A stretch of 64,000 nt of DNA from a bacterium (lineage in GTDB: Bacteria > Actinomycetota > Acidimicrobiia > Spongiisociales > Spongiisociaceae), in the NCBI GenBank assembly GCA_028820935.1, contig JAPPHZ010000035.1, forward strand, positions 50,747 through 114,746, written 5' to 3'. The notes under the pieces are model-generated. The model was given only the letters and a program-made list of their open reading frames with translations, had not been told where the DNA came from and made no database searches. Below are positions 1-64,000 of the stretch, piece by piece. A program made the translations under genes and the position numbers. The first letter of the stretch is position 1; each line of letters opens with the position of its first letter.

Positions 1-512
1 GCGGTCGCCACCACCACCCCGTCGGCCGGGTAGTTGATGAAGGGCTCCCCGTCTATCGAGATGGCGAGGCGGACTGTCCGCTGGTTCTCCACCTTCTCCA
101 CCACCACGTCGTTGAGGCCGATCGTGGGAGGGGCGCCGTTGATGGAGGCGGCCAGCAACATCCGCTCCGACGTGAGCCACTCGCCGGCCGCCATCCGGTC
201 CAGGAAAGCCGGAAGATCGTCGGGTAGGGCTTCCGCCAGGTAACCCAGGCGGCCGTCGTTGATCCCGCAGACCGGTGCCCCGCTGCCCCTCCCCAGCCGT
301 ACCGCCTTCAGAACCGTTCCGTCGCCTCCGATGGCCACCACGAGGTCGAGGCCGTCCCTCTCGCCGAAGGTGGTCGAGGCCACGCCGATGAGGTCGGCGG
401 CGTCCGGCGCCGCCACCACCTCGACTCCCCGGTCCCCGAGGGCGGCCACGAGGGCCCTCGTCCAGGCCACCGTGTGGCCCTGGCGGATGTGAGGGACCAG
501 CGCGATCCTCAT
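1..512 (-). CDS. nadK: NAD(+) kinase, C-terminus runs off the window (start at 512, ATGA overlap with tlyA stop)
   Basis: Reverse-strand translation gives MRIALVPH...GGDGTVL...ING (the GGDGT ATP-NAD kinase motif). It sits in the conserved tlyA-nadK arrangement. Confidence 0.8.
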   Translation of the reverse strand, partial: MRIALVPHIRQGHTVAWTRALVAALGDRGVEVVAAPDAADLIGVASTTFGERDGLDLVVAIGGDGTVLKAVRLGRGSGAPVCGINDGRLGYLAEALPDDLPAFLDRMAAGEWLTSERMLLAASINGAPPTIGLNDVVVEKVENQRTVRLAISIDGEPFINYPADGVVVAT

Positions 513-1282
513 CGGAGACCCTCCACGGCCCTTTCCAGGTCGATGACCATGGGACCCTGTCGGAACCATCCCAGGACCTCTCGGTTCCCGTTGGCCCCCT
601 CGAGGGGCGAACGGAGGAGGCCGAGCGCCCCCAGGCCGCGTGCCGACAGTCCGGTGACCGTGGTGGCGACAGTCCGGCTCCACAGCGCCGGGTCGCGCAG
701 CACGCCCCGCCGGTCGACCGAGCCGGGTCCGGCCTCGAACTGGGGCTTCACCAGCAGGACGTAGTGGCTGGCGGCGTTCCCGAGACCAACCAGGGCCGGG
801 GCGATCGTCAGCAGAGAGATGAAGGAGACGTCGGCGACCACCACGCCGAAGGGCGCCCCGAGGTGGTCGGCATCGGCGTGCCGGATGTTGGTCCGTTCCA
901 CGACCGTGACCCTCGGGTCGCTGCGGAGGTACTCGTGCATCTGCCCGTATCCCACATCGACGGCGACCACCCGAGCTGCGCCGTATTCCAGGAGGCAGTG
1001 GGTGAAGCCCCCCGTGGAGGCACCCACGTCGACGGCGTCGAGTCCCGCGACGTCGATACCGAACTCCTCCAAGGCGGCCTCAAGCTTGAGCCCGCCCCGG
1101 CTGACATAGCGTGGGGGGGACGCGGCCCAACGCAGCGGGGTGCCCTTACTCACCAGCGTGGCCGGCTTCGGCAGCGGTATGCCGGCCACGATCACCTTCC
1201 CCTCACGGATCGCCCGGGCGGCGGCGCTCCGCGAACCGACCAGCCGGCGCCGGACCATCTCCACGTCCAGTCGCCGCATCAT
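509..1282 (-). CDS. tlyA: TlyA family rRNA 2'-O-methyltransferase / hemolysin A
   Basis: 257 aa. Has an S4-like N-terminus, an FtsJ-like methyltransferase core (VDVGASTGGFT) and a C-terminus typical of TlyA. Confidence 0.9.
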   Translation of the reverse strand: MMRRLDVEMVRRRLVGSRSAAARAIREGKVIVAGIPLPKPATLVSKGTPLRWAASPPRYVSRGGLKLEAALEEFGIDVAGLDAVDVGASTGGFTHCLLEYGAARVVAVDVGYGQMHEYLRSDPRVTVVERTNIRHADADHLGAPFGVVVADVSFISLLTIAPALVGLGNAASHYVLLVKPQFEAGPGSVDRRGVLRDPALWSRTVATTVTGLSARGLGALGLLRSPLEGANGNREVLGWFRQGPMVIDLERAVEGLR

Positions 1283-1533
1283 TCCCCGAGATGGTGGGAC
1301 TCGTGGCCCGAGTCGGCCAGCAGCTCGTCGAGCACCCGGCGAGCCTGCGGGGCGTCAGCGCCCGCCAATCGGGCCTCGAGCAGCTCCGCGAGCGCGGCCG
1401 CCGGACCCGCCACCCGGCCGGCGTCCAACCCCTCGACGGCGCGCACGTAGGACTCGATGGTGGTGTCCGTGGGTGGTTGGTCCTCCGGCTCCGGATGCGT
1501 GGGTCGCTCGCGGGCTTGGCTCATGCTCCTCAT
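1279..1533 (-). CDS. small hypothetical protein upstream of tlyA
   Basis: 84 aa ORF whose stop overlaps the tlyA start by 4 nt. A small conserved hypothetical occupies this position in mycobacterial tlyA loci. No recognisable motif. Confidence 0.4.
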   Translation of the reverse strand: MRSMSQARERPTHPEPEDQPPTDTTIESYVRAVEGLDAGRVAGPAAALAELLEARLAGADAPQARRVLDELLADSGHESHHLGE

Positions 1534-1656
1534 TATTGCGCGTCAGGCCGGGATTGCTACCCCACGCCGGCCGGGACCCTTCCGTGCGTTCGGAGCCGCA
1601 CCCTCCTAGGGTGGTCCGTGCATGGAGGCAGGCACACCCAACCGGAAGCGGGCCGG

Positions 1657-2394
1657 ATGATTCCGATCCGTGACCTGAACCCGGGTCTCAGGCGACCAGT
1701 CGTGTCGCTGCTGCTGATCGCATCGGTGGTGGCGGTCTACTTCCTGGTCCAGCCGGCGGATCCGGTCGATGAGTACGAGTTCCTGGTCCGCCGGGCGGCC
1801 ATCGGGTGCGAGATCAGCACCAACGAGGCGGTCTCCCTGGACGAGATCCGGTCCGAACGGTGCGTCGCCGGAGACGGCCGCTCGGTGTTCCCGGAGAAGT
1901 CGGTGCCGCTCAGCGTGGTGGTCTCCATCTTCCTGCACGGCGGCCTCGCCCACCTGATCGGCAACGTATGGAGCCTCTGGCTGTTCGGCAACAACGTGGA
2001 GGACGCCTACGGCCGGGGCGGCTACCTGCTGCTCTACCTGCTGTCGGGCGTGATGGCCACCTTCGGCTTCGTGGCGCTGAATCCGGATTCCACGGCCCCG
2101 CTGGTGGGCGCCTCGGGCGCCATTGCCGGGGTGATGGGGGCATACTTCGTCCTGTACCCCGGAGCGCGGGTGCTGAGCATCATCGTGCCGGTTCCCCTCC
2201 CCTTCCGCATGCCGGCCGCCCTGTTCCTGCTGCTCTGGCTGGCTGCCCAGTTCCTCCTGGCAGGCGGCACATCGGCAATCGCCTGGGAGGCCCACGTGGC
2301 GGGATTCGTCTTCGGGATGTTCGTGACGTTGATGTTGCGGCGGGGGCTGACCGCGCGCCTGGCCGAGAGAAGGGGTCCGACCCTCTACGCCTGA
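1657..2394 (+). CDS. rhomboid family intramembrane serine protease
   Basis: Contains GASGAIAGVMGAYF (catalytic Ser in GxSG) and LHGGLAHLIGN (catalytic His region), with multiple TM helices. The ATG at 1657 has a GGAAG RBS 9 nt upstream. The longer 1111.. ORF overlaps minus-strand genes and was not used. Confidence 0.85.
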   Translation: MIPIRDLNPGLRRPVVSLLLIASVVAVYFLVQPADPVDEYEFLVRRAAIGCEISTNEAVSLDEIRSERCVAGDGRSVFPEKSVPLSVVVSIFLHGGLAHLIGNVWSLWLFGNNVEDAYGRGGYLLLYLLSGVMATFGFVALNPDSTAPLVGASGAIAGVMGAYFVLYPGARVLSIIVPVPLPFRMPAALFLLLWLAAQFLLAGGTSAIAWEAHVAGFVFGMFVTLMLRRGLTARLAERRGPTLYA

Positions 2395-2456
2395 GTCCTT
2401 CTTCGACCCCGATCACTCGTGGCTGAGGTGTGTGACCGGGACACGGACAATCAGGG

Positions 2457-2867
2457 TCAGAGACCCAGCCGGTCGAGTAGGTCGTACATCGTCGGGGTGA
2501 GTGGCCACGACCTCAGTTCCGCCAGCGGCACGAAGACGACATCGGCGGCGTCGTCCCCGGCGCGGACTTCCCCGCCGGTCACCTTGCCGGTGAAGTCCAC
2601 CAGCACGAAATGGTGCTCGGGGGGCACGGAGTCTCCCAGCGACTCCCCGGCCCAGACCACCTCGCCCAACGCCACCTCGAGACCGGTTTCCTCCCGAACC
2701 TCCCTGACCGCGGCGTCGGTGAGGCGTTCGCCGTAGCGGACCTTGCCCCCCGGTATGGCCCACGAGCCAGCCAGGATGCCCCTGCCGCGCTGGACCAGCA
2801 ACATCCGGCCCTGGTCGACCACCACCACGCCCACACCGACCTGCGGTGATCGGCGGATACTCATCAT
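2457..2867 (-). CDS. NUDIX hydrolase
   Basis: Nudix box GGKVRYGERLTDAAVREVREETGLE (GX5EX7REUXEEXGU). Confidence 0.85.
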   Translation of the reverse strand: MMSIRRSPQVGVGVVVVDQGRMLLVQRGRGILAGSWAIPGGKVRYGERLTDAAVREVREETGLEVALGEVVWAGESLGDSVPPEHHFVLVDFTGKVTGGEVRAGDDAADVVFVPLAELRSWPLTPTMYDLLDRLGL

Positions 2868-3397
2868 TCGGCCGGCGGCCGGTAGTGGGCGCGGATGCGG
2901 CGCCCACCGTCGCCCAGATCGCTGTGATGCATGATGATCGACCGGGCTGCGAAGCCCCCTGCCTCGAAGAAGTTCTTGGCTAGGCGGTGCCCGGGTAGGA
3001 CATGGGAGTCGAAGAGTTGGTGGCCGGTGCTGCGGAACGCTTCCATGAGCGCGTCACGCATCACCTCCCCCACTCCGACGCCTCGGGCCTCCTGCTCCAC
3101 GAAGACCATGCGTATGGCGGCCACCCGCACCCCCGCCTCGTGCGCGAGCAGCGTCCGCGACCCGCCCAGGATGAAGCCGAGCGGGTATCCGTCTATCTCG
3201 CCGAGGTAGATAAGGGTGCCGCTGTCGCCGAGGCAGGCCAGAAACGACTCGTCGACAGGCTCGTCCAAGCCGTCGGCTCGAGGCCACATGGGGTGGATAG
3301 CGGTCATCTCCGCCTCCAGCTTGCGATAGAGGTCGACCAGGAAGACCACGTCCGGGGTATCGGCGGGCCGGGCGGTGACCGAGATGTCCATTGCCAC
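2864..3397 (-). CDS. GNAT family N-acetyltransferase
   Basis: 177 aa with acetyl-CoA-binding-like motifs (VFVEQEARGVGVG). 4-nt overlap with the NUDIX gene. Confidence 0.75.
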   Translation of the reverse strand: MAMDISVTARPADTPDVVFLVDLYRKLEAEMTAIHPMWPRADGLDEPVDESFLACLGDSGTLIYLGEIDGYPLGFILGGSRTLLAHEAGVRVAAIRMVFVEQEARGVGVGEVMRDALMEAFRSTGHQLFDSHVLPGHRLAKNFFEAGGFAARSIIMHHSDLGDGGRRIRAHYRPPAE

Positions 3398-3443
3398 AGA
3401 CGGTAGCGAGGGGGGTACGGGGGCCGTCGCGAGGCGTGCGCTG

Positions 3444-3791
3444 TCAGGCGCAGTCGCGACAGAGGGCGTCGGCAGCGAGTTGCACCTTCTTGAGGCGTAG
3501 GAAGCACGACCGGCAGACGAACTCGTCGCCCCGCATCTGCTCCGCCTCGATGTCGAGGTTCATCTCGGAGCGGCGGATCTCCCGAATCTCGCTGGTCTCG
3601 TCGACCAGCATGGTGGCCGACTCGGTGGCTTCGACGGTCTCCAGCTCCTCGGCCTCGAGGGCGTCGAGTTCGACGGGGCCGTTGCCGTTCTCGTCATCGT
3701 TGTCACCGTCGCCGGCTCGGCCGCCGCCGTTCTCGCTGTCCAGGTCGTTGCCGCCGTCCCGGTCGAACGGGTCTCGGATGGTGTCGTCCAA
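3444..3791 (-). CDS. DUF4193 family protein (acidic N-terminus, C-terminal CxxC...CxxC zinc ribbon)
   Basis: 115 aa. Acidic/Gly-rich N-terminus, then the conserved ...DEFVCRSCFLRLKKVQLA...CRDCA C-terminus typical of actinobacterial DUF4193 proteins. Confidence 0.7.
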   Translation of the reverse strand: MDDTIRDPFDRDGGNDLDSENGGGRAGDGDNDDENGNGPVELDALEAEELETVEATESATMLVDETSEIREIRRSEMNLDIEAEQMRGDEFVCRSCFLRLKKVQLAADALCRDCA

Positions 3792-3863
3792 TCCTCTATT
3801 CCCCCAAGTCTGATCGCGGCGAGAGTATACGCATCCCGACCCGGTCTGCGAACGGCCGATGTC

Positions 3864-4748
3864 TCAGATCATCAATCGGAGGCTTCCGGCCCGGAGCCGG
3901 ACCAGGAGAGGGGTCCGGCCGATGGGTTCCCCGTCCACCTCCACCGGCCACGGTGGGTTGGCCTCGATCCGGGCCTCAGGGGCGACGAAGCGGCGGACAC
4001 CCGGGTCGGCGAGGTGATCGCCGCCTCTGGCCTTCCGCATCAGGGCAGCCACCTCCCTCCTCCGGCTGCTGATGACCTGTATGTCGAGCAACCCGTCGAC
4101 CATGGATGCCCGGGGGGCGATGTTGAAGCCACCCCCGAAGAACTGGGCGTTGGCCGCCACGACGGTGAGGGCCGGGCCGGAGAACTCCCTCCTACCGGCC
4201 TCGACGCGGGCGTCGAGCCTGCGCCAGGACGGCAGGGATGCGGCGACAGCCGCCACGTAGCGAAACGACCCCAGCCGGGCGGGTATGCGCTGGGCGGTCC
4301 TGGCGGCCGCGGCCGTGGCGCCGGCGCTGGCCACGTTGAGGAAATACCTGCGTCCCCACTCCCCCATGGCAAGGCCGACGTCCACCGGATAGGGCGTCCC
4401 TTCGATCAGGCGGGCGGCCGCCCGGTCGAGGTCGGGGCCGATCCCGAAGGTCCGGAGCAGGTCGCAGCCCGTACCCGCCGGGAGGATGCCAAGGAGCGGC
4501 GCCGCACTCCATCCGTGGGCCATGATCTCGTTGAGCACCGCGTTGACCGTCCCGTCTCCCCCCACCGCCACCAAGCGCCGCCGATCAGCGCTCGCGGCTT
4601 CTTTGACGGCGTCTCCCAGCGCGCCCAGCCCGTCCACCTCCAGAACATCCGCGGGTACCGAATGGGACCGGAGAGCGGCCACCGCGTCAGCCTTGGCCGA
4701 CCGGCCCCGGCCGGCGTGCGGGTTGACCAGCACCAGCCAGGGGGTCAT
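3864..4748 (-). CDS. diacylglycerol/lipid kinase family protein (DAGK_cat)
   Basis: LVLVNPHAGRGR...VAVGGDGTVNAV... is the DAGK catalytic-domain signature. Confidence 0.85.
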   Translation of the reverse strand: MTPWLVLVNPHAGRGRSAKADAVAALRSHSVPADVLEVDGLGALGDAVKEAASADRRRLVAVGGDGTVNAVLNEIMAHGWSAAPLLGILPAGTGCDLLRTFGIGPDLDRAAARLIEGTPYPVDVGLAMGEWGRRYFLNVASAGATAAAARTAQRIPARLGSFRYVAAVAASLPSWRRLDARVEAGRREFSGPALTVVAANAQFFGGGFNIAPRASMVDGLLDIQVISSRRREVAALMRKARGGDHLADPGVRRFVAPEARIEANPPWPVEVDGEPIGRTPLLVRLRAGSLRLMI

Positions 4749-6784
4749 ACGACGCCTCCGGCGGTGACGATTCCCCGATCGATGCCCGAGCGGGCCCGGT
4801 TGGCAGCCCGTTCGAGCTCACCCATCCCCAGGACCCGCGCCGCGTCACCGACCTGGCGCAGGAGGTCCAGAACGGACCGGGTGGTACGGACGAAGTCCCC
4901 TGCGGCAAGAGAGCCCTCGTCGAGGAGCTCCTCCAGGTCGATCCGGAGCGCCCAGGCGTATGCGAGCCACGCGAACCCGGGATGGGGGAAGCGGGTCACG
5001 GGCAGGCGATGGCGTTCCTCGGTGGCGGCGAGGTCCTCCGCCAGCTCCACCAGGCGGCTCCAGGCATCCTCGAGGGGCTCGGTGGGCCATCCCTCCGGCT
5101 CGTCGGCGTCCCGTCGGGGCTCGTAGGCGAAGGCAGACAGCAGGGCCGCCAGCTCCGGCGCGCGCAGCCCGGCGAGAATCCCGGCGCGTATCGCTTCCAC
5201 GAGGAGGAGGCCCAGGTCGCTGTATACGACCCGGAGCGCCTGTCCCCCCGGCTCGAGCCTCCAATCCCGGATGTGCCCGCGCTGTTCCAGGAGGCGCCGA
5301 GCCCGGTCGAACCTCTGCAGGAGGGTGCTCCGGCGAGGGCGCGACCTGCGGCCGCTCCCCTTGCCACGGGTCCGGTTGGTAAGCCGCCGGTCCTGGAACT
5401 CGGCGAACGACGCGGCGAGGAGCCGCTCGGCCTGGCGGCGTGAGTAATTCGCCACCAGGTTCACCAGCATGTTGTAGGTGGGGCGGAAGCTGGACCGCAG
5501 GGGATGGCTGCCGAGCCGGGCGATCGATGCCATGCGCTCGAACGGCACGAAGTGCGAATGAAGCACGACCCCGTGGCCCACCGTATCGATACCGCGGCGT
5601 CCGGCCCGGCCTGTCAGCTGGGTGAACTCTCCGGGGAGCAGCAGCTCGTGGCTCTCGCCGGTGAACCTCGACAGGCGGTCGAGCACGACGGTCCGAGCGG
5701 GCATGTTGATGCCCAGCGCCAGGGTCTCGGTGGCGAACACCACCTTGATCAGCCCATCGCAGAAGAGCTGCTCGACCACCTCCTTGAAGGCCGGCACGAG
5801 GCCGGCATGGTGGGCCGCCACTCCCCGCTCGAGCCTGGCCAGCCACCGGTCGTGTCCCAGCGTCCGCAGGTCGGACGAGTCGAGATGGGCGGTTCCCTTC
5901 TCGGCGCGGCGCCGGATCTCGTCCCGTTCGGCGTCGTCAGTGAGCCGGATCCCGGCGGCGACCACCCGGTCGGCGGCTTCGTCGCACCCCGCGCGCGAGA
6001 ACAGGAAGTAGATGGCCGGGAGCAGGTCGAGAAAGGCGAGATGCTCCACCACCGAGGTCCTCCGCGGGGTGGAGAAGCGGCGTCGGCGACCACCCCGCCG
6101 AGCCAGGAGGCGGGGAATGGCGGCGTTGGGCCTCATCCCGCCGGACGCCTCCACGTAGAGCGGTAGGAGATGGACCTCCCGGTCGAAACGGTCCCAGACC
6201 GACCACCACCGTTCGAGCCGTACCGGCCGGTGCTCCTCGACGACCAGCTCGGTGGGACCCCGCCGTGTGCGTAACCAGTCGGTGAACTCGCCCGCGTTGG
6301 AGACGGTCGCCGACAGGCACACCAGCCGGATATGGGATGGAGCGTGGATGATCACCTCCTCCCAGACCGCGCCGCGGAACCGGTCCTGCAGGTAGTGGAC
6401 CTCGTCGAGGACCACCGTGTCGACCATGGACAGGTCCGATCCGGAGTAGATCATGTTGCGCAGTACCTCTGTGGTCATCACCACGACGGGAGCGTCGTGG
6501 TTGATGGTGTTGTCGCCGGTCAGCAACCCGACCCGGTCGCTTCCATGAACGGCGCCGAAGTCCCGGAACTTCTGGTTGGACAGCGCCTTGAGGGGCGTCG
6601 TGTAGAACACGCGGCGCCGGTTGGCCAGGCTCAGGTGGATGGCCGCCTCGGCGATCAGGGTCTTACCGGCGCCGGTGGGAGCCGTCACCACCACCGACCG
6701 GCCCATCTCCACCATCTCGGCGGCCAGCACCTGGTAGGGGTCGGCCGTGAACGGGAGCGACTCGAAGAAGGTGTGAACCCTCAT
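4745..6784 (-). CDS. helY: DEAD/DEAH-box (Ski2-like) RNA helicase HelY
   Basis: Starts MRVHTFFESLPFTADPYQVLAAEMVEMGRSVVVTAPTGAGKT (motif I) and carries DEVH. The C-terminal region resembles the HelY/Ski2 DSHCT domain. The start was chosen at the ATGA overlap with the tatC stop. The 928-aa in-frame upstream extension overlaps tatC and was rejected. Confidence 0.85.
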   Translation of the reverse strand: MRVHTFFESLPFTADPYQVLAAEMVEMGRSVVVTAPTGAGKTLIAEAAIHLSLANRRRVFYTTPLKALSNQKFRDFGAVHGSDRVGLLTGDNTINHDAPVVVMTTEVLRNMIYSGSDLSMVDTVVLDEVHYLQDRFRGAVWEEVIIHAPSHIRLVCLSATVSNAGEFTDWLRTRRGPTELVVEEHRPVRLERWWSVWDRFDREVHLLPLYVEASGGMRPNAAIPRLLARRGGRRRRFSTPRRTSVVEHLAFLDLLPAIYFLFSRAGCDEAADRVVAAGIRLTDDAERDEIRRRAEKGTAHLDSSDLRTLGHDRWLARLERGVAAHHAGLVPAFKEVVEQLFCDGLIKVVFATETLALGINMPARTVVLDRLSRFTGESHELLLPGEFTQLTGRAGRRGIDTVGHGVVLHSHFVPFERMASIARLGSHPLRSSFRPTYNMLVNLVANYSRRQAERLLAASFAEFQDRRLTNRTRGKGSGRRSRPRRSTLLQRFDRARRLLEQRGHIRDWRLEPGGQALRVVYSDLGLLLVEAIRAGILAGLRAPELAALLSAFAYEPRRDADEPEGWPTEPLEDAWSRLVELAEDLAATEERHRLPVTRFPHPGFAWLAYAWALRIDLEELLDEGSLAAGDFVRTTRSVLDLLRQVGDAARVLGMGELERAANRARSGIDRGIVTAGGVV

Positions 6785-7500
6785 TTCTTGAGGGTCAGGC
6801 GGATCAGCCAGATGGTGGCCTCGTAGAACAGGTAGAGCGGGGTCGAGAGCAGCAGGAGCGTCACCGGATCGCCGGTGGGGCTCACCGCGGCCCCTACCAC
6901 GACGATGATGAGTACCGCCCAGCGCCGACCGGCGGCCAACTTGTCGGAACTCACCACGCCGGCCGCAGCCGCGCCGTACAGGAACACGGGGAACTGGAAC
7001 GAGATGCCGAACAGCAGCAGGAAGCGGATCACGAAACGGGTGTAGAGCTCGACCGTCCAGAGATTCTCCAGGTCCTCGAAGATCGACACGAGGAACGCGA
7101 CCGCCCGGGGAAGGCTCCAGTAGGCAAACCCGACGCCGAGGCAGAACAGAGTGACCAGCGCCGCCACCACCGGGAAGGCCCACTTGCGTTCCCTCTGGGT
7201 GAGGCCGGGGTTGATGAAGCACCACGCCTGGTAGGCGATCACGGGGCTGGCCAGGACCGTCCCACCGAAGAGCGCCATCCGCATGGCGATCGAGAACTGG
7301 TCGGTGGGACCGGTCACCACCAGATCCCGCCCTGCCACCTCGCTGTAGGAGTTCTGCAGGAGGTAGAGCATCTGGTTGCGGAAGAAGAAGGCGACCACGG
7401 TGCAGGCGCCGACTGCTATGAAGGTCTTGACCAGACGTGACCGGAGCTCCGTGAGGTGCCCCATCAGCGGCTGGCCGGAGGAATCGGCTCCTTCCGTCAT
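6781..7500 (-). CDS. tatC: twin-arginine translocase subunit TatC
   Basis: 239 aa with 6 TM helices and the typical TatC N-terminus (LTELRSRL). Confidence 0.9.
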   Translation of the reverse strand: MTEGADSSGQPLMGHLTELRSRLVKTFIAVGACTVVAFFFRNQMLYLLQNSYSEVAGRDLVVTGPTDQFSIAMRMALFGGTVLASPVIAYQAWCFINPGLTQRERKWAFPVVAALVTLFCLGVGFAYWSLPRAVAFLVSIFEDLENLWTVELYTRFVIRFLLLFGISFQFPVFLYGAAAAGVVSSDKLAAGRRWAVLIIVVVGAAVSPTGDPVTLLLLSTPLYLFYEATIWLIRLTLKK

Positions 7501-8084
7501 TCGCCCCTGTCCGTTTGCTCGTCGGCTTCACGTCCGGCAGCGGCTTCCCCCAGATCGCCGTCCTCGCCTACAGGCGGGTCGGCGGCCTCCTCGTCCGGGC
7601 CCTCCTCCTGAGTGGGGCTCGGTGCGTCGAGCGGTACCACGTTCCCGGGCATCGGGTCGTCCAGGCCCTTCCACGCTTCGCCGGGCGACACGCCCACCGG
7701 GGGTTCGGGGGCCACCCATCGCGCCTCGGGCGCTTCCGGCGTCTCCGGGACGGGGGTGGCGGCATCAGGCGCGGCCCGGCCGGTTTCCTCGAGGGACTGC
7801 CTGATGTCGCGGTCCACGGCGCCGGCGGCATCGGCGGTCTCGGCCAGCGTCCGCTTCACGTCGCTCACCGGCTCGGCCAGGTCCTCGCGGAGTTCCTTGA
7901 TCGGCTCGCGCAGCGGAGCCACCTCCTTCTCGATCCCCTCGCGAAGGTCTCGGACGGCGTCGCGGAGCTCCCGGACGTACTTGCCCATGGTGCGGGCGAT
8001 CTCGGGCAGGCGGTGCGGACCGAAGACCACCAGGGCTATCACGGCGATGGTGAGTATCTCGAGACCGCTGAACGTGTCGAACAC
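7497..8084 (-). CDS. tatA: twin-arginine translocase subunit TatA/TatB
   Basis: N-terminal TM plus amphipathic helix MFDTFSGLEILTIAVIALVVFGPHRLPEIARTMGKYVREL (the TatA/B signature), followed by a long acidic tail. Confidence 0.8.
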   Translation of the reverse strand: MFDTFSGLEILTIAVIALVVFGPHRLPEIARTMGKYVRELRDAVRDLREGIEKEVAPLREPIKELREDLAEPVSDVKRTLAETADAAGAVDRDIRQSLEETGRAAPDAATPVPETPEAPEARWVAPEPPVGVSPGEAWKGLDDPMPGNVVPLDAPSPTQEEGPDEEAADPPVGEDGDLGEAAAGREADEQTDRGE

Positions 8085-8126
8085 GGTGCCATGCTACCGG
8101 CGCACGCCTACCCGCCCCACGGCGGT

Positions 8127-9074
8127 TCAGGCTCGGGCGGCGTCGTATCGAGCCAGGATTGCTTCGCGCAGGCGCTCGGTCTCCTCCCGGACTTCCGGTC
8201 CCTCGATCAGGCGCGCCTGGTCGCCCAGCCGCAGCAGCAGCCGGGCGCACACCCGCGCATCGGACATGGCAAAGCGGATCACCAGCTCCTCGCCGTTGTC
8301 CTCCAGTATCTCCACCGGGTAGTACTCCGCCACCCACCTGGCGCCGGAACGCAGCGCCAGCCGGGCATAGATCGCGTCAGCGGACGGCGTGTAGTCGACA
8401 TTCGTGGGAGCAGGCGGGCGGGCGGGGGGTTCGAACACCTCCCCCGACGCCTCCACCGACCGGATCCGGTCCACGCGGAACAGGCGCCGGTCACCGGCCA
8501 GACGGCAGTACGCCAGGAGGTACCAGCTTCCCATCGACGCGTGGACCATCAGCGGCTCGATGGCCCGGACGGTGGTCCGGTTGGTGCTCAGGGACAGGTA
8601 GGTGATGGTCAGCACAGTTCCGTCACGGGCCGACCGGCGCAAGGTGTCGAGGTGTCCGGGCTCGGGAGGCAACTCGGCCGCGATGACCGTGGCGGCCTCC
8701 GGGAAGAGGGCGCCGGTCAGCTTCTCGACCGCTCTCGCCAGCGCCTCGTTCCCCTGGGAGGTGCCGGCCACCGCCAGGCCGGCGCTGAGCAGTCCCAAGG
8801 CTTCGTGGGGCGTGAGCCGGAGCGGCCGGGAGAAGTAGTCGGCCATGTCCAGAACCACCTCGTCACCGTCCATGTACGCCACCATCAGGTCACCGGGGCC
8901 GTATCCGGGCAGCCCGCAGCAGAAGAGCAGGTTGAGATCGTCGGCGAGTTGGCGACGGCTCGCGTAGCCGAACCGCTCCATGACCTCGGTGACGGTCGGG
9001 TAGGGGTTGGCCAGCGCCCACGGGACCAGGGCCAGGATCCGGGCCAGCCTCTGCCGGGTCCGAGAGGCGGTCAC
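8127..9074 (-). CDS. pafC: proteasome accessory factor PafC (WYL-domain transcriptional regulator)
   Basis: HTH N-terminus (RLARILALVPWALANP) and a WYL domain (GSWYLLAYCRLAGDRRLFRVDRI). GTG start at 9074 in a GTGA overlap with the pafB stop. The 625-aa ORF that reaches 10004 is an in-frame upstream extension running through pafB in another frame. Confidence 0.8.
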   Translation of the reverse strand: MTASRTRQRLARILALVPWALANPYPTVTEVMERFGYASRRQLADDLNLLFCCGLPGYGPGDLMVAYMDGDEVVLDMADYFSRPLRLTPHEALGLLSAGLAVAGTSQGNEALARAVEKLTGALFPEAATVIAAELPPEPGHLDTLRRSARDGTVLTITYLSLSTNRTTVRAIEPLMVHASMGSWYLLAYCRLAGDRRLFRVDRIRSVEASGEVFEPPARPPAPTNVDYTPSADAIYARLALRSGARWVAEYYPVEILEDNGEELVIRFAMSDARVCARLLLRLGDQARLIEGPEVREETERLREAILARYDAARA

Positions 9075-9994
9075 CGGCCGGCCTCGAGCCGCCTGACCAT
9101 CTCGGCGCGAAGCTCCGGAGGGTCGAGGATCACCGCCCCGTCGTCGAGGTGTATGACCATGTCGATCAACGAGTCGTTCGCGTAGGGGACTTCCAGGATG
9201 GTGCCTCCCTCCTCGGTGTGCCCCACGGCCTCGGCGTCGGGGAACCGGTTCGCGACCCACCAGGCGATGTCGGCATCGCACTCGATCAGCGCGCGTTTCG
9301 GCGCCTGTTGCTCCCAGGGCAGCGACTCCAGGATGTCCCGGGCGCTGTAACCCTCGGGCCGCGGAAAAGCGTCCGGATCGCCCGCCAATTCCAACCGCTC
9401 CGCCCGATCGAGCCGGTAGGTCCTGATGGTGGGGTCCTGGTCCGGCTCGACGCCCGCGAAGTACCAATGGCCCCGCCGGTGGTGCATGCCATAGGCGCAC
9501 AGGGTGCGCGGGCGCCCGTGGTAGACGAACCGGATCGGGCGGCGCTCCAGCACCGCCTGGAAGATCAGCGCCAGGTGCTCGCTGCCCAGACCCAGGTCGG
9601 CGCCCACCGGTGTGTCCGTGTCGGCCAGCCGGGCCCCGCCCAGCTTGAGCAGGCCGTTGGCGCCCGACGGCCAGCCGCCGGAACGCACCATATGCACCGC
9701 GAGGGCCAGCGCGGTCCGTTCCTCGTCGGTGAGCCCCGGTTCGATGGTCCGGTAGTTGCTCTCGGGAACCACGTAGCCCCACTCGACCTCCCAGGCGTCG
9801 GTGGCTTCCTGCGCAAGCTCGATCCCCAGCTCGCGCAGGCTGGCCTTGTCCCGCTCGAACTTGCGATGGAAGGCCTGGTCGGACAGGTTGCCGTACCCGG
9901 CCACCGTGTTCCGGATCTGCTCGGCCGTGACGGGCCGCGGGGAATCGACCAGATAAGCCAGCAGGTTGATCAAGCGCTCGACGACGGTGCTCAT
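9071..9994 (-). CDS. pafB: proteasome accessory factor PafB (WYL-domain transcriptional regulator)
   Basis: HTH (RLINLLAYLVDSPRPVTAEQI) and a WYL-like core (RRGHWYFAGVEPDQDPTIRTYRLDR). It follows pafA, as in the conserved pafABC operon. Confidence 0.8.
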   Translation of the reverse strand: MSTVVERLINLLAYLVDSPRPVTAEQIRNTVAGYGNLSDQAFHRKFERDKASLRELGIELAQEATDAWEVEWGYVVPESNYRTIEPGLTDEERTALALAVHMVRSGGWPSGANGLLKLGGARLADTDTPVGADLGLGSEHLALIFQAVLERRPIRFVYHGRPRTLCAYGMHHRRGHWYFAGVEPDQDPTIRTYRLDRAERLELAGDPDAFPRPEGYSARDILESLPWEQQAPKRALIECDADIAWWVANRFPDAEAVGHTEEGGTILEVPYANDSLIDMVIHLDDGAVILDPPELRAEMVRRLEAGR

Positions 9995-10027
9995 GGTCTG
10001 TCAAATGTACCGATCTCGATACCCTGC

Positions 10028-10117
10028 GGCTAGTAGTAGCTAGGTGCCGGTTGCTAGTTGCTCGTGACTAGTTGTATATAATGACTAGCAACTATAGACT
10101 AGCCGACTAGAGACTAA
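10028..10117. repeat. low-GC CTAG-rich spacer (copy A), between pafB start and pafA stop
   Basis: Sequence ggctagtagtagctaggtgccggTTGCTAgttgctcgtgactagttgTATATAATgactagcaactatagactagccgactagagactaa. It carries 9 CTAG tetramers in about 90 bp, inside a genome where CTAG is otherwise almost absent. Confidence 0.8.
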
Positions 10118-11473
10118 TCATAGGCCGGCGATCAGGCGTTCCACCCGCTCGTCTGAGGCCTTGAAGGGGTCCTTGCATAGCACGGTCCGCTGGGCCTGGT
10201 CGTTCAGCTTCAGGTGGACCCAGTCCACCGTGTAGTCGCGGTTGCGGGCCTTCGCAGCGGCGATGAACCGCCCCCGCAGCCGGGCGCGGGTGGTCTGGGG
10301 GGGCTTCTCCTTGGCGATGGCGATGGCGGCGTCCGTCACGAGGCGGTCCACGACACCCCGCCGGGCCAGCAGGTAGTAGAGGCTCCGCTCCTCCGTCACA
10401 TCGTGGTAGCTGAGGTCCAACAACTGGACCCGGGCGTCGGAGAGCGCCAGGTCGTAGCGGGCCCGGTAACGCTCGATGAGGTGGTACTTGGTAACCCAGT
10501 CGACCTGGCGCTCGAGAGAGAAAGGGTCCTTCTCGAGGCCGGTGAGCAGGTGCTCCCACATCTCGACGGCTCGCTGTACCGAGGGGGGGAAGCCGGGGTT
10601 CCGGGCGTACCGGATGATCCGGTCCAGGTATTCCCACTGGATGTCGAGGGCCGACAGCATCCGGCCGTTGGCAAGGCGTACCGGTTGCCGGCAGGTCGGG
10701 TCCTGGCTGATCTCCCGGATGGCCCGGATGGGGTTGGCCAGGGTCAGGTCCCGGAACATCACGTCGGCTTCGATCATCTCCAGAAGCGCAACGGTTGCGC
10801 CCACCTTGACGTAGGTGGCGTACTCGTTCATGTTGGAGTCGCCGGCGATCACATGGAGTCGCCGGAACCGCTCGGCATCCGCGTGGGGCTCGTCACGCGT
10901 GTTGATGATGGGTCGCGACCGCGTCGTGGCCGAGGAGACCCCTTCCCAGATGTGGTCGGCGCGTTGCGAGATCGAGAAGGTGGGCCCCTTGGCAGTCTGG
11001 AGGAGCTTGCCCGCTCCCGAGAAGATCTGGCGGCTCACCAGGAACGGTATGAGGATCTCCAGCATCTTCTGGAAGTCCGCCTTGCGGAGTACCAGGTAGT
11101 TCTCGTGGCACCCGTAGGAGTTGCCGGCCGAGTCGGTGTTGTTCTTGTAGAGGAAGATGTTCCCCCGGATACCGTCGTTCCGGAGGCGTTGCTCGGCGGA
11201 ACGCTGCAAATCTTCCAGGACCCGCTCGCCGGCCTTGTCGTGGGCTACCAGATCGAGGAGGTCGTCGCACTCCGGTGTGGCGTACTCAGGATGGCTGCCC
11301 ACGTCCAGATAGAGCCGAGCCCCGTTCTCCAGGAACACGTTCGAGGACCGGCCCCACGTCACGACCCCCCGGAACAGGATGCGGGCCACCTCGTCGGGAC
11401 TGAGGCGGCGCTGACCTCGAAGCGTGCACGTGATCCCGAACTCGTTCTCGAGACCGAAGATGCGCCGTTCCAT
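10118..11473 (-). CDS. pafA: Pup--protein ligase PafA
   Basis: 451 aa, [16 protein letters not shown]..., carboxylate-amine ligase fold, paralogous to Dop. Confidence 0.95.
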
Positions 11474-11475
11474 GG

Positions 11476-11580
11476 CCCAATAGGCTAATGACTAGTTTCT
11501 AGTCGCTAGTCAGTATTTACTAGTCAGTAGTTTCTAGGTACTAGCCGTTATCTTATAAGCTTAAACATAACTAGCAACTA
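11476..11580. repeat. low-GC CTAG-rich spacer (copy B), between pafA start and prcA stop
   Basis: Sequence ...aatgactagtttctagtcgctagtcagtatttactagtcagtagtttctaggtactagccgttatcttataagcttaaacataactagcaactagg. On the pafA-sense strand it has TTGCTA, a 16-nt spacer, then TAAGAT, which is promoter-like. Confidence 0.8.
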
Positions 11581-12255
11581 GGAATTCGCTATCTCGCCGA
11601 GTTCTTCCTTGGTCAGGCGGCGGAACCGGCGCGCCGGGCCCTCCCGCGCCAGCAGGGCGCCCTCCCAACCGTCGATGTCGCGGCCCTCGACCTCCCGGAA
11701 CGCGTTGGCGGTGAGGGCCAGAGCCTCGTCCAGGCCGAGGGTGTCCTGGTAGTCCTCCCCCAGCCGGTCGGACAGCTCGTCGGCCTGCCCGCCGATGGCC
11801 GTGTAACCGCGCTTGTCGTACAGCGTGCCGTCGTACGTGACCTTGAACAGGCGGTCCTCGGCAACGGTCCGGCCGACCTCCGCCACCAGCACCTCCACCT
11901 CGAAGGGCTTGGGTCCCTGGACGAATATGTTTCCCAGCGTCTGCGAGAAGGCCGACGCGAGGCTCTTGGCGGTGACGTCGCGGCGCCCGTACTGGTATCC
12001 CTTGATGTCGGCATAGCGGATTCCCGCCACCCGCAATGACTCGAACTCGTTGTACTTGCCCACCCCGGCGAAGGCGATACGGTCGTATATCTCCGAGGTC
12101 TTGGTGAGGGTGCGGCTGGGGTTCTCGGCCAGCAACAGGACCCCCTCCCGAACCTCCAGAGCGGCGATAGACCGGCCTCGGGCAATGCCCTTGCGGGCGT
12201 ACTCGGCGCGGTCCTTGACCAGCTGTTCGGGAGCTACGTAGAACGGAAGGGTCAC
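11578..12255 (-). CDS. prcA: 20S proteasome alpha subunit
   Basis: 225 aa, MTLPFYVAPEQLVKDRAEYARKGIARGRS..., the bacterial PrcA N-terminus. Confidence 0.95.
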   Translation of the reverse strand: MTLPFYVAPEQLVKDRAEYARKGIARGRSIAALEVREGVLLLAENPSRTLTKTSEIYDRIAFAGVGKYNEFESLRVAGIRYADIKGYQYGRRDVTAKSLASAFSQTLGNIFVQGPKPFEVEVLVAEVGRTVAEDRLFKVTYDGTLYDKRGYTAIGGQADELSDRLGEDYQDTLGLDEALALTANAFREVEGRDIDGWEGALLAREGPARRFRRLTKEELGEIANS

Positions 12256-13043
12256 CGGACCACCTCCAAAGCCCGTTCGGCCGCCTCAGCCACTTCGGTC
12301 CGGTCGACTTCCTGGACGCCGTCGGTGGTGACCGTGAACACGTTGGGGTAGATCCCGCGACGCAGGTCGGGACCACCGGTCGCCAGGTCCTGGCCGGCCG
12401 CCGCCACCAGGGCGGCGATGCTGTGGTCGACGGCCTCGGTCCGGTCGGATCCGGGGTTGTACACCGTTCTCAGGTATGCCCTGGCTTCCCGGCTCCCCGA
12501 ACCGGCGGCGCCGAAGTCCCGCTCCTCGTAGCGCCCTCCGATCGCATCGAAGGTGAACACATGCCCGGTCCCGCTCTCGGGCTCGATCCCGCAGAACAGC
12601 GGCACGACTACGAACCCCTGCATGGCCATGGGTAGCTGGGAACGAACCATCCGGGCCAGGTAGGTGGCCTTGCCCTCCAGGCTGAGGCGCACCCCCTCGA
12701 GCTTCTCGTAGTGCTCCAACTCGGTCTGGAAGAGGCGGATCAGCTCGACTCCGAGCCCCGCCGTTCCCGAGATGGCCACGGCCGAGTAGGAATCCGCGGC
12801 GAACACCTTCTGGATGTGGCGATGAGCGATGTCGTATCCGGCGGTCGCCTGGCGATCCCCCACCATCACCACGCCGCCGCCGTAGCGGAGGGCCAGCACG
12901 GTGGTTGCGTCAGGCGGGCGGAAACCGGAGGGCGGGGCGTCCGGGCCCAGTTCCCATTGCGGAGCCAGGTCGAGTGACCTGATCAGTTCGGTGAAGCTGG
13001 CGCCGGGCAGGGGCGCCCCCAGAGGAAGCAGGCTGCCCGTCAC
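12252..13043 (-). CDS. prcB: 20S proteasome beta subunit (propeptide + Thr protease)
   Basis: ...TTVLALRYGGGVVMVGDRQATAG is the Ntn-hydrolase site. GTG start at 13043 in a GTGA overlap with the pup stop. The 339-aa upstream extension overlaps pup and was rejected. Confidence 0.9.
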   Translation of the reverse strand: MTGSLLPLGAPLPGASFTELIRSLDLAPQWELGPDAPPSGFRPPDATTVLALRYGGGVVMVGDRQATAGYDIAHRHIQKVFAADSYSAVAISGTAGLGVELIRLFQTELEHYEKLEGVRLSLEGKATYLARMVRSQLPMAMQGFVVVPLFCGIEPESGTGHVFTFDAIGGRYEERDFGAAGSGSREARAYLRTVYNPGSDRTEAVDHSIAALVAAAGQDLATGGPDLRRGIYPNVFTVTTDGVQEVDRTEVAEAAERALEVVR

Positions 13044-13228
13044 TCGCCGCCCTTTTGCACGTAGTTCTTCACGAACTCCTCGGCGTTCTCCTCGAGCACC
13101 GAATCTATCTCGTCCAGGAGTTCGTCGATCTTGTGTACCCCGCCTTGCGCGGCGACTTGCGGGGATGCCGTAACCGGCTCTGTTACTTCGCCGCGACGGC
13201 GCCGGATCCGCTCTCGTTCCTGTGCCAT
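13040..13228 (-). CDS. pup: prokaryotic ubiquitin-like protein Pup (C-terminal GGE)
   Basis: 62 aa with a good AGGAGG RBS. Sequence MAQERERIRRRRGEVTEPV...KIDELLDEIDSVLEENAEEFVKNYVQKGGE. Because the C-terminus is GGE rather than GGQ, no Dop deamidation is required. Confidence 0.9.
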   Translation of the reverse strand: MAQERERIRRRRGEVTEPVTASPQVAAQGGVHKIDELLDEIDSVLEENAEEFVKNYVQKGGE

Positions 13229-13362
13229 CTTCTCCTCCTAGGACCCCTGGCCGAACCCGGCCATGTTGCAATGCTTCACTTGTCGACCAATCATGCAGGC
13301 GCCGACGACGGGCTTCATAGCGTTCCCGAGCCGACCCTCACCCCTCCGGGAGGATAGGTCTT

Positions 13363-14841
13363 TCAGCACCCTCCGAGAGCGTCCAGGAGCGCGGCTGCGT
13401 CCGGGGCGGAGTCGAGCAGGTCTCCGACCAGAGACTCGTTACCCCGCAAGGGCTCCATCATAGGCACCCGCTTGAGGGAGTCCTCACCCACGTCGAACAC
13501 CAGCGAGTCCCAGTTGGCAGCCACGAGCGCGTCGGGATACTTCTTGACGCATCGTCCCCGGAAGTAGGCGCGGGTTTCGGGAGGTGGTTCCACGGTGGCC
13601 CGCCGCAATTCGGCCTCGTCGAAGATCCTCCGGAGCAGGCCCCGCTCCTCGAGCCGGTATGCCAAGCCCTTGCGGGGATCGGTGTCGTGGTACTGGAGCG
13701 CGGCCATGGCCAGCTTGGGATCGTGCCACTCCAGCTCGTCGCGCCGGCGGAAGGCGCTCAGCATTCGTAACTTGGCGGTCCAGTCGATCCGGTCCGAAGT
13801 GAGCATCGGGTCCCGTTCGAGATCGTTGAGGATGGAACTCCACTCGGTGATGACGTCCGCCCACACCGGTTCCGGATGGTTGGAGGCGGCATACTTCGAC
13901 AGCCACTCGAGGTAGCGGAACTGGAGCTCGAGAGCGGTGGCGGACGAGCCGTCGGCCATTGGCAGGGGCAGGCTGAGGGAGAGGTCGTGGCTCGATTGCC
14001 AGGTAGCCGATACCGGGTCGGCCAGGGCCAGATCGTCGGGCAGGGCACGGTCCTCGATGGCGGCCAGGAGCAGGGCGGTGGTCCCCAGCTTCACGAACGT
14101 CTGGACCTCCGACATGTTGGCGTCGCCGATGATGACGTGGAACCGCCGGTACCGGGCCGGATCGCCGTGGGGCTCGTCCCTGGTGTTGATGATGGGTCTC
14201 TTGAGCGTGGTCTCCAGGCCGACCTCCTCCTCGAAGAAGTCGGCTCGCTGGCTGATCTGGTAACGCACCGGTGGGCGGCCGTTCTCGGAACCGAGCTTTC
14301 CCGAACCGGTGAAGATCTGGCGGGTCACCAGCCACGTGGTGGCGTAGCGGATCAGGTCGGAGAAGGGCAACTCCCTATCCACCAGGTAGTTCTCGTGATG
14401 GCCGTAGGAGTTGCTCTTACCGTCGCTGTTGTTCTTGTGGACGTACATGTACTCGCCGGGCCGGAGGATCTGGTAGGCCTGGTCCACGGCGGTGGCCACC
14501 ACCCGCTCCCCCGCCTTGTCGTACAGGGCGGCCTGCCACGGGTCGACGCACTCGGGGCTGGAGTACTCGGGATGGGCGTGATCGACGTAGAAGCGGGCGC
14601 CGTTGGTCAGAACCACGTTGACCAGACCGGAATCGGGCTCCGCCAGGCCGTGATCCTCGTGACCCCCGCCCCGAGCGTCCCGGCCCGGGGTCTCCTCGTC
14701 GAAGGACCACCGCACCCGGACGCGGCCCCCCTGGTAGGAGTTGACCACCAGCGAGGAGGCGAGGGTAGGGTTGAAGTCCGGTTGGTTGCGAACCGTGATC
14801 CCGTATTCGGTCTCGGTCCCGATGACTTTGGGGGCTGCCAT
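13363..14841 (-). CDS. dop: depupylase/deamidase Dop
   Basis: 492 aa, MAAPKVIGTETEYGITV..., paralog of PafA, located between arc and pup. Confidence 0.95.
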   Translation of the reverse strand: MAAPKVIGTETEYGITVRNQPDFNPTLASSLVVNSYQGGRVRVRWSFDEETPGRDARGGGHEDHGLAEPDSGLVNVVLTNGARFYVDHAHPEYSSPECVDPWQAALYDKAGERVVATAVDQAYQILRPGEYMYVHKNNSDGKSNSYGHHENYLVDRELPFSDLIRYATTWLVTRQIFTGSGKLGSENGRPPVRYQISQRADFFEEEVGLETTLKRPIINTRDEPHGDPARYRRFHVIIGDANMSEVQTFVKLGTTALLLAAIEDRALPDDLALADPVSATWQSSHDLSLSLPLPMADGSSATALELQFRYLEWLSKYAASNHPEPVWADVITEWSSILNDLERDPMLTSDRIDWTAKLRMLSAFRRRDELEWHDPKLAMAALQYHDTDPRKGLAYRLEERGLLRRIFDEAELRRATVEPPPETRAYFRGRCVKKYPDALVAANWDSLVFDVGEDSLKRVPMMEPLRGNESLVGDLLDSAPDAAALLDALGGC

Positions 14842-14843
14842 GC

Positions 14844-16583
14844 TTACAGGTACTGACCTGCGCCGACCGCCTCGATGGTCCTCGACTCGTCCTCCCCCTC
14901 GATGAGGGTGCGGACGTAGACGATCCGCTCCCCCTTCTTCCCGGAGATCTTGGCCCAGTCGTCCGGGTTGGTGGTGTTCGGGAGGTCCTCGTGCTCACGG
15001 AACTCCTGCTTGATGCCGACCAGCAGGTCCTCGGTGCTGATCCCGCCGGAGTCACCGGCTATCCGCCGCTTGATGGCCGCCTTCTTGGCCCGGCGGACGA
15101 TGTTCTCGATCATGGCGCCCGAGGCGAAGTCACGGAAGTAGAGGATTTCCCGGTCACCGTTCTGGTAGGTGACCTCCAGGAAGCGGTTCTCATCGCTCTC
15201 GGCGTACATCCTGTGCACCACCTGGTCGACCATGCTGTCCACCAGGCAGACCGGATCACCGCCCGCCTCCTCGAGGGCGCCGGCGTCGAACGGGAGGTCG
15301 GTACCGAGGTAGATCTTGAAGATCTGGCGGGCCGCCGACGTGTTGGGACGGGCGATCTTGATCTTCACATCCAGCCTTCCGGGGCGGAGAATGGCCGGAT
15401 CGATGAGGTCTTCCCGGTTGGAGGCGCCGATCACGATCACGTTCTTGATCATCTCCACGCCATCGAGTTCCGAGAGAAGCTGCGGGACGATGGTGGACTC
15501 GACGTCGGATGAGATACCCGTGCCGCGGGTCCGGAAGAGGGAGTCCATCTCATCGAAGAAGACGATCACCGGGACGCCTTCGTCAGACTTCTCCCTGGCA
15601 CGCTGGAAGATCAGCCGGATCTGCCGCTCGGTCTCGCCCACGTATTTGTTGAGAAGCTCCGGGCCCTTGATGTTGAGGAAGTAGGACCGGGCGTCGTCGT
15701 GGCCCGTGCGCCTGGCCACCGCGTCGGCCAGGCTGTTGGCCACCGCCTTGGCGATGAGGGTCTTGCCGCATCCGGGTGGCCCGTAGAGGAGGACCCCCTT
15801 GGGCGCCACCAGACCGTATTCCTCGAACAGGTCCCGGTGAACATACGGAAGCTCCACGGCGTCCTTGATCGCTTCGATCTGCTCGTGGAGTCCGCCCACC
15901 TGGGCGTAGGTGACGTCGGGGACTTCCTCGAGCACCAGTTCCTCCACCTCGGGCCGGATCAGCCTCTCGTAGGCGAGGCCGTGCCGGGGGTCGATGCGAA
16001 CGTGGTCCCCGATCCTCAGGAAGACCCGCTGCAGCGGCCCTGCCAACTCCACTACCCGCTCCTCGTCGGCGTGGGCCATCACCAGCAGCCGGTCGTCGGA
16101 GAGGATCTCCTTGATGGTGACGACCTGACCCTGGCGGTCGAAGTCCCTCACCTCCACGATGTTCATCGAATCGTTCACCAGCACCTGCTGGCCCCGCTGG
16201 AGTTCCTTGATCTCGATGGAGGGCTGGGCGTTCACGCGCATCTGGCGCCCCCCGCTGATCACGTCGACGGTGCTGTCGCTGTTGACACCCAGGACCGTGG
16301 CGAACGGATTGGGGGCGGTGGTGAGCTTGTCCACCTCGGCCCGGAGCATGGCGAGCTGTTCCCGGGCCTCCTCCAGTACTGCGGACAGCTTCTCGTTGCG
16401 CTGGCCGGCCAGGGCGAGCTGGGCCTTGGCTTCGGCCAGACGGCTCTCCAGGAGCCGGACCCGGCGCGGGCCGTCCTGGAGGCGACGGCGCAGAACGGAG
16501 ACCTCTTCCTCCAGCGCGTGCACGGTGCCTCGGAGCGCGTTGATCCGGTGCTCGTATTCGTACGGCATCTGTCGATCAGTCAT
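14844..16583 (-). CDS. arc: proteasome-associated AAA ATPase ARC/Mpa
   Basis: N-terminal coiled coil, an inter-domain, then the AAA module [24 protein letters not shown]. The C-terminus ...GAGQYL matches the Mpa GQYL tail. Confidence 0.95.
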
Positions 16584-16612
16584 TCGCCCGCCTGAACATT
16601 GCGGGCAGTATA

Positions 16613-16651
16613 CGAGTGGAAGTCCTCTTCATCCGAGTGGAAGTCCTCTTC
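16613..16651. promoter_or_regulatory. tandem 18-bp direct repeats (21-bp period) plus a -10-like hexamer and hairpin upstream of arc
   Basis: cgagtggaagtcctcttc-at-ccgagtggaagtcctcttc. On the arc-sense strand it reads GAAGAGGACTTCCACTCG x2, immediately followed by TATACT and the hairpin gcccgcaatgttcaggcgggc, which lies about 20 nt before the arc ATG. Confidence 0.5.
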
Positions 16652-16671
16652 TCGAACAATCGCATACCCCC

Positions 16672-17550
16672 TCACGGCGCGGTGACGCATCGGGCTGTGG
16701 TCACGAATCCGGTGTGGCCGACCATCCCGTGATCCGGGCGGACCGAGCGGCCCGCGACGTGCCACGTCCGGAGCAGGATCTCGAAGGTCTCGACATCGAC
16801 GAACCGCCCGCTGGATTCCAGAGTGCTGTGGAACCTGTCGAGCTGTGGAACGGTGGGGACGTAGCCGGCCACCAGACCGCCGGGTCGTAGGGTCTCGGCC
16901 GTGGCCGGGATGACCTGCCAGGGCTCCGCCAGGTCCAGGACGAGGCGATCGTGCTCGACCTCGGCCGCGATCTCACGGACATCACCCACCCGAAGGTCAA
17001 GGTGGTCGGGAATCGATCCGAAATAGCGTTCGATGTTGGCCCGCCCGCGGGCGGCGTGATCCTCGCGGAGCTCGCACGAGATCACCCGGCCGGTCGGGCC
17101 CACCGCCCGGACCAGGGCCAGAGTGGCGGCGCCGGAGCCCGTGCCGGCTTCCACCACGGTGGCGCCGGGGCGGATGTCGGCATACACGAGGATCGGTCCG
17201 AGATCCTTCGGGTACACCACCTGCGGCCCGCGCCGCATCTTGAGTACGTAATCGGCCAGGCGGGGCCGGACACCTATCAAGGGCGCGCCGTTGGAGGATG
17301 TGAACCTGGTCCCCTCAGGCCGGCCGATGATGTCGGCGTGGGCAAGGCTTCCCCGGTGGTACTGGAACATGCCGGTGGAGCGAAGTCGCAAGAGGTACTT
17401 GCGTCCCTTGTCGTCGAGCAGGAGAGCCGGCTCGCCCTCCCCGAACGGGATTCCCGCCGCCACGACGGTCAAAACCCGAGCGAGGCCAGGCTGGCTACCA
17501 AGGTCAGCACCATGCCGGCCACGGTGACCCAGACCACCACCTTCACCCAT
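16672..17550 (-). CDS. trmI: tRNA (adenine58-N1)-methyltransferase TrmI
   Basis: Class I SAM methyltransferase fold (VVEAGTGSGAATLAL) with a TrmI/Gcd14-like N-terminus. It neighbours arc, as Rv2118c does in mycobacteria. Start uncertain: ATG at 17550 or TTG at 17472. Confidence 0.75.
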   Translation of the reverse strand: MGEGGGLGHRGRHGADLGSQPGLARVLTVVAAGIPFGEGEPALLLDDKGRKYLLRLRSTGMFQYHRGSLAHADIIGRPEGTRFTSSNGAPLIGVRPRLADYVLKMRRGPQVVYPKDLGPILVYADIRPGATVVEAGTGSGAATLALVRAVGPTGRVISCELREDHAARGRANIERYFGSIPDHLDLRVGDVREIAAEVEHDRLVLDLAEPWQVIPATAETLRPGGLVAGYVPTVPQLDRFHSTLESSGRFVDVETFEILLRTWHVAGRSVRPDHGMVGHTGFVTTARCVTAP

Positions 17551-17973
17551 GTGGGCGTCCGCCTCATATGCTCCTCTCCTGGTGCTCCGGCGAGGCGTAT
17601 TTTCGAGTCGTCGTCTCCGCACTCCGAACACCTCTCCGCCAATCTAGTGTCATGAGCCCGCCCGAAGAACGCGAAAACCGACGCCCCAGCAAACGGTTGC
17701 TCCGCCCCGGGCCCTCCCCCGCCACCACCTGTCCTTGGCGTGGGGCGTGTTGGGCCATGCCCGGATTGGAGCCGGGTGTCGGCGGGGCGCTCCCATAAGC
17801 CGGTATGTTCCCTGCGGGCCGGGTCGCTCCGATCGGTAACGCTTGCGTCCGGTGTAGGTGCTTGGCGGTCGGCAACGTATCGCGGACGTGTGACACTTTC
17901 AACCGCTTCGTCGCGGCCGGTGAGCCGGGTGTACCTCCTAGCGGCCACGAGGGCATGGCTAGCCTGGGCGGTG

Positions 17974-18207
17974 ATGATCCGGTTCCTGTCCGCTCGTCGC
18001 GGCGCTCGTTACGTTTTCCAGGGCCTTCGAGAAGGCAAGTGGCCGCTCATCCTGGTAGGTCTCACTGTGCTGGTCACCCAGTTCAACAGGCGTTGGAGGC
18101 CCTACCGCTCGCAGGTGGCGACGGTTCGGGTGAAACCTGGTCAGACCGTCGGTCTCAGGGTCTCCCGGCCCGGCGAGGCGCCGGCGACCTTCCGGGTAGA
18201 CAGTTAG
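17974..18207 (+). CDS. possible small membrane protein (hypothetical)
   Basis: 77 aa, MIRFLSARRGARYVFQGLREGKWPLILVGLTVLVTQFN..., with one predicted TM. It lies in a 580-bp gap with no better candidate, but has a weak RBS and no recognisable family. Confidence 0.2.
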   Translation: MIRFLSARRGARYVFQGLREGKWPLILVGLTVLVTQFNRRWRPYRSQVATVRVKPGQTVGLRVSRPGEAPATFRVDS

Positions 18208-18215
18208 CTGGGCAA

Positions 18216-18408
18216 CTACAGCCGGTGGATCTCGATCCGGGCGCCACGGCGCCGGGCGCGCCTCCGTCCGGCCAGGAAGACGATGGCGAGCGCGCCGGCC
18301 CAGGCCAGCGCGTTTCTCATGGCGGCCGAGCGGACGAAGTCGCCGGTGTCGTTGACGGCTTCCTCGATCTGGTGAGCCTTGGCTTCGATATCGTCACGGG
18401 TGATCACA
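18216..18408 (-). CDS. DUF3618-like small protein (partner of the holin-like gene)
   Basis: About 63 aa from a GTG in a GTGA overlap with the upstream gene's stop. Sequence VITRDDIEAKAHQIEEAVND...ALAWAGALAIVFLAGRRR, with a C-terminal TM. Confidence 0.5.
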
Positions 18409-18709
18409 GGGCTCCCCTGGGTCGGTTGGCCAGCCACATCACGAAGAGAGCCAGCAGGCCGGCCAGCGCCGCGCCGATGAAGTAGCCCAGAACACTCCAC
18501 AGCGCGCTGTCAGGAAGCAGGTCCAGGACCAGTCTCAGCCCTGCGATCGAGAGCATCAGCCAACCCGCCGCGAACAGCAGCCCCGCCAGCAGGCTGAACC
18601 CCGCGAAACGCGCCACCCGGCGCAAGGGCGCCACCGTCTCCTGGGCGAGGTACGCCTTCGACATCTCGAGCAGTTCGGATATCAGCTGGGGGATTTCGGC
18701 TTGCTTCAT
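18404..18709 (-). CDS. actinobacterial 'phage holin family'-like two-TM protein
   Basis: 101 aa, MKQAEIPQLISELLEMSKAYLAQETVAPLRRVARFAGFSLLAGLLFAAGWLMLSIAG..., with two TM helices. It resembles the widespread actinobacterial putative holin-X family, which is usually paired with DUF3618. Confidence 0.6.
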   Translation of the reverse strand: MKQAEIPQLISELLEMSKAYLAQETVAPLRRVARFAGFSLLAGLLFAAGWLMLSIAGLRLVLDLLPDSALWSVLGYFIGAALAGLLALFVMWLANRPRGAL

Positions 18710-18823
18710 GGCGTGGTAATCCGGCAGGGGCGCTCAAGCCTAGTGGTCGGTGGGTATTCCTCAAGGAGATCCGGAATCTCGCCTGAGAGCCCCAGGGCCG
18801 TCCGCAACCCGGAGAGGCGGGCT

Positions 18824-19369
18824 TCATCCCAGCAAGGGCTTGTAGGCCTCCAGGAACTGCTGGTATGTGGCGACTCCCGATCTCTGCCGCTCGATCTCGT
18901 CATCGGTCAGCCGCCTCACCGGCTTGGCCGGGATACCCATGGCGAGGGTCCAGGGCGGGATGACCCGTCCCTCCGGCAGCACCGCCCCGGACGCGAGCCA
19001 GGCGCCCTCACCCAGCTCGGAGCCGGTGAGTGCCATAGAGCCGATCCCGACCAGGCAATGGTCTCCGACCCTCACGCTGTGCAGCACCGCGGCGTGTCCC
19101 ACCGTGGTGTCCCTGCCGACCACACACGGGAAGCCGGGGTCGCAATGCACCACCACATTGTCCTGGAGGTTTGATCCCTCCCCCACCACCACCCGGTCCA
19201 GTTCGGCGCGGATAACCACCCCGAACATGACCACGGCGCGGGCTTCGATCACGGCGTTGCCGTAGATGTGAACGCCCGGCGCCACGAAGGAGTCGGGATG
19301 GATGGAGGGGGATCCCAGGACCACCGGTCCCTCGGGCTCCCCGTGGGTTTGATCGACCCGGGACACGAC
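18824..19369 (-). CDS. gamma-class carbonic anhydrase family protein (hexapeptide repeat)
   Basis: Left-handed beta-helix repeats (IHPDSFVAPGVHIYGNAVIEARAVV...) with a His ligand pattern. The start was placed at a GTG downstream of the tRNA; the 19417 ATG would overlap tRNA-Leu. Confidence 0.7.
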   Translation of the reverse strand, partial: VVSRVDQTHGEPEGPVVLGSPSIHPDSFVAPGVHIYGNAVIEARAVVMFGVVIRAELDRVVVGEGSNLQDNVVVHCDPGFPCVVGRDTTVGHAAVLHSVRVGDHCLVGIGSMALTGSELGEGAWLASGAVLPEGRVIPPWTLAMGIPAKPVRRLTDDEIERQRSGVATYQQFLEAYKPLLG

Positions 19370-19388
19370 CGAAGGATACCTCCAGACC

Positions 19389-19475
19389 GGTGTCGGAGAG
19401 AGGACTCGAACCTCCACGCCCTTGCGGGCACTAGGCCCTCAACCTAGCGCGTCTACCAGTTCCGCCACTCCGACC
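19389..19475 (-). tRNA. tRNA-Leu (anticodon GAG)
   Basis: Reverse complement GGTCGGAGTGGCGGAACTGGTAGACGCGCTAGGTTGAGGGCCTAG...GGTTCGAGTCC...CGACACC. Long variable arm, anticodon loop TTGAGGG. Confidence 0.85.
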
Positions 19476-19514
19476 CGAGCGGGGGCACGAGTATACCCAC
19501 CGCGGGTCCTTTGA

Positions 19515-20144
19515 TCAGTCGAGGCCCAGGCGGGCGATCCGGTCAAGTACCCCGGCCCGTTCCGCACCGATGGTGGTGCTGTCGCCATGGCCGGTGTGGA
19601 CGACCGTCTCGTCCGGGAGGACCAGCAGCATGTCGCGGATGCTCCGGAGGATGGTGGGCCGGTCACTGAAGCTCCGCCCGGTAGCGCCCGGGCCCCCTTT
19701 GAACAGGGTGTCACCCGAGAACATCAGCCCGCTCCTGTTGTCCAGGAAGCAGCACGAGCCCGGTGAGTGTCCGGGGGTGTGGATCACATCCAACTCGTGT
19801 CCGGCCACCCGCAGCGTGGCGCCGTGCGCCAGGTCACGGTCCGGGACCTCTTCGGCGTACACCATATCCCAAAGCATCCGGTCGTCGGGGTGGAGCAGGA
19901 TGGGAGCGTCCACGCGATCGCGCAGGGCGACCGCCGAGTTGATGTGGTCGTTGTGGCCGTGAGTTGCCACGATGGAGGACACCCGCCGTCCCGCCACCGC
20001 CTCCACGATCGGGGCGTGGTCATGGCCGGCGTCGATCACCAGCACCTCCCGATCGTCCCCGATCAGCCAGATGTTGTTGGTGACCTCCCACTCCCCGCCG
20101 TCGAGGCGGAACAGCCCGTCGGTCGTTACCAGTTCGATCGGCAT
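19515..20144 (-). CDS. MBL-fold metallo-hydrolase (hydroxyacylglutathione hydrolase-like)
   Basis: HxHxDH motif (ATHGHNDHI) and downstream His/Asp ligands. It neighbours the mycothiol-dependent formaldehyde dehydrogenase, as Rv2260/Rv2259 do. Confidence 0.85.
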   Translation of the reverse strand: MPIELVTTDGLFRLDGGEWEVTNNIWLIGDDREVLVIDAGHDHAPIVEAVAGRRVSSIVATHGHNDHINSAVALRDRVDAPILLHPDDRMLWDMVYAEEVPDRDLAHGATLRVAGHELDVIHTPGHSPGSCCFLDNRSGLMFSGDTLFKGGPGATGRSFSDRPTILRSIRDMLLVLPDETVVHTGHGDSTTIGAERAGVLDRIARLGLD

Positions 20145-20156
20145 GGTCGAGCCCTA

Positions 20157-20260
20157 AGAGGGTGCTGAAAAAGACGAGGATGGGTTGGCCCGCGACGGTC
20201 TCGACGTGGGCCGTTGTTGCCTATTGTGGGGCCAGCTGGACATTTTTCAGTACCCTCTCA
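20157..20260. repeat. inverted-repeat-bounded intergenic element, copy 1
   Basis: AAGAGGGTGCTGAAAAAG...(about 70 nt with internal hairpins)...TTTTTCAGTACCCTCT. The arms pair over 16 bp with one G.T. The right arm abuts the upstream gene's stop codon. Coordinates are approximate to within 1-2 nt. Confidence 0.7.
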
Positions 20261-21343
20261 GAACACCACGACCGAGCGAAGAACCTCGCCGCGCTCCATC
20301 TTGTGGAAGGCCTCCTCGACGTCTCCCACGCCGATCGTCTCGGAGACGAACCGGTCCAGGTCGAGACGGCCCTGGAGGTACAGGTCGATCAGCATGGGGA
20401 AGTCCTTGGAGGGAAGGCAGTCCCCGTACCAACTCGACTTCAGGGCGCCTCCGCGGCCGAACACCTCGATGAACGGCAACTCGAGGGTCATGTCAGGGGC
20501 GGGCACCCCCACGAGCACCACGGTGCCGGCTAGATCACGGGCCTTGAAGGCCTGCTGGTAGACGTGTGGTAGGCCGATCGCCTCGATGGCGACGTCGACC
20601 CCGTTGCCTCCGGTCAGAGCCTTGATGGCATGGACCGGGTCCTCGTCGTTGGAGTTGATGGTGTGGGTGGCCCCGAACTCTGTCGCCCATTCGAGCTTCC
20701 GGTCGTCGATGTCCACCCCGATGATGGTGGTGGCTCCGGCCAGCTTGGCCCCGGCGATGGCGCCGTCGCCCACGCCTCCGCAGCCGAACACCGCCACGCT
20801 GTCGCCCGCGCCCACGCCGCCGGTGTTGATCGCGGCGCCGATGCCGGCCATGACCCCGCAACCGAGCAGGCCGGCCGCCACCGGCGAGGCGGCGGGATCC
20901 ACCTTGGTGCATTGGCCGGCCGCCACGAGGGTGGCATCCGCGAACGCGCCGATGCCGAGGGCAGCCGACAACTCCGTGCCGTCGGCGAGGCTCATCTTCT
21001 GGGAAGCATTGTGGGTGCTGAAACAAATGTTGGGCCGACCCCTCAGGCACGACCGGCACTGGCCGCATACCGCCCGCCAGTTCAGGATGACGAAGTCACC
21101 GGGCTCCACCTCGGTCACCCCGGCACCCACTTCCTCGACCACCCCGGCCGCCTCGTGGCCGAGGAAGAAGGGGAAGTCGTTGTTGATGCCTCCTTCGCGG
21201 TAGTGGAGGTCCGTGTGGCAGACCCCGCAAGCCTGGATGCGGACCACGGCCTCACCGGGACCGGGATCCGGTATGACGATCTCCTCGAGGGTCACCGGCT
21301 CGCCGACTGCCTTCGATACCACACCCTGCACGGTCCGTGGCAT
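20258..21343 (-). CDS. mscR: class III Zn-dependent alcohol dehydrogenase / S-(hydroxymethyl)mycothiol dehydrogenase
   Basis: 361 aa. [12 protein letters not shown], catalytic and structural Zn Cys ligands (CGVCHTD ... CGQCRSC), and a Rossmann GCGGVG. Confidence 0.9.
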
Positions 21344-21412
21344 TTTCTTCTCCTCTGCTGACGTTATCGGGAAGACTAGTTGGATGAGTGTGTCCGGGAC
21401 CGGTCCGGACCT

Positions 21413-22966
21413 CTACGCCCCAGATGGTGTCCAGAGTTCGGTTCCGGGATGGAACTGGCTCCACGCGAACCAGAAGGACTCGTGGGCGGGTATCTCGACT
21501 CCGTCCGGTCCCAGGGCCCGCAGGCCGCCCCCGTCCTTGGTCACAACGATCCCGGAGTGCTCCACCGACCCTCCGCGGTCCAGCGTCGCATGGGCATCAA
21601 CGACGGAAAACGCCACCACGATCGGCTCCGTTCCTACCTCGGAAAGCACACCCAGTACCTTCTCGTGGACCGGCAGGCGGTCGTCCCAGTCCCCTATCGG
21701 GAAGATGGGACCGTGGTCGTCCCGACCCCGCAGGGGATCGTCCGGGTAGGACCGGCCTATCCCACCGTCCTCCGCCACGATGAGAGTGTGCGGATTGGCC
21801 GCCTTCCACTCGCCCCACCGCGAGGTCACCATCGTGGTCTGGGGCAACCGGACGCCCGCCTCCCGGAGAGGACCGCTCACGGCCTGGCCGGTGAAGGTGT
21901 CGAACATGGAACGCGTGTGGTACTCGTACATCATCTTGTTGGAACGTGTAAGGAGCCCGGACGTGCGGAGCTCGAACGTCCCGGCGTCGCCGAGCCGGTC
22001 GCGGACCGAGTCGGGCACCACGTCCGTGAAGTAGGCCTGGGCGGAGCCGCACAGGGTGCAGTACGGAATACCCAATCGCCTTCCCCCGATGGTGATGTTG
22101 ACCATCTCGTGAACTTCCATGATGTTCTTGGGGAACGCCACCGCCTCCCCGTTGACGGTCACCGCGAACACGTATGCCTCGTCGGGGTAGTAGTCGCCCT
22201 CGGAGGCGGGTACCAGTAGGGGATCGTTGAGCGCCGGGATGCAGCCCCTGGGGCACGGCAGGTGCGTCGTGTTGAGTGGGCGATCGTCGATCAGCACCCC
22301 GCCCCACGTGACGTGACGCCAATCGATGAGTGAGTCCTCGTCGGCGAAGAAGGGCGCCCATCCCAACTCGACCAAGGTGTACAACCCGCCCTTCCACGCG
22401 CCGAACCCTGGTGGCGCCGGGGTGTCCCATGCCATCAACTGGTTGGTGGCGTCGCGCCACGGGTTCGGGCCGAGGTCCACGCCCGTCAGTTGGGTGAACG
22501 CGTACTGGAGGCCCGAAGCCTCGGGATGGATGAAGCGCATGAGATCCGCGATGACCCAGGCGACGCGCAGATCACCGGACCGGCCGAGGCGGACGATGGC
22601 ATCGGTGTCCAGCCCGGTGGTCAACGAGTCGAGTACCGCTTGGAGATCGGCTTCTACGTCCACCGCCACGGCGTCCTCTGCTGTAGTGGCCGCCGGTTCA
22701 TCCGTTGATTCGGCCGGCAGCGCCGTGGTTGCGGCGGAGACCTGCTCGGGCGCCGCCTCCGGAGCCTCGCCGGTCGGTTGGTCACGGCCGGACGCGGTCG
22801 TGGATGCCGTCAGGCCGGTCGTGCTGGTGGCCTCGACAGGCTCGGCGACCTCGACCGTTTCGGCCTGCCGGCTCGGCGGTCCCGCGGATCGGATGGCGAC
22901 CAGCAGGGCGAGCCCCGCCAGTAACACCAGACCGATCAGAAGCGCCCGGCGGCGTCCGGGATTCAT
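21413..22966 (-). CDS. DUF3179 domain-containing secreted/membrane-anchored protein
   Basis: N-terminal TM/signal, an Ala/Thr/Glu-rich linker, then a conserved core with ...GIPYCTLCGSAQAYF..., which recalls the DUF3179 YCPLCGSG motif. Confidence 0.65.
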   Translation of the reverse strand: MNPGRRRALLIGLVLLAGLALLVAIRSAGPPSRQAETVEVAEPVEATSTTGLTASTTASGRDQPTGEAPEAAPEQVSAATTALPAESTDEPAATTAEDAVAVDVEADLQAVLDSLTTGLDTDAIVRLGRSGDLRVAWVIADLMRFIHPEASGLQYAFTQLTGVDLGPNPWRDATNQLMAWDTPAPPGFGAWKGGLYTLVELGWAPFFADEDSLIDWRHVTWGGVLIDDRPLNTTHLPCPRGCIPALNDPLLVPASEGDYYPDEAYVFAVTVNGEAVAFPKNIMEVHEMVNITIGGRRLGIPYCTLCGSAQAYFTDVVPDSVRDRLGDAGTFELRTSGLLTRSNKMMYEYHTRSMFDTFTGQAVSGPLREAGVRLPQTTMVTSRWGEWKAANPHTLIVAEDGGIGRSYPDDPLRGRDDHGPIFPIGDWDDRLPVHEKVLGVLSEVGTEPIVVAFSVVDAHATLDRGGSVEHSGIVVTKDGGGLRALGPDGVEIPAHESFWFAWSQFHPGTELWTPSGA

Positions 22967-23043
22967 GCCGCGGTCTCGCCCGGAGGTCCGGTCATCAACT
23001 CGTGCGCCGGCCCGCTTCCGATCGCAGGCCGAGGATCATGAGT

Positions 23044-23283
23044 TCAGCGGCCGAGAAGGATCGCCAGGCTGACGGTCGTGGCCGCGAACAGGACCGCCAC
23101 GAAGACGGTCATGCGATCCAGGTTCCGCTCGGCGAGCGTCGATCCGCCCATCCCGCCTGCCTGCATCCCGCCGCCGAACATGTCGCCAAGCCCACCCTTG
23201 CCGGCATGAAGCAGGATCAGGAAGACCAGGGCAACCGCCACGATGAGATGAAGGACGGTGATGATGGCGATCGCAACAGTCAT
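23044..23283 (-). CDS. secG: preprotein translocase subunit SecG
   Basis: 79 aa, two TM helices, glycine-rich loop LHAGKGGLGDMFGGG. Confidence 0.85.
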   Translation of the reverse strand: MTVAIAIITVLHLIVAVALVFLILLHAGKGGLGDMFGGGMQAGGMGGSTLAERNLDRMTVFVAVLFAATTVSLAILLGR

Positions 23284-23320
23284 TACTTAGTTCCTAGTTG
23301 TTAGTTTCTAGTTTCGAGTT
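23284..23320. repeat. CTAG-rich spacer (copy C); also encodes the C-terminal tail of the four-helix-bundle gene
   Basis: cttagttcctagttgttagtttctagtttcgagtt; the 4HB ORF ends ...TTNSKLETNN* inside it. Confidence 0.75.
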
Positions 23321-23599
23321 GGTGGTGGGCGTCAAGCGAAGCGCCCGCTTGAGCCCGCTGAGCATCCTACCAACCTCGTCGGCACAAACCAGAACATCCT
23401 GAACGTGCTCGTTGTCGGCCATGCCCAGCCGGCTAGCCAAGATCAGAAACGTCTCTGTCTCTGCCAGCGAGCCGCTCGCGATTCCCAGAAACTGGAGGAA
23501 CTCCCTGGCGGAGAGCCGATAGACCATCTCGGCCAACTCGAGGGATTTCTGCCAGACCTCCAAATCCTGATAGCCGCCCGTGATGGTTACTATAGCCAT
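23294..23599 (-). CDS. four-helix-bundle protein (23S rRNA intervening-sequence protein family, TIGR02436-like)
   Basis: YQDLEVWQKSLELAEMVYRL...FLQFLGIASGSLAETETFLILASRLG is the hallmark. Its GC (about 55%) is clearly below that of its neighbours. Confidence 0.8.
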   Translation of the reverse strand: MAIVTITGGYQDLEVWQKSLELAEMVYRLSAREFLQFLGIASGSLAETETFLILASRLGMADNEHVQDVLVCADEVGRMLSGLKRALRLTPTTNSKLETNN

Positions 23600-23661
23600 C
23601 AGTATGTTCTAAGCTATATTGACTAGCAACTAGCAACTAGCAACTAGCAACTAGCAACTAG
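23600..23661. repeat. CTAG-rich spacer (copy D) with a perfect (CAACTAG)x5 tandem
   Basis: tgttctaagctatattgactag(caactag)x5 cc. The last TAG is the gpmA stop codon. TAG occurs every 7 nt on both strands, so all six frames are terminated. Confidence 0.85.
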
Positions 23662-24407
23662 CCGGCCTGTGCGGCAACTGCGGCAGCAGCGGCCTCCGCT
23701 ACTCCCGGATCGCCTAGGTACCGGTCTCCGGCATACTCCAGGTCGTCGTCCAGTTCCACGACCAGGGGGATCCCGGTGGGGATGTTCAGGCGGGTGATCT
23801 CCTCTTCGCCGATCCCTTTCAAGTACTTGAGCAGGGCGCGGATGCTGTTGCCGTGGGCCACGACCAGGACGCGGCGTCCCGCGGACAGGTCGGGCAGGAT
23901 CCCCGCCTCCCAGTAGGGAACCGCGCGGGCGACCACATCGGCCAGGCATTCGGAGACAGGGAGTTCCCCGGTGGCCACGTCCCGGTACCTCCTGTCGAAG
24001 CGGGGATGGCGCGGATCGTCCCTCTCCAGGGCCGGGGGCGGCACCCCATAGCTCCGCCTCCATTGGAAGACCTGATCCGCGCCATGCAGGGCGGCGGTCT
24101 CCTTCTTGTTCAGACCCTGCAAGCCGCCGTAGTGACGCTCGTTGAGCCGCCAACTCCGCCTGACGGGCAACCAGTGCAGGTCCATACGGTCGAGGGCGAT
24201 GTTGGCGGTGTTGATGGCCCGTCGCAGCAGCGAGGTGTGGACGATGTCGAAGGACAGGCCTTCCTCCGCCATCAGCACGCCGGCGGACACCGCTTCCTCC
24301 TCCCCGCCAACGGTGAGCGGTACGTCGGTCCAGCCCGAGAAGCGATTCTCGAGATTCCAGGTGCTCTCACCATGTCGAACCAGGACCAGCTCATTCGGTC
24401 GGCTCAT
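23658..24407 (-). CDS. gpmA: 2,3-bisphosphoglycerate-dependent phosphoglycerate mutase
   Basis: [25 protein letters not shown] (the RHGE phosphohistidine motif). Confidence 0.9.
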
Positions 24408-24425
24408 GCGCGTCCGCTCCCTACT

Positions 24426-24534
24426 AAGAGGGTGCTGAAGAAGCCCTCACAAGGGGTTCGGGCGCTGTCTCATACCTCAGAACAGGTGACTTGCTGCCGG
24501 CGAACCCCGCGAGATTCATCTTCAGTACCCTCTC
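24426..24534. repeat. inverted-repeat-bounded intergenic element, copy 2
   Basis: AAGAGGGTGCTGAAGAAG...(about 75 nt containing an 8-bp GGGGTTCG/CGAACCCC stem)...CTTCAGTACCCTCT. The arm stem carries a compensatory A-T to G-C change relative to copy 1. The right arm overlaps the tpiA stop. Confidence 0.7.
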
Positions 24535-25309
24535 AAGTCCAGTACCTCACGCAGGCCGCCAGCGTCCCCGGGTCGAGAGATGCCCCCCCGATCAGGCCGC
24601 CGTCTATGTCCCGCTTGGCCATGAGCGCGGCCACGTTACCCGGGTTGATCGACCCGCCGTAGATGATCCGCACCTGATCGGCTGCATCCCCGTGCCGTGA
24701 TCGAATGCGGCTCCTTATGTGCGAGATCATCTCTTGGGCAACGGATGGCCGGGCGTGCCGGCCGGTGCCGATGGCCCATACCGGTTCGTACGCAACCACC
24801 AGCCGCGCTACCTGATCGGACGGTATCCTGGCGAGGGCGCCCGAGACCTGCCGGCCTACCGTCTCCTCGGCGCAACCGGCTTCACGTTCGTCCAGGGTCT
24901 CCCCTACCGCAACGATCGGCACGACTCCCTCCGACAGCGCCACCCGAGCCTTCCTGTTGACCATACGGTCGTCCTCGCCGAAGTCCCGGCGGCGCTCCGA
25001 ATGGCCCACTATGACGTAGCTGACGGCCAGCTTGGCCAGCATGCGGACCGATACCTCGCCGGTGTGGGCGCCTTCCTTTGCCCAATGCACGTTCTGCGCC
25101 ACGATGCGGATCGGTAGGTCGTCCATCTGGACCACCGTCTGGACCGAGCGGAGCGAGGTGAAGGAAGGCGCAACCCCGACGTCGACCCGGTCGTAGTCGG
25201 CCGGACCGAGCTGGTAGCTCAGAGCCTGTACCCACTGCATCGCCTCGAAGTAGGTCCCGTGCATCTTCCAGTTGGCCACCATCAGGGGCTTGCGCGCTAC
25301 CGGGCCCAT
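24533..25309 (-). CDS. tpiA: triose-phosphate isomerase
   Basis: ...PLMVANWKMHGT...VAYEPVWAIGTG... Start at the internal M (25309); the upstream extension overlaps pgk. Confidence 0.9.
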   Translation of the reverse strand: MGPVARKPLMVANWKMHGTYFEAMQWVQALSYQLGPADYDRVDVGVAPSFTSLRSVQTVVQMDDLPIRIVAQNVHWAKEGAHTGEVSVRMLAKLAVSYVIVGHSERRRDFGEDDRMVNRKARVALSEGVVPIVAVGETLDEREAGCAEETVGRQVSGALARIPSDQVARLVVAYEPVWAIGTGRHARPSVAQEMISHIRSRIRSRHGDAADQVRIIYGGSINPGNVAALMAKRDIDGGLIGGASLDPGTLAACVRYWT

Positions 25310-26481
25310 CGTTCCAGGCCCTTCACCCCCGGCAGGGTCTTGCCTTCCAGCAACTCGAGCCCGGCCCCGCCGCCTGTCGATAGGTGATCGAGGCCGGCCT
25401 GAAACCCGAGCATTCGCAGTGCGGCCACGGAATCGCCGCCGCCGGCTACCCGGAAGGCACTGGATCGGGCCATCGCGTCCGCCACCGTCGCAGTCCCCGA
25501 CCGGAACGCCTCCCACTCGAACACCCCCATGGGGCCGTTCCAGAAAACCGATCCCGACCCGCCGATGACCTCGGCGAACTGTTCGGCGGTGGCGGGGCCG
25601 ATGTCAAGACCCCAGGTGCCCTCCTCGATGGAACTCATACCCACCGCGGTGGCGCCGGCCTCCTCAGCGAACCGATCGGCGGTGACTATGTCCGAGGGAA
25701 GGACCAGCCTGTCTGCCTCCGGGGTGCTCAGGAGCTCGTTCAGGGAGTCGAAATAGTCCGGCTCGACCAGCGAGTTGCCGACCTCGTAGCCCTCGACGGC
25801 CAGGAAGCTGAAGCACATGCCGCCACCGACGAGCATGGCGTCCACCTTGGGTAGCAGCGCCCGGATCAGCGGAAGCTTGTCCGAGATCTTGGCGCCCCCC
25901 AGCACCACCGTGAACGGTTGGGGCGGGTTGTCCATGAGGGTGCTGAACACGGCAAGCTCGCGTTCTAGCAGCGGCCCTGCCGCCGATCTGAGCAGGGAGG
26001 ACACCCCGGTGGTGGAGGCATGGGCCCGGTGGGCCGAACCGAACGCGTCCAGCACGAAGACGTCGGCCCACTCGGCCAACTCCGACGCGTAATCGGGGTC
26101 ATTGGTGGTCTCGCCGGGATGGAAACGGGTATTCTCGAGCAGCACCACGTCGCCCGGACGGGCCTCTCCGATCAGGCGGCGGGCGTCCTCGCCGACCGAG
26201 TCGGAGGCGTGGACAACCGGGAATCCACCCAGCTCGGACAGTGCCACGGCCACGGGGGCCATCCGCATCCCGTCCACCACGCGGCCCCGGGGCCGTCCCA
26301 GATGGCTGCATAGGATGACCACCGCGCCGGCGTCTCTTAGCCGGCCTATGGCGGGGAGCGCCGCCCGGAGACGAAAGTCATCAGCCACCCGCCCGTCTCG
26401 CAGGGGAACGTTCAGGTCGGACCGGAGCAGCACACGGCGCTCGGACACCGGAAGATCCGCGACGGTCAAGAAACTCTCCAC
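25297..26481 (-). CDS. pgk: phosphoglycerate kinase
   Basis: 394 aa. ...RSDLNVPL... N-terminus and the ...GGGDS... C-terminal motif. Confidence 0.9.
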   Translation of the reverse strand: MESFLTVADLPVSERRVLLRSDLNVPLRDGRVADDFRLRAALPAIGRLRDAGAVVILCSHLGRPRGRVVDGMRMAPVAVALSELGGFPVVHASDSVGEDARRLIGEARPGDVVLLENTRFHPGETTNDPDYASELAEWADVFVLDAFGSAHRAHASTTGVSSLLRSAAGPLLERELAVFSTLMDNPPQPFTVVLGGAKISDKLPLIRALLPKVDAMLVGGGMCFSFLAVEGYEVGNSLVEPDYFDSLNELLSTPEADRLVLPSDIVTADRFAEEAGATAVGMSSIEEGTWGLDIGPATAEQFAEVIGGSGSVFWNGPMGVFEWEAFRSGTATVADAMARSSAFRVAGGGDSVAALRMLGFQAGLDHLSTGGGAGLELLEGKTLPGVKGLERWAR

Positions 26482-26493
26482 CAGTACCCGTTT

Positions 26494-27387
26494 CTACTGC
26501 TCTACATCCCGATGCCGGATGGTGGCGTGATAACCCTGGTCCCCCAGCCACTCCCCCAGCTCCTCGGCGATGGCCACGGAGCGGTGCCGCCCTCCCGTGC
26601 AGCCGATCCCGATGCTCACGTAGGACTTGCCCTCCTCCTGGTAACGGGGGATCAGGAACGAGAGGAGGTCGCGGATCCGCTCCAGGAAGCCACGAGCGTC
26701 GTCCGTGCCGAGCACGAAGGAACGAACCGCCTCATCCCGGCCGGTAAGGAGGCGAAGCCCGGGCGTCCAATGAGGATTCGGGAGGAAACGCACGTCGAAC
26801 ATCAGGTCATTGTCGCGGGGCGTACCGTTCTTGAAGCCGAACGAGGTGACCGCCAGGCGCATGGCGTGCTCATCCACCAGCGCCGAGAGGTGGCTCCCGA
26901 ACCACTCGCGAAGCTGATGGACGTTCGTCTCGCTGGTGTTGATGTACATGTCGGCCCGGAGCCGGAGGTCGACCATCATCTCGCGCTCGGCGGCGATCGC
27001 GTCGGCCAGGGTCGCCAGTCCGAGGGGGTGGGGCCGGCGGTGCTCCTCGTAGCGGCGTATCAGGACGTCGTCGTCGGCGTCCAGAAAGACCAGCGTCATG
27101 CCGATACCGGCCTGCTCCAACTCCTGGATGTGGGTCTCGAGTTCCGTGAGAGGGAAGCCGCCGCGGCTGTCCAGGACCACCGCCAGGTGCCGCCCGCTCG
27201 CGCGCAGGTCGTTCAGTTCGAGAACCTGGCGGAGAAGGAACGGGGGCAGGTTGTCGATCACGTAGAAGCCCAGGTCTTCGAGGACTTTGGCGCCGGTGGA
27301 GCGGCCGGCGCCGGAGAGCCCGGTCAGCACGAGCAACCGGGAACCGGGGCCCGTCGTGGAAGATACCGGGGCGTCGGGCTCAACCAT
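26494..27387 (-). CDS. rapZ: RNase adapter protein RapZ (YvcJ)
   Basis: P-loop LVLTGLSGAGRST and the C-terminal GCTGGRHRS motif. Confidence 0.85.
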   Translation of the reverse strand: MVEPDAPVSSTTGPGSRLLVLTGLSGAGRSTGAKVLEDLGFYVIDNLPPFLLRQVLELNDLRASGRHLAVVLDSRGGFPLTELETHIQELEQAGIGMTLVFLDADDDVLIRRYEEHRRPHPLGLATLADAIAAEREMMVDLRLRADMYINTSETNVHQLREWFGSHLSALVDEHAMRLAVTSFGFKNGTPRDNDLMFDVRFLPNPHWTPGLRLLTGRDEAVRSFVLGTDDARGFLERIRDLLSFLIPRYQEEGKSYVSIGIGCTGGRHRSVAIAEELGEWLGDQGYHATIRHRDVEQ

Positions 27388-29233
27388 GGAGGGTAGCGTA
27401 GAGGTTCTCGGCGACACGCAGCGGCACCACCTCGGCCAGCTGGCTCACGCTGGCCTCCCGCATCTTCTTCACCGAGCCGAACGTCCTGACGAGTGCCTTC
27501 TTGCGAGCGGGTCCGACCCCGTCCACGTCGTCGAGTATGGAGTCGATCATCCGCTTCCCGCGGAGCTGGCGGTGGTACATGAGAGCGAACCGATGGGCCT
27601 CGTCACGGACCCGTTGGAGCAGGTGGAGCGCGGGCTGGTCCCTCGGGATGACGATCGGATCGACCTGACCCGGGACGTAGACCTCCTCCATGCGCTTCGC
27701 CAGTCCTGCCACCGGTATGTCGAGATCGAGCCGGGCGAGGACTTCGACCGCCCTGGCGATCTGCCCGGGCCCCCCGTCGATCAGGACCAGGGAGGGCGGG
27801 TAGGCGAACTTGCCCCGTTCCGATACGGGTTTTTCGAGGTCTGCAAGATAGGCGGTGAAGCGCCGGCGGACGACCTCCTCCATGGAGGAGAAGTCATCCT
27901 GCCCGGTCACGGTCCGGATCCGGAACCTCCGGTAGTCGGACCGCCGGGGAAGTCCGTCCTCCAGAACCACCATCGACGCCACGGTATGGCGCCCCTGGAT
28001 CGTCGAGATGTCGTAGGCCTCGATGCGGAGTGGCGGCTCCGGAAGCACCAACGCGGTCTGGAGGCTGCGCAGGTCGCGGGCCCGGGCGTTGTGGTCCGAC
28101 TGGCGTCTCAGCCTATGCCGCAGGAGAGCCTCGGCAGCGTTGGTCTTGGCGGTCTCCAGCAGGCGGCGCTTGGCGCCCCGCTTGGGAGACCGGAGTGTCA
28201 CCCGAGTGCCGCGCCGCTGTGACAGGAGATCCGACCACGGCTCATCGTCCGGTGGCAGGGCCTCCACCAGGATGAGACGGGGCGGTGGCGAGGACTCGTC
28301 GTAGAGATCCCGGAGGACGGTGGCGGTGACCTGGGAGGGCGTCACGTCCTCGACCTTGTCGATGATCGAGCCCAGCCGTCCCACTATGCGGCCGTTGCGC
28401 ACCTTGAGCACCTGAACCGAGGTCTCGAGGTCGGTCTCGTCCATGGCGATCAGGTCGAAGTCCTCGCGCCGGTCGGTGACCACCTCCTGGCGGGCCACGG
28501 CGCGCCTCACATCCTGAGCCTGGTCGCGCAGGCGGGCGGCGCTCTCGAACTCGAGTCTGTCCGACGCTTCGCGCATCCGGGCTTCTATGCGTTCGATCAG
28601 GTCGTCGGCGCTGCCCGATAGGACCTGCTCCAGGCCGTTCACGTACCCGGTGTACGTATCCGGGTCGACATAGCCCACGCAGGGCGCCGAGCAGCGATCG
28701 ATCTCGTACTCGATGCATGGCCTGCCCTTGAGCTCGTGGCGCCGGAACACCGTATCGGAGCAGGTGCGGATCGGAAGCGACTTGAGCAGCAGGTCCAGGG
28801 TGTTGCGGATGGCATAGGCATGGGCGAAGGGCCCGAAGTACTGGACACCCTTGCGCTTGGCGCCCCGTACAACCCGGGCGCGAGGCCACAGGTCGGACCG
28901 GGTTATGGCCAGGTAGGGGTAGCTCTTGTCGTCTCGCAGCCGGATGTTGAAGCGGGGGCGGTGCTCCTTGATCAGTGAGAACTCCAGGAACAGGGCAGCC
29001 ACCTCACTGTCGACCATGATCCATTCCACGCCGTCGGACGCCTCGATCATGGCCTGGGTCCGGGGAGGCAGATCTCCGGTGAAGTAGGTGGAGACCCGCT
29101 TGCGGAGAGAGTTGGCCTTGCCCACGTAGTTGACCCGGCCATGCCGATCACGGAACAGGTAGGCGCCGGGCGCGTCAGGAATCTCGGCCGGCAGGGGACG
29201 GTTCACGGGCCAGTCTCCATCGGCGTCGAACAA
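27380..29233 (-). CDS. uvrC: excinuclease ABC subunit C
   Basis: GIY-YIG N-terminus (GAYLFRDRHGRVNYVGKA), UvrBC domain, RNase H-like and HhH C-terminus. Confidence 0.9.
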   Translation of the reverse strand: MFDADGDWPVNRPLPAEIPDAPGAYLFRDRHGRVNYVGKANSLRKRVSTYFTGDLPPRTQAMIEASDGVEWIMVDSEVAALFLEFSLIKEHRPRFNIRLRDDKSYPYLAITRSDLWPRARVVRGAKRKGVQYFGPFAHAYAIRNTLDLLLKSLPIRTCSDTVFRRHELKGRPCIEYEIDRCSAPCVGYVDPDTYTGYVNGLEQVLSGSADDLIERIEARMREASDRLEFESAARLRDQAQDVRRAVARQEVVTDRREDFDLIAMDETDLETSVQVLKVRNGRIVGRLGSIIDKVEDVTPSQVTATVLRDLYDESSPPPRLILVEALPPDDEPWSDLLSQRRGTRVTLRSPKRGAKRRLLETAKTNAAEALLRHRLRRQSDHNARARDLRSLQTALVLPEPPLRIEAYDISTIQGRHTVASMVVLEDGLPRRSDYRRFRIRTVTGQDDFSSMEEVVRRRFTAYLADLEKPVSERGKFAYPPSLVLIDGGPGQIARAVEVLARLDLDIPVAGLAKRMEEVYVPGQVDPIVIPRDQPALHLLQRVRDEAHRFALMYHRQLRGKRMIDSILDDVDGVGPARKKALVRTFGSVKKMREASVSQLAEVVPLRVAENLYATLHG

Positions 29234-29237
29234 CCCA

Positions 29238-31364
29238 TCAACCCAACGCGCCGAACCACCGGTCGTGGATCTGCTTGTAGATGCCGGACTCGATGAGGTC
29301 CAGAAGGGCCAGATCGATCCTCTCGCGTAGCGCGGTGTCGTCCTCGCTGACCATCAGCCCGTACTGAACCTTGTCGAACAGCGGGCCGACCGTGGTCACC
29401 GTGCCCTCGCCCCGGTGGGACACGTGGAACTGGAGAACCGGAGCATCGAATACGACCGCATCGACCTCGCCCTGCGCCAACTGATCGTAGGCGTCATCGA
29501 GATTGTGCACCACGACCGGGCCGACACCGATACCGGTCAGGTAGTCGTATCCGGCCGAGTCATGGACGGTAGCGATCCGGTGGCCCGGAAGATCGGCGGG
29601 TCCGTCGATGTTGCTCCGGAGTTCGTTCACCGCCAGCGACGAGGCGATAGCAGCGGTGAAGCTGGCGAATACCAGGGTTCCCAGGGCAATCCAGATCAGG
29701 GCGAACAACCTGCCTAGTCGGCCGCGGGCCACCTTGTCCCCGTAGCCGACCGTACTCATGGTGACGACGGACCAGTAGAACGAGTCCCAGATGCCCCGGC
29801 CGTACGGCACTGCGAAGTCCGGGTTGTGCTTCCGTTCCAGCCACCAGATCAGGTGGGCGGCGACCAGAACGGCAACCGCGAACACCACCAGCAGCCAGGG
29901 CAGGTCCGAACCCCAGATAGCCGACAGGAATACCCCGATGCGGTCCCAAACCGCTTGGGATCCGCTGGTGGGGGTCATGATCGTGAGGCCGGTGTCGAGC
30001 AGGGGTAGCGAGAAGTCGATCGCCTCCTCGCGCGGGCCGGTAATCACCACGCCGCCCAATCCCACGTCGGCCACTCCGCGGCTGATGTCGTCCATCTGCT
30101 TTGCCGCGGTGTCGACCGCGTAGATCTCGACCGTCATGCCGAGGCGCGCGGCGATGAGTTCCACCAAGTCTACCTCGAAGCCGCTGTACGTACCCTGGTT
30201 GTAGATGACGAAGGGCGGAAGGGTACGGGCCGCTACATGGAGCATGCCGCCTGCTGCAGTGTCATCCACGGCGCTGCCATCCAAGGCGATGGCCTCCGGA
30301 TCGGCGGCTTCGATCCACGCGGACACCACGTCCGAGTTCTGTTCCACCCATTGCTCGGCGTGGCGCCGGATGTCCTCCGGATCACCCTGGTCGCGGACCA
30401 TGTGGGCGTTCTGCAGGGAGATGTCCTCGAGAGAGATCACCACCCGTTCGAGCAGCCTGCGAACGGACGGGTTGGCATCGAGGAAGCCGGAGTTGGCCAC
30501 GGCACGGATGTCGTTGGGGGGCCATCCCACCTGGCACGGATCGTTGGCGCATCCCGGTATTCCCGGTATCGATGTGTGGTCGAGAAAGGCCGACTGGTCG
30601 GGAGGGAGGGACGGGAAGGGTGTCTCCAGCCACACCACGTCACGGCCGGGCACCAGCTCGCCGACGGTCCAGTTGGGAGTCCATGTGTAGTACAGGACCG
30701 GCTGCCCGGCCTCGAACCGGGCGATGGTTTCGGCTATCAACGGGGAGTAGTCACCCTGGACCTGTTCGACCGTCCCATCCAGTCCGAACGCCTCAAGATG
30801 GTGGTCGATGATGTGTGAACACGTCCAGCCGGTCTCGCAACCGATCAGGTCGGCCCGGCCGTCGGCGTCGAGGTCGAACAGCGCGGCGACTTCGGGATCG
30901 GCCAGATCTCCGAGGTTGGTGATGCGGTACGCCCCTGCCGTGGCAGCGTCGACGAAGTAGCCCTGGAGTGCCCCCGCGTCGACCTGCGTCCCGATCCGCT
31001 CCACGAGGTCCTCCTCGATGAGGCCGTCGTGGGTGGGGAACCATCCGTTCACCCAGAGATCGACCTCACCGGCGGCCACCGCGCGGTAGAAGTCCGGGTT
31101 CTCCATGGTGACCGGACCTTCCACGCGATACCCCAGGCGCATTAGGAGGAGACGGTAAACCTCGGCCTGGAACCAGCCGGTGTCCCAGGTCGCCCTGGCC
31201 ATGCGCACCGTCTTCGCCTCGACGGGATCCCCATCCGGCTGGCCCGACGCGGGGACGACCGCCATCATGGCCAGCAATGCCAGAGCCGACAGCGAACAGG
31301 CGATCAGGGTGCGGCGCACGATGGTCTCCGGTAGGGACTCCGCCAAGGCTAGCGATGTCTCCAT
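29238..31364 (-). CDS. iGluR-like ligand-gated K+ channel: signal/TM, ProX/OpuAC-like betaine-binding domain, SBP type-3 lobe S1, M1-pore(TVGYGD)-M2, lobe S2
   Basis: The N-terminal ~350 aa are paralogous to the downstream ProX lipoprotein (shared DxDGxGxADxIGCxxGWxC and YxWTPNWT motifs). Then comes an SBP_bac_3-like lobe (GFEVDLVELIAARLG...DFSLP), a TM helix, the pore helix with K+ selectivity filter MSTVGYGD, a second TM, and a second SBP lobe (...VDAVVFDAPVLQF...). This is the GluR0-type topology. Confidence 0.85.
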   Translation of the reverse strand: METSLALAESLPETIVRRTLIACSLSALALLAMMAVVPASGQPDGDPVEAKTVRMARATWDTGWFQAEVYRLLLMRLGYRVEGPVTMENPDFYRAVAAGEVDLWVNGWFPTHDGLIEEDLVERIGTQVDAGALQGYFVDAATAGAYRITNLGDLADPEVAALFDLDADGRADLIGCETGWTCSHIIDHHLEAFGLDGTVEQVQGDYSPLIAETIARFEAGQPVLYYTWTPNWTVGELVPGRDVVWLETPFPSLPPDQSAFLDHTSIPGIPGCANDPCQVGWPPNDIRAVANSGFLDANPSVRRLLERVVISLEDISLQNAHMVRDQGDPEDIRRHAEQWVEQNSDVVSAWIEAADPEAIALDGSAVDDTAAGGMLHVAARTLPPFVIYNQGTYSGFEVDLVELIAARLGMTVEIYAVDTAAKQMDDISRGVADVGLGGVVITGPREEAIDFSLPLLDTGLTIMTPTSGSQAVWDRIGVFLSAIWGSDLPWLLVVFAVAVLVAAHLIWWLERKHNPDFAVPYGRGIWDSFYWSVVTMSTVGYGDKVARGRLGRLFALIWIALGTLVFASFTAAIASSLAVNELRSNIDGPADLPGHRIATVHDSAGYDYLTGIGVGPVVVHNLDDAYDQLAQGEVDAVVFDAPVLQFHVSHRGEGTVTTVGPLFDKVQYGLMVSEDDTALRERIDLALLDLIESGIYKQIHDRWFGALG

Positions 31365-31517
31365 ACGTCCTCATGGAACAAATACCTGGGTTTCTCCGTA
31401 CTCGCGGTCTGCTTGGGCTATAGAGTGAATGGCACAGGGCTCGGCTGTGAATTGCCGTGCACCTGGCTGGCGATTGAAAGGAGGCCCGTATGGTCATGAG
31501 AATCGGGAGGAGGTTCC

Positions 31518-33296
31518 ATGGCTGACAACAAAGGCCACGACCAGGACCTGGACCTCACCGGCATCTCCGAGGCCTACGAGGACTGGGAGAAGGACCAGGA
31601 CCGCCGCCGCGAGGCTGCCATCCGGGAACGTGCACACTTCCAGGGTCTTCAGGTAGACCCCGACATCGACTTCTATCCCGAGGTGGCCGACCGGGAGCCC
31701 GGTGACAAGAACATAGTCAGGTGGGGATTTGACATACATCCCCAGGTGACGTTCTACGCCGCCGGATTCCTGGTGATTTTCATAGCGGCCACCCTGATCT
31801 TCCCGGATCAGGCGGGCGGGGTGTTCAGCGCCATCCTCACCTTCATCAACGAGAAGGTGGGCTGGCTGTACATCATCGCGTTCAACGTCTTCATCGGCGC
31901 CGCGCTCTACTTCGCGTTGGGCAGGTACGGCAAGATACGACTAGGCGGCCCGGGGGCCCTTCCGGAGTTCTCCACACCCGCCTGGTACGCCATGCTGATC
32001 TCGGCCGGTCTCGGCATCGGGTTGATGTTCTGGGGCGTGGCAGAGCCGATCTTCCACCTGACGGCGCCGCCTCCCCTGTTCGACGTGGAACCCTTGTCGA
32101 CGGGCGCGGCCCGGGCATCGCTGGCGACCTCCTACCTCCACTGGGGGATCCATGGGTGGGCGCTGTACGGCCTGGTAGCCCTCGCCCTCGGGTTCTTCGC
32201 CTATAACCGAGGACTACCCCTGACCTTCCGCTCGGTCTTCTACCCGATCCTGGGTCCGAAGATCTACGGCGGATGGGGCAACGCCATCGACATCCTCACC
32301 GTGGTGGCCACCCTCTTCGGTCTGGCTACTTCGCTGGGGTTCGGCGCCTCGCAGGCCGCTGCGGGGCTGAACAAGGTCTTCGGTGTCCCGGACACCCTGT
32401 TGGTCCAGATTCTGCTGATCGCAGGTATCACGGGGCTGGCCACCATCTCGGTTGTGGCCGGCTTGGACGCCGGAGTCAAGCGGCTCAGCGCGCTCAACGT
32501 ATGGCTGGCCGCGGCCTTCCTGGTCTTCGTGCTGGCGGTGGGCCCGACCCTGCTGGTCCTCTCGCTGTACGTGGAGAGCATCGGCGTCTACATCCAGATC
32601 CTTCCGGAGTTCTCGTTCTGGAACGCAGCCCTGCTTGACACGCAGTGGCAGCAGTGGTGGACCATCTTCTACTGGGGATGGTGGATCTCCTGGTCCCCCT
32701 TCGTAGGCATGTTCATCGCCCGGATCTCCAAGGGGCGCTCGGTGCGGGAAATGATCGTCGGTACGATCGTCCTTCCCTGCCTCCTGTGCTTCCTGTGGTT
32801 CGCGGTGTTCGGCGGAGCAGCCATGAACCTGCAGATGACCGGCGAACTGGACGTTGCTACGGCGGTGAACGAAAACGTGGCGACCGCCCTGTTCGTGATG
32901 CTGGAGGCCTTCCCATGGACCTTCTTCGTCTCGATAGTGGGCATCCTGCTACTGGTCTCGTTCTTCGTCACCTCGTCGGACTCGGGATCCCTGGTGGTGG
33001 ACCACCTGACTTCGGGCGGAAAGCTCGACTCGCCCAAACCGCAGCGCGTGTTCTGGGCGTTGATGGAAGGCGCGGTGGCGATCGTGTTGCTGGCCGGAGG
33101 CGGCCTGTCCGCCCTACAGACGGCTGCCGTGGCTACCGGACTGCCCTTCCTCTTCGTGCTGCTGATCATGCTCTGGAGCCTGAAGAAGGCCTTCGACGAG
33201 GAACTCGACCTCTTGGAGAGCCACTACGACGAGGCCATCTTCCAAGCCCAGCACAGCGGCTTGATCGAGCGGCTGGAGAGAGGAGGTGAAGCATGA
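31518..33296 (+). CDS. BCCT family betaine/carnitine/choline transporter
   Basis: 592 aa, 12 TM, BCCT signature region ...RLGGPGALPEFSTPAWYAMLISAGLGIGLMFWGVAEP... A strong GGGAGGAGG RBS. Confidence 0.9.
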   Translation: MADNKGHDQDLDLTGISEAYEDWEKDQDRRREAAIRERAHFQGLQVDPDIDFYPEVADREPGDKNIVRWGFDIHPQVTFYAAGFLVIFIAATLIFPDQAGGVFSAILTFINEKVGWLYIIAFNVFIGAALYFALGRYGKIRLGGPGALPEFSTPAWYAMLISAGLGIGLMFWGVAEPIFHLTAPPPLFDVEPLSTGAARASLATSYLHWGIHGWALYGLVALALGFFAYNRGLPLTFRSVFYPILGPKIYGGWGNAIDILTVVATLFGLATSLGFGASQAAAGLNKVFGVPDTLLVQILLIAGITGLATISVVAGLDAGVKRLSALNVWLAAAFLVFVLAVGPTLLVLSLYVESIGVYIQILPEFSFWNAALLDTQWQQWWTIFYWGWWISWSPFVGMFIARISKGRSVREMIVGTIVLPCLLCFLWFAVFGGAAMNLQMTGELDVATAVNENVATALFVMLEAFPWTFFVSIVGILLLVSFFVTSSDSGSLVVDHLTSGGKLDSPKPQRVFWALMEGAVAIVLLAGGGLSALQTAAVATGLPFLFVLLIMLWSLKKAFDEELDLLESHYDEAIFQAQHSGLIERLERGGEA

Positions 33297-34225
33297 TCAA
33301 GCGATCGAGCACTCTGATCGCCGCGGTCGCGGCCTTCGTGGTGGTGCTCTCGGCCTGCGCCGTGCAGGAAGAGGAGGGCCCCGTGGCGATCGCCCGGGCC
33401 GACTGGAGTTCCGGCTACATGCAGGCCGCCATCTACGCGCAGCTGATCGAGGAGCTCGGGTACGAGGTCACCGATCCGGCGGCCGCCGAGCTCAGGCCTT
33501 ACTCGTTCTATCCGGCTCTTGCGGCCGGCCAGTACGATTTGTGGGCCAACGGCTGGTTCCCACTCCACAATTTCTTCCTGGAGGGAGAAAACGTCACCGG
33601 CCAAGCGGTCGATCTACCCATCGAGCCGGTGGGCTGGCAGGTCAGGGGCGGCGGCGGCGAAGGCATCATGGTCGACAAGGCCACGGCCGACCGGCTGGGC
33701 ATCTCCTCGATGGACGGTGTGGCCGCAAACGCCGGCGTCTTCGACAAGAACGGCAACGGCAAGGCGGACTTCATCGGCTGCAATGTCGGATGGGGATGCC
33801 AGATCGCCTTCAACGAGCAGATCGCCAACGAGAGCTGGGGCGTCGGCGTGGAGCAGATCTCCGGCACCTACGACCAGCTGATCAGAGGCGTCATCGACGA
33901 GATACAGGCCGGCGAGTCGGCGGTGTTCTATGCCTGGACCCCCAACTGGACCAGCACCGTCCTGGTGCCGGGCCAGAATGCCGTGTGGGTGCAGTCCGAC
34001 ATCAACGACATCCGAGCGGTGGCCAACACCGACTTCCTGGATAGGAACCCGGACATCCGCCGCCTTCTCGAGGTGGTGGCGATCCCGTTGGAGGACATCG
34101 CGGCGCAGAACGCCAGAATGGCCGCCGGGGAGTACTCCGAGGCTGACATCGAGGCTGACGCCGAGGCTTGGATCGCCGACAACCGGGACCAGGTCGATGA
34201 CTGGCTGGCAACGGCACGCGGCTGA
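33293..34225 (+). CDS. glycine betaine/proline betaine-binding lipoprotein (ProX/OpuAC family)
   Basis: Lipoprotein signal with lipobox (VVLSAC), then a ProX-like substrate-binding fold. ATGA overlap with the BCCT stop. Confidence 0.85.
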   Translation: MIKRSSTLIAAVAAFVVVLSACAVQEEEGPVAIARADWSSGYMQAAIYAQLIEELGYEVTDPAAAELRPYSFYPALAAGQYDLWANGWFPLHNFFLEGENVTGQAVDLPIEPVGWQVRGGGGEGIMVDKATADRLGISSMDGVAANAGVFDKNGNGKADFIGCNVGWGCQIAFNEQIANESWGVGVEQISGTYDQLIRGVIDEIQAGESAVFYAWTPNWTSTVLVPGQNAVWVQSDINDIRAVANTDFLDRNPDIRRLLEVVAIPLEDIAAQNARMAAGEYSEADIEADAEAWIADNRDQVDDWLATARG

Positions 34226-34258
34226 TCAGTCGAGACAGACAAGCAAGAACAGTTAGGA

Positions 34259-34301
34259 AGACCCGGCTCCTCACCGATTCGAGAGGAGCCGGGTCTTCGC
34301 G
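34259..34301. terminator. bidirectional intrinsic-terminator-like hairpin between convergent genes
   Basis: gacccggctcctc-accgattc-gaggagccgggtc, a perfect 13-bp stem, followed by TCTTCG/T-poor tracts. Confidence 0.45.
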
Positions 34302-34327
34302 TAGCGGGGACGAAGTCTCGGGCCCGG

Positions 34328-35053
34328 CTACGCCCGGAGCCAGCGGAGCGCCATGAGATGGGGGATGTCCCCGTGCTTGGCGAGGATCGGATCCCTGGCG
34401 GCGGCCCGAGGGCCCACCCCGTGCTCCAGCACCTTCTCGAGGGACCACCCGGCCGTGGCAGCCTGGGTGAGCAGGGTTCCGATCGGTCGGTGGATGAACT
34501 CGACCGCCCGGTCTCCGGCCGGCTCCCGGGTTCGGCCCTCGCTCAGGTAGTCCCCGAACCTCCAGAACAACTCGCCGTCGGTCGGGTCGATCACCGGACC
34601 GGACCCGGGAGCCGTGTAGAGGGGGTGGTTGATGACGATCACCAGCGATCCGCCGGCGCGGGTGACCCTCGCGGTCTCGGCGAAGAAGCGCCGTGCGCTC
34701 GCGAAGTGTTCGAGCGCTAGCACCACGTAGGCACCGTCAACCGCGGCGTCGCTCACGCAGCCCAGGTCGGGCAGGCGGTGGATGAAGACGGGGTGGCCCC
34801 GGGCAGCGATGCCGGCCAGCTCGAGATTGGTGTCGACGCCGATGGCTCTGGCGTCCCGCGCCGCCAACAGATCCTGGATGCGACCGTCCCCGCATCCGAG
34901 GTCGAGGAGGATCTTGCCCCGCACCGGCCCGAGCACTTCGAGGAAGAGGGGTATTACCTCCTCCCGGTAAGCGGGATCATCTACTTCGACCAGCCACCAA
35001 TCGGCCAGCTCGTCCCAATCACCGGACCCGCGCAATGGTGGACGCGTGGCCAT
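34328..35053 (-). CDS. class I SAM-dependent methyltransferase
   Basis: Motif I ILLDLGCGDGR and motif II/III spacing typical of small-molecule methyltransferases. Confidence 0.8.
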   Translation of the reverse strand: MATRPPLRGSGDWDELADWWLVEVDDPAYREEVIPLFLEVLGPVRGKILLDLGCGDGRIQDLLAARDARAIGVDTNLELAGIAARGHPVFIHRLPDLGCVSDAAVDGAYVVLALEHFASARRFFAETARVTRAGGSLVIVINHPLYTAPGSGPVIDPTDGELFWRFGDYLSEGRTREPAGDRAVEFIHRPIGTLLTQAATAGWSLEKVLEHGVGPRAAARDPILAKHGDIPHLMALRWLRA

Positions 35054-35083
35054 GGCCTCAATCAGCCGCCACGCGTACCAACA

Positions 35084-37903
35084 CTAAGGCAGCACATCCC
35101 GCAAGAACTTGCCGGTGTAGGACTCGGGCACGGCGGCCACCTGCTCGGGGGTTCCGGAGGCCACGATCCGTCCGCCCTCGTCTCCGCCTTCCGGGCCGAG
35201 GTCGATGATCCAGTCGGCGGAACGCACCACGTCCAGGTTGTGCTCGATCACCACCACCGTGTTGCCGGTGTCCACCAGGCGATGGAGTACCTCCAGGAGC
35301 TTGCGCGTGTCCTCGAAGTGGAGCCCGGTGGTGGGCTCGTCCAGGATGTAGAAGGTGTTGCCGGTGGCCCGCTTGCCCAACTCGGACGCCAGCTTCACCC
35401 GCTGGGCCTCCCCGCCCGAGAGGGTCGGGGCGGGCTGGCCGAGGCGGATGTAACCGAGGCCGACATCGCAGATGGTCTGGGCGATCCGGGCAATCGGAGG
35501 CTGCGCCTCGAAGAACGAAAGCGCCTCCTCGGCGGGCATGTTCAGGACGTCGGCGATCGACCGGCCCTTCCACAGCACCTCCAGGGTGTCCCGGTTGTAG
35601 CGCCGGCCCTCGCAGACCTCGCACAGCACGTAGACGTCCGGCAGGAAGTGCATCTCGATCCTGATGTTGCCGTCGCCCCGGCACGCCTCGCAGCGCCCGC
35701 CCTTGACGTTGAACGAGAACCGCCCCGGCATGTAGCCGCGGGCCCGGGACTCCGGTGTGGAGGAGAACAGCTTGCGGATCCGGTCGAACACCTTCGTGTA
35801 CGTGGCGGCGTTGGAGCGCGGGGTGCGGCCGATGGGCGACTGGTCGATGTTGATCACCTTGTCGAGGTGCTCGACCCCTTCGATGCGGCGATGCCGCCCG
35901 GGAACGGCCCGCGACCGGTACAGCCGGCTATGGAGGCCTTTCGACAGGATTTCCTGGACCAGGGAGGACTTGCCGCTACCGGACACCCCCGTCACGGCGA
36001 TCAGCTTCCCCAGGGGGAGGTCCACGTCGAGGTCGCGCAGGTTGTTCTCGGCGGCCCCGATCACCCTGAGCGACCGCCCGTCCCCGTTGCGGCGCTGTTC
36101 GGGTGTGGGGATGCGACGCCGGCCGGCCATGTAGGCGCCGGTCAGCGACTCCGGCTCGGCCACGAGGTCGGAGAGGTCCCCCTGGGCCACCACGTGCCCG
36201 CCCCGCTCCCCTGCTCCCGGGCCCAGGTCGACCACATGGTCGGCGGTCCGGATGGTCTCCTCGTCGTGCTCGACCACGATCAGGGTGTTCCCGAGGTCGC
36301 GGAGCCGCAGCAGTGTCTCGAGCAACCGCCGGTTGTCCCGCTGGTGGAGCCCGATGGAGGGTTCGTCGAGCACGTAGAGGACGCCCACCAGTCCGGAGCC
36401 GATCTGGGTTGCCAGGCGGATGCGTTGCGCCTCGCCTCCGGAGAGGCTGGCGGCGCCCCGGTAGAGGGTCAGGTACTCGAGACCCACGTCGAGGAGGAAG
36501 CTGAGGCGCTCCCGGATCTCCTTGAGTACCGGGCCGGCAATGGTCGCATCCCGTTCGCCGAGCTCGAGCCGGTCGAGGGCTTCGAGCGTGCCCCGGATCG
36601 ACCGGTCGCAGACCTCGAAGATGTTCAACCCCCCCACGGTGACGGCCACCGACACCGGGTTGAGGCGAGCGCCGGAGCAGGTCGGGCAGGGCACCTTGCG
36701 CATGTACTCCTCGTACACCGACCGGGCGTGATCCGACTCGGTCTGCTCGTGGCGCCTTCGCAGTACCGGGATCACCCCTTCGTACTTGGCGCGGTAGCGC
36801 CGCCTCCGACCGAACCGGTTGGTGAAGGACACCTGGATCTTCAGGTCTCCGGTGCCGTACAGCACGGCCTGCCGGTGCTCGAGGTCAAGGTCGCAGAACG
36901 GGGTGTCGACATCGAAGCCCAGCGTCCTGGCCAAGCCCTTGAGGAGATGCTGGTAGTAGCGGTTGCTGTTGGTAGCCCATGGTGCGAGCGCGCCGTCCGC
37001 TATGGAGCGCTCGTCGTCGGGCACGACCAGGCGGGGATCCACCTCGAACCTGGTACCGATGCCTGAGCAGGCTTCGCAGGCGCCGTAGGGGCTGTTGAAG
37101 GAGAACGACCGGGGCTCCAGTTGGTCGAACGAGATACCGCAGCTGTCGCAGGAGAGATGCTGGCTGAAGGTCAGCTCGGACCCGCCGATGATGTCGATCA
37201 CCGCGGTGCCGCCCGTCAGTCCCAGAGCGGTCTCCAGAGATTCGGTGAGTCGCCTGGTGCCGCCCCGCCCGGCTACCAGCCGGTCCACCACCACCTCGAT
37301 CGTGTGGGTGTAGTAGCGGTCGAGACGGATGGATTCGGCCAGGTCCATTATCTCGCCGTCGACCCGGGCCCGGCTGAAACCCTGGCGGGACAGGTCCCGG
37401 AACAACTCCTCGTACTCTCCCTTCCGTCCCCGCACGATCGGCGCCAGCACCTGGAAGCGGGTGCCCTCCTCAAGCTCGGTTATCCGGTCGACGATCTGCT
37501 GCGGGGTCTGGCGCTCCACCACCTTCCCGCACCGGGGGCAGTGGGGCGTACCGATGCGGGCGTAGAGCAGGCGGAGGTAGTCGTGGATCTCGGTGACGGT
37601 GCCCACCGTGGAACGCGGGTTCCGGCTGGCGGTCTTCTGGTCGATCGAGATGGCGGGTGACAGGCCTTCGATGAAGTCCACATCGGGTTTGTCCATCTGG
37701 CCCAGGAACTGGCGGGCATAGGCCGACAGGCTCTCAACGTAGCGGCGCTGGCCCTCTGCGTAGATGGTGTCGAACGCCAGGCTGGACTTACCCGAACCGG
37801 ACAGGCCCGTGAACACGATAAACCTCTCGCGGGGCAGCTCGATGGAGATGTCCTGGAGGTTGTGCTCGCGTGCTCCGCGAACGATGAGCTTGTCTCTGGT
37901 CAT
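35084..37903 (-). CDS. uvrA: excinuclease ABC subunit A
   Basis: 939 aa, two ABC modules ([28 protein letters not shown]...; [10 protein letters not shown]) and zinc fingers. Confidence 0.95.
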
Positions 37904-38027
37904 GAAGCCCGGACGGTTCGGCGCAGGGGAAGCGGGACACCAGGCATTCTAGTGGTTGCCCGTGACCACCCACCGGCGCCGGGTGACAGGCGATGTGTCG
38001 CTTCACCCCCCCCGTCAGACCCGTTGG

Positions 38028-40046
38028 CTACCTGGTTACCTCGCTCAGTTCCTTCATCTCTCGTTTGAGCTCGGCCACCTCGTCCCGGAGCCGGGCGGCG
38101 TACTCGAAGCGGAGCTCCCGGGCGGCTTCCCTCATCTCGTCCTCGAGGCTCTGGATCAGACGCCCCAGGTCCTCGCCCGCCAGCTCCACCGGCGAGCTCA
38201 CCTCCATCGAGCCCAGGCTCCTGTCCCGGCGGCGCGATGACGACGGGCTTGACGACACCAGCTCGAGGATGTCGGACACCTTCTTGCGGATGGTCTGGGG
38301 ATCGATGCCGTGCTCCTCGTTGTAGCGCACCTGAAGGTACCGGCGGCGGTTGGTCTCCCCGATGGCGGCCCTCATCGAATCGGTCAGATCGTCCGCGTAC
38401 ATGATCACGCGTCCCGAGACATTGCGGGCGGCCCTGCCGATGATCTGGATCAGGCTGGTCTCGGAGCGGAGGAAGCCTTCCTTGTCGGCATCCAGGATCG
38501 CCACCAGGGACACCTCGGGCAGGTCGAGTCCCTCCCGGAGCAGGTTGATGCCGACCAGCACGTCGTAGTCCCCCAACCGCAGGTCGCGTAGCAACTGGAC
38601 CCGCTCGAGGGTGTCGATCTCGGAGTGGAGGTAGCGGGCCCGGACCCCCATCTCCAGCAGGTAGTCGGTCAGATCCTCGGACATCTTCTTGGTCAGCGTG
38701 GTGACCAGTATCCGGTTGCCCAGCACGGCCTGGTCCCGGATCTCCCCGATCAGATCGTCGATCTGGCCCTTGGCGGGCCTGACCACCACCTCGGGATCGA
38801 CGAGCCCGGTGGGACGGACTATCTGCTCGACGATGTTGTCGGACTGCCTGCGCTCGAAGGGGCCGGGCGTGGCCGACATGAAGATCACCTGGCCGGTCTT
38901 CTCCAGCCACTCGTCGAAGCGCAGCGGCCGGTTGTCGAGCGCCGAAGGCAGGCGGAAACCGTGCTCCACCAGCACGTCCTTCCGGCTTCGATCCCCCTCG
39001 TACTGGCCGTGGAGCTGCGGGATGGCCACGTGGCTCTCGTCGATGATGGTCAGGAAGTCGTCCGGGAAGTAGTCCAGCAACGTGTAGGGCGCCTCCCCCG
39101 GCTCCCTGCCGTCGATATGGCGGCTGTAGTTCTCGATCCCGGAGCAGAACCCCACCTCGCGGATCATCTCCAGGTCGTAGGTGGTACGCATGCGGAGCCG
39201 CTGGGCCTCGAGCAGCTTTCCCTGCTGCTCCAGTTCCGCCAGCCTCTCCCGCAGCTCTGCCTGGATACCCACCATCGCCCGCTCCATGCGTTCATCCGAA
39301 GCGGCATAGTGCGTGGCCGGGAATACCCACAGCTCCTTCATCTCGTCGATGATCTCACCTGTCACGGGGTTGATGCGGACGATCCGGTCCACCTCATCGC
39401 CGAAGTACTCCACCCGGGCGATGGTCTCCTCGTAGGCGGGAAAGACCTCGAGGGTGTCGCCCCTGACCCGGAAACGCCCCCGTACCAGGTTCACCTCGTT
39501 GCGCTGGTACTGGATGTCCACCAGCCGGCGGATGGCCTGGTGGAGCGGGAACTCGACGCCCCGGATCAGCCGCAGGACCTGCCCGGCGTACTCGTCGGGA
39601 CTGCCCAGGCCGTAGATGCACGACACGCTGGCCACGATCACCACATCGTCCCGGAACAGCAGCGACGAGGTGGCGGCGTGACGGAGCCGGTCGATCTCGT
39701 CATTGATGGTGGCGTCCTTCTCGATGTAGGTGTCGGTCTGGGGGATGTAGGCCTCCGGCTGGTAGTAGTCGTAGTAGGAGACGAAGTACTCGACCCGGTT
39801 GCCGGGGAAGAACTGGCGGAACTCCGAGGCCAACTGCGCTGCGAGGGCCTTGTTGGGAGCGATCACCAGGGCAGGGCGTTGGGCCCGCTCGATGGTCCAG
39901 GCGATGGTGGCGGACTTCCCGGAGCCGGTAATGCCCAGCAGGGTCTGGAACGCGTTGCCACGCTCCACCCCTTGGGCGAGCGCGGTAATGGCGGCAGGTT
40001 GATCACCGGCCGGGTTGAAGTCGGAAACAACTGCGAAATCCGCCAC
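38028..40046 (-). CDS. uvrB: excinuclease ABC subunit B
   Basis: 672 aa. GITGSGKS helicase motif I, beta-hairpin region, C-terminal UVR domain. Confidence 0.95.
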
Positions 40047-40177
40047 GCCGCTCGATCATAGGAGGGTGGGGTGACAACCGGCTGGAGGAGGTACTGCGAG
40101 GGATCAGCAACAGACGCCTGGTGCGGGGACGGCGCCCGGATGGTCTATCGTTCGGCGCCGGCGAGACTCGAGGGACG

Positions 40178-41230
40178 ATGCCCGACTACGGCGACATGCA
40201 CGGATGGCACAGCGAGGAGTTCGTCGAACGTCCTGACTCCGATCTCCCCGCCTACATGGGGGCCACCACGTTCGCCAAGCTGCCCCTGGTAACGGACATC
40301 GGCCAGATCGCCCACCTGGCCCCTGACGCGGTCATCGTCGGCGCGCCGCTCGATGACGGCACCACCTACCGGCCGGGGGCGAGATTCGGGCCCAGGGCCA
40401 TACGGACGGGTAACAACAACTACAGCGTGTTCCACTCCCTCCAACTCGGCGTGGACCTCTTCGATGTACTGGACGTGGTCGACGCCGGTGACGCCAACAT
40501 CGAACCGGTGTGGCTGGAACGTGGCTACGCGATGATCTACCGGAAGGTGCGCGACCTGGCCGCGACGGGTGCGGTGCCGATCGTCCTCGGAGGCGACCAC
40601 GGCATCACCTGGCCGTCGGCCACCGCCATCGCGGAGGTGAACGATCCGGCGCGGATCGGGATGGTCCACTTCGACGCCCACGCCGACACCGGCGAGGTCT
40701 TCGGACCGATCGCGAACCACGGATCCCCGATGCGGAAGCTCCTCGAGTCGGACGCCATCGCCGGGCCTAACTTCGTCCAGGTGGGGCTCCGGGGTTACTG
40801 GCCGGACGGGGAGACCCTGGCCTGGATGGAGGAGAAGGGCTTCCGGTCGCACTTCATCACCGAGATCGAGGAGCATGGCGCCGAGGCGGTGGTAGACCGG
40901 GCGATCGACGAGGCATTGGACGGGGCGGACGCCGTGTACCTGAGCGTGGACATCGACGTTCTCGACCCCGCTTACGCCCCGGGGACGGGAACGGCCGAGC
41001 CAGGCGGGATGAGTACCCGCGAGCTGCTGCGGGCGGTCCGCCGGATAGTGGGCGCGGTCGAGTTGGCGGGCATGGACGTGGTGGAGGTCTCCCCGCCCTT
41101 CGACCATGCCGACCTGACGGCGATGGCGGCCAACCGTGTGGTGATGGAGGCCCTCTCCGCGCTGGCCGTCAAGAAACGGTCGGGCGCAGGGGTCCGGAGA
41201 TCTACCGGCCGGCTCGGGGACGGGTCCTGA
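40178..41230 (+). CDS. agmatinase/ureohydrolase family (arginase fold)
   Basis: Mn-binding motifs GGDHGIT, DAHADT and SVDIDVLDPAYAPGTGT. Start taken at the internal M (MPDYGD...). Confidence 0.8.
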   Translation: MPDYGDMHGWHSEEFVERPDSDLPAYMGATTFAKLPLVTDIGQIAHLAPDAVIVGAPLDDGTTYRPGARFGPRAIRTGNNNYSVFHSLQLGVDLFDVLDVVDAGDANIEPVWLERGYAMIYRKVRDLAATGAVPIVLGGDHGITWPSATAIAEVNDPARIGMVHFDAHADTGEVFGPIANHGSPMRKLLESDAIAGPNFVQVGLRGYWPDGETLAWMEEKGFRSHFITEIEEHGAEAVVDRAIDEALDGADAVYLSVDIDVLDPAYAPGTGTAEPGGMSTRELLRAVRRIVGAVELAGMDVVEVSPPFDHADLTAMAANRVVMEALSALAVKKRSGAGVRRSTGRLGDGS

Positions 41231-41795
41231 TTCGTGCCAGGGCGTCGTCGAGCGCCCTGGCCAGATGCTCCTGCGTGCCCTCGTTGTCGATGACGTAGTC
41301 GGCCGCTTCCAGCCATTCCTCGCGGCTGGGCTGCGCGGCTACGCGAGCCGCGATCTCCCCGTCCGACATGCCCCGCTCCCGTAGCCGCTCTTTTCTGAGT
41401 TCGAGGGGCGCTTCGACTATCACCCAGATCCAGTCGCCACCGGCCAACTCGGCCAGTATCGGGACCTCCAAGGCCAACGGACGGTCTCCCACCTGGCGAG
41501 CCCAGGCGGCGACGCCCTGGCGGATGGCCGGGTGGGTGATCGCCTCGAGTTCGGCGAGCTGGTCCCGGTCGCGGAAGACGATCCTTGCCAGCGCACGCCG
41601 ATCGATCGTCCCACCGGTCACGGCCGCCGGCCACCGCTCGGCCACCCGTCGGGCCACCGGATGGTCTCCCTCAAGGATCGAATGGCCCACCCGGTCGGCG
41701 TCCAGAACCGCGAAGCCCCGCTCGACCAGCAACCCCCCTGCCTGTGACTTTCCGGAACCGATGCCCCCGCCGATGACCAACCGCAGTGGCTTCAT
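41202..41795 (-). CDS. coaE: dephospho-CoA kinase
   Basis: P-loop IGGGIGSGKS. Position between uvrB and rpsA, as in mycobacteria. Confidence 0.85.
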   Translation of the reverse strand: MKPLRLVIGGGIGSGKSQAGGLLVERGFAVLDADRVGHSILEGDHPVARRVAERWPAAVTGGTIDRRALARIVFRDRDQLAELEAITHPAIRQGVAAWARQVGDRPLALEVPILAELAGGDWIWVIVEAPLELRKERLRERGMSDGEIAARVAAQPSREEWLEAADYVIDNEGTQEHLARALDDALARIRTRPRAGR

Positions 41796-41813
41796 GAGCG
41801 GCCTCGCCTGGGG

Positions 41814-43232
41814 TTACCGGCGGCCGATCCCCCGCTCCTTCAGCTCCTGCAGGATCGCTTCCAGGGAGGCATCCACGTCAAAGGAGGGCTGCTTCTCTTC
41901 TGGGGTATCCGCTCGCTCGAACTCGGACACGGCGGGACGCCGGCGCCGAGGAGGACGGTGGCCCGACTGCCGGGCGCTGAACTCGGGTAGGGCCTGCTTG
42001 ATGGAGAAGCTCACCCGGCGGCGGCCCTCGTCCATCTCGGTCAGCTTGACCTTGACCCGCTGGCCGATGGAGAGTTCCAACTCGGGGGACTCGACCCGGT
42101 GCATGGCGATCTCCGAGACGTGGACCAGACCCTCGACGCCGTCTCCGACCGCCACGAAGGCCCCGAAGGGCACCGTCTTGATCACCTCGCCCTCGAGCAC
42201 GGTTCCGACCTCGTGCTGGCGGCTGAACGCCTGCCACGGATCGGCGGTGGTCTGCTTGATGGAAAGCGATATCCGTTCCCGGTTGCGGTCGATCTCGAGG
42301 ACCTTGACGGTTACCTTCTGGCCGACCTTGACCACCTCCGACGGGTGGTTGACGTGCTTCCAACTCAACTCGGAGACGTGCACCAGGCCGTCCATCCCGC
42401 CTAGGTCCACGAAGGCCCCGAAATTCACCACGGACGAGACCGAACCGGTGCGGGTCTCTCCCACCGTGAGGTTGCTCAGGAACGCGCCCCTTTGCTCGGC
42501 CTGGGCCTCTTCCAGGTAGGCCCGCCGGGATAGCACCACGTTGTTGCGGTTGCGATCCAGCTCGATGACCTTGGCCTCGATGTCCTCGCCCACGAACGGG
42601 TCGAGATCACGAACCCGGCGGAGATCGACCAGGGAGGCGGGCAGGAAGCCCCGCAACCCGATGTCCACGATCAACCCGCCCTTGACCACTTCGATCACCG
42701 TACCCCGGACGGTGCCCTTGTTCTCCTTGACCGCCTCTATCTGACCCCAGACCCGTTCGTAGAGGGCTCGCTTCTTGGACAGGATCAGACGGCCGTGCTC
42801 GTCCTCCTTGTCGATGACCAGCACCTCGATCTTCTGGCCGATCGAGACGATCTGGTCGGGCGTGACGTTCTTGCGGATCGACAGTTCCTTGAGCGGAACG
42901 ACGCCCTCGGACTTGTAGCCGATATCGACCAAGACCTCATCCTGGCCCATGCTGACCACGTGTCCTTCGAGGATGTCGCCCTCTTTGAACTCGAGAACGG
43001 TCTCGGCGATGGCGGCTTCGAAATCCTCGGGGCCGAGGTCGTCCGGAAGGGAGCTGACGCTACGAGCCTTGATGGCGGGCGGCCCCATGACGGGGTTGTT
43101 GTCATCCGGATTGGCGACCATCTCGGTCGGCACCACGACCGGCGGTAGGGATACCGGTGCGTGGATGGTTGGTTCCGGCGTGGGAGGGCCGGTGTCCTGA
43201 GCGTTTTCTGTCTTATCGGAGGTAGGTTCCAT
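41814..43232 (-). CDS. rpsA: 30S ribosomal protein S1
   Basis: Four S1 repeats with near-identity to actinobacterial RpsA (...VGQKVTVKVLEIDRNRERISLSIKQ...). The annotated ATG at 43232 gives a ~45-aa N-terminal extension. An internal ATG at 43121 (MVANPDD...) is an alternative start. Confidence 0.9.
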   Translation of the reverse strand: MEPTSDKTENAQDTGPPTPEPTIHAPVSLPPVVVPTEMVANPDDNNPVMGPPAIKARSVSSLPDDLGPEDFEAAIAETVLEFKEGDILEGHVVSMGQDEVLVDIGYKSEGVVPLKELSIRKNVTPDQIVSIGQKIEVLVIDKEDEHGRLILSKKRALYERVWGQIEAVKENKGTVRGTVIEVVKGGLIVDIGLRGFLPASLVDLRRVRDLDPFVGEDIEAKVIELDRNRNNVVLSRRAYLEEAQAEQRGAFLSNLTVGETRTGSVSSVVNFGAFVDLGGMDGLVHVSELSWKHVNHPSEVVKVGQKVTVKVLEIDRNRERISLSIKQTTADPWQAFSRQHEVGTVLEGEVIKTVPFGAFVAVGDGVEGLVHVSEIAMHRVESPELELSIGQRVKVKLTEMDEGRRRVSFSIKQALPEFSARQSGHRPPRRRRPAVSEFERADTPEEKQPSFDVDASLEAILQELKERGIGRR

Positions 43233-43453
43233 CTTTCCTATTTCTCTGCGGGAAGGTCCTGGACTGGGTTACGAGCCGCGACGGATCACGTCTCGCCAAA
43301 GCTGATCGTGTCGGTGTGGTTGGTTGTGGACCTCCAGGCAGGAAGAGCGTCTCCGCTATGCGTCGCCGGTGACGGAGCGCGCCGAAGAATAACACCTCCC
43401 CGGCCGGCCCGGCGGGCGCGTCCTAGGAGGTTATCCGCCCGCCGTCCGCCTCG

Positions 43454-46111
43454 CTACTCCTTCACGGAGGCGAGGTCCGGTCCGATTCCCACGTCGACGG
43501 TGAGCGGTACGGCGAGTTCGACCACCCCCTCCATCATCTCGCGGACGAGGCGCACGGTGGGCTCGACAGCATCCTCTCGGACCTCGAACACTAGCTCGTC
43601 ATGGATCTGGAGCAGCATCCTCGCCTGGTCGGGAGCCAGATGCCTGTCGAGTTCGATCATTGCGATCTTGATGACATCGGCGGCGGAACCCTGAACGGGT
43701 GCGTTCAGGGCCATCCGCTCCCCCATCTGCCGGGTCCGCCAGTTGCCCGACAGCAGCTCGGGAAGGTACCGGCGGCGCCCGAACAGCGTGGTGGTGTAGC
43801 CGACCTTTCGTGCCTCCCGCACCACCTCCCTGAGGTAGTGGCGCACGTCGGGGAACTGCCGGAAGTAGGTGTCCATGTGCTCCTGGGCCTCCGCCCGTCC
43901 GATCTTCAGCCGGTCGGCGAGGCCGTAGGCCTCCATCCCGTAGAGGAGGCCGAAGTTGATCGCCTTTGCCCGGCGCCTGGTATCGGCCGTGACCGTGGCG
44001 GCAGTGAGCCCGAACACGCGCGCCGCCGTGGCGGTGTGGATGTCCTCACCGGCCAAGAACGCATCCAGCAGGCCGGGATCCTCGGAAAGGTGGGCCAGGA
44101 TCCGGAGCTCGATCTGGGAGTAGTCGGCCACGACGAAACGGAATCCCTCGGCGGCGACGAAGGCTCGCCGGATGGTGCGGCCCAGCTCGGAGCGGACCGG
44201 GATGTTCTGGAGGTTGGGCCGGTCCGAGGACAGTCGCCCTGTGGAGGCGCCCGTCTGGTTGAACCGGGCGTGGATCCGCTGATCGGGTCCGATCAACGGC
44301 AGGTAGCCCTTGACGTAGGTGCTCCGTAGCTTCTCCACCTCGCGGTAACGAAGGACGAGCCCGACGATGGGATGGGCTTCCTTCAGCTTCTCGAGCACCG
44401 AGGCATCGGTGCTGGGTGTTCCCCGGGAGGTCTTCTTCACCACGCGCAGCCCGAGGTCGCCGAAGAGCACCTTTCCGAATTGCTGGCTGGACTTGATGTT
44501 GAACTTCCGACCGGCCTGTTCGTGTATCTCGGTCTCCAACCCGGCGAGTTCGGCCCCGAGGCCTGCACCCATCTGCTCGAGGTAGCTGCTGTCCACCGCG
44601 ATCCCGTGCTGCTCCATCCGGGCCAGCACCCGCACCAGGGGCAGCTCCATCTCTCGTAGCAGGGTCAACTGGTCCCGATCCGCCAGCTCCGCCTCCATAA
44701 CGGCCTGCAGGTCGCGGACCGCCATGGCTCTGGCCCCGGCCGCCTCCAGGTCCGGGCCTCCACCGAAGTCGAAGGTGGCCTGGCCGTCATCGGCTGCCCC
44801 GCTCTCCGTGGCGGTCAGGTCGGCCGCCAGGAAGCGGGAGGCCAGGTCCTCCAGCTTCTCCGATCGACCGGCCGGGCCGATGATGTATCCCGCCAGTTCA
44901 GGATCGAACTCCAGCCCGTCCAGTTCGTAGCCGGTCCGGTGCAACTTCTGCGCCAGTTTCTTCGACTTGTAGGCGGAGTGCGGCACGCCGGGATCGGCCA
45001 GAGCGGGCGCGAGATCATCCAGGAGCGACGCGGGCACGTAGTAGGCCGTCCCGGCCATGGGTTCGGACCCGCCCGGCGCCGCCTCTCCGAGAAGGGGGAC
45101 GACCATCAGCCCGATCAACTCGCCCGACTCGTGAACCGGCTCCACGGCCAGGCCTGCCGCGCCTGCCAGCGTTGCGGCCTCGGTGGCCGACTGCACCACG
45201 CGTACCTCCACCTCGACGGCCGTCTCGGCCACCGGAGAAGTGCCGCCCTCCTGATCCGTCAAGCGAGTCCAGAGCGTGGCGAACTCCAGCCGGTCGAAGA
45301 CCGCTTGTACCGACGGCCAGTCAAGGTCTCTCCGGCGGAGCCGGTCCTCATCGACTTCGAGGTCCAGGTCGTCGACCAGCGCCATCAGCTCGCGGTTGAG
45401 CAGGACCTGTTCCCTGTGGGCGGTGAGGTTGCTACGCAGCCTCGGAGGAAAGGTCTCGACATGCGAGAGGACGCCCTCCAGGTCGTCGAACTCCGACAGG
45501 AGCCGAGCGGCGGTCTTCTCCCCCACCCCCGGAACACCGGGCAGGTTGTCGGACGTGTCGCCGCGCAGGGCTGCGTAGTCCAGATACTGCCCCGGCCGTA
45601 CCCCGTACTTGCCCTCGACCCACTCCGGATCCACCATCACCGTGTCGGAGATCCCCCGGCGGGTGTAGATCACCCTCACGGTCGGGGACACCAGCTGGAA
45701 GCTGTCACGGTCTCCCGTGACTACCAGCACCTGCCAGCCGAGGTCGGTCACCATCTTCACGATGGTCGCGATCACATCGTCGGCCTCGAAACCGGGGCGT
45801 TCCATCTGGAGGATCCCCATGGCCTCCAGCACCTCACGGATCAGGGGGAGCTGGCTGCGGAACAGGTCCGGCGTCGACGCTCTTTGGGCCTTGTAGTCGG
45901 CGTAGCGCTCGGTGCGGAAGGTGGACCTCCCCACGTCCCACGCCACCGCCATACCGTCGGGCCGGTGCTCGCCGAGCAGCTTGATCAGCATCGAGGTGAA
46001 GCCGAACGCGGCGTTGGTCACCAGGCCGGAACTGGTGGCGAGGTCGGGAGGAAGGGCGTAGAAGGCGCGGTAGGCGAGACTATGGCCGTCCACGAGGGCC
46101 AGGGTGGGCAT
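43454..46111 (-). CDS. polA: DNA polymerase I
   Basis: 5'-3' exonuclease, inactive proofreading region and polymerase domain (...[15 protein letters not shown]...). Start at [20 protein letters not shown] (46111). The 60-nt upstream extension would overlap tRNA-Leu. Confidence 0.9.
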
Positions 46112-46130
46112 GCGATGATCGTAGCCGTAG

Positions 46131-46214
46131 TACCGGGAATGGGACTCGAACCCATACGCCCTTGCGGGCACCGGATTTTGAGTCCGGCGCGTCTACCAAT
46201 TCCGCCATCCCGGC
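46131..46214 (-). tRNA. tRNA-Leu (anticodon CAA)
   Basis: Reverse complement GCCGGGATGGCGGAATTGGTAGACGCGCCGGACTCAAAATCCGG...GGTTCGAGTCCCATTCCCGGTA. Long variable arm. Confidence 0.85.
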
Positions 46215-46365
46215 GAGCGGGCGCCGATCTTACCCCGACGCGCCACCTTGCAGGAGGGTATCCCCATCGCCGTGGGGTTCGCTCGCTAGCCTGCAACTCC
46301 CGGACCGGGTGAGTTCGCCTACCCGCGAACCCCGGAGAAACCGCTCTCGAGCACCGTCGCAGGTC

Positions 46366-48150
46366 ATGGATCAATCTCGCATACGCAACGTCGCGATCAT
46401 CGCTCACATCGACCACGGCAAGTCGACACTGGCCGATCGATTCCTGGAGATCTGCGGGGCCGTAGAAGCACGCCGGATGCGCGCCCAGTACCTCGACAAC
46501 ATGGAACTGGAGCGCGAGCGCGGTATCACCATCAAACTCCAGAGCGTCCGCCTGGAGTACGGACCCTGGCGGATCAACCTGATCGACACGCCCGGCCATG
46601 TCGACTTCGGCTACGAGGTGTCCCGCTCGCTGGCGGCATGCGAGGGGGTGATCCTCCTGGTGGACGCCGCCCAGGGCATCGAGGCCCAGACCCTGGCCAA
46701 CTGCACGCTGGCCCTTGAGCACGATCTGGCCGTGGTGCCGGTTCTCAACAAGGTGGACCTACCCGCCGCCGATCCCGACCGGGTGGCCGAGGAGATCGAA
46801 CAGGTCTTGGGCATCGCGGCCGAGGAGGTGCTCGCGGTCTCGGCCAAGACCGGCGAGGGTGTTACCGGGCTGCTCGACGCGGTTTGCCGGCGCGTACCGC
46901 CCCCGGAGGACGATCCCGATGCCGAGCTGGCCGCCCTGGTGTTCGACTCGCATTTCGACAACTACCGGGGCGTGATCAGCTCGATCAGGGTCGTGCGGGG
47001 CACGCTCCGCTCCGGCTCGCGTGTGCATTTCATGCAGACCGGCGCTGTCTACAACGTCCAGGAGATCGGGGTACGCACCCCGTCAGCCGCTCCCGTGGAG
47101 CAGCTGGGTCCGGGGGAGGTGGGATACCTCATATCGGGGGTCAAGAACACTGCGGAGGCCCGCCCCGGCGAGACCGTGACCGACGCCGCCCGTCCCGCCT
47201 CCACCCCCCTACCCGGATATCGTGAACCGAAGCCCATGGTGTTCTGCGGGCTCTATCCCCTTGATGGCGACGAGTACCCCGAACTGCGGGATGCCCTCGA
47301 CCGGCTGCGCCTCAACGACTCCAGCTTCACCTACGAGCCGGAGACCTCCACCGCTCTCGGTTTCGGCTACCGGTGCGGCTTCCTGGGCCTGTTGCACATG
47401 GAGATCATCACCCAGCGCCTCGCGCGCGAGTTCGCCCTTGACATCATCACCACCAAGCCGTCGGTGGAGTACCGGGTGCGGACCGCGGCCGGGAACGAGG
47501 TACCCGTCGACAACCCCGCCAAGATGCCCCCGGCCGGCGAGGTGGTGGCCATCGCGGAGCCGATACTGGCCGCGAGCATCATCAGCCCGGCCCGCTACAC
47601 GGGACGCCTAATGGACCTCTGCCAGGGCCGCCGGGGACGCATCAAGGGCATGGAGTACCTGTCTCCCGAGCGGGTCGAACTGCGTTACCGTGTCCCGCTC
47701 GCCGAGGTGGTGACCGACTTCTACGACCAGCTGAAGAGCCGGACCAGGGGCTACGCCAGCCTGGACTACGAGCCCGACGGGTACGAGGACGCCGACCTGG
47801 TGAAGGTGGACATCCTGCTGCATCACGACCCGGTCGACGCCTTCAGCGCCATCGTCCACCGGGAAGCCTCCTATCCCTACGGGCGCCGGATGACCGAGAA
47901 GCTCAGGGAGCTGATCCCCCGCCAGCAGTTCGACGTGCCGATCCAGGCCGCCATCGGCAGCAGGATCATCGCCCGCGAGACCGTGAAGGCCTACCGCAAG
48001 GACGTCACTGCCAAACTCTACGGGGGCGACGTGACCCGCAAGCGCAAGCTGCTACAGCGCCAGAAGGCCGGCAAGCGGAGGATGAAGGCGATCGGAAGCG
48101 TCGATGTCCCACCCGAGGCCTTCATCTCGGTGATGAGGATGACTTCCTAG
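46366..48150 (+). CDS. lepA: elongation factor 4 (LepA)
   Basis: [28 protein letters not shown] (G1 motif) and LepA-specific C-terminus. The upstream 68 in-frame codons overlap the tRNA and were rejected. Confidence 0.95.
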
Positions 48151-48212
48151 TTGCTAGTTCCTAGTTGCTAGTCATAATCAATAAACGCCGGTGAGTATTG
48201 ACTAAACCCTAG
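48146..48212. repeat. CTAG-rich spacer (copy E) between convergent lepA and trpA
   Basis: cctagttgctagttcctagttgctagtcataatcaataaacgccggtgagtattgactaaaccctagg; the first TAG is the lepA stop. Confidence 0.8.
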
Positions 48213-49000
48213 GAAAGGGCGACCGTCAGGGCGCGGGTAGCGGAGGCTATCTCTGGGATCGGATCGTCCGATGCCAGCGCCCGGCGCACCAGGGCGGACC
48301 CGACGATGATGCCGTCCACGTGGGGCGCCAGGGCGGCCGCCTGCTCGGGAGTTCCTATGCCCACGCCCATCACCAAAGGCGTCCCGGTCACGGCCCTGAT
48401 CCGCTCCGCGAGGCGGCGGGGGACGTCCGACACCTCGTCCCGCTCCCCGGTCACCCCCATCGCTGCCACACCGTAGATGAACACCGGGTCGCGGGCGGCG
48501 ATCCTGGCGAGGCGCTCGTCATGCGTGGTGGGCGCGGCGAACAGCACCAGGCCGATGCCCGCCCCCTCGGTCGCCTCGATCACCGGCCCGGCCTCCTCGA
48601 GGGGCAGGTCGGCGACGATCAGCCCCGCGGCTCCGGCATCGGCGGCCCGGCGCGCGAACTCGACCGGGCCGACCCGGAACACCGGGTTGGCGTAGGACAT
48701 CGCCAGCGAGGGCCGGCCGGTGGCCTCCACGACCCGGCGGAGGACATCGAACCCGCCGCCGAGCGTCATGCCCTGCTCGATCGCCCGCTGGCTCGCCACC
48801 TGGATGGTGGGGCCGTCCATGAGCGGGTCGCTGTAGGGGATACCGACCTCGAAGGCGTCGGCGCCGGCTTCCGCCATCGCGATGAACGTCTCGACCGTCT
48901 CTCCCGGGCTGGGAAGTCCGGCGGTCATGAAGGGCAGGAAGGCGGTGCGACCCTCCCTCCTCACGTCGGCGAACAGCCGGTCGAGGCCCTTGCGGCTCAT
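48209..49000 (-). CDS. trpA: tryptophan synthase alpha chain
   Basis: 263 aa TIM barrel, ...FLPFMTAGLPSP...GADAFEVGIPYSDPLMDGPTIQ. Confidence 0.9.
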   Translation of the reverse strand: MSRKGLDRLFADVRREGRTAFLPFMTAGLPSPGETVETFIAMAEAGADAFEVGIPYSDPLMDGPTIQVASQRAIEQGMTLGGGFDVLRRVVEATGRPSLAMSYANPVFRVGPVEFARRAADAGAAGLIVADLPLEEAGPVIEATEGAGIGLVLFAAPTTHDERLARIAARDPVFIYGVAAMGVTGERDEVSDVPRRLAERIRAVTGTPLVMGVGIGTPEQAAALAPHVDGIIVGSALVRRALASDDPIPEIASATRALTVALS

Positions 49001-49004
49001 CAGA

Positions 49005-50213
49005 TCACCTCATCCCGATCTTGGCGGCGATCATCTCGACGTCCTTGTCGCCGCGCCCGGAGAGGTTGATCAGGACGGTGCGGTCCCGCAGGGCATCGGC
49101 TTCCTTGGCCACCCAGGCCACCGCGTGGGCCGACTCGAGGGCGGGAATGATCCCCTCGGTGCGGGAGAGCAGGTCGACTCCTCCCAGGGCCTCCTCGTCG
49201 GTTATGGATACGTACCGGGCCAGACCCGTGTCGGCGAAGTAAGCGTGCTCGGGCCCCACTCCCGGATAGTCGAGGCCGGCCGAGATCGAATGCGCCTCCA
49301 GCACCTGGCCCTCGTCGTCCTGGAGCATGTAGGTACGGGCGCCGTGGAGGATGCCGGGCGAACCGGCCCCTATCGATGCGCCGTGCCGGCCGGTCTCGAT
49401 ACCGTGACCCGCCGCCTCCACGCCGACCAACTCCACCTTTTCGAGACCGGCGAACGGGAAGAACATGCCGATGGCGTTGGACCCCCCGCCCACGCAGGCC
49501 ACGACCACGTCGGGCATCTCCCCCTCGAGTTGGGCGATGCTCTCCTCGCCGATCACCTTCTGGAACTCCCGGACGATCCACGGGAAGGGATGGGGGCCGA
49601 CGACCGACCCGATTATGTAATGCGTGGTCTCCACCGTGCGTACCCAGTCGCGCATGGCCTCGTTGACGGCGTCCTTCAGGGTGCCGGCTCCCGATGTGAC
49701 CGGGACCACGTCGGTCCCGAGCATGCGCATCCTCTGCACGTTGAGGGCCTGGCGCTCGATGTCCTTCTCGCCCATGTAGACCAGGCACTCCAGGCCCGCG
49801 TAGGCGGCGGCGGTGGCGGTGGCGACCCCGTGCTGGCCGGCGCCCGTCTCGGCTATGAGCCGGGACTTGCCCATGCGGTTGGTGAGAAGGGCCTGGCCCA
49901 GGGCGTTATTGATCTTGTGGGCGCCGGTGTGGGCCAGGTCCTCCCGCTTGAGGAGGACGCGCACGCCGAGCTCCTGCGACAGATGGTCGGCGGAGCGGAG
50001 GGGGGTGGGCCGGCCCGTGTAGCTGGCCAGCAGGTCATGGAACGCGCTGACGAAGCCCGGGTCGATCCACGCTTCGGCGAACTCGGAGGCCAACTCCTCC
50101 AGGGCGGGCATCAGGGTCTCGGGAGCGAACATGCCGCCGTAGTCGCCGAACCTGCCCCGTTCGTCAGGCCGGTCCAACCTGGGACCCGGACCCGTCGCGG
50201 CGGTTACCGTCAT
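49005..50213 (-). CDS. trpB: tryptophan synthase beta chain
   Basis: PLP motif ...[21 protein letters not shown]. Start at MTVTAATG (ATGA overlap with trpF). The upstream extension was rejected. Confidence 0.9.
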
Positions 50214-50824
50214 GGATTCTCCTCCACCCGTTTGGCGTTCCTCACGAAGCTGCGGATCCTGGAGGGATCCTTCACCCCGGGCGCAGACTCTAGGCCGGAC
50301 GAGGCGTCGACGCCCCATGGACGATGACGGGCCACCGCGTCCGCGACGTTCGAGGGGTTCAGACCGCCCGCCAGCACGTACCGGCTGCCCGGAGGCGGGA
50401 GCCACTCCGGAGCGACCCCGCGGCCCGTACCGCCCAGGTCGTTCGGCGAGTACCCGTCGAGGAGGGCGGTGCAGCCGGGCGGGATGGTCCCCAGGTCCAC
50501 GGGGCCCCGCACGCGGTGCGGCCGGAGCACGAAGGCCCCGGCCGTGGCCGCCACGCGGGCGGCCTCGGGCGCGTGGTCACCGTAGGGCTGCACACCGGCG
50601 GCGCCCACCCGGTCCAGCAGTTCCACGAGTTCGTGGGGACGGGCGTCGAGGGTAAGGATCACCGCGGGCACACGGGACATGGAGGCCAGGCGGGCGGCGT
50701 CGTCCACCTCCAGGTACCGGGGCGTCCCTGGGATGAGGTTCAGTCCCAGCGCGTCGGCACCGGCGTCGGCCGCCGCCTCCACGTCACCGGCGGTGCGCAT
50801 ACCGCAGACCTTCACCCAGGTCAT
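50210..50824 (-). CDS. trpF: phosphoribosylanthranilate isomerase
   Basis: [29 protein letters not shown] is the TrpF N-terminus. Confidence 0.8.
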
Positions 50825-51588
50825 GCCGCCCCCTTGAGCCCGGAGATGGCCGCGGCGGGATCCGCCGATCTTGACAGGTACTCCCCCACCAGTATGGCGT
50901 CGTATCCGGCGGCTCTGAGCCGGGCCGCGTCCTCCGGACCCTGCACGCCGCTCTCGGCAATCCGGACGTCGACGCCGGCCAGCAACGGCGCTATCTCCTC
51001 CGAGGTGGCCAGGTCCACGTCGAAGGTCCGCAGGTCCCGGTTGTTGACCCCCACCACCCTGGCGCCGGCGCCCAGTGCCCGGATGGCCTCCTCCCGGCTG
51101 TGGACCTCGACCAGGGCGGCGAGCCCCGCTTCATCGGCGGCGCCGAGCAGCCGGGCGAGGAGAACATCGTCGAGGATCGCCACGATCAGGAGCAGCGCAT
51201 CGGCGCCCATGGCTCTGGCCTCCCAGACGTGGGCGGTATCGAGGGTGAAGTCCTTCCGGAGCGCCGGCAACGATGTCGCGGACCGGGCGGCCCGGAGGTC
51301 GTCCGGGGTTCCTACGAAGTGATCCGGCTCGGTCAGCACCGACATCGCGGACGCCCCGCCCGCCTCGAAGGCCACGGCCCGCTCGGAGGGGTCCATACCG
51401 GCGTTGATCACCCCTTTCGAGGGCGACGCCCTCTTGAACTCGGCGATGATCGACAGTCCGGGACCGCCCAGCGCGCCTGTGAAGTCCCGCGGCGGGGGCA
51501 GGCCGGCAGCTGTCTCGCGCAGCTGATCCTGGCGCGCCGTCACCTCGGGCAGGCGGCGGCGCACCGAGGCGAGAACCTTGTCCAGCAT
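50821..51588 (-). CDS. trpC: indole-3-glycerol phosphate synthase
   Basis: ...IIAEFKRASPSKG...VNNRDLRTF... Confidence 0.9.
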   Translation of the reverse strand: MLDKVLASVRRRLPEVTARQDQLRETAAGLPPPRDFTGALGGPGLSIIAEFKRASPSKGVINAGMDPSERAVAFEAGGASAMSVLTEPDHFVGTPDDLRAARSATSLPALRKDFTLDTAHVWEARAMGADALLLIVAILDDVLLARLLGAADEAGLAALVEVHSREEAIRALGAGARVVGVNNRDLRTFDVDLATSEEIAPLLAGVDVRIAESGVQGPEDAARLRAAGYDAILVGEYLSRSADPAAAISGLKGAA

Positions 51589-51681
51589 CGGCCGAAGGCT
51601 ACTCGCACTGGTGGGTGTACAGGTATAGCGCAGAGCGCCCTGGGGGCCGTCCCGGCGCTGCGCTCCGGGTGAGCCGGAGCG

Positions 51682-52623
51682 CTATCCGGTCCCGCCGGTC
51701 ATGGGCAGCAGGTGGACTTCCGCTTCGATCTGCGCGCCCTGCCAGGTCACGGTGACCCGGCTTCCGGGTGGGGCTTCGCGGCGGATCAGGGCCAGGGCGA
51801 TCGGAGCGTGCAGCACCGGGCTCTCCCCCACGGTCGCCAGCTCTCCCACCACTCTCTCCCCGTGGGTTACCCGGGCGCCCACCGGCGGCATGACCGGTTC
51901 GAGCATCCTCAATCCCCGGAGATGGCGGTTGACCCGGCCCCGGCTGTCGATGCGGGCCACCAGTTCCTGCCCCAGGAAGCAGCCCTTGGTGAACGAGACC
52001 GCCTCGGGAACCAGGCCGGTCTCCTGCGGGATGGTTTTGGCGTTGACGTCGATCCCCATCCTGGGTTCTCCGGCCTCGATCCGCAAGGCGTCGACAACGC
52101 GGTGGCCGATCGGGACGGCGCCGAGTTCCTCCAGCGCCTCCGGACCCAGGCCGGCGATCAGGCGGCGCCGCACCGGCTGCTCTCGCAGTTCGGCGGCCAG
52201 CACCCCCTGCTCGTCCCGCCAGCCGCGCGGCGCCCCGGGGACACGGTCGCCGGGTCCCCACACGTCGAGCACCGGCCGGTCATCCCCGCTGAACTCGACA
52301 TCGACGCGCAGGCGCCAGCGCGAGAGCGAGGTGATGACCGGCACCTGGCGGGCCGCGTCGGTGATGATCCCCACCCGGTCCTCGTCGCGCAGGACCCAGA
52401 GCAGGGCGTCGAGCTTCCCCCTGGGTTCCAGGAGGAAGGACCTGGCCGCCTGCCCGGGGGCGAGCGCCTCGATGTCCTGGCTGAGGATGCCTTGCAGGTA
52501 GGGGATGGCATCCGGTCCGACCGCCCAGAACAGGCCGAGTGTGTCAGTGGCGAATCCTGCGACGCTCCGGGCATGCGCATACCCGGCCCTGAAGTCGTCG
52601 GGCTCGCCGGACAAGGTAATCAA
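51682..52623 (-). CDS. folate-binding YgfZ/GcvT-like protein
   Basis: 313 aa with the aminomethyltransferase fold and the YgfZ-type KGCFLGQE motif (TKGCFLGQELVARI). Confidence 0.7.
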   Translation of the reverse strand: MITLSGEPDDFRAGYAHARSVAGFATDTLGLFWAVGPDAIPYLQGILSQDIEALAPGQAARSFLLEPRGKLDALLWVLRDEDRVGIITDAARQVPVITSLSRWRLRVDVEFSGDDRPVLDVWGPGDRVPGAPRGWRDEQGVLAAELREQPVRRRLIAGLGPEALEELGAVPIGHRVVDALRIEAGEPRMGIDVNAKTIPQETGLVPEAVSFTKGCFLGQELVARIDSRGRVNRHLRGLRMLEPVMPPVGARVTHGERVVGELATVGESPVLHAPIALALIRREAPPGSRVTVTWQGAQIEAEVHLLPMTGGTG

Positions 52624-54098
52624 AGCAGATCGGCCCCCGCCACGGCCGCCAGAGCCGCGGCCGCCTTGTCCTCGGTCTCCTGGAATTCCGCCGCCGGATC
52701 GGAGTCGGCCACCAGTCCGGCGCCCACCTGGACCCAGGCGGTGCCGCCCGCGATCACGACGGTCCGCAGGCAGATGGCGGTGTCCACGTTGCCGCTGAAG
52801 TCCATGTAGCCGGCGGCGCCGGCATAAGGGCCTCGGGCCACCGGCTCCATCTCATCGATGATCTCCATGGCCCGCACCTTGGGCGCCCCCGAAACGGTGC
52901 CATGGGGGAACACCGCCCGGACCACGTCGACCGGCCCCAGCCCGTCACGGAGCCGTCCCGACACGCCCGACACCAGATGCATGACGTGCGAGTAGCGCTC
53001 CACCACCATCAGGTCGTCCACGGTCACCGTGCCGTAGTCGCACACCCGGCCCAGATCGTTGCGGGCTAGGTCGATGAGCATGACGTGTTCGGCCCGCTCC
53101 TTCGGGTCGGCCAGCATCTCCTGCTCCAAGGCCAGGTCCTCCTCCTCGGACACACCGCGCCTCCGGGTGCCGGCGATGGGACGGGAGAACACGGTGCCGT
53201 TCCTGACCCTGGTCATCAGCTCGGGCGACGCACCCACCACGGTGACCTCCGGGTGCCTCAAGTAGAAGAGAAAGGGCGAGGGGTTGATGAGGCGCAGGGC
53301 ACGGTAGAGGCCGAACGGATCGCCCGCGAAAGGCGCTGCAATACGGCGGCTCAGCACCACCTGGTAGGCGTCGCCCTCCCGGATGTAGTCCTTGACCGTG
53401 AGGACGGCCCGCTCGAACTCCTCGCGGTCCAGCGTGGAGGCGATGGGCAGGTCGGGCCGGGCGGAGCGGTCGGGCCGGGCGGCCGGGCGGTAGCGAAGGG
53501 CCGTACCGAGCCGTTCCGCGGCTTCGTGGAGCCGGGTCACCGCGTCGTCATACGCGGCGTCGAGGTCGTCCTCGAGGTCGATGAAGACATTGCGAACCAG
53601 ATGCAGCGTCTGACGGGGATGGTCGAGCGCCGCCAGGCTCCCGACGAACTGCCACATCATCTCGGGCAGGCCACGGTCGTCGGGCGGCCGGTCGGGGAGC
53701 CGTTCGATGTACCGCACCGCGTCATAGGAGAGGTACCCGACCGCGCCGGAGTGCAAAGGTGGAAGATCGTCCATCGGCTCGGTGGCGTAGCGGGCCAGCA
53801 GCCCTTCGAGGACCGTCAGCGGATCCCCATCCGGTATCCGGACCCGGGCATCGTCGGCATGGCAGGCCCCGTCCCGGCTGGTGAGAGTGAAGACCGGGTC
53901 CCATCCGAGGAACGACCAGTGCGCCCAACGCTCCCCTCCCTCGAGGGACTCGAGGAGGAAGCCGGGCGCATCGCCGACCAGCTTGCCGAAGGCGCTGACC
54001 GGGGTCTCCCGATCGGACAGCAGGGTGATCCTGACCGGGACCACCGAGGCATGCTCGGCCAGGCGGCGGAAGTCAGCCGGGCTCGGAGTGACTTTCAT
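52620..54098 (-). CDS. trpE: anthranilate synthase component I
   Basis: 492 aa chorismate-binding enzyme, ...LLESLEGGERWAHWSF... and the C-terminal ...GAGAGLVADSDP... Confidence 0.9.
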   Translation of the reverse strand: MKVTPSPADFRRLAEHASVVPVRITLLSDRETPVSAFGKLVGDAPGFLLESLEGGERWAHWSFLGWDPVFTLTSRDGACHADDARVRIPDGDPLTVLEGLLARYATEPMDDLPPLHSGAVGYLSYDAVRYIERLPDRPPDDRGLPEMMWQFVGSLAALDHPRQTLHLVRNVFIDLEDDLDAAYDDAVTRLHEAAERLGTALRYRPAARPDRSARPDLPIASTLDREEFERAVLTVKDYIREGDAYQVVLSRRIAAPFAGDPFGLYRALRLINPSPFLFYLRHPEVTVVGASPELMTRVRNGTVFSRPIAGTRRRGVSEEEDLALEQEMLADPKERAEHVMLIDLARNDLGRVCDYGTVTVDDLMVVERYSHVMHLVSGVSGRLRDGLGPVDVVRAVFPHGTVSGAPKVRAMEIIDEMEPVARGPYAGAAGYMDFSGNVDTAICLRTVVIAGGTAWVQVGAGLVADSDPAAEFQETEDKAAAALAAVAGADLL

Positions 54099-54206
54099 GG
54101 GTCCACGTTACCGAGGGAGCTACCGGACCGGAAGCCCGGAGGGGCGTGCCCGAGCCATCGATCAGGCCATGGCGTTGCTGCGGGCGTCGTCGAGGGAGGC
54201 GAGGCC

Positions 54207-55082
54207 TCAACCGAGCACGACCACCGGCATGCCGATCGGCGCCCACTCGTACAGGAACTCCGCCTTGTCGGCTCTCTGCCGCACGCATCCCGCCGACAGG
54301 GATAGGCCCAACTGGTCGAGCGTCTGCACAGGCTCCCCGTTGCTCCGGAGAGGTATGGCATGGAACCCGATCCGCCAACCGTTCAAGCCCCACGCGAAAC
54401 GCACCATGTCGTTCATGCTGCCGCCCCTGTATCCGTAGGCGATCGGCGATTTGGAATAGACCTCGTAATGACCGGCGGGAGGATTCCGGTACATACCGCT
54501 GACCGGGTAGCTATCCACGAGCGTGCCGTCGGCCTCGACCAGCCACATCATCATCTTCTCGCCACGCCGGTCGTAGACCGCGTGCCTGCGGCCGCCGAGG
54601 CCCACGTCCGGCGCCGTGAGCCCGGCCGACCAGAGCAACTGCGCATCGTTGAGGCGGATCGTTGCTCCGCCGTCCCGGGGCAGCGCAAGCTCGGCGCCGT
54701 CGAAACCGTCCGTGCCGGAACGCCAGACCGGCCCACCTCCGAGCCGGGGCGCCGAGTACATGACGAGGTCGCCTTCGGGCTGCATGACGATGCGGTCGCC
54801 TCCCAAGCCGGCGGTACCTGCCGACCAGACTTCCTCGACACCCCAATAGGGAGTGAGGTCGCGATACAGGACGAGGTTGCCGCCCCAGAGGAAGGCCAAC
54901 CGGTAGGAACCGTCGGGGGACAGGAGGGATTGACCGCGCAGCAGAACGTCGCCGGGTCCGAGCGAGTCTCGGAGGGATAGGGGTGCCCGCCCGCCGTCGC
55001 CGCTCGTCTGGGCGAGCACGCCGGGAACAGGGAGAAGAAGGGTCGCCAGGACCGCTATGGCGCCGACTCGGATCCGCATCAT
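54207..55082 (-). CDS. secreted L,D-transpeptidase (YkuD domain) with N-terminal bulb-type (B-)lectin-like domain
   Basis: Signal peptide. Repeated ...PDGSYRLAFLWGGNLVLY.../...MQPEGDLVMYS.../...LNDAQLLWSAG... elements resemble the QxDxNxVxY beta-prism II lectin repeats. C-terminal YkuD domain with the catalytic Cys in SAGCVRQ. Confidence 0.7.
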   Translation of the reverse strand: MMRIRVGAIAVLATLLLPVPGVLAQTSGDGGRAPLSLRDSLGPGDVLLRGQSLLSPDGSYRLAFLWGGNLVLYRDLTPYWGVEEVWSAGTAGLGGDRIVMQPEGDLVMYSAPRLGGGPVWRSGTDGFDGAELALPRDGGATIRLNDAQLLWSAGLTAPDVGLGGRRHAVYDRRGEKMMMWLVEADGTLVDSYPVSGMYRNPPAGHYEVYSKSPIAYGYRGGSMNDMVRFAWGLNGWRIGFHAIPLRSNGEPVQTLDQLGLSLSAGCVRQRADKAEFLYEWAPIGMPVVVLG

Positions 55083-55154
55083 ACGGGACTATAGGTCGAC
55101 GATCGGCCAAGTCGATACATTAAGGCTGGTGGAGGAGGTTTCTACGTCCCGGGA

Positions 55155-55475
55155 TCAGTCGGGCGGGTCGAGGTTTCTCCTCGTGGCCTCGGCGGCCATC
55201 TCCCTGGCCAGGTCGCTCAGCCAGCCGCGGAAGCCGTCCTTGTCAAGCGTCATCCGGGCCTTGTTGGCCTGGATCGCCGCCCGTTGCTCGGTTAGGAAGG
55301 CATCCACCTCCCAGCCGGGTAGGTTCTCGGCCGCCTCGATCAGGCGGCTGGCGCCCTCGATCATCCGGAACGCACCGTAGATGGGTTTCTCATCGAGATG
55401 GAGCCGGGCGCAGGTCACCAGGTACAGCACGAAGTCGAACAGGAACTCCCGGGGATCGATCTCCTGGTTGCTCAT
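55155..55475 (-). CDS. hypothetical protein (about 106 aa)
   Basis: MSNQEIDPREFLFDFVLYLVTCARLHLDEKPIYGAFRMIEGASRLIEAAENLPGWEVDAFL... ATGA overlap with the nitroreductase stop. No family recognised. Confidence 0.45.
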   Translation of the reverse strand: MSNQEIDPREFLFDFVLYLVTCARLHLDEKPIYGAFRMIEGASRLIEAAENLPGWEVDAFLTEQRAAIQANKARMTLDKDGFRGWLSDLAREMAAEATRRNLDPPD

Positions 55476-56005
55476 GGTGATGCCGTCCACGGCTGATCGA
55501 ACCGGTCGGCATGAACGGAGGGCTGGAAACCCTTCAGCGGCTTGGACGGGTTGGAGACCGGTACTCCCACCGCCATCAACACCTCCGGGCGCACGTGCTC
55601 CGGGAGGCCCAGGATGGCCTGGACCACTTCTTCGCTCCAGCTGGTGACCTTGCAGACGCCGATACCGAGCGCGGGCGCGGCGATGGCCATGAATGCGGCG
55701 GACGCACCCGCATCCAGCCTGCTCACCACCTCCACCCCGCGTACGCCGGACTCCTCCTCCGACCGCTTCAGATCGCTGCAGACGGCTATGGCGGCCGGGG
55801 CGTTGTTCACGAATCCCGGGCAGGCCTGACGCAGGGTGTGGACGATCCGCGGATCGGTGATCACGATCAGGTGGCGGATCCCCGGGCGGGCCACCTGGGC
55901 TCGACCGGCGGCGTAGACCAGACGATCGAGGGTGGCGCGGTCGGGCGGTTCGGGCAGGAAGTCTCGGTGCATGCGGCGCCGTCGCATCGCCTCGAACACC
56001 GCCAT
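55472..56005 (-). CDS. nitroreductase family protein
   Basis: ...MRRRRMHRDFLPEPPDRATLDRLVYAAGRA... is the FMN nitroreductase N-terminal signature. Confidence 0.8.
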   Translation of the reverse strand: MAVFEAMRRRRMHRDFLPEPPDRATLDRLVYAAGRAQVARPGIRHLIVITDPRIVHTLRQACPGFVNNAPAAIAVCSDLKRSEEESGVRGVEVVSRLDAGASAAFMAIAAPALGIGVCKVTSWSEEVVQAILGLPEHVRPEVLMAVGVPVSNPSKPLKGFQPSVHADRFDQPWTASP

Positions 56006-56107
56006 CGGAGCGCTCAATCCCTGTTCCTTCCCCCGCCGCGGCCACGCACCGGGCGGATCACAATGAAACAACCCCCGTCCCCATCAACGGGAACGAGGGC
56101 CGTACCG

Positions 56108-56184
<77 letters not shown>

Positions 56185-56270
56185 CCGTAGGGAGCCAGTT
56201 TAGCGCGGCGGGCGCCTACCGGCAATAGGCAATAGGGGGTCGCTCCGGGTGACCGCCGGCGATAGCACGT

Positions 56271-56441
56271 TCATTGGAGCACGGCGATGATGATGGCGGC
56301 GGCACTCGCAACCAGACCGGTCATCCACCCCACGATCCAGCGGGTCTGTTCGGAGAAGCGCCTCTCCATGTCGGCGTGGAGACGCGACATGGCAGCGTCC
56401 AGCCGGTCGAAGCTCACGTACTTCTCGGTAACCGGTGTCAC
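56271..56441 (-). CDS. possible small tail-anchored membrane peptide (56 aa)
   Basis: GTG start; VTPVTEKYVSFDRLDAAMSRLHADMERRFSEQTRWIVGWMTGLVASAAAIIIAVLQ. No family recognised. The upstream sequence contains a degenerate CTAG-family motif. Confidence 0.2.
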   Translation of the reverse strand: MTPVTEKYVSFDRLDAAMSRLHADMERRFSEQTRWIVGWMTGLVASAAAIIIAVLQ

Positions 56442-56627
56442 TTCTCCGATCTCCTCTTCGTCGTTCGTCGGGAGAAGCTACTCCCCTACTCTATCATGAC
56501 TAAACAACTGTAGCGTCGTCCACGGACGGGTGTGATCGGCATTCACCCTCCTCACCTATAGCAGGGTCGGTTAGGTCCTCGACGAGTACGATCGGAGCGG
56601 TCGCCGACCGATGCACGGAGGTCATCA

Positions 56628-58049
56628 ATGAGCCAGGCTTCTCCATCTGATCGCACCGTATGCGACCTCCTGCTCGAGGGTGGGGTGGTGATCACGCTGG
56701 ACGGGGTGCGGCGGGTGCTTGATCACGGCGCCGTGGCCGTCGCCGGTGGGAAGATCACGGAGGTCGGCTCCGCCGCCGACCTGCGGCACTTGCGGGAGAC
56801 GGCCGGGAAGGTCATCGACTGCCGCGGCAAGGTGGTCCTCCCCGGGCTGACTGACGGCCACACCCACCTGTTCCAGTCGCTGGGCCGGGGACTCGGCGAC
56901 GGCATGACGCTGGTGCCCTGGCTGCAGAGGTTCATGCTGCCTTACTCGAAGGCGATCACAAGGGAGATGAGCGTGGCGGCGGTCCGGCTCGGCGCGCTCC
57001 AGGCCGCCCTATCCGGCACCACGATGGTGGTGGACAACCACTATGCACCCACCGACACCGAGACCATCCTGGCAGTCGCTGACGCGGTGGAGGAGGTGGG
57101 AATCAGAGGTGCCATCGCCCGGGGGATCTTCGGGGAAATGAACCCGGGCGGAGAGCTGATGGGGGTGGATCCGGACCTGTTCACCTGGACCAACCAGGAG
57201 GAGATCGCGATCACCGCCGAATGCATGGCCGAGCGTCCGCGCGGCGGCCGGGTCGAGGTCTGGCCGTGCCCGGAGAACATCGTGTACGTTTGGCCGGAGC
57301 TGATCGAGGCCTCCGCGGAGATGGCTGCGGCCGCCGGGGTCGGCTGGCACATGCACTGCTCCGAGGTGCAGGACGAGATCTCGTTCTTCATGGAGGTGCA
57401 CGGAACCCGCCCCGTGGCGTGGCTGGCCGACCGGGGGCTGCTGAGCCGCCACACCACGCTCGCTCATGCCGTATGGCTGGATCCTGACGAGGTGGCGGCC
57501 ATGGGCGCCTCCAGCGCCGCCGCCGTGCACAACCCGATCTCCAACCAGTACCTGGCCTCGGGCGTGCTCCACCTGGAGCCGCTGCTGTCGGCGGGCGCAA
57601 CCGTCGCCCTGGGTAGCGACGGGGTAGCGGTCGCCGGGCAGGACATCTTCGAGGCCATGAAGGCAGGCATGCTGATGCACCGGGTGGCCAGCCTCGACTC
57701 CACCGCCACCACGGTGGAGCAGTTCCTCGAACTGGGTACGCTCGGCGGAGCGGCCATGACCGGTCTGCACGCCGGATCGCTGGAACCGGGCCGGGCGGCC
57801 GACCTGGTGGTGGTGGACGTGTCCGGCGTCCGGCACACGCCATGGAGCCGTCCGGTGGCGTCGGTGGTCCACTCCGGCAGCGCGGCCGAGGTCGACACGG
57901 TGATCGTGGCCGGTGAGATCATCGTGGAGGATGGGCGCTCCACCAGGGTGGACGAGGCCGAGGTGAGGGCGATGGCGGCCGAGGCAGCTGCGCAGCTTTT
58001 CGGCAAGGCGCGGCTGAGCGAACTCGCCAGCGACTGGATTGGTTTCTAG
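56628..58049 (+). CDS. amidohydrolase family protein (MTA/SAH-deaminase/chlorohydrolase-like)
   Basis: Metal-binding ...LPGLTDGHTHLFQS... (HxH) and a downstream His/Asp in the TIM barrel. 473 aa. Confidence 0.85.
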   Translation: MSQASPSDRTVCDLLLEGGVVITLDGVRRVLDHGAVAVAGGKITEVGSAADLRHLRETAGKVIDCRGKVVLPGLTDGHTHLFQSLGRGLGDGMTLVPWLQRFMLPYSKAITREMSVAAVRLGALQAALSGTTMVVDNHYAPTDTETILAVADAVEEVGIRGAIARGIFGEMNPGGELMGVDPDLFTWTNQEEIAITAECMAERPRGGRVEVWPCPENIVYVWPELIEASAEMAAAAGVGWHMHCSEVQDEISFFMEVHGTRPVAWLADRGLLSRHTTLAHAVWLDPDEVAAMGASSAAAVHNPISNQYLASGVLHLEPLLSAGATVALGSDGVAVAGQDIFEAMKAGMLMHRVASLDSTATTVEQFLELGTLGGAAMTGLHAGSLEPGRAADLVVVDVSGVRHTPWSRPVASVVHSGSAAEVDTVIVAGEIIVEDGRSTRVDEAEVRAMAAEAAAQLFGKARLSELASDWIGF

Positions 58050-58088
58050 TCGATAGTTGCAACTAACAACTACCAACTACCAACTAGA
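58045..58088. repeat. CTAG-rich spacer (copy F) with a CAACTAN 7-mer tandem, between convergent amidohydrolase and ccdA
   Basis: tctagtcgatagttgcaactaacaactaccaactaccaactag. It spans both stop codons. Confidence 0.8.
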
Positions 58089-58836
58089 TCGCGGCCAGGT
58101 CCTCGAGGCCGAGCCGGATCATCCATTCGCTGATCAGGCTCGACAGGTCGGTGATGCGGCCGGTGATGAACAGCCAACCGAAGACGATCATCAGGAGACC
58201 GGACAGGACGTTGATGGTCCGCAGATGCCGCTGGAGGAGCTTGATGCCCGAGTAGAGCTTGGTCACACCGATTCCGGCGGCGATGAACGGCAAACCCATA
58301 CCCATCGAGAACACGAACAGCAGGAGCATCCCCCTGGCGACCGTCTCCTGGGTGGCGGCCTGGGTGAGGATGGCCGCCAGCACCGGACCGATACACGGGG
58401 TCCAGCCGAAACCGAAGGCCATGCCCATCACCAGCGGCGCCCAGCCGCCCAGCTGCGAAGGACGCACGTGGAGCCGCCGCTCCCGGTAGAGGAAGGCCAG
58501 GCGGGGCGACGTGCTGAGCGCCATCAGCACGATGACCAGCCCGAACACGGCGATCAGCCAGCCCGCCGCGGTGGTGATGACGCCCTTGTTGCGGGCGAGC
58601 AGGCCGGCCACCGAAGTAGCCCCCGCTCCGAGGGCCACGAAGACGATGGTGAACCCGATCACGAACATCACCGTGACCCGGAGCATCCGGCCGGTGGAGG
58701 CCTTCCCCTGCTGCAGATCGGCCACCGAGTAGCCCGACATGAGCCCCAGGTATCCGGGCAGTAGAGGCAGCACGCAGGGCGAAACGAAGGAGAGAGCCCC
58801 GAAGACGAGTGCGCTCACGTATCCGGCAGGATCCAT
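58084..58836 (-). CDS. ccdA: cytochrome c biogenesis protein CcdA (DsbD-like thiol:disulfide transporter)
   Basis: Six TM helices. Conserved Cys in ...SFVSPCVLPLLPGYL... and ...GWTPCIGPVL... Confidence 0.85.
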   Translation of the reverse strand: MDPAGYVSALVFGALSFVSPCVLPLLPGYLGLMSGYSVADLQQGKASTGRMLRVTVMFVIGFTIVFVALGAGATSVAGLLARNKGVITTAAGWLIAVFGLVIVLMALSTSPRLAFLYRERRLHVRPSQLGGWAPLVMGMAFGFGWTPCIGPVLAAILTQAATQETVARGMLLLFVFSMGMGLPFIAAGIGVTKLYSGIKLLQRHLRTINVLSGLLMIVFGWLFITGRITDLSSLISEWMIRLGLEDLAAI

Positions 58837-58937
58837 AGTTGCTAGATCCTAGTTGTCAGTTGCTAGTTGCTAGTTCTATGTTGTTAGTTCCTAGTTGTGC
58901 TAGTACCTAGAGACTAGAGACTATCAACTAGAAACTA
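58837..58937. repeat. CTAG-rich spacer (copy G), between ccdA start and fabI stop
   Basis: agttgctagatcctagttgtcagttgctagttgctagttctatgttgttagttcctagttgtgctagtacctagagactagagactatcaactagaaactag. It carries 13 CTAG tetramers in about 100 bp. Confidence 0.8.
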
Positions 58938-59708
58938 GGTAGCGATGGCGTGGAATCCGGCGTCCACATGGATGACCTCGCCGGTCACCTTGGTGGCGAA
59001 GTCCGAGAGCATCACACAGATCATGTTGGCCACCGGGGTGGGATCGGACGTGTCCCAGGTGAGGGGGGCTCGCTCGCTCCAGACATGCTGGAACCGTTCG
59101 AACCCGGGGATGCCCTTGGCCGCCATGGTCGACAGCGGGCCCGCCGACACGGCGTTCACCCGAACGTTGTGGCGCCCCAGGTCGCGGGCCAGGTAGCGGG
59201 TCACCGAGGCCAGGGCGGCCTTGCACACTCCCATCCAGTCGTAGGCGGGCCAGGCCTGGGTGCTGTTGTCGAAGTCGAGGGTCACCAGGGATCCGCCCCC
59301 TGCTTCCTCGAACAGCGGCAACAGGCCCACGGCCAGGGTCTTGTAGGAGAACGCCGAGGTGGTGAAAGCAAGGGAGGCGCTCTCCACGGGCGTGGTCAGG
59401 AAGTTGCCGCCCAGCGCGTCCTCGGGAGCGAAGGCTATGGCGTGCAAGGCCCCGTCCAGGCGCCCCCAGCGTCGCCCCAGCTCGTCGACAAGCTGCTGCA
59501 TGTGAACCGGATCGTTGATGTCGAGCTCGAACACGTCGGGCGGATCCGGCAGGCGGCGGGCTGCCCGTTGGGTGAGACGCATCCCCCGCCCGAATCCGGT
59601 CAGGACTATCTCGGCGCCCTGTTCCTGGGCCACCTTGGCGCTGTGCCAGGCGATCGAACCGTGCGTGAGGACGCCGGTTACCAGCACCCGCTTACCTGTC
59701 AGCAGCAT
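58935..59708 (-). CDS. fabI: enoyl-[acyl-carrier-protein] reductase (NADH) FabI/InhA
   Basis: MLLTGKRVLVTGV... and Tyr/Lys catalytic spacing typical of FabI/InhA. 257 aa. Confidence 0.9.
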   Translation of the reverse strand: MLLTGKRVLVTGVLTHGSIAWHSAKVAQEQGAEIVLTGFGRGMRLTQRAARRLPDPPDVFELDINDPVHMQQLVDELGRRWGRLDGALHAIAFAPEDALGGNFLTTPVESASLAFTTSAFSYKTLAVGLLPLFEEAGGGSLVTLDFDNSTQAWPAYDWMGVCKAALASVTRYLARDLGRHNVRVNAVSAGPLSTMAAKGIPGFERFQHVWSERAPLTWDTSDPTPVANMICVMLSDFATKVTGEVIHVDAGFHAIAT

Positions 59709-59762
59709 GACTCTCCTCCGTAGTTACCCGCCGGGCCCGAGCGCGCCGGCGCCGCAGGGGGC

Positions 59763-61724
59763 TCAGTCCTCGTCAGCAGGGGCCGCGGCAGCCATCTCCG
59801 CGATCTCGGCAACGATATCGGCATTCGCCAGCGTGGTCACGTCCCCCAGCTTCCGCTGCTCGGAGATGTCTCTCAGCAGGCGCCTCATGATCTTGCCCGA
59901 ACGGGTCTTGGGCACGTCAGGCGTGAAGACGATGCTCTTGGGCTTGGCGATCGGGCCGATCGAGCCGGCGACGTGATCCCGCAGCTCGCCTATCAGAGAT
60001 GCGTCGCCCTCGATGGTGCCCCGCAGGCTGACGAAGGCGGCGATTGCCTGGCCGGTGAGCGGATCGGACCGGCCCACCACCGCCGCCTCTGCCACGGACG
60101 GGTGCGAGACGAGGGCCGACTCCACCTCCATGGTGGAGATGTTGTGGCCCGACACGAGCATCACATCGTCCACCCTGCCCAGCAACCACAGATACCCGTC
60201 ATCGTCCAGCTTGGCACCGTCACCGGGGAAGTACAGGCCGTCATAGCGGGACCAGTAGGTGTCGACGTACCGCTGGTCGTCGCCCCAGATGGAGCGAAGC
60301 ATGGAAGGCCAGGTGTTGCGGAGCACCAGGTAGCCGCCCCCTCCCCTGCCGACCGGGCTGCCGGCATCGTCGACCACGTCCGCCTGGATGCCCGGCATCG
60401 GGTTGGTGGCCGATCCAGGCTTGGTGGCGGTGATGCCGGGAAGCGGGGCGATCATGATCGAGCCGGTTTCCGTCTGCCACCACGTGTCCATGACAGGCGC
60501 CTTCCCGCCGCCGATGTGCTCGTGATACCACATCCACGCCTCGGGGTTGATGGGTTCGCCCACCGTGCCGAGCACGCGCAGCGTGGACAGATCGTGGCGC
60601 TGCGGGTACTCCTCGCCCCATTTCATGAAAGCCCGGATGGCGGTGGGTGCGGTGTAGAGCTGGGTCACCTTGTACTTGGCGATGATCGACCACAGCCGGT
60701 CCTTGTCCGGGTAATCGGGCGTCCCCTCGTACATGACCGAGGTGGTCTGGTTGGCCAGAGGCCCGTAGACGATGTAGGTGTGACCGGTCACCCAGCCGAT
60801 GTCGGCGGCGCACCACCAGATGTCCTGGTCGGGCTTGATGTCGAACACGAAGCTGTGCGTCGTGGCCGCGCCCACCAGGTATCCCCCCGTGGTGTGCATG
60901 ATGCCCTTGGGCTTGGCGGTGGTGCCGGATGTGTACAGGATGTACAGCAGGTCCTCGGCGTTCATGACCTCGGGAGCGCACTCGGCGCTCTGGCCGTCCA
61001 CGAGATCGTGCCACCAGATGTCCCGACCCTCCTTCATGGTCACTTCGTTCTCGGTCCGGCGCAGCACCACGCACCGCTCGACCAGGTCGGTCCTCTCCAT
61101 GGCCCGGTCGGCGGCCACCTTCAGATCCACCACCTTCCCCCGGCGCCAGGCGCCGTCGCATGTGATCAGGACCCGGGCGCCGGCATCCTCGACCCGGTCG
61201 TAGATGGCGTCGGACGAGAAGCCGCCGAAGATGACGCTGTGGGCGGCGCCGATGCGGGCACAGGCCAGCATGGCCACCGCCAACTCGGGGACCATGCCCA
61301 TGTAGACGGCCACCCGGTCACCCTTCCGCACACCGATCGAGCGCAGGCCGTTGGCGAACCGGCAAACGTCCTCGTAGAGGTCCTGGTAGGTGATGGCGCG
61401 CTCGTCCCCCGGCTCGCCCTCCCAGTAGTAGGCCACCTTGCCGCCCTGGCCGGCCTCCACGTGGCGGTCGAGGCAGTTGTACGACATGTTGAGCTCGCCG
61501 TCGGTGAACCACTTGAAGAACGGCGGGTTGGAGTCGTCCAGGAGGACGGTGGGCTCCTTGAACCAGGTCACACGGTCGCGGGCCTGCGCCTCCCAGTAGG
61601 CGACCGGGTCGGCGGCCGCTTGCTCATGCAGGCCGGGTCGGGCGTTGGCCTGCCGGGTGAACTCCGGTGACGGCGGGAAGATGCGATCTTCCTGCAATAG
61701 GTTTTCGATAGTGCGCTCGGCCAC
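59763..61724 (-). CDS. acs: acetyl-CoA synthetase
   Basis: 653 aa. AMP-binding motifs (YTSGTTAKPKG) and an Acs-type N-terminus. Confidence 0.95.
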   Translation of the reverse strand: MAERTIENLLQEDRIFPPSPEFTRQANARPGLHEQAAADPVAYWEAQARDRVTWFKEPTVLLDDSNPPFFKWFTDGELNMSYNCLDRHVEAGQGGKVAYYWEGEPGDERAITYQDLYEDVCRFANGLRSIGVRKGDRVAVYMGMVPELAVAMLACARIGAAHSVIFGGFSSDAIYDRVEDAGARVLITCDGAWRRGKVVDLKVAADRAMERTDLVERCVVLRRTENEVTMKEGRDIWWHDLVDGQSAECAPEVMNAEDLLYILYTSGTTAKPKGIMHTTGGYLVGAATTHSFVFDIKPDQDIWWCAADIGWVTGHTYIVYGPLANQTTSVMYEGTPDYPDKDRLWSIIAKYKVTQLYTAPTAIRAFMKWGEEYPQRHDLSTLRVLGTVGEPINPEAWMWYHEHIGGGKAPVMDTWWQTETGSIMIAPLPGITATKPGSATNPMPGIQADVVDDAGSPVGRGGGGYLVLRNTWPSMLRSIWGDDQRYVDTYWSRYDGLYFPGDGAKLDDDGYLWLLGRVDDVMLVSGHNISTMEVESALVSHPSVAEAAVVGRSDPLTGQAIAAFVSLRGTIEGDASLIGELRDHVAGSIGPIAKPKSIVFTPDVPKTRSGKIMRRLLRDISEQRKLGDVTTLANADIVAEIAEMAAAAPADED

Positions 61725-61845
61725 GTCTCCTCGCTTACGATCGGCGTGGGTCGGAGGCTACTCGCGTCGCCGCGCCCTTCGCGCCGGGCCACCATCCGGA
61801 CAAGCCCGCCGGAGCCGTGGGATGCGGGGTGTGCCCGCTTCGATG

Positions 61846-63606
61846 TCAGCGGCCGCCTACGGCAGCGGGCACGCCGGAGGTGGTGGCGGCGTCCAGGGAG
61901 TCCCGGGCGTGGTACGAGGACCGCACCAGCGGGCCCGACTCGATGTGGGCCAGACCGGCCCGCCGGCCGAAGTCGGCGTACTCGGCGAATTCGTCGGGGT
62001 GGACGTAACGGTCCACCGGGCGGTGCCTAACGGTGGGCCGCAGGTACTGACCCACCGTGACCACGTCCACGCCGACCGCCCTGAGGTCGGCGATAGCTCC
62101 CAGAACCTCGTCGCGGACCTCGCCCATCCCCACGATCAATCCCGACTTCACCACACCGTCCGGTCGGTACCACTTCGCCCGGGCCAGGAGCGCCAGGGAG
62201 CGTCCGTACGAGGCGGCGGTCCTCACCTCGCGCTGGAGCCGGAGCACGGTCTCGGTGTTGTGGTTCAGCACCGCCGGCCCCGCTTCCATGACCCGCTCCA
62301 GGTCCGCCCTGACCCCCTTGAAGTCGGGAATCAGCACCTCCACGTCGCACTCCGGCACCCGATTGCGCACCTCCTGTACGGTCCTGGCGAAGACGGTCGA
62401 GCCGCCGTCGGGTAGGTCGTCGCGGTTGACGGACGTGATCACGGCGTGGCGGAGACCCATCGCCGCTATGGCCTCGGCCACCCGGACCGGTTCCTGAAGG
62501 TCGAGTCCTTGAGGGCGGCCCGTGGTGACGTCGCAGAAACCACATGCCCGGGTGCAGACACCACCCAGGATCATGATGGTGGCGGCGCCCTCGCTCCAGC
62601 ACTCGTAGATGTTGGGGCAGCCTGCTTCCTCGCAAACCGTGTGGAGGTCGAGTTCCCGCATCAGCCTTCCCAGTTGCCGGTATTCCGGCCCCAGGCGGGC
62701 GGTCACCTTCATCCACGGCGCCCGGGGCGGCTCGCCCGCCAACCGCTTGCCGATCGTCACCGGCACGGATGCCCGACCCTTGGGGGCGAAGGTCCCCTCG
62801 GCGAGGAGCCGGTCCACCTCGAAGGTTCTGGGCCGGCCCTGCCCCCGGGTGAAGGCGCCCAGTTGGAGGTCGTTCTGCTCGTAACCGAACACCTCCACGA
62901 AGCGCGGGACAAGCAACTCCACGGCCTCCTCGATCGAGATCCTCCTGCCCAGCAACTCCGCCAGGGACGTGACGGGCCGGTCGGTGATGCCGCACGGGTG
63001 CATGTGGCCGAAGTAGCTCATGTCGGGATCGACGTTCAGGGCGAAGCCATGCATGGTGACGCCGCGAGCCACGCGGACCCCGATTGCGGCCACCTTCCCG
63101 CGGTCGGTCCACACTCCGGTGTACCCGGCATCCCGCCAGGCCTCCAGGCCGAGGTCGGACATCGTGCGGATCAGCACCTCCTCCACGGCCCGCACGTAGG
63201 GGACGATCTTGCGCAGGTCGGCCAGGGCCAGGATGGGATAGCCGACCAGCTGGCCGGGGCCGTGGTAGGTGATGTCGCCTCCACGGTCGATGTCGAAACG
63301 CTGCGCGCCGATCCCCGCCAGGCGATCCTCGGGTAGGAGGAGGTGGGAGCCGTCGCCATTCCGACCCACGGTGTAGACGTGGGAGTGTTCCTGCAGGAGC
63401 AGGTAGTCCGATCCGGCCCGGCCGGTCTGCCTACCTTCCCAGAAGGCGCGCTGCAGGTCCCAGGCCTCGTCGTAGGCGAGACGGCCCAACCATCGGGTGC
63501 GCAACCGGGTCGGGTCGGCGGCTACCCGGAACTGCCCATCCGAGTCGACCGGGAGCGGGACCGGTTCCGGTGGTCGTGGTCTGTCTAGGTCAGTTGCTGT
63601 TCCCAA
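61846..63606 (-). CDS. apparent in-frame fusion of octanoyltransferase LipB (N-terminal ~230 aa) and lipoyl synthase LipA (C-terminal ~310 aa)
   Basis: The LipB region has ...YLLLQEHSHVYTVGR...DRGGDITYHGPGQLVGYPIL...; the LipA region has ...PPRAPWMKVTARLGPEY...CEEAGCPNIYECW...CTRACGFC... (radical-SAM and Fe-S cysteines). There is no stop codon and no frame change between the two. Start uncertain: TTG at 63606 or ATG at 63684, the latter overlapping the E2 gene by about 100 nt. Confidence 0.7.
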   Translation of the reverse strand: MGTATDLDRPRPPEPVPLPVDSDGQFRVAADPTRLRTRWLGRLAYDEAWDLQRAFWEGRQTGRAGSDYLLLQEHSHVYTVGRNGDGSHLLLPEDRLAGIGAQRFDIDRGGDITYHGPGQLVGYPILALADLRKIVPYVRAVEEVLIRTMSDLGLEAWRDAGYTGVWTDRGKVAAIGVRVARGVTMHGFALNVDPDMSYFGHMHPCGITDRPVTSLAELLGRRISIEEAVELLVPRFVEVFGYEQNDLQLGAFTRGQGRPRTFEVDRLLAEGTFAPKGRASVPVTIGKRLAGEPPRAPWMKVTARLGPEYRQLGRLMRELDLHTVCEEAGCPNIYECWSEGAATIMILGGVCTRACGFCDVTTGRPQGLDLQEPVRVAEAIAAMGLRHAVITSVNRDDLPDGGSTVFARTVQEVRNRVPECDVEVLIPDFKGVRADLERVMEAGPAVLNHNTETVLRLQREVRTAASYGRSLALLARAKWYRPDGVVKSGLIVGMGEVRDEVLGAIADLRAVGVDVVTVGQYLRPTVRHRPVDRYVHPDEFAEYADFGRRAGLAHIESGPLVRSSYHARDSLDAATTSGVPAAVGGR

Positions 63607-64000
63607 TCCCAGGTCTCCAGGTTGTCCTTGATCCGGCGGAGGAATAGGACCGCGACGGCGCCGTCGAAGGCTCGATGATCCCATGACAGGCCGAGGTAAC
63701 CCAGTGGCCTGATGGCGATGGCGTCCGCGCCATCGGGCGTGGTGACCACCTTGGGTCGCTTGGCGATCCCGTCGGTCGAGAGGATGGCCACGTTGGGAAC
63801 GTTGATGACCGGCGCCGACATGAACGATCCGTAGGGTCCCGGATTGGTGATCGTGAACGTACTGGCGGATACGTCATCCGGACCCACCCGACCGCCGCGT
63901 GCCCGCACCGCCAGGTCACGGACCTTCCTGGCAAGGGCCCTCAGCGAGTAGTCATCCGCCTTCGGGATGGTGACCACCATCAGGCCGTCCTGGTTGAGGT
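63585..64000 (-). CDS. dihydrolipoamide acyltransferase (E2) catalytic-domain C-terminus; 5' part lies beyond the window
   Basis: ...LSTDGIAKRPKVV...LGLSWDHRAFDGAVAVLFL... is the E2 catalytic core with the DHRxxDG motif. Confidence 0.8.
   Translation of the reverse strand, partial: LNQDGLMVVTIPKADDYSLRALARKVRDLAVRARGGRVGPDDVSASTFTITNPGPYGSFMSAPVINVPNVAILSTDGIAKRPKVVTTPDGADAIAIRPLGYLGLSWDHRAFDGAVAVLFLRRIKDNLETWDWEQQLT

What the first reader, a model, noticed from the sequence alone, without database searches (positions are those of the whole stretch)
61846..63684. lipB and lipA appear fused into one continuous ORF
One reading frame runs from a LipB octanoyltransferase region (PGQLVGYPIL, catalytic Cys region HPCGITD) straight into a full LipA lipoyl synthase (CEEAGCPNIYECW...CTRACGFC). 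There is no stop and no frame change, only an ~50-aa linker in between. The only in-frame start codon near the LipA N-terminus is the conserved Met of PPWMKV. In mycobacteria and most bacteria these are separate adjacent genes.

A bifunctional octanoyl-transfer / sulfur-insertion enzyme would channel the octanoyl-E2 intermediate. The E2 gene lies immediately upstream.
Basis: seen in the sequence. Interest (0 to 1): 0.5.

Follow-up and report, generated by a model that had tools for sequence, protein, structure and literature searches.

The report
Natural LipB–LipA fusion enzyme gene
The two enzymes that build the lipoic acid cofactor on its target proteins are encoded here as one genuine fused protein; the fusion is shared by a whole class of actinobacteria and recurs in other phyla, and databases label it only "lipoyl synthase".

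Summary
On the minus strand, 61846-63684 is one uninterrupted frame. It encodes a complete LipB octanoyltransferase domain, a junction of about 50 aa, and a complete LipA lipoyl synthase.

It is not an assembly error. The same single-frame arrangement occurs in 63 of 80 related genome loci, all Acidimicrobiia-like, including long-read chromosomes. It also occurs in all 120 best protein clusters (66-95% identity). Sixteen loci from class Actinomycetes have a stop codon between lipB and lipA.

All catalytic residues are invariant. The junction has the coding GC3 signature, and synonymous codon differences outnumber amino-acid-changing ones there. It is as conserved as the domains.

- The real start is most likely TTG 63606 (586 aa, GGAG Shine-Dalgarno, 22-nt overlap with the E2 stop), not ATG 63684.
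- In-frame GTG/TTG codons do exist in the junction.

LipB-LipA fusions also occur in Desulfosporosinus, Propionispora, Planctomycetes, Chloroflexota and Thermodesulfobacteriota. A reverse LipA-LipB order and a curated LplA-LipA fusion family also exist.

This is therefore a real, recurrent fusion of two consecutive enzymes that I could not find described in the papers I could search. Hand-over of the octanoyl-lipoyl domain between the two active sites is plausible but untested. Interest is modest.

The parts
61846..63606 (-). Most likely CDS of the fused LipB-LipA protein: 586 aa, TTG start at 63606, stop at 61846-61848.
   Evidence: The ORF is listed. The same 22-nt overlap with E2 is seen in L081.
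63607..63684 (-). The 5' extension of the mechanical ORF up to ATG 63684. It is probably not translated in this frame and lies inside the E2 coding region.
   Evidence: GC3 is 0.38, against 0.85 for the ORF as a whole. Mean column identity is 0.02 and occupancy 0.03 among 120 homologues.
63615..63618 (-). GGAG Shine-Dalgarno sequence, 8 nt upstream of TTG 63606.
   Evidence: the upstream sequence is TCAAGGACAACCTGGAGACCTGGGA, followed by TTG.
62869..63519 (-). LipB octanoyltransferase domain (aa 56-272 of the 612-aa ORF). It includes the catalytic Lys197 (63094-63096) and Cys231 (62992-62994).
   Evidence: Pfam PF21948 E 3.5e-44. NF010925 scores 203 bits and TIGR00214 150 bits, both above cutoff. 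K171 and C205 in 586-aa numbering are invariant in 57 sequences. The model matches T. thermophilus LipB 2qhs at TMt 0.95 and M. tuberculosis LipB 1w66 at TMt 0.89.
62725..62868 (-). Inter-domain junction (about aa 273-320). It carries the conserved motif LQLGAFTRGQGRP...FEVDRLLAEGTF. It is not a free spacer.
   Evidence: GC3 is 0.91. Mean column identity is 0.76, against 0.80 for LipB and 0.83 for LipA, with 100% occupancy. Invariant residues are listed. Synonymous differences exceed non-synonymous ones. The F[ST]RG motif is in 41 of 63 fused loci and 0 of 16 split loci. No Pfam family matches it.
61885..62724 (-). LipA lipoyl synthase domain (aa 321-600). Auxiliary-cluster motif CX4CX5C: C351/C356/C362 at 62599-62634. 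Radical-SAM motif CX3CX2C: C377/C381/C384 at 62533-62556. RSSY motif: aa 588-591 at 61912-61923.
   Evidence: NF004019 scores 390 bits and TIGR00510 338 bits, both above cutoff. PF04055 and PF16881 match. All six Cys residues and RSSY are invariant. The sequence matches M. tuberculosis LipA 5exi at E 2.8e-91, and the model matches 5exk at TMt 0.89.
63585..64000 (-). The 3' end of the upstream E2 (dihydrolipoamide acyltransferase) gene, cut by the window edge. Its stop is TAG 63585-63587. It overlaps the fusion gene's start by 22 nt.
   Evidence: PF00198 E 2.6e-32. The stop codon is shown. The full E3-E2-LipBA arrangement is seen in L081.

Best explanation
The locus encodes one polypeptide of about 586 aa, a natural LipB-LipA fusion.

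How it most likely works:
1. The N-terminal domain is an octanoyl-ACP:protein N-octanoyltransferase. It takes octanoyl from octanoyl-ACP onto its active-site Cys231, assisted by Lys197. It then passes it to the lipoyl-lysine of a lipoyl domain (E2 subunits, GcvH).
2. The C-terminal domain is a radical-SAM lipoyl synthase. Using two SAM molecules, it inserts two sulfur atoms from its auxiliary [4Fe-4S] cluster at C6 and C8 of that protein-bound octanoyl group.
3. Because both steps act on the same swinging lipoyl domain, the fusion fixes a 1:1 stoichiometry. It also holds the second active site next to the first, so an octanoylated domain can be handed over without dissociating.
4. The gene is translationally coupled to the E2 gene that encodes a substrate.

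The fusion arose from the ancestral actinobacterial E2-lipB-lipA gene order by loss of the lipB stop codon. It has since been fixed in most Acidimicrobiia.

Shown here: the single frame, its conservation, intact catalytic residues and purifying selection on the junction. Inferred: that both activities are present, that one polypeptide is made, and that hand-over occurs.
For: - The ORF is uninterrupted and both domains score above curated cutoffs.
- The catalytic Lys/Cys dyad of LipB, both Cys triads of LipA and the RSSY motif are invariant across 57 fused homologues.
- The fusion is conserved in 63 of 80 genome loci and in all 120 best clusters, drawn from ENA, NCBI, JGI and Logan assemblies and including Mb-scale contigs.
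- Sixteen Actinomycetes loci have lipB, a stop, then lipA in the same order, with similar spacing of 93-225 nt from the lipB stop codon to the start of the lipA match.
- The junction has coding GC3, conserved residues, and more synonymous than non-synonymous differences.
- The AlphaFold2 model has mean pLDDT 79.6 and whole-chain pTM 0.84. Each half superposes on solved LipA or LipB structures at TMt 0.89-0.95.
- The E3-E2-LipBA synteny and the 22-nt overlap with E2 are conserved in a 4.0-Mb contig.
- Independent LipB-LipA, LipA-LipB and LplA-LipA fusions exist in other lineages. This is the classic signature of functionally coupled partners.
- The Cys/Lys dyad mechanism is described in PMC9307952. 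The action of LipA on the protein-bound octanoyl group is described in PMC12246082.
Against: - There is no protein-level evidence that a single 586-aa product accumulates.
- In-frame GTG/TTG codons in the junction (aa 290, 307, 309, 315) leave room for an additional internally initiated LipA.
- Proteolytic processing at the conserved junction cannot be excluded.
- Hand-over or channelling is not tested. I could not read model coordinates or PAE, so the distance and orientation of the two active sites are unknown.
- Junction length varies from 92 to 162 aa (LipB Cys to first LipA Cys) across the class, and four lineages (L027, L030, L045, L068) have only 92-98 aa. A specific geometry is therefore not universally required.
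- Only 64 kb of this genome was seen, so stand-alone lipA or lipB paralogues elsewhere cannot be excluded. There are none in the window.
Confidence: 0.87

Rival explanations
1. Assembly or sequencing artefact. A missed stop codon or a compensated frameshift in the junction has artificially joined two ordinary adjacent genes.
For: Separate adjacent lipB and lipA genes are the norm in the sister class Actinomycetes. High-GC genomes produce long spurious ORFs, and many are visible. A few MAG loci (L076, L078) do show frameshift-like breaks inside the domains.
Against: The same open frame is present in 63 independently assembled genomes and more than 120 protein clusters at 66-95% identity, including long-read chromosomes. 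The junction has GC3 of 0.91, invariant residues, and more synonymous than non-synonymous differences. No alternative frame is favoured.
Confidence: 0.01
2. The frame is continuous, but the cell makes two proteins. LipA is also, or mainly, produced from an internal start in the junction, or the fusion is cleaved after translation. The enzymes would then act as separate proteins, as in other bacteria.
For: In-frame GTG codons at aa 290, 307 and 309, a TTG at aa 315 and an ATG at aa 325 precede the LipA core. The junction sequence is unusually conserved, which would also fit a processing or recognition site.
Against: No convincing Shine-Dalgarno sequence lies upstream of the internal candidates. 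LipB has no stop, so any ribosome starting at TTG 63606 must make the fusion. Fusions in both domain orders recur in other phyla with much shorter junctions, which argues that the covalent link itself is what is selected. AlphaFold2 predicts one compact chain with pTM 0.84.
Confidence: 0.08
3. One domain is a catalytically dead docking module. For example, the LipB domain would only bind lipoyl domains or ACP to recruit LipA, and a different transferase or ligase would do the octanoylation.
For: The fused proteins are annotated only as 'lipoyl synthase'. Some Acidimicrobiia use other lipoate routes: the PMC10332631 S2 table lists Acidimicrobium ferrooxidans with LplA and LipS1/S2 and no LipB.
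Against: The LipB Lys and Cys dyad, the PCG motif and the GPGQ.VGYP motif are invariant. The LipB equivalog HMMs score above their curated cutoffs. LipB-domain conservation (0.80) equals that of LipA (0.83). The PMC10332631 survey lists Microthrix and Ilumatobacter with LipB and LipA as their only transferase and synthase.
Confidence: 0.03

Closest known systems
Stand-alone LipB plus LipA pathway of E. coli and Mycobacterium tuberculosis (structures 1W66 for LipB; 5EXI/5EXJ/5EXK for LipA)
   Same: The two chemistries, catalytic residues and folds are the same. The sequence matches M. tuberculosis LipA at phmmer E 2.8e-91 and LipB at 4.2e-47. The model superposes on them at TMt 0.89. The actinobacterial gene order E2-lipB-lipA is also the same.
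   Different: Here the two enzymes are one polypeptide. They are joined by a conserved junction of about 50 aa that has no counterpart in the split genes: the F[ST]RG motif is in 0 of 16 split loci. The gene also overlaps the E2 stop by 22 nt.
NCBIfam NF053790 'LplA_LipA_fuse', a bifunctional lipoate-protein ligase/lipoyl synthase
   Same: A member of the lipoate ligase/transferase catalytic-domain superfamily sits N-terminal to, and is fused with, a complete LipA. P0293 is an example, with LplA-B_cat, Lip_prot_lig_C and Radical_SAM domains.
   Different: The window protein scores 343.5 bits against a cutoff of 800, and only its LipA half aligns (profile positions 335-605). Its N-terminal domain is a LipB (ACP-dependent Cys/Lys octanoyltransferase). 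It is not an ATP-dependent LplA and has no Lip_prot_lig_C accessory domain.
Uncharacterised LipB-LipA and LipA-LipB fusions in other phyla (Desulfosporosinus nitroreducens, Propionispora sp. 2/2-37, and MAGs of Planctomycetes, Anaerolineae/Chloroflexota and Thermodesulfobacteriota)
   Same: These have the same two domains. Most are in the same order, and all are named 'lipoyl synthase' by their sources.
   Different: They are shorter (about 490-560 aa). LipA starts 10-50 residues after LipB ends, and they lack the Acidimicrobiia junction motif. P0176, P0187, P0203 and P0244 have the reverse order, LipA-LipB. These probably arose as independent fusion events, but I made no phylogeny.

Membership tests
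LipB octanoyl-ACP:protein N-octanoyltransferase | Matches the LipB equivalog HMMs above their curated cutoffs | tested here: met
   NF010925 scores 203.3 bits (cutoff 155) and TIGR00214 scores 150.2 bits (cutoff 83.55), over aa 56-267.
LipB octanoyl-ACP:protein N-octanoyltransferase | Cys/Lys catalytic dyad (M. tuberculosis C176/K142; E. coli C169/K135, per PMC9307952) | tested here: met
   K197 (in GKVAAIG) and C231 (in HPCG) are present. They are invariant in 57 fused homologues (K171/C205 in 586-aa numbering). The dyad is described.
LipB octanoyl-ACP:protein N-octanoyltransferase | No LplA-type C-terminal accessory domain (Lip_prot_lig_C) | tested here: met
   Pfam finds only LplA-B_cat, LIAS_N and Radical_SAM.
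LipB octanoyl-ACP:protein N-octanoyltransferase | Octanoyl transfer activity from octanoyl-ACP to apo-lipoyl domains | not testable with these tools
   This needs an enzyme assay or complementation of an E. coli lipB mutant.
LipA lipoyl synthase (radical SAM) | Matches the lipoyl synthase HMMs above their curated cutoffs | tested here: met
   TIGR00510 scores 337.9 bits (cutoff 310.25) and NF004019 scores 389.6 bits (cutoff 203), over aa 323-600.
LipA lipoyl synthase (radical SAM) | CX3CX2C radical-SAM cluster motif, N-terminal CX4CX5C auxiliary-cluster motif and C-terminal RSSY serine ligand | tested here: met
   C377/C381/C384, C351/C356/C362 and RSSY 588-591 are present (sequence). All are invariant in alignment A1.
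LipA lipoyl synthase (radical SAM) | LipA fold | tested here: met
   The AlphaFold2 model matches 5exk at TMt 0.89-0.90 and 4u0p at TMt 0.90.
NF053790 LplA_LipA_fuse (bifunctional lipoate-protein ligase/lipoyl synthase) | Full-length match above the 800-bit cutoff, including the LplA and accessory domains | tested here: not met
   The score is 343.5 bits, and only profile positions 335-605 (the LipA half) align.
Natural LipB-LipA fusion (architecture, not a curated family) | A single open frame across both domains, conserved in orthologues | tested here: met
   Sixty-three of 80 loci are fused, with no stop between the HSPs. All 120 best clusters are two-domain proteins.
Natural LipB-LipA fusion (architecture, not a curated family) | A single polypeptide is made and both activities reside on it | not testable with these tools
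   This needs proteomics, a western blot and enzyme assays.

The most novel reading that the evidence does not exclude
The Acidimicrobiia fusion may be more than a tether. Its conserved junction module (QLGAFTRGQG...EVDRLLAEGTF, absent from split genes and from fusions in other phyla) would lock the LipB and LipA active sites into a fixed two-station machine, or would dock the enzyme onto the E2 core or ACP. A lipoyl domain would then be octanoylated and sulfurated in a single encounter. This would be a natural model for substrate hand-over between a transferase and a radical-SAM enzyme that consumes its own cluster.
Probability: 0.15. Interest if true: 0.6.

Novelty: new variant of a known kind. 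Interest (0 to 1): 0.3.

Why it matters
Lipoyl assembly is a textbook two-enzyme pathway in which both enzymes act on the same protein-bound substrate. How the octanoylated lipoyl domain passes from LipB to LipA is not settled.

A naturally fused, evolutionarily stable LipB-LipA offers:
- a ready-made system for structural and kinetic study of that hand-over;
- "Rosetta-stone" evidence (two proteins found fused elsewhere tend to work together) that the two enzymes cooperate physically;
- a clade marker for Acidimicrobiia against other Actinomycetota;
- an annotation fix. Hundreds of database entries called "lipoyl synthase" also carry the organism's LipB, so tools that take one function per gene can wrongly score these genomes as lacking lipB.

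It does not reveal new chemistry.

Tried and rejected
- **Literature.** Eight full-text searches found no paper describing a natural LipB-LipA fusion. I also read the hits. The large survey PMC10332631 scores LipB and LipA only as present or absent, and its text and supplements do not mention this fusion. Cronan's 2024 review (PMC11332335) and Hassan & Cronan 2011 (PMC3048712) are not held, so a mention there cannot be excluded.
- **Junction homology.** From memory I suspected that the junction motif DLSxFSRGxGPG corresponds to the N-terminal part of eukaryotic LIAS (Pfam LIAS_N). The test did not support this. LIAS_N aligns only from profile position 58 onward, starting just before the (K/R)P.W(M/L)(K/R) stretch (PPRAPWMKV in the window). 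A profile search against PDB lipoyl synthases also stops there.
- **Start codon.** ATG 63684 is rejected on GC3, conservation and its 100-nt overlap with E2. TTG 63504 and 63489 are less likely, because GC3 is already 0.74-0.85 in aa 34-60 and they have no Shine-Dalgarno sequence.
- **afdb50 fold search.** I wanted UniProt names and organisms of similar fusions, but the library was unavailable.
- **L008 codon comparison.** This failed because my start coordinate was out of frame, so I ignored it.
- **Taxonomy of reverse-order fusions.** It could not be established, because the sources give no names.
Full report

Yes. The ORF listing reports one ORF on the minus strand, 61846..63684, 612 aa.

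Domain searches give these boundaries:
- Pfam places the lipoyl ligase A/B catalytic domain at aa 71-262 (E 3.5e-44).
- Pfam places LIAS_N at aa 322-356 and Radical_SAM at aa 372-531.
- NCBIfam LipB equivalogs score above their curated cutoffs: NF010925, 203 bits (cutoff 155); TIGR00214, 150 bits (cutoff 83.55).
- NCBIfam lipoyl synthase models also score above cutoff: NF004019, 390 bits (cutoff 203); TIGR00510, 338 bits (cutoff 310).

The LipB domain ends at about aa 270 and LipA begins at about aa 321. The "about 50-aa linker" is therefore accurate.

The upstream neighbour is the 3' end of an E2 acyltransferase (PF00198, E 2.6e-32). Acetyl-CoA synthetase and an enoyl-ACP-reductase-like gene lie downstream.

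**2. Corrections to the observation**

The mechanical ORF starts at ATG 63684, but its first 26 codons have GC3 of 0.38, against 0.85 for the whole ORF. They lie inside the E2 coding region, and homologues have essentially no residues there.

TTG 63606 is the most likely start:
- It has a GGAG sequence 8 nt upstream.
- It is the commonest aligned start among homologues (44 of 120).
- It overlaps the E2 stop (TAG 63585-63587) by 22 nt.
- The same 22-nt overlap is called in a 4.0-Mb contig (L081).

The product is thus about 586 aa, with an N-tail of about 33 aa that is poorly conserved and predicted to be disordered.

In-frame GTG codons (aa 290, 307, 309) and a TTG (aa 315) also exist, though none has a good Shine-Dalgarno sequence.

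**3. Artefact or real?**

Real.

A protein search returned 120 best clusters at 66-95% identity. All are 522-608 aa with both domains. They come from ENA, NCBI, JGI and Logan assemblies, several on contigs of 2.4-4.0 Mb.

A scan of one genome per species returned 80 loci. I re-checked each by tblastn of the two halves and looked for stop codons between them:
- Sixty-three loci have one uninterrupted frame. All are labelled Acidimicrobiia, Acidimicrobiales or Acidimicrobiaceae, Ca. Microthrix, OCS155, or the sponge-associated Ca. Spongiisociaceae and Ca. Poriferisocius, or carry uninformative or suspect MAG labels.
- Sixteen loci have a stop codon after lipB. They are from class Actinomycetes or carry only broad Actinomycetes/Actinomycetota MAG labels: Mycobacterium, Dietzia, Rhodococcus, Microtetraspora, Nocardioides, Dactylosporangium, Nocardiopsis, Streptomyces, Actinacidiphila and Nanopelagicales, plus L060 and L063.
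- The remaining locus (L054) matched only the LipA half, so it could not be classified.

The junction behaves as coding sequence in this frame:
- GC3 is 0.91, the same as the domains.
- Occupancy is 100% and mean column identity is 0.76, against 0.80 for LipB and 0.83 for LipA.
- Synonymous-only codon differences outnumber amino-acid-changing ones: 18 vs 11 against L001 and 25 vs 17 against L002.

The nearest relatives are 95% (ENA) and 91% (MYB45812.1, 'Acidimicrobiia bacterium') identical. The nearest named genome is a Ca. Spongiisociaceae chromosome at 79%.

**4. Are both halves functional enzymes?**

In an alignment of 57 fused homologues, the following are invariant (586-aa numbering; add 26 for ORF numbering):
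- the LipB catalytic Lys171 and Cys205, the Cys/Lys dyad described for M. tuberculosis and E. coli LipB (PMC9307952);
- the auxiliary-cluster cysteines C325, C330 and C336;
- the radical-SAM cysteines C351, C355 and C358;
- the RSSY motif.

Sequence matches to solved structures are strong: M. tuberculosis LipA at E 2.8e-91, T. thermophilus LipB at E 8e-49 and M. tuberculosis LipB at E 4e-47.

An AlphaFold2 model built on the alignment has mean pLDDT 79.6 and whole-chain pTM 0.84. Its halves superpose on 5exk (TMt 0.89-0.90) and on 2qhs (TMt 0.95) and 1w66 (TMt 0.89).

A pTM that high for a two-domain chain suggests a defined relative packing. I could not inspect the coordinates or PAE, so this remains a suggestion.

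**5. The junction**

In the split-gene Actinomycetes, LipA begins with ...PEGRKLLRLEVRNAxTPIERKPxWIK, and LipB ends in a variable tail.

In the window's lineage the junction is QNDLQLGAFTRGQGRPRTFEVDRLLAEGTFAPKGRASVPVTIGKRLAGEPPRAPWMKV. It has invariant residues: Q, GQG, VD, G.F, P and L.

Deeper Acidimicrobiia show a related motif, DLSxF[ST]RGxGPG ... VRLLGRLAEAGV. The F[ST]RG core occurs in 41 of 63 fused loci and in 0 of 16 split loci.

The distance from the LipB Cys to the first LipA Cys ranges from 92 to 162 aa, with a median of 121.

Pfam LIAS_N covers only the last part of the junction, from just before the PPRAPWMKV-type stretch onward. A PDB profile search likewise does not extend into the junction. 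The motif's role is unexplained.

**6. Mechanism proposed**

- Step 1: LipB takes octanoyl from octanoyl-ACP onto its Cys thioester and passes it to the lipoyl-lysine.
- Step 2: LipA inserts sulfur at C6 and C8 of that protein-bound octanoyl group, using two SAM molecules and sulfur from its auxiliary cluster.

Both steps are established knowledge for the two families (PMC9307952, PMC12246082). Both act on the same mobile lipoyl domain, so a covalent link gives 1:1 stoichiometry and proximity.

The 22-nt overlap with the E2 gene suggests translational coupling to a substrate protein.

The fusion most simply arose from the ancestral E2-lipB-lipA order by loss of the lipB stop. In the split relatives the stretch from the lipB stop codon to the start of the lipA match is 93-225 nt, while the gap between the LipB and LipA matches is 117-288 nt in split loci and 66-366 nt in fused ones.

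Hand-over, or "channelling", is an inference and has not been shown.

**7. How unusual is it?**

A search of 1.84 billion 50%-identity representatives returned dozens of two-domain proteins of 490-590 aa among the top 150 hits. Pfam confirmed three architectures:
- LipB-LipA: P0196, P0204, P0217, P0225 and P0275.
- The reverse order, LipA-LipB: P0176, P0187, P0203 and P0244.
- LplA-LipA: P0293.

A further search, followed by NCBIfam scans, showed genuine LipB-LipA fusions in several other groups:
- cultured Desulfosporosinus nitroreducens and Desulfosporosinus sp. BG;
- Propionispora sp. 2/2-37;
- MAGs of Planctomycetes, Anaerolineae/Chloroflexota and Thermodesulfobacteriota.

These have shorter junctions. 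All are named just 'lipoyl synthase' or 'lipoic acid synthetase' by their sources.

NCBIfam curates a sibling fusion, NF053790 LplA_LipA_fuse. The window protein fails that model (343 bits against a cutoff of 800), and no LipB-LipA model appeared among the NCBIfam matches.

**8. Literature**

Eight searches and the papers I read turned up no description of a natural LipB-LipA fusion.

The broad phylogenomic survey PMC10332631 discusses LplA-LplB fusions. It lists Microthrix, Ilumatobacter and Acidithrix simply as LipB = 1 and LipA = 1.

Two key Cronan papers are not in the library, so prior mention cannot be ruled out.

**9. Verdict**

It is a clade-wide, recurrent Rosetta-stone fusion of two consecutive, well-understood enzymes. 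It is a new variant of a known kind: visible in databases, under-annotated and uncharacterised. Its interest is modest.

The one feature that is not ordinary is the conserved, lineage-specific junction motif.

Noticed in passing
window 63585-63606 (minus strand): The likely TTG start of the fusion gene overlaps the end of the E2 gene by 22 nt, and the GGAG Shine-Dalgarno sequence lies inside the E2 coding sequence. The same overlap appears in L081 (E2 4658-6022, fusion gene 6001-7755). This suggests translational coupling of the lipoylating enzyme to its substrate protein.
   Followed up: partly
window 62725-62877; loci L001-L078: The inter-domain junction carries a conserved motif: QLGAFTRGQG in the window's lineage and DLSxF[ST]RGxGPG in deeper lineages. 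It matches no Pfam family and is absent from split lipB|lipA loci and from the shorter fusions of other phyla. Its function is unknown.
   Followed up: partly
P0176, P0187, P0203, P0244: Fusions in the reverse order, LipA-LipB (lipoyl synthase N-terminal, LipB C-terminal), exist. One is on a 7.85-Mb NCBI contig. Their taxonomy could not be determined.
   Followed up: partly
P0349, P0365, P0426, P0326, P0332, P0346, P0359: LipB-LipA fusions with short junctions occur in cultured Desulfosporosinus and Propionispora and in MAGs of Planctomycetes, Anaerolineae/Chloroflexota and Thermodesulfobacteriota. All are named only 'lipoyl synthase' or 'hypothetical protein'. This is a systematic under-annotation that can make genomes look as if they lack lipB.
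   Followed up: partly
L022, L024, L056: Three MAG labels look inconsistent with the locus content. L022 is labelled 'uncultured Gammaproteobacteria' but resembles the OCS155 locus L021 in identity to the query (51% overall) and in junction length (120 aa). L024 is labelled 'Gemmatimonadales' but has a fused gene 66% identical to the window. L056 is a 'Mycobacterium sp.' soil MAG. These may be mis-binned contigs or wrong labels.
   Followed up: no
L076 (3977-4553), L078: In these two Acidimicrobiaceae MAG loci the LipA or LipB match is truncated inside the domain (LipA query residues 4-178 only; LipB query residues 81-212 only). These are probably frameshift errors in the MAG assemblies rather than biology.
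   Followed up: no
window 58935-61724 (minus strand): Downstream of the fusion gene lie an acetyl-CoA synthetase (59763-61724; ACAS_N, AMP-binding and AMP-binding_C domains) and an enoyl-ACP-reductase-type short-chain dehydrogenase (58935-59708). The acs and adh_short genes also follow the fusion gene in L081, with three extra genes in between.
   Followed up: partly
window 59973-61670 (+), 62446-63336 (+), 62027-63112 (-): Long ORFs of 296-565 aa lie antisense to, or out of frame with, the acs and lipBA genes. This is typical of high-GC DNA. I treated them as non-coding and did not test them further.
   Followed up: no
PMC10332631, S2 Table: Acidimicrobium ferrooxidans and Ferrimicrobium acidiphilum are listed without LipB. 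A. ferrooxidans has LplA plus LipS1/LipS2. The fusion is therefore not universal in the class, and the basal acidophilic genera may use a different lipoate route.
   Followed up: no
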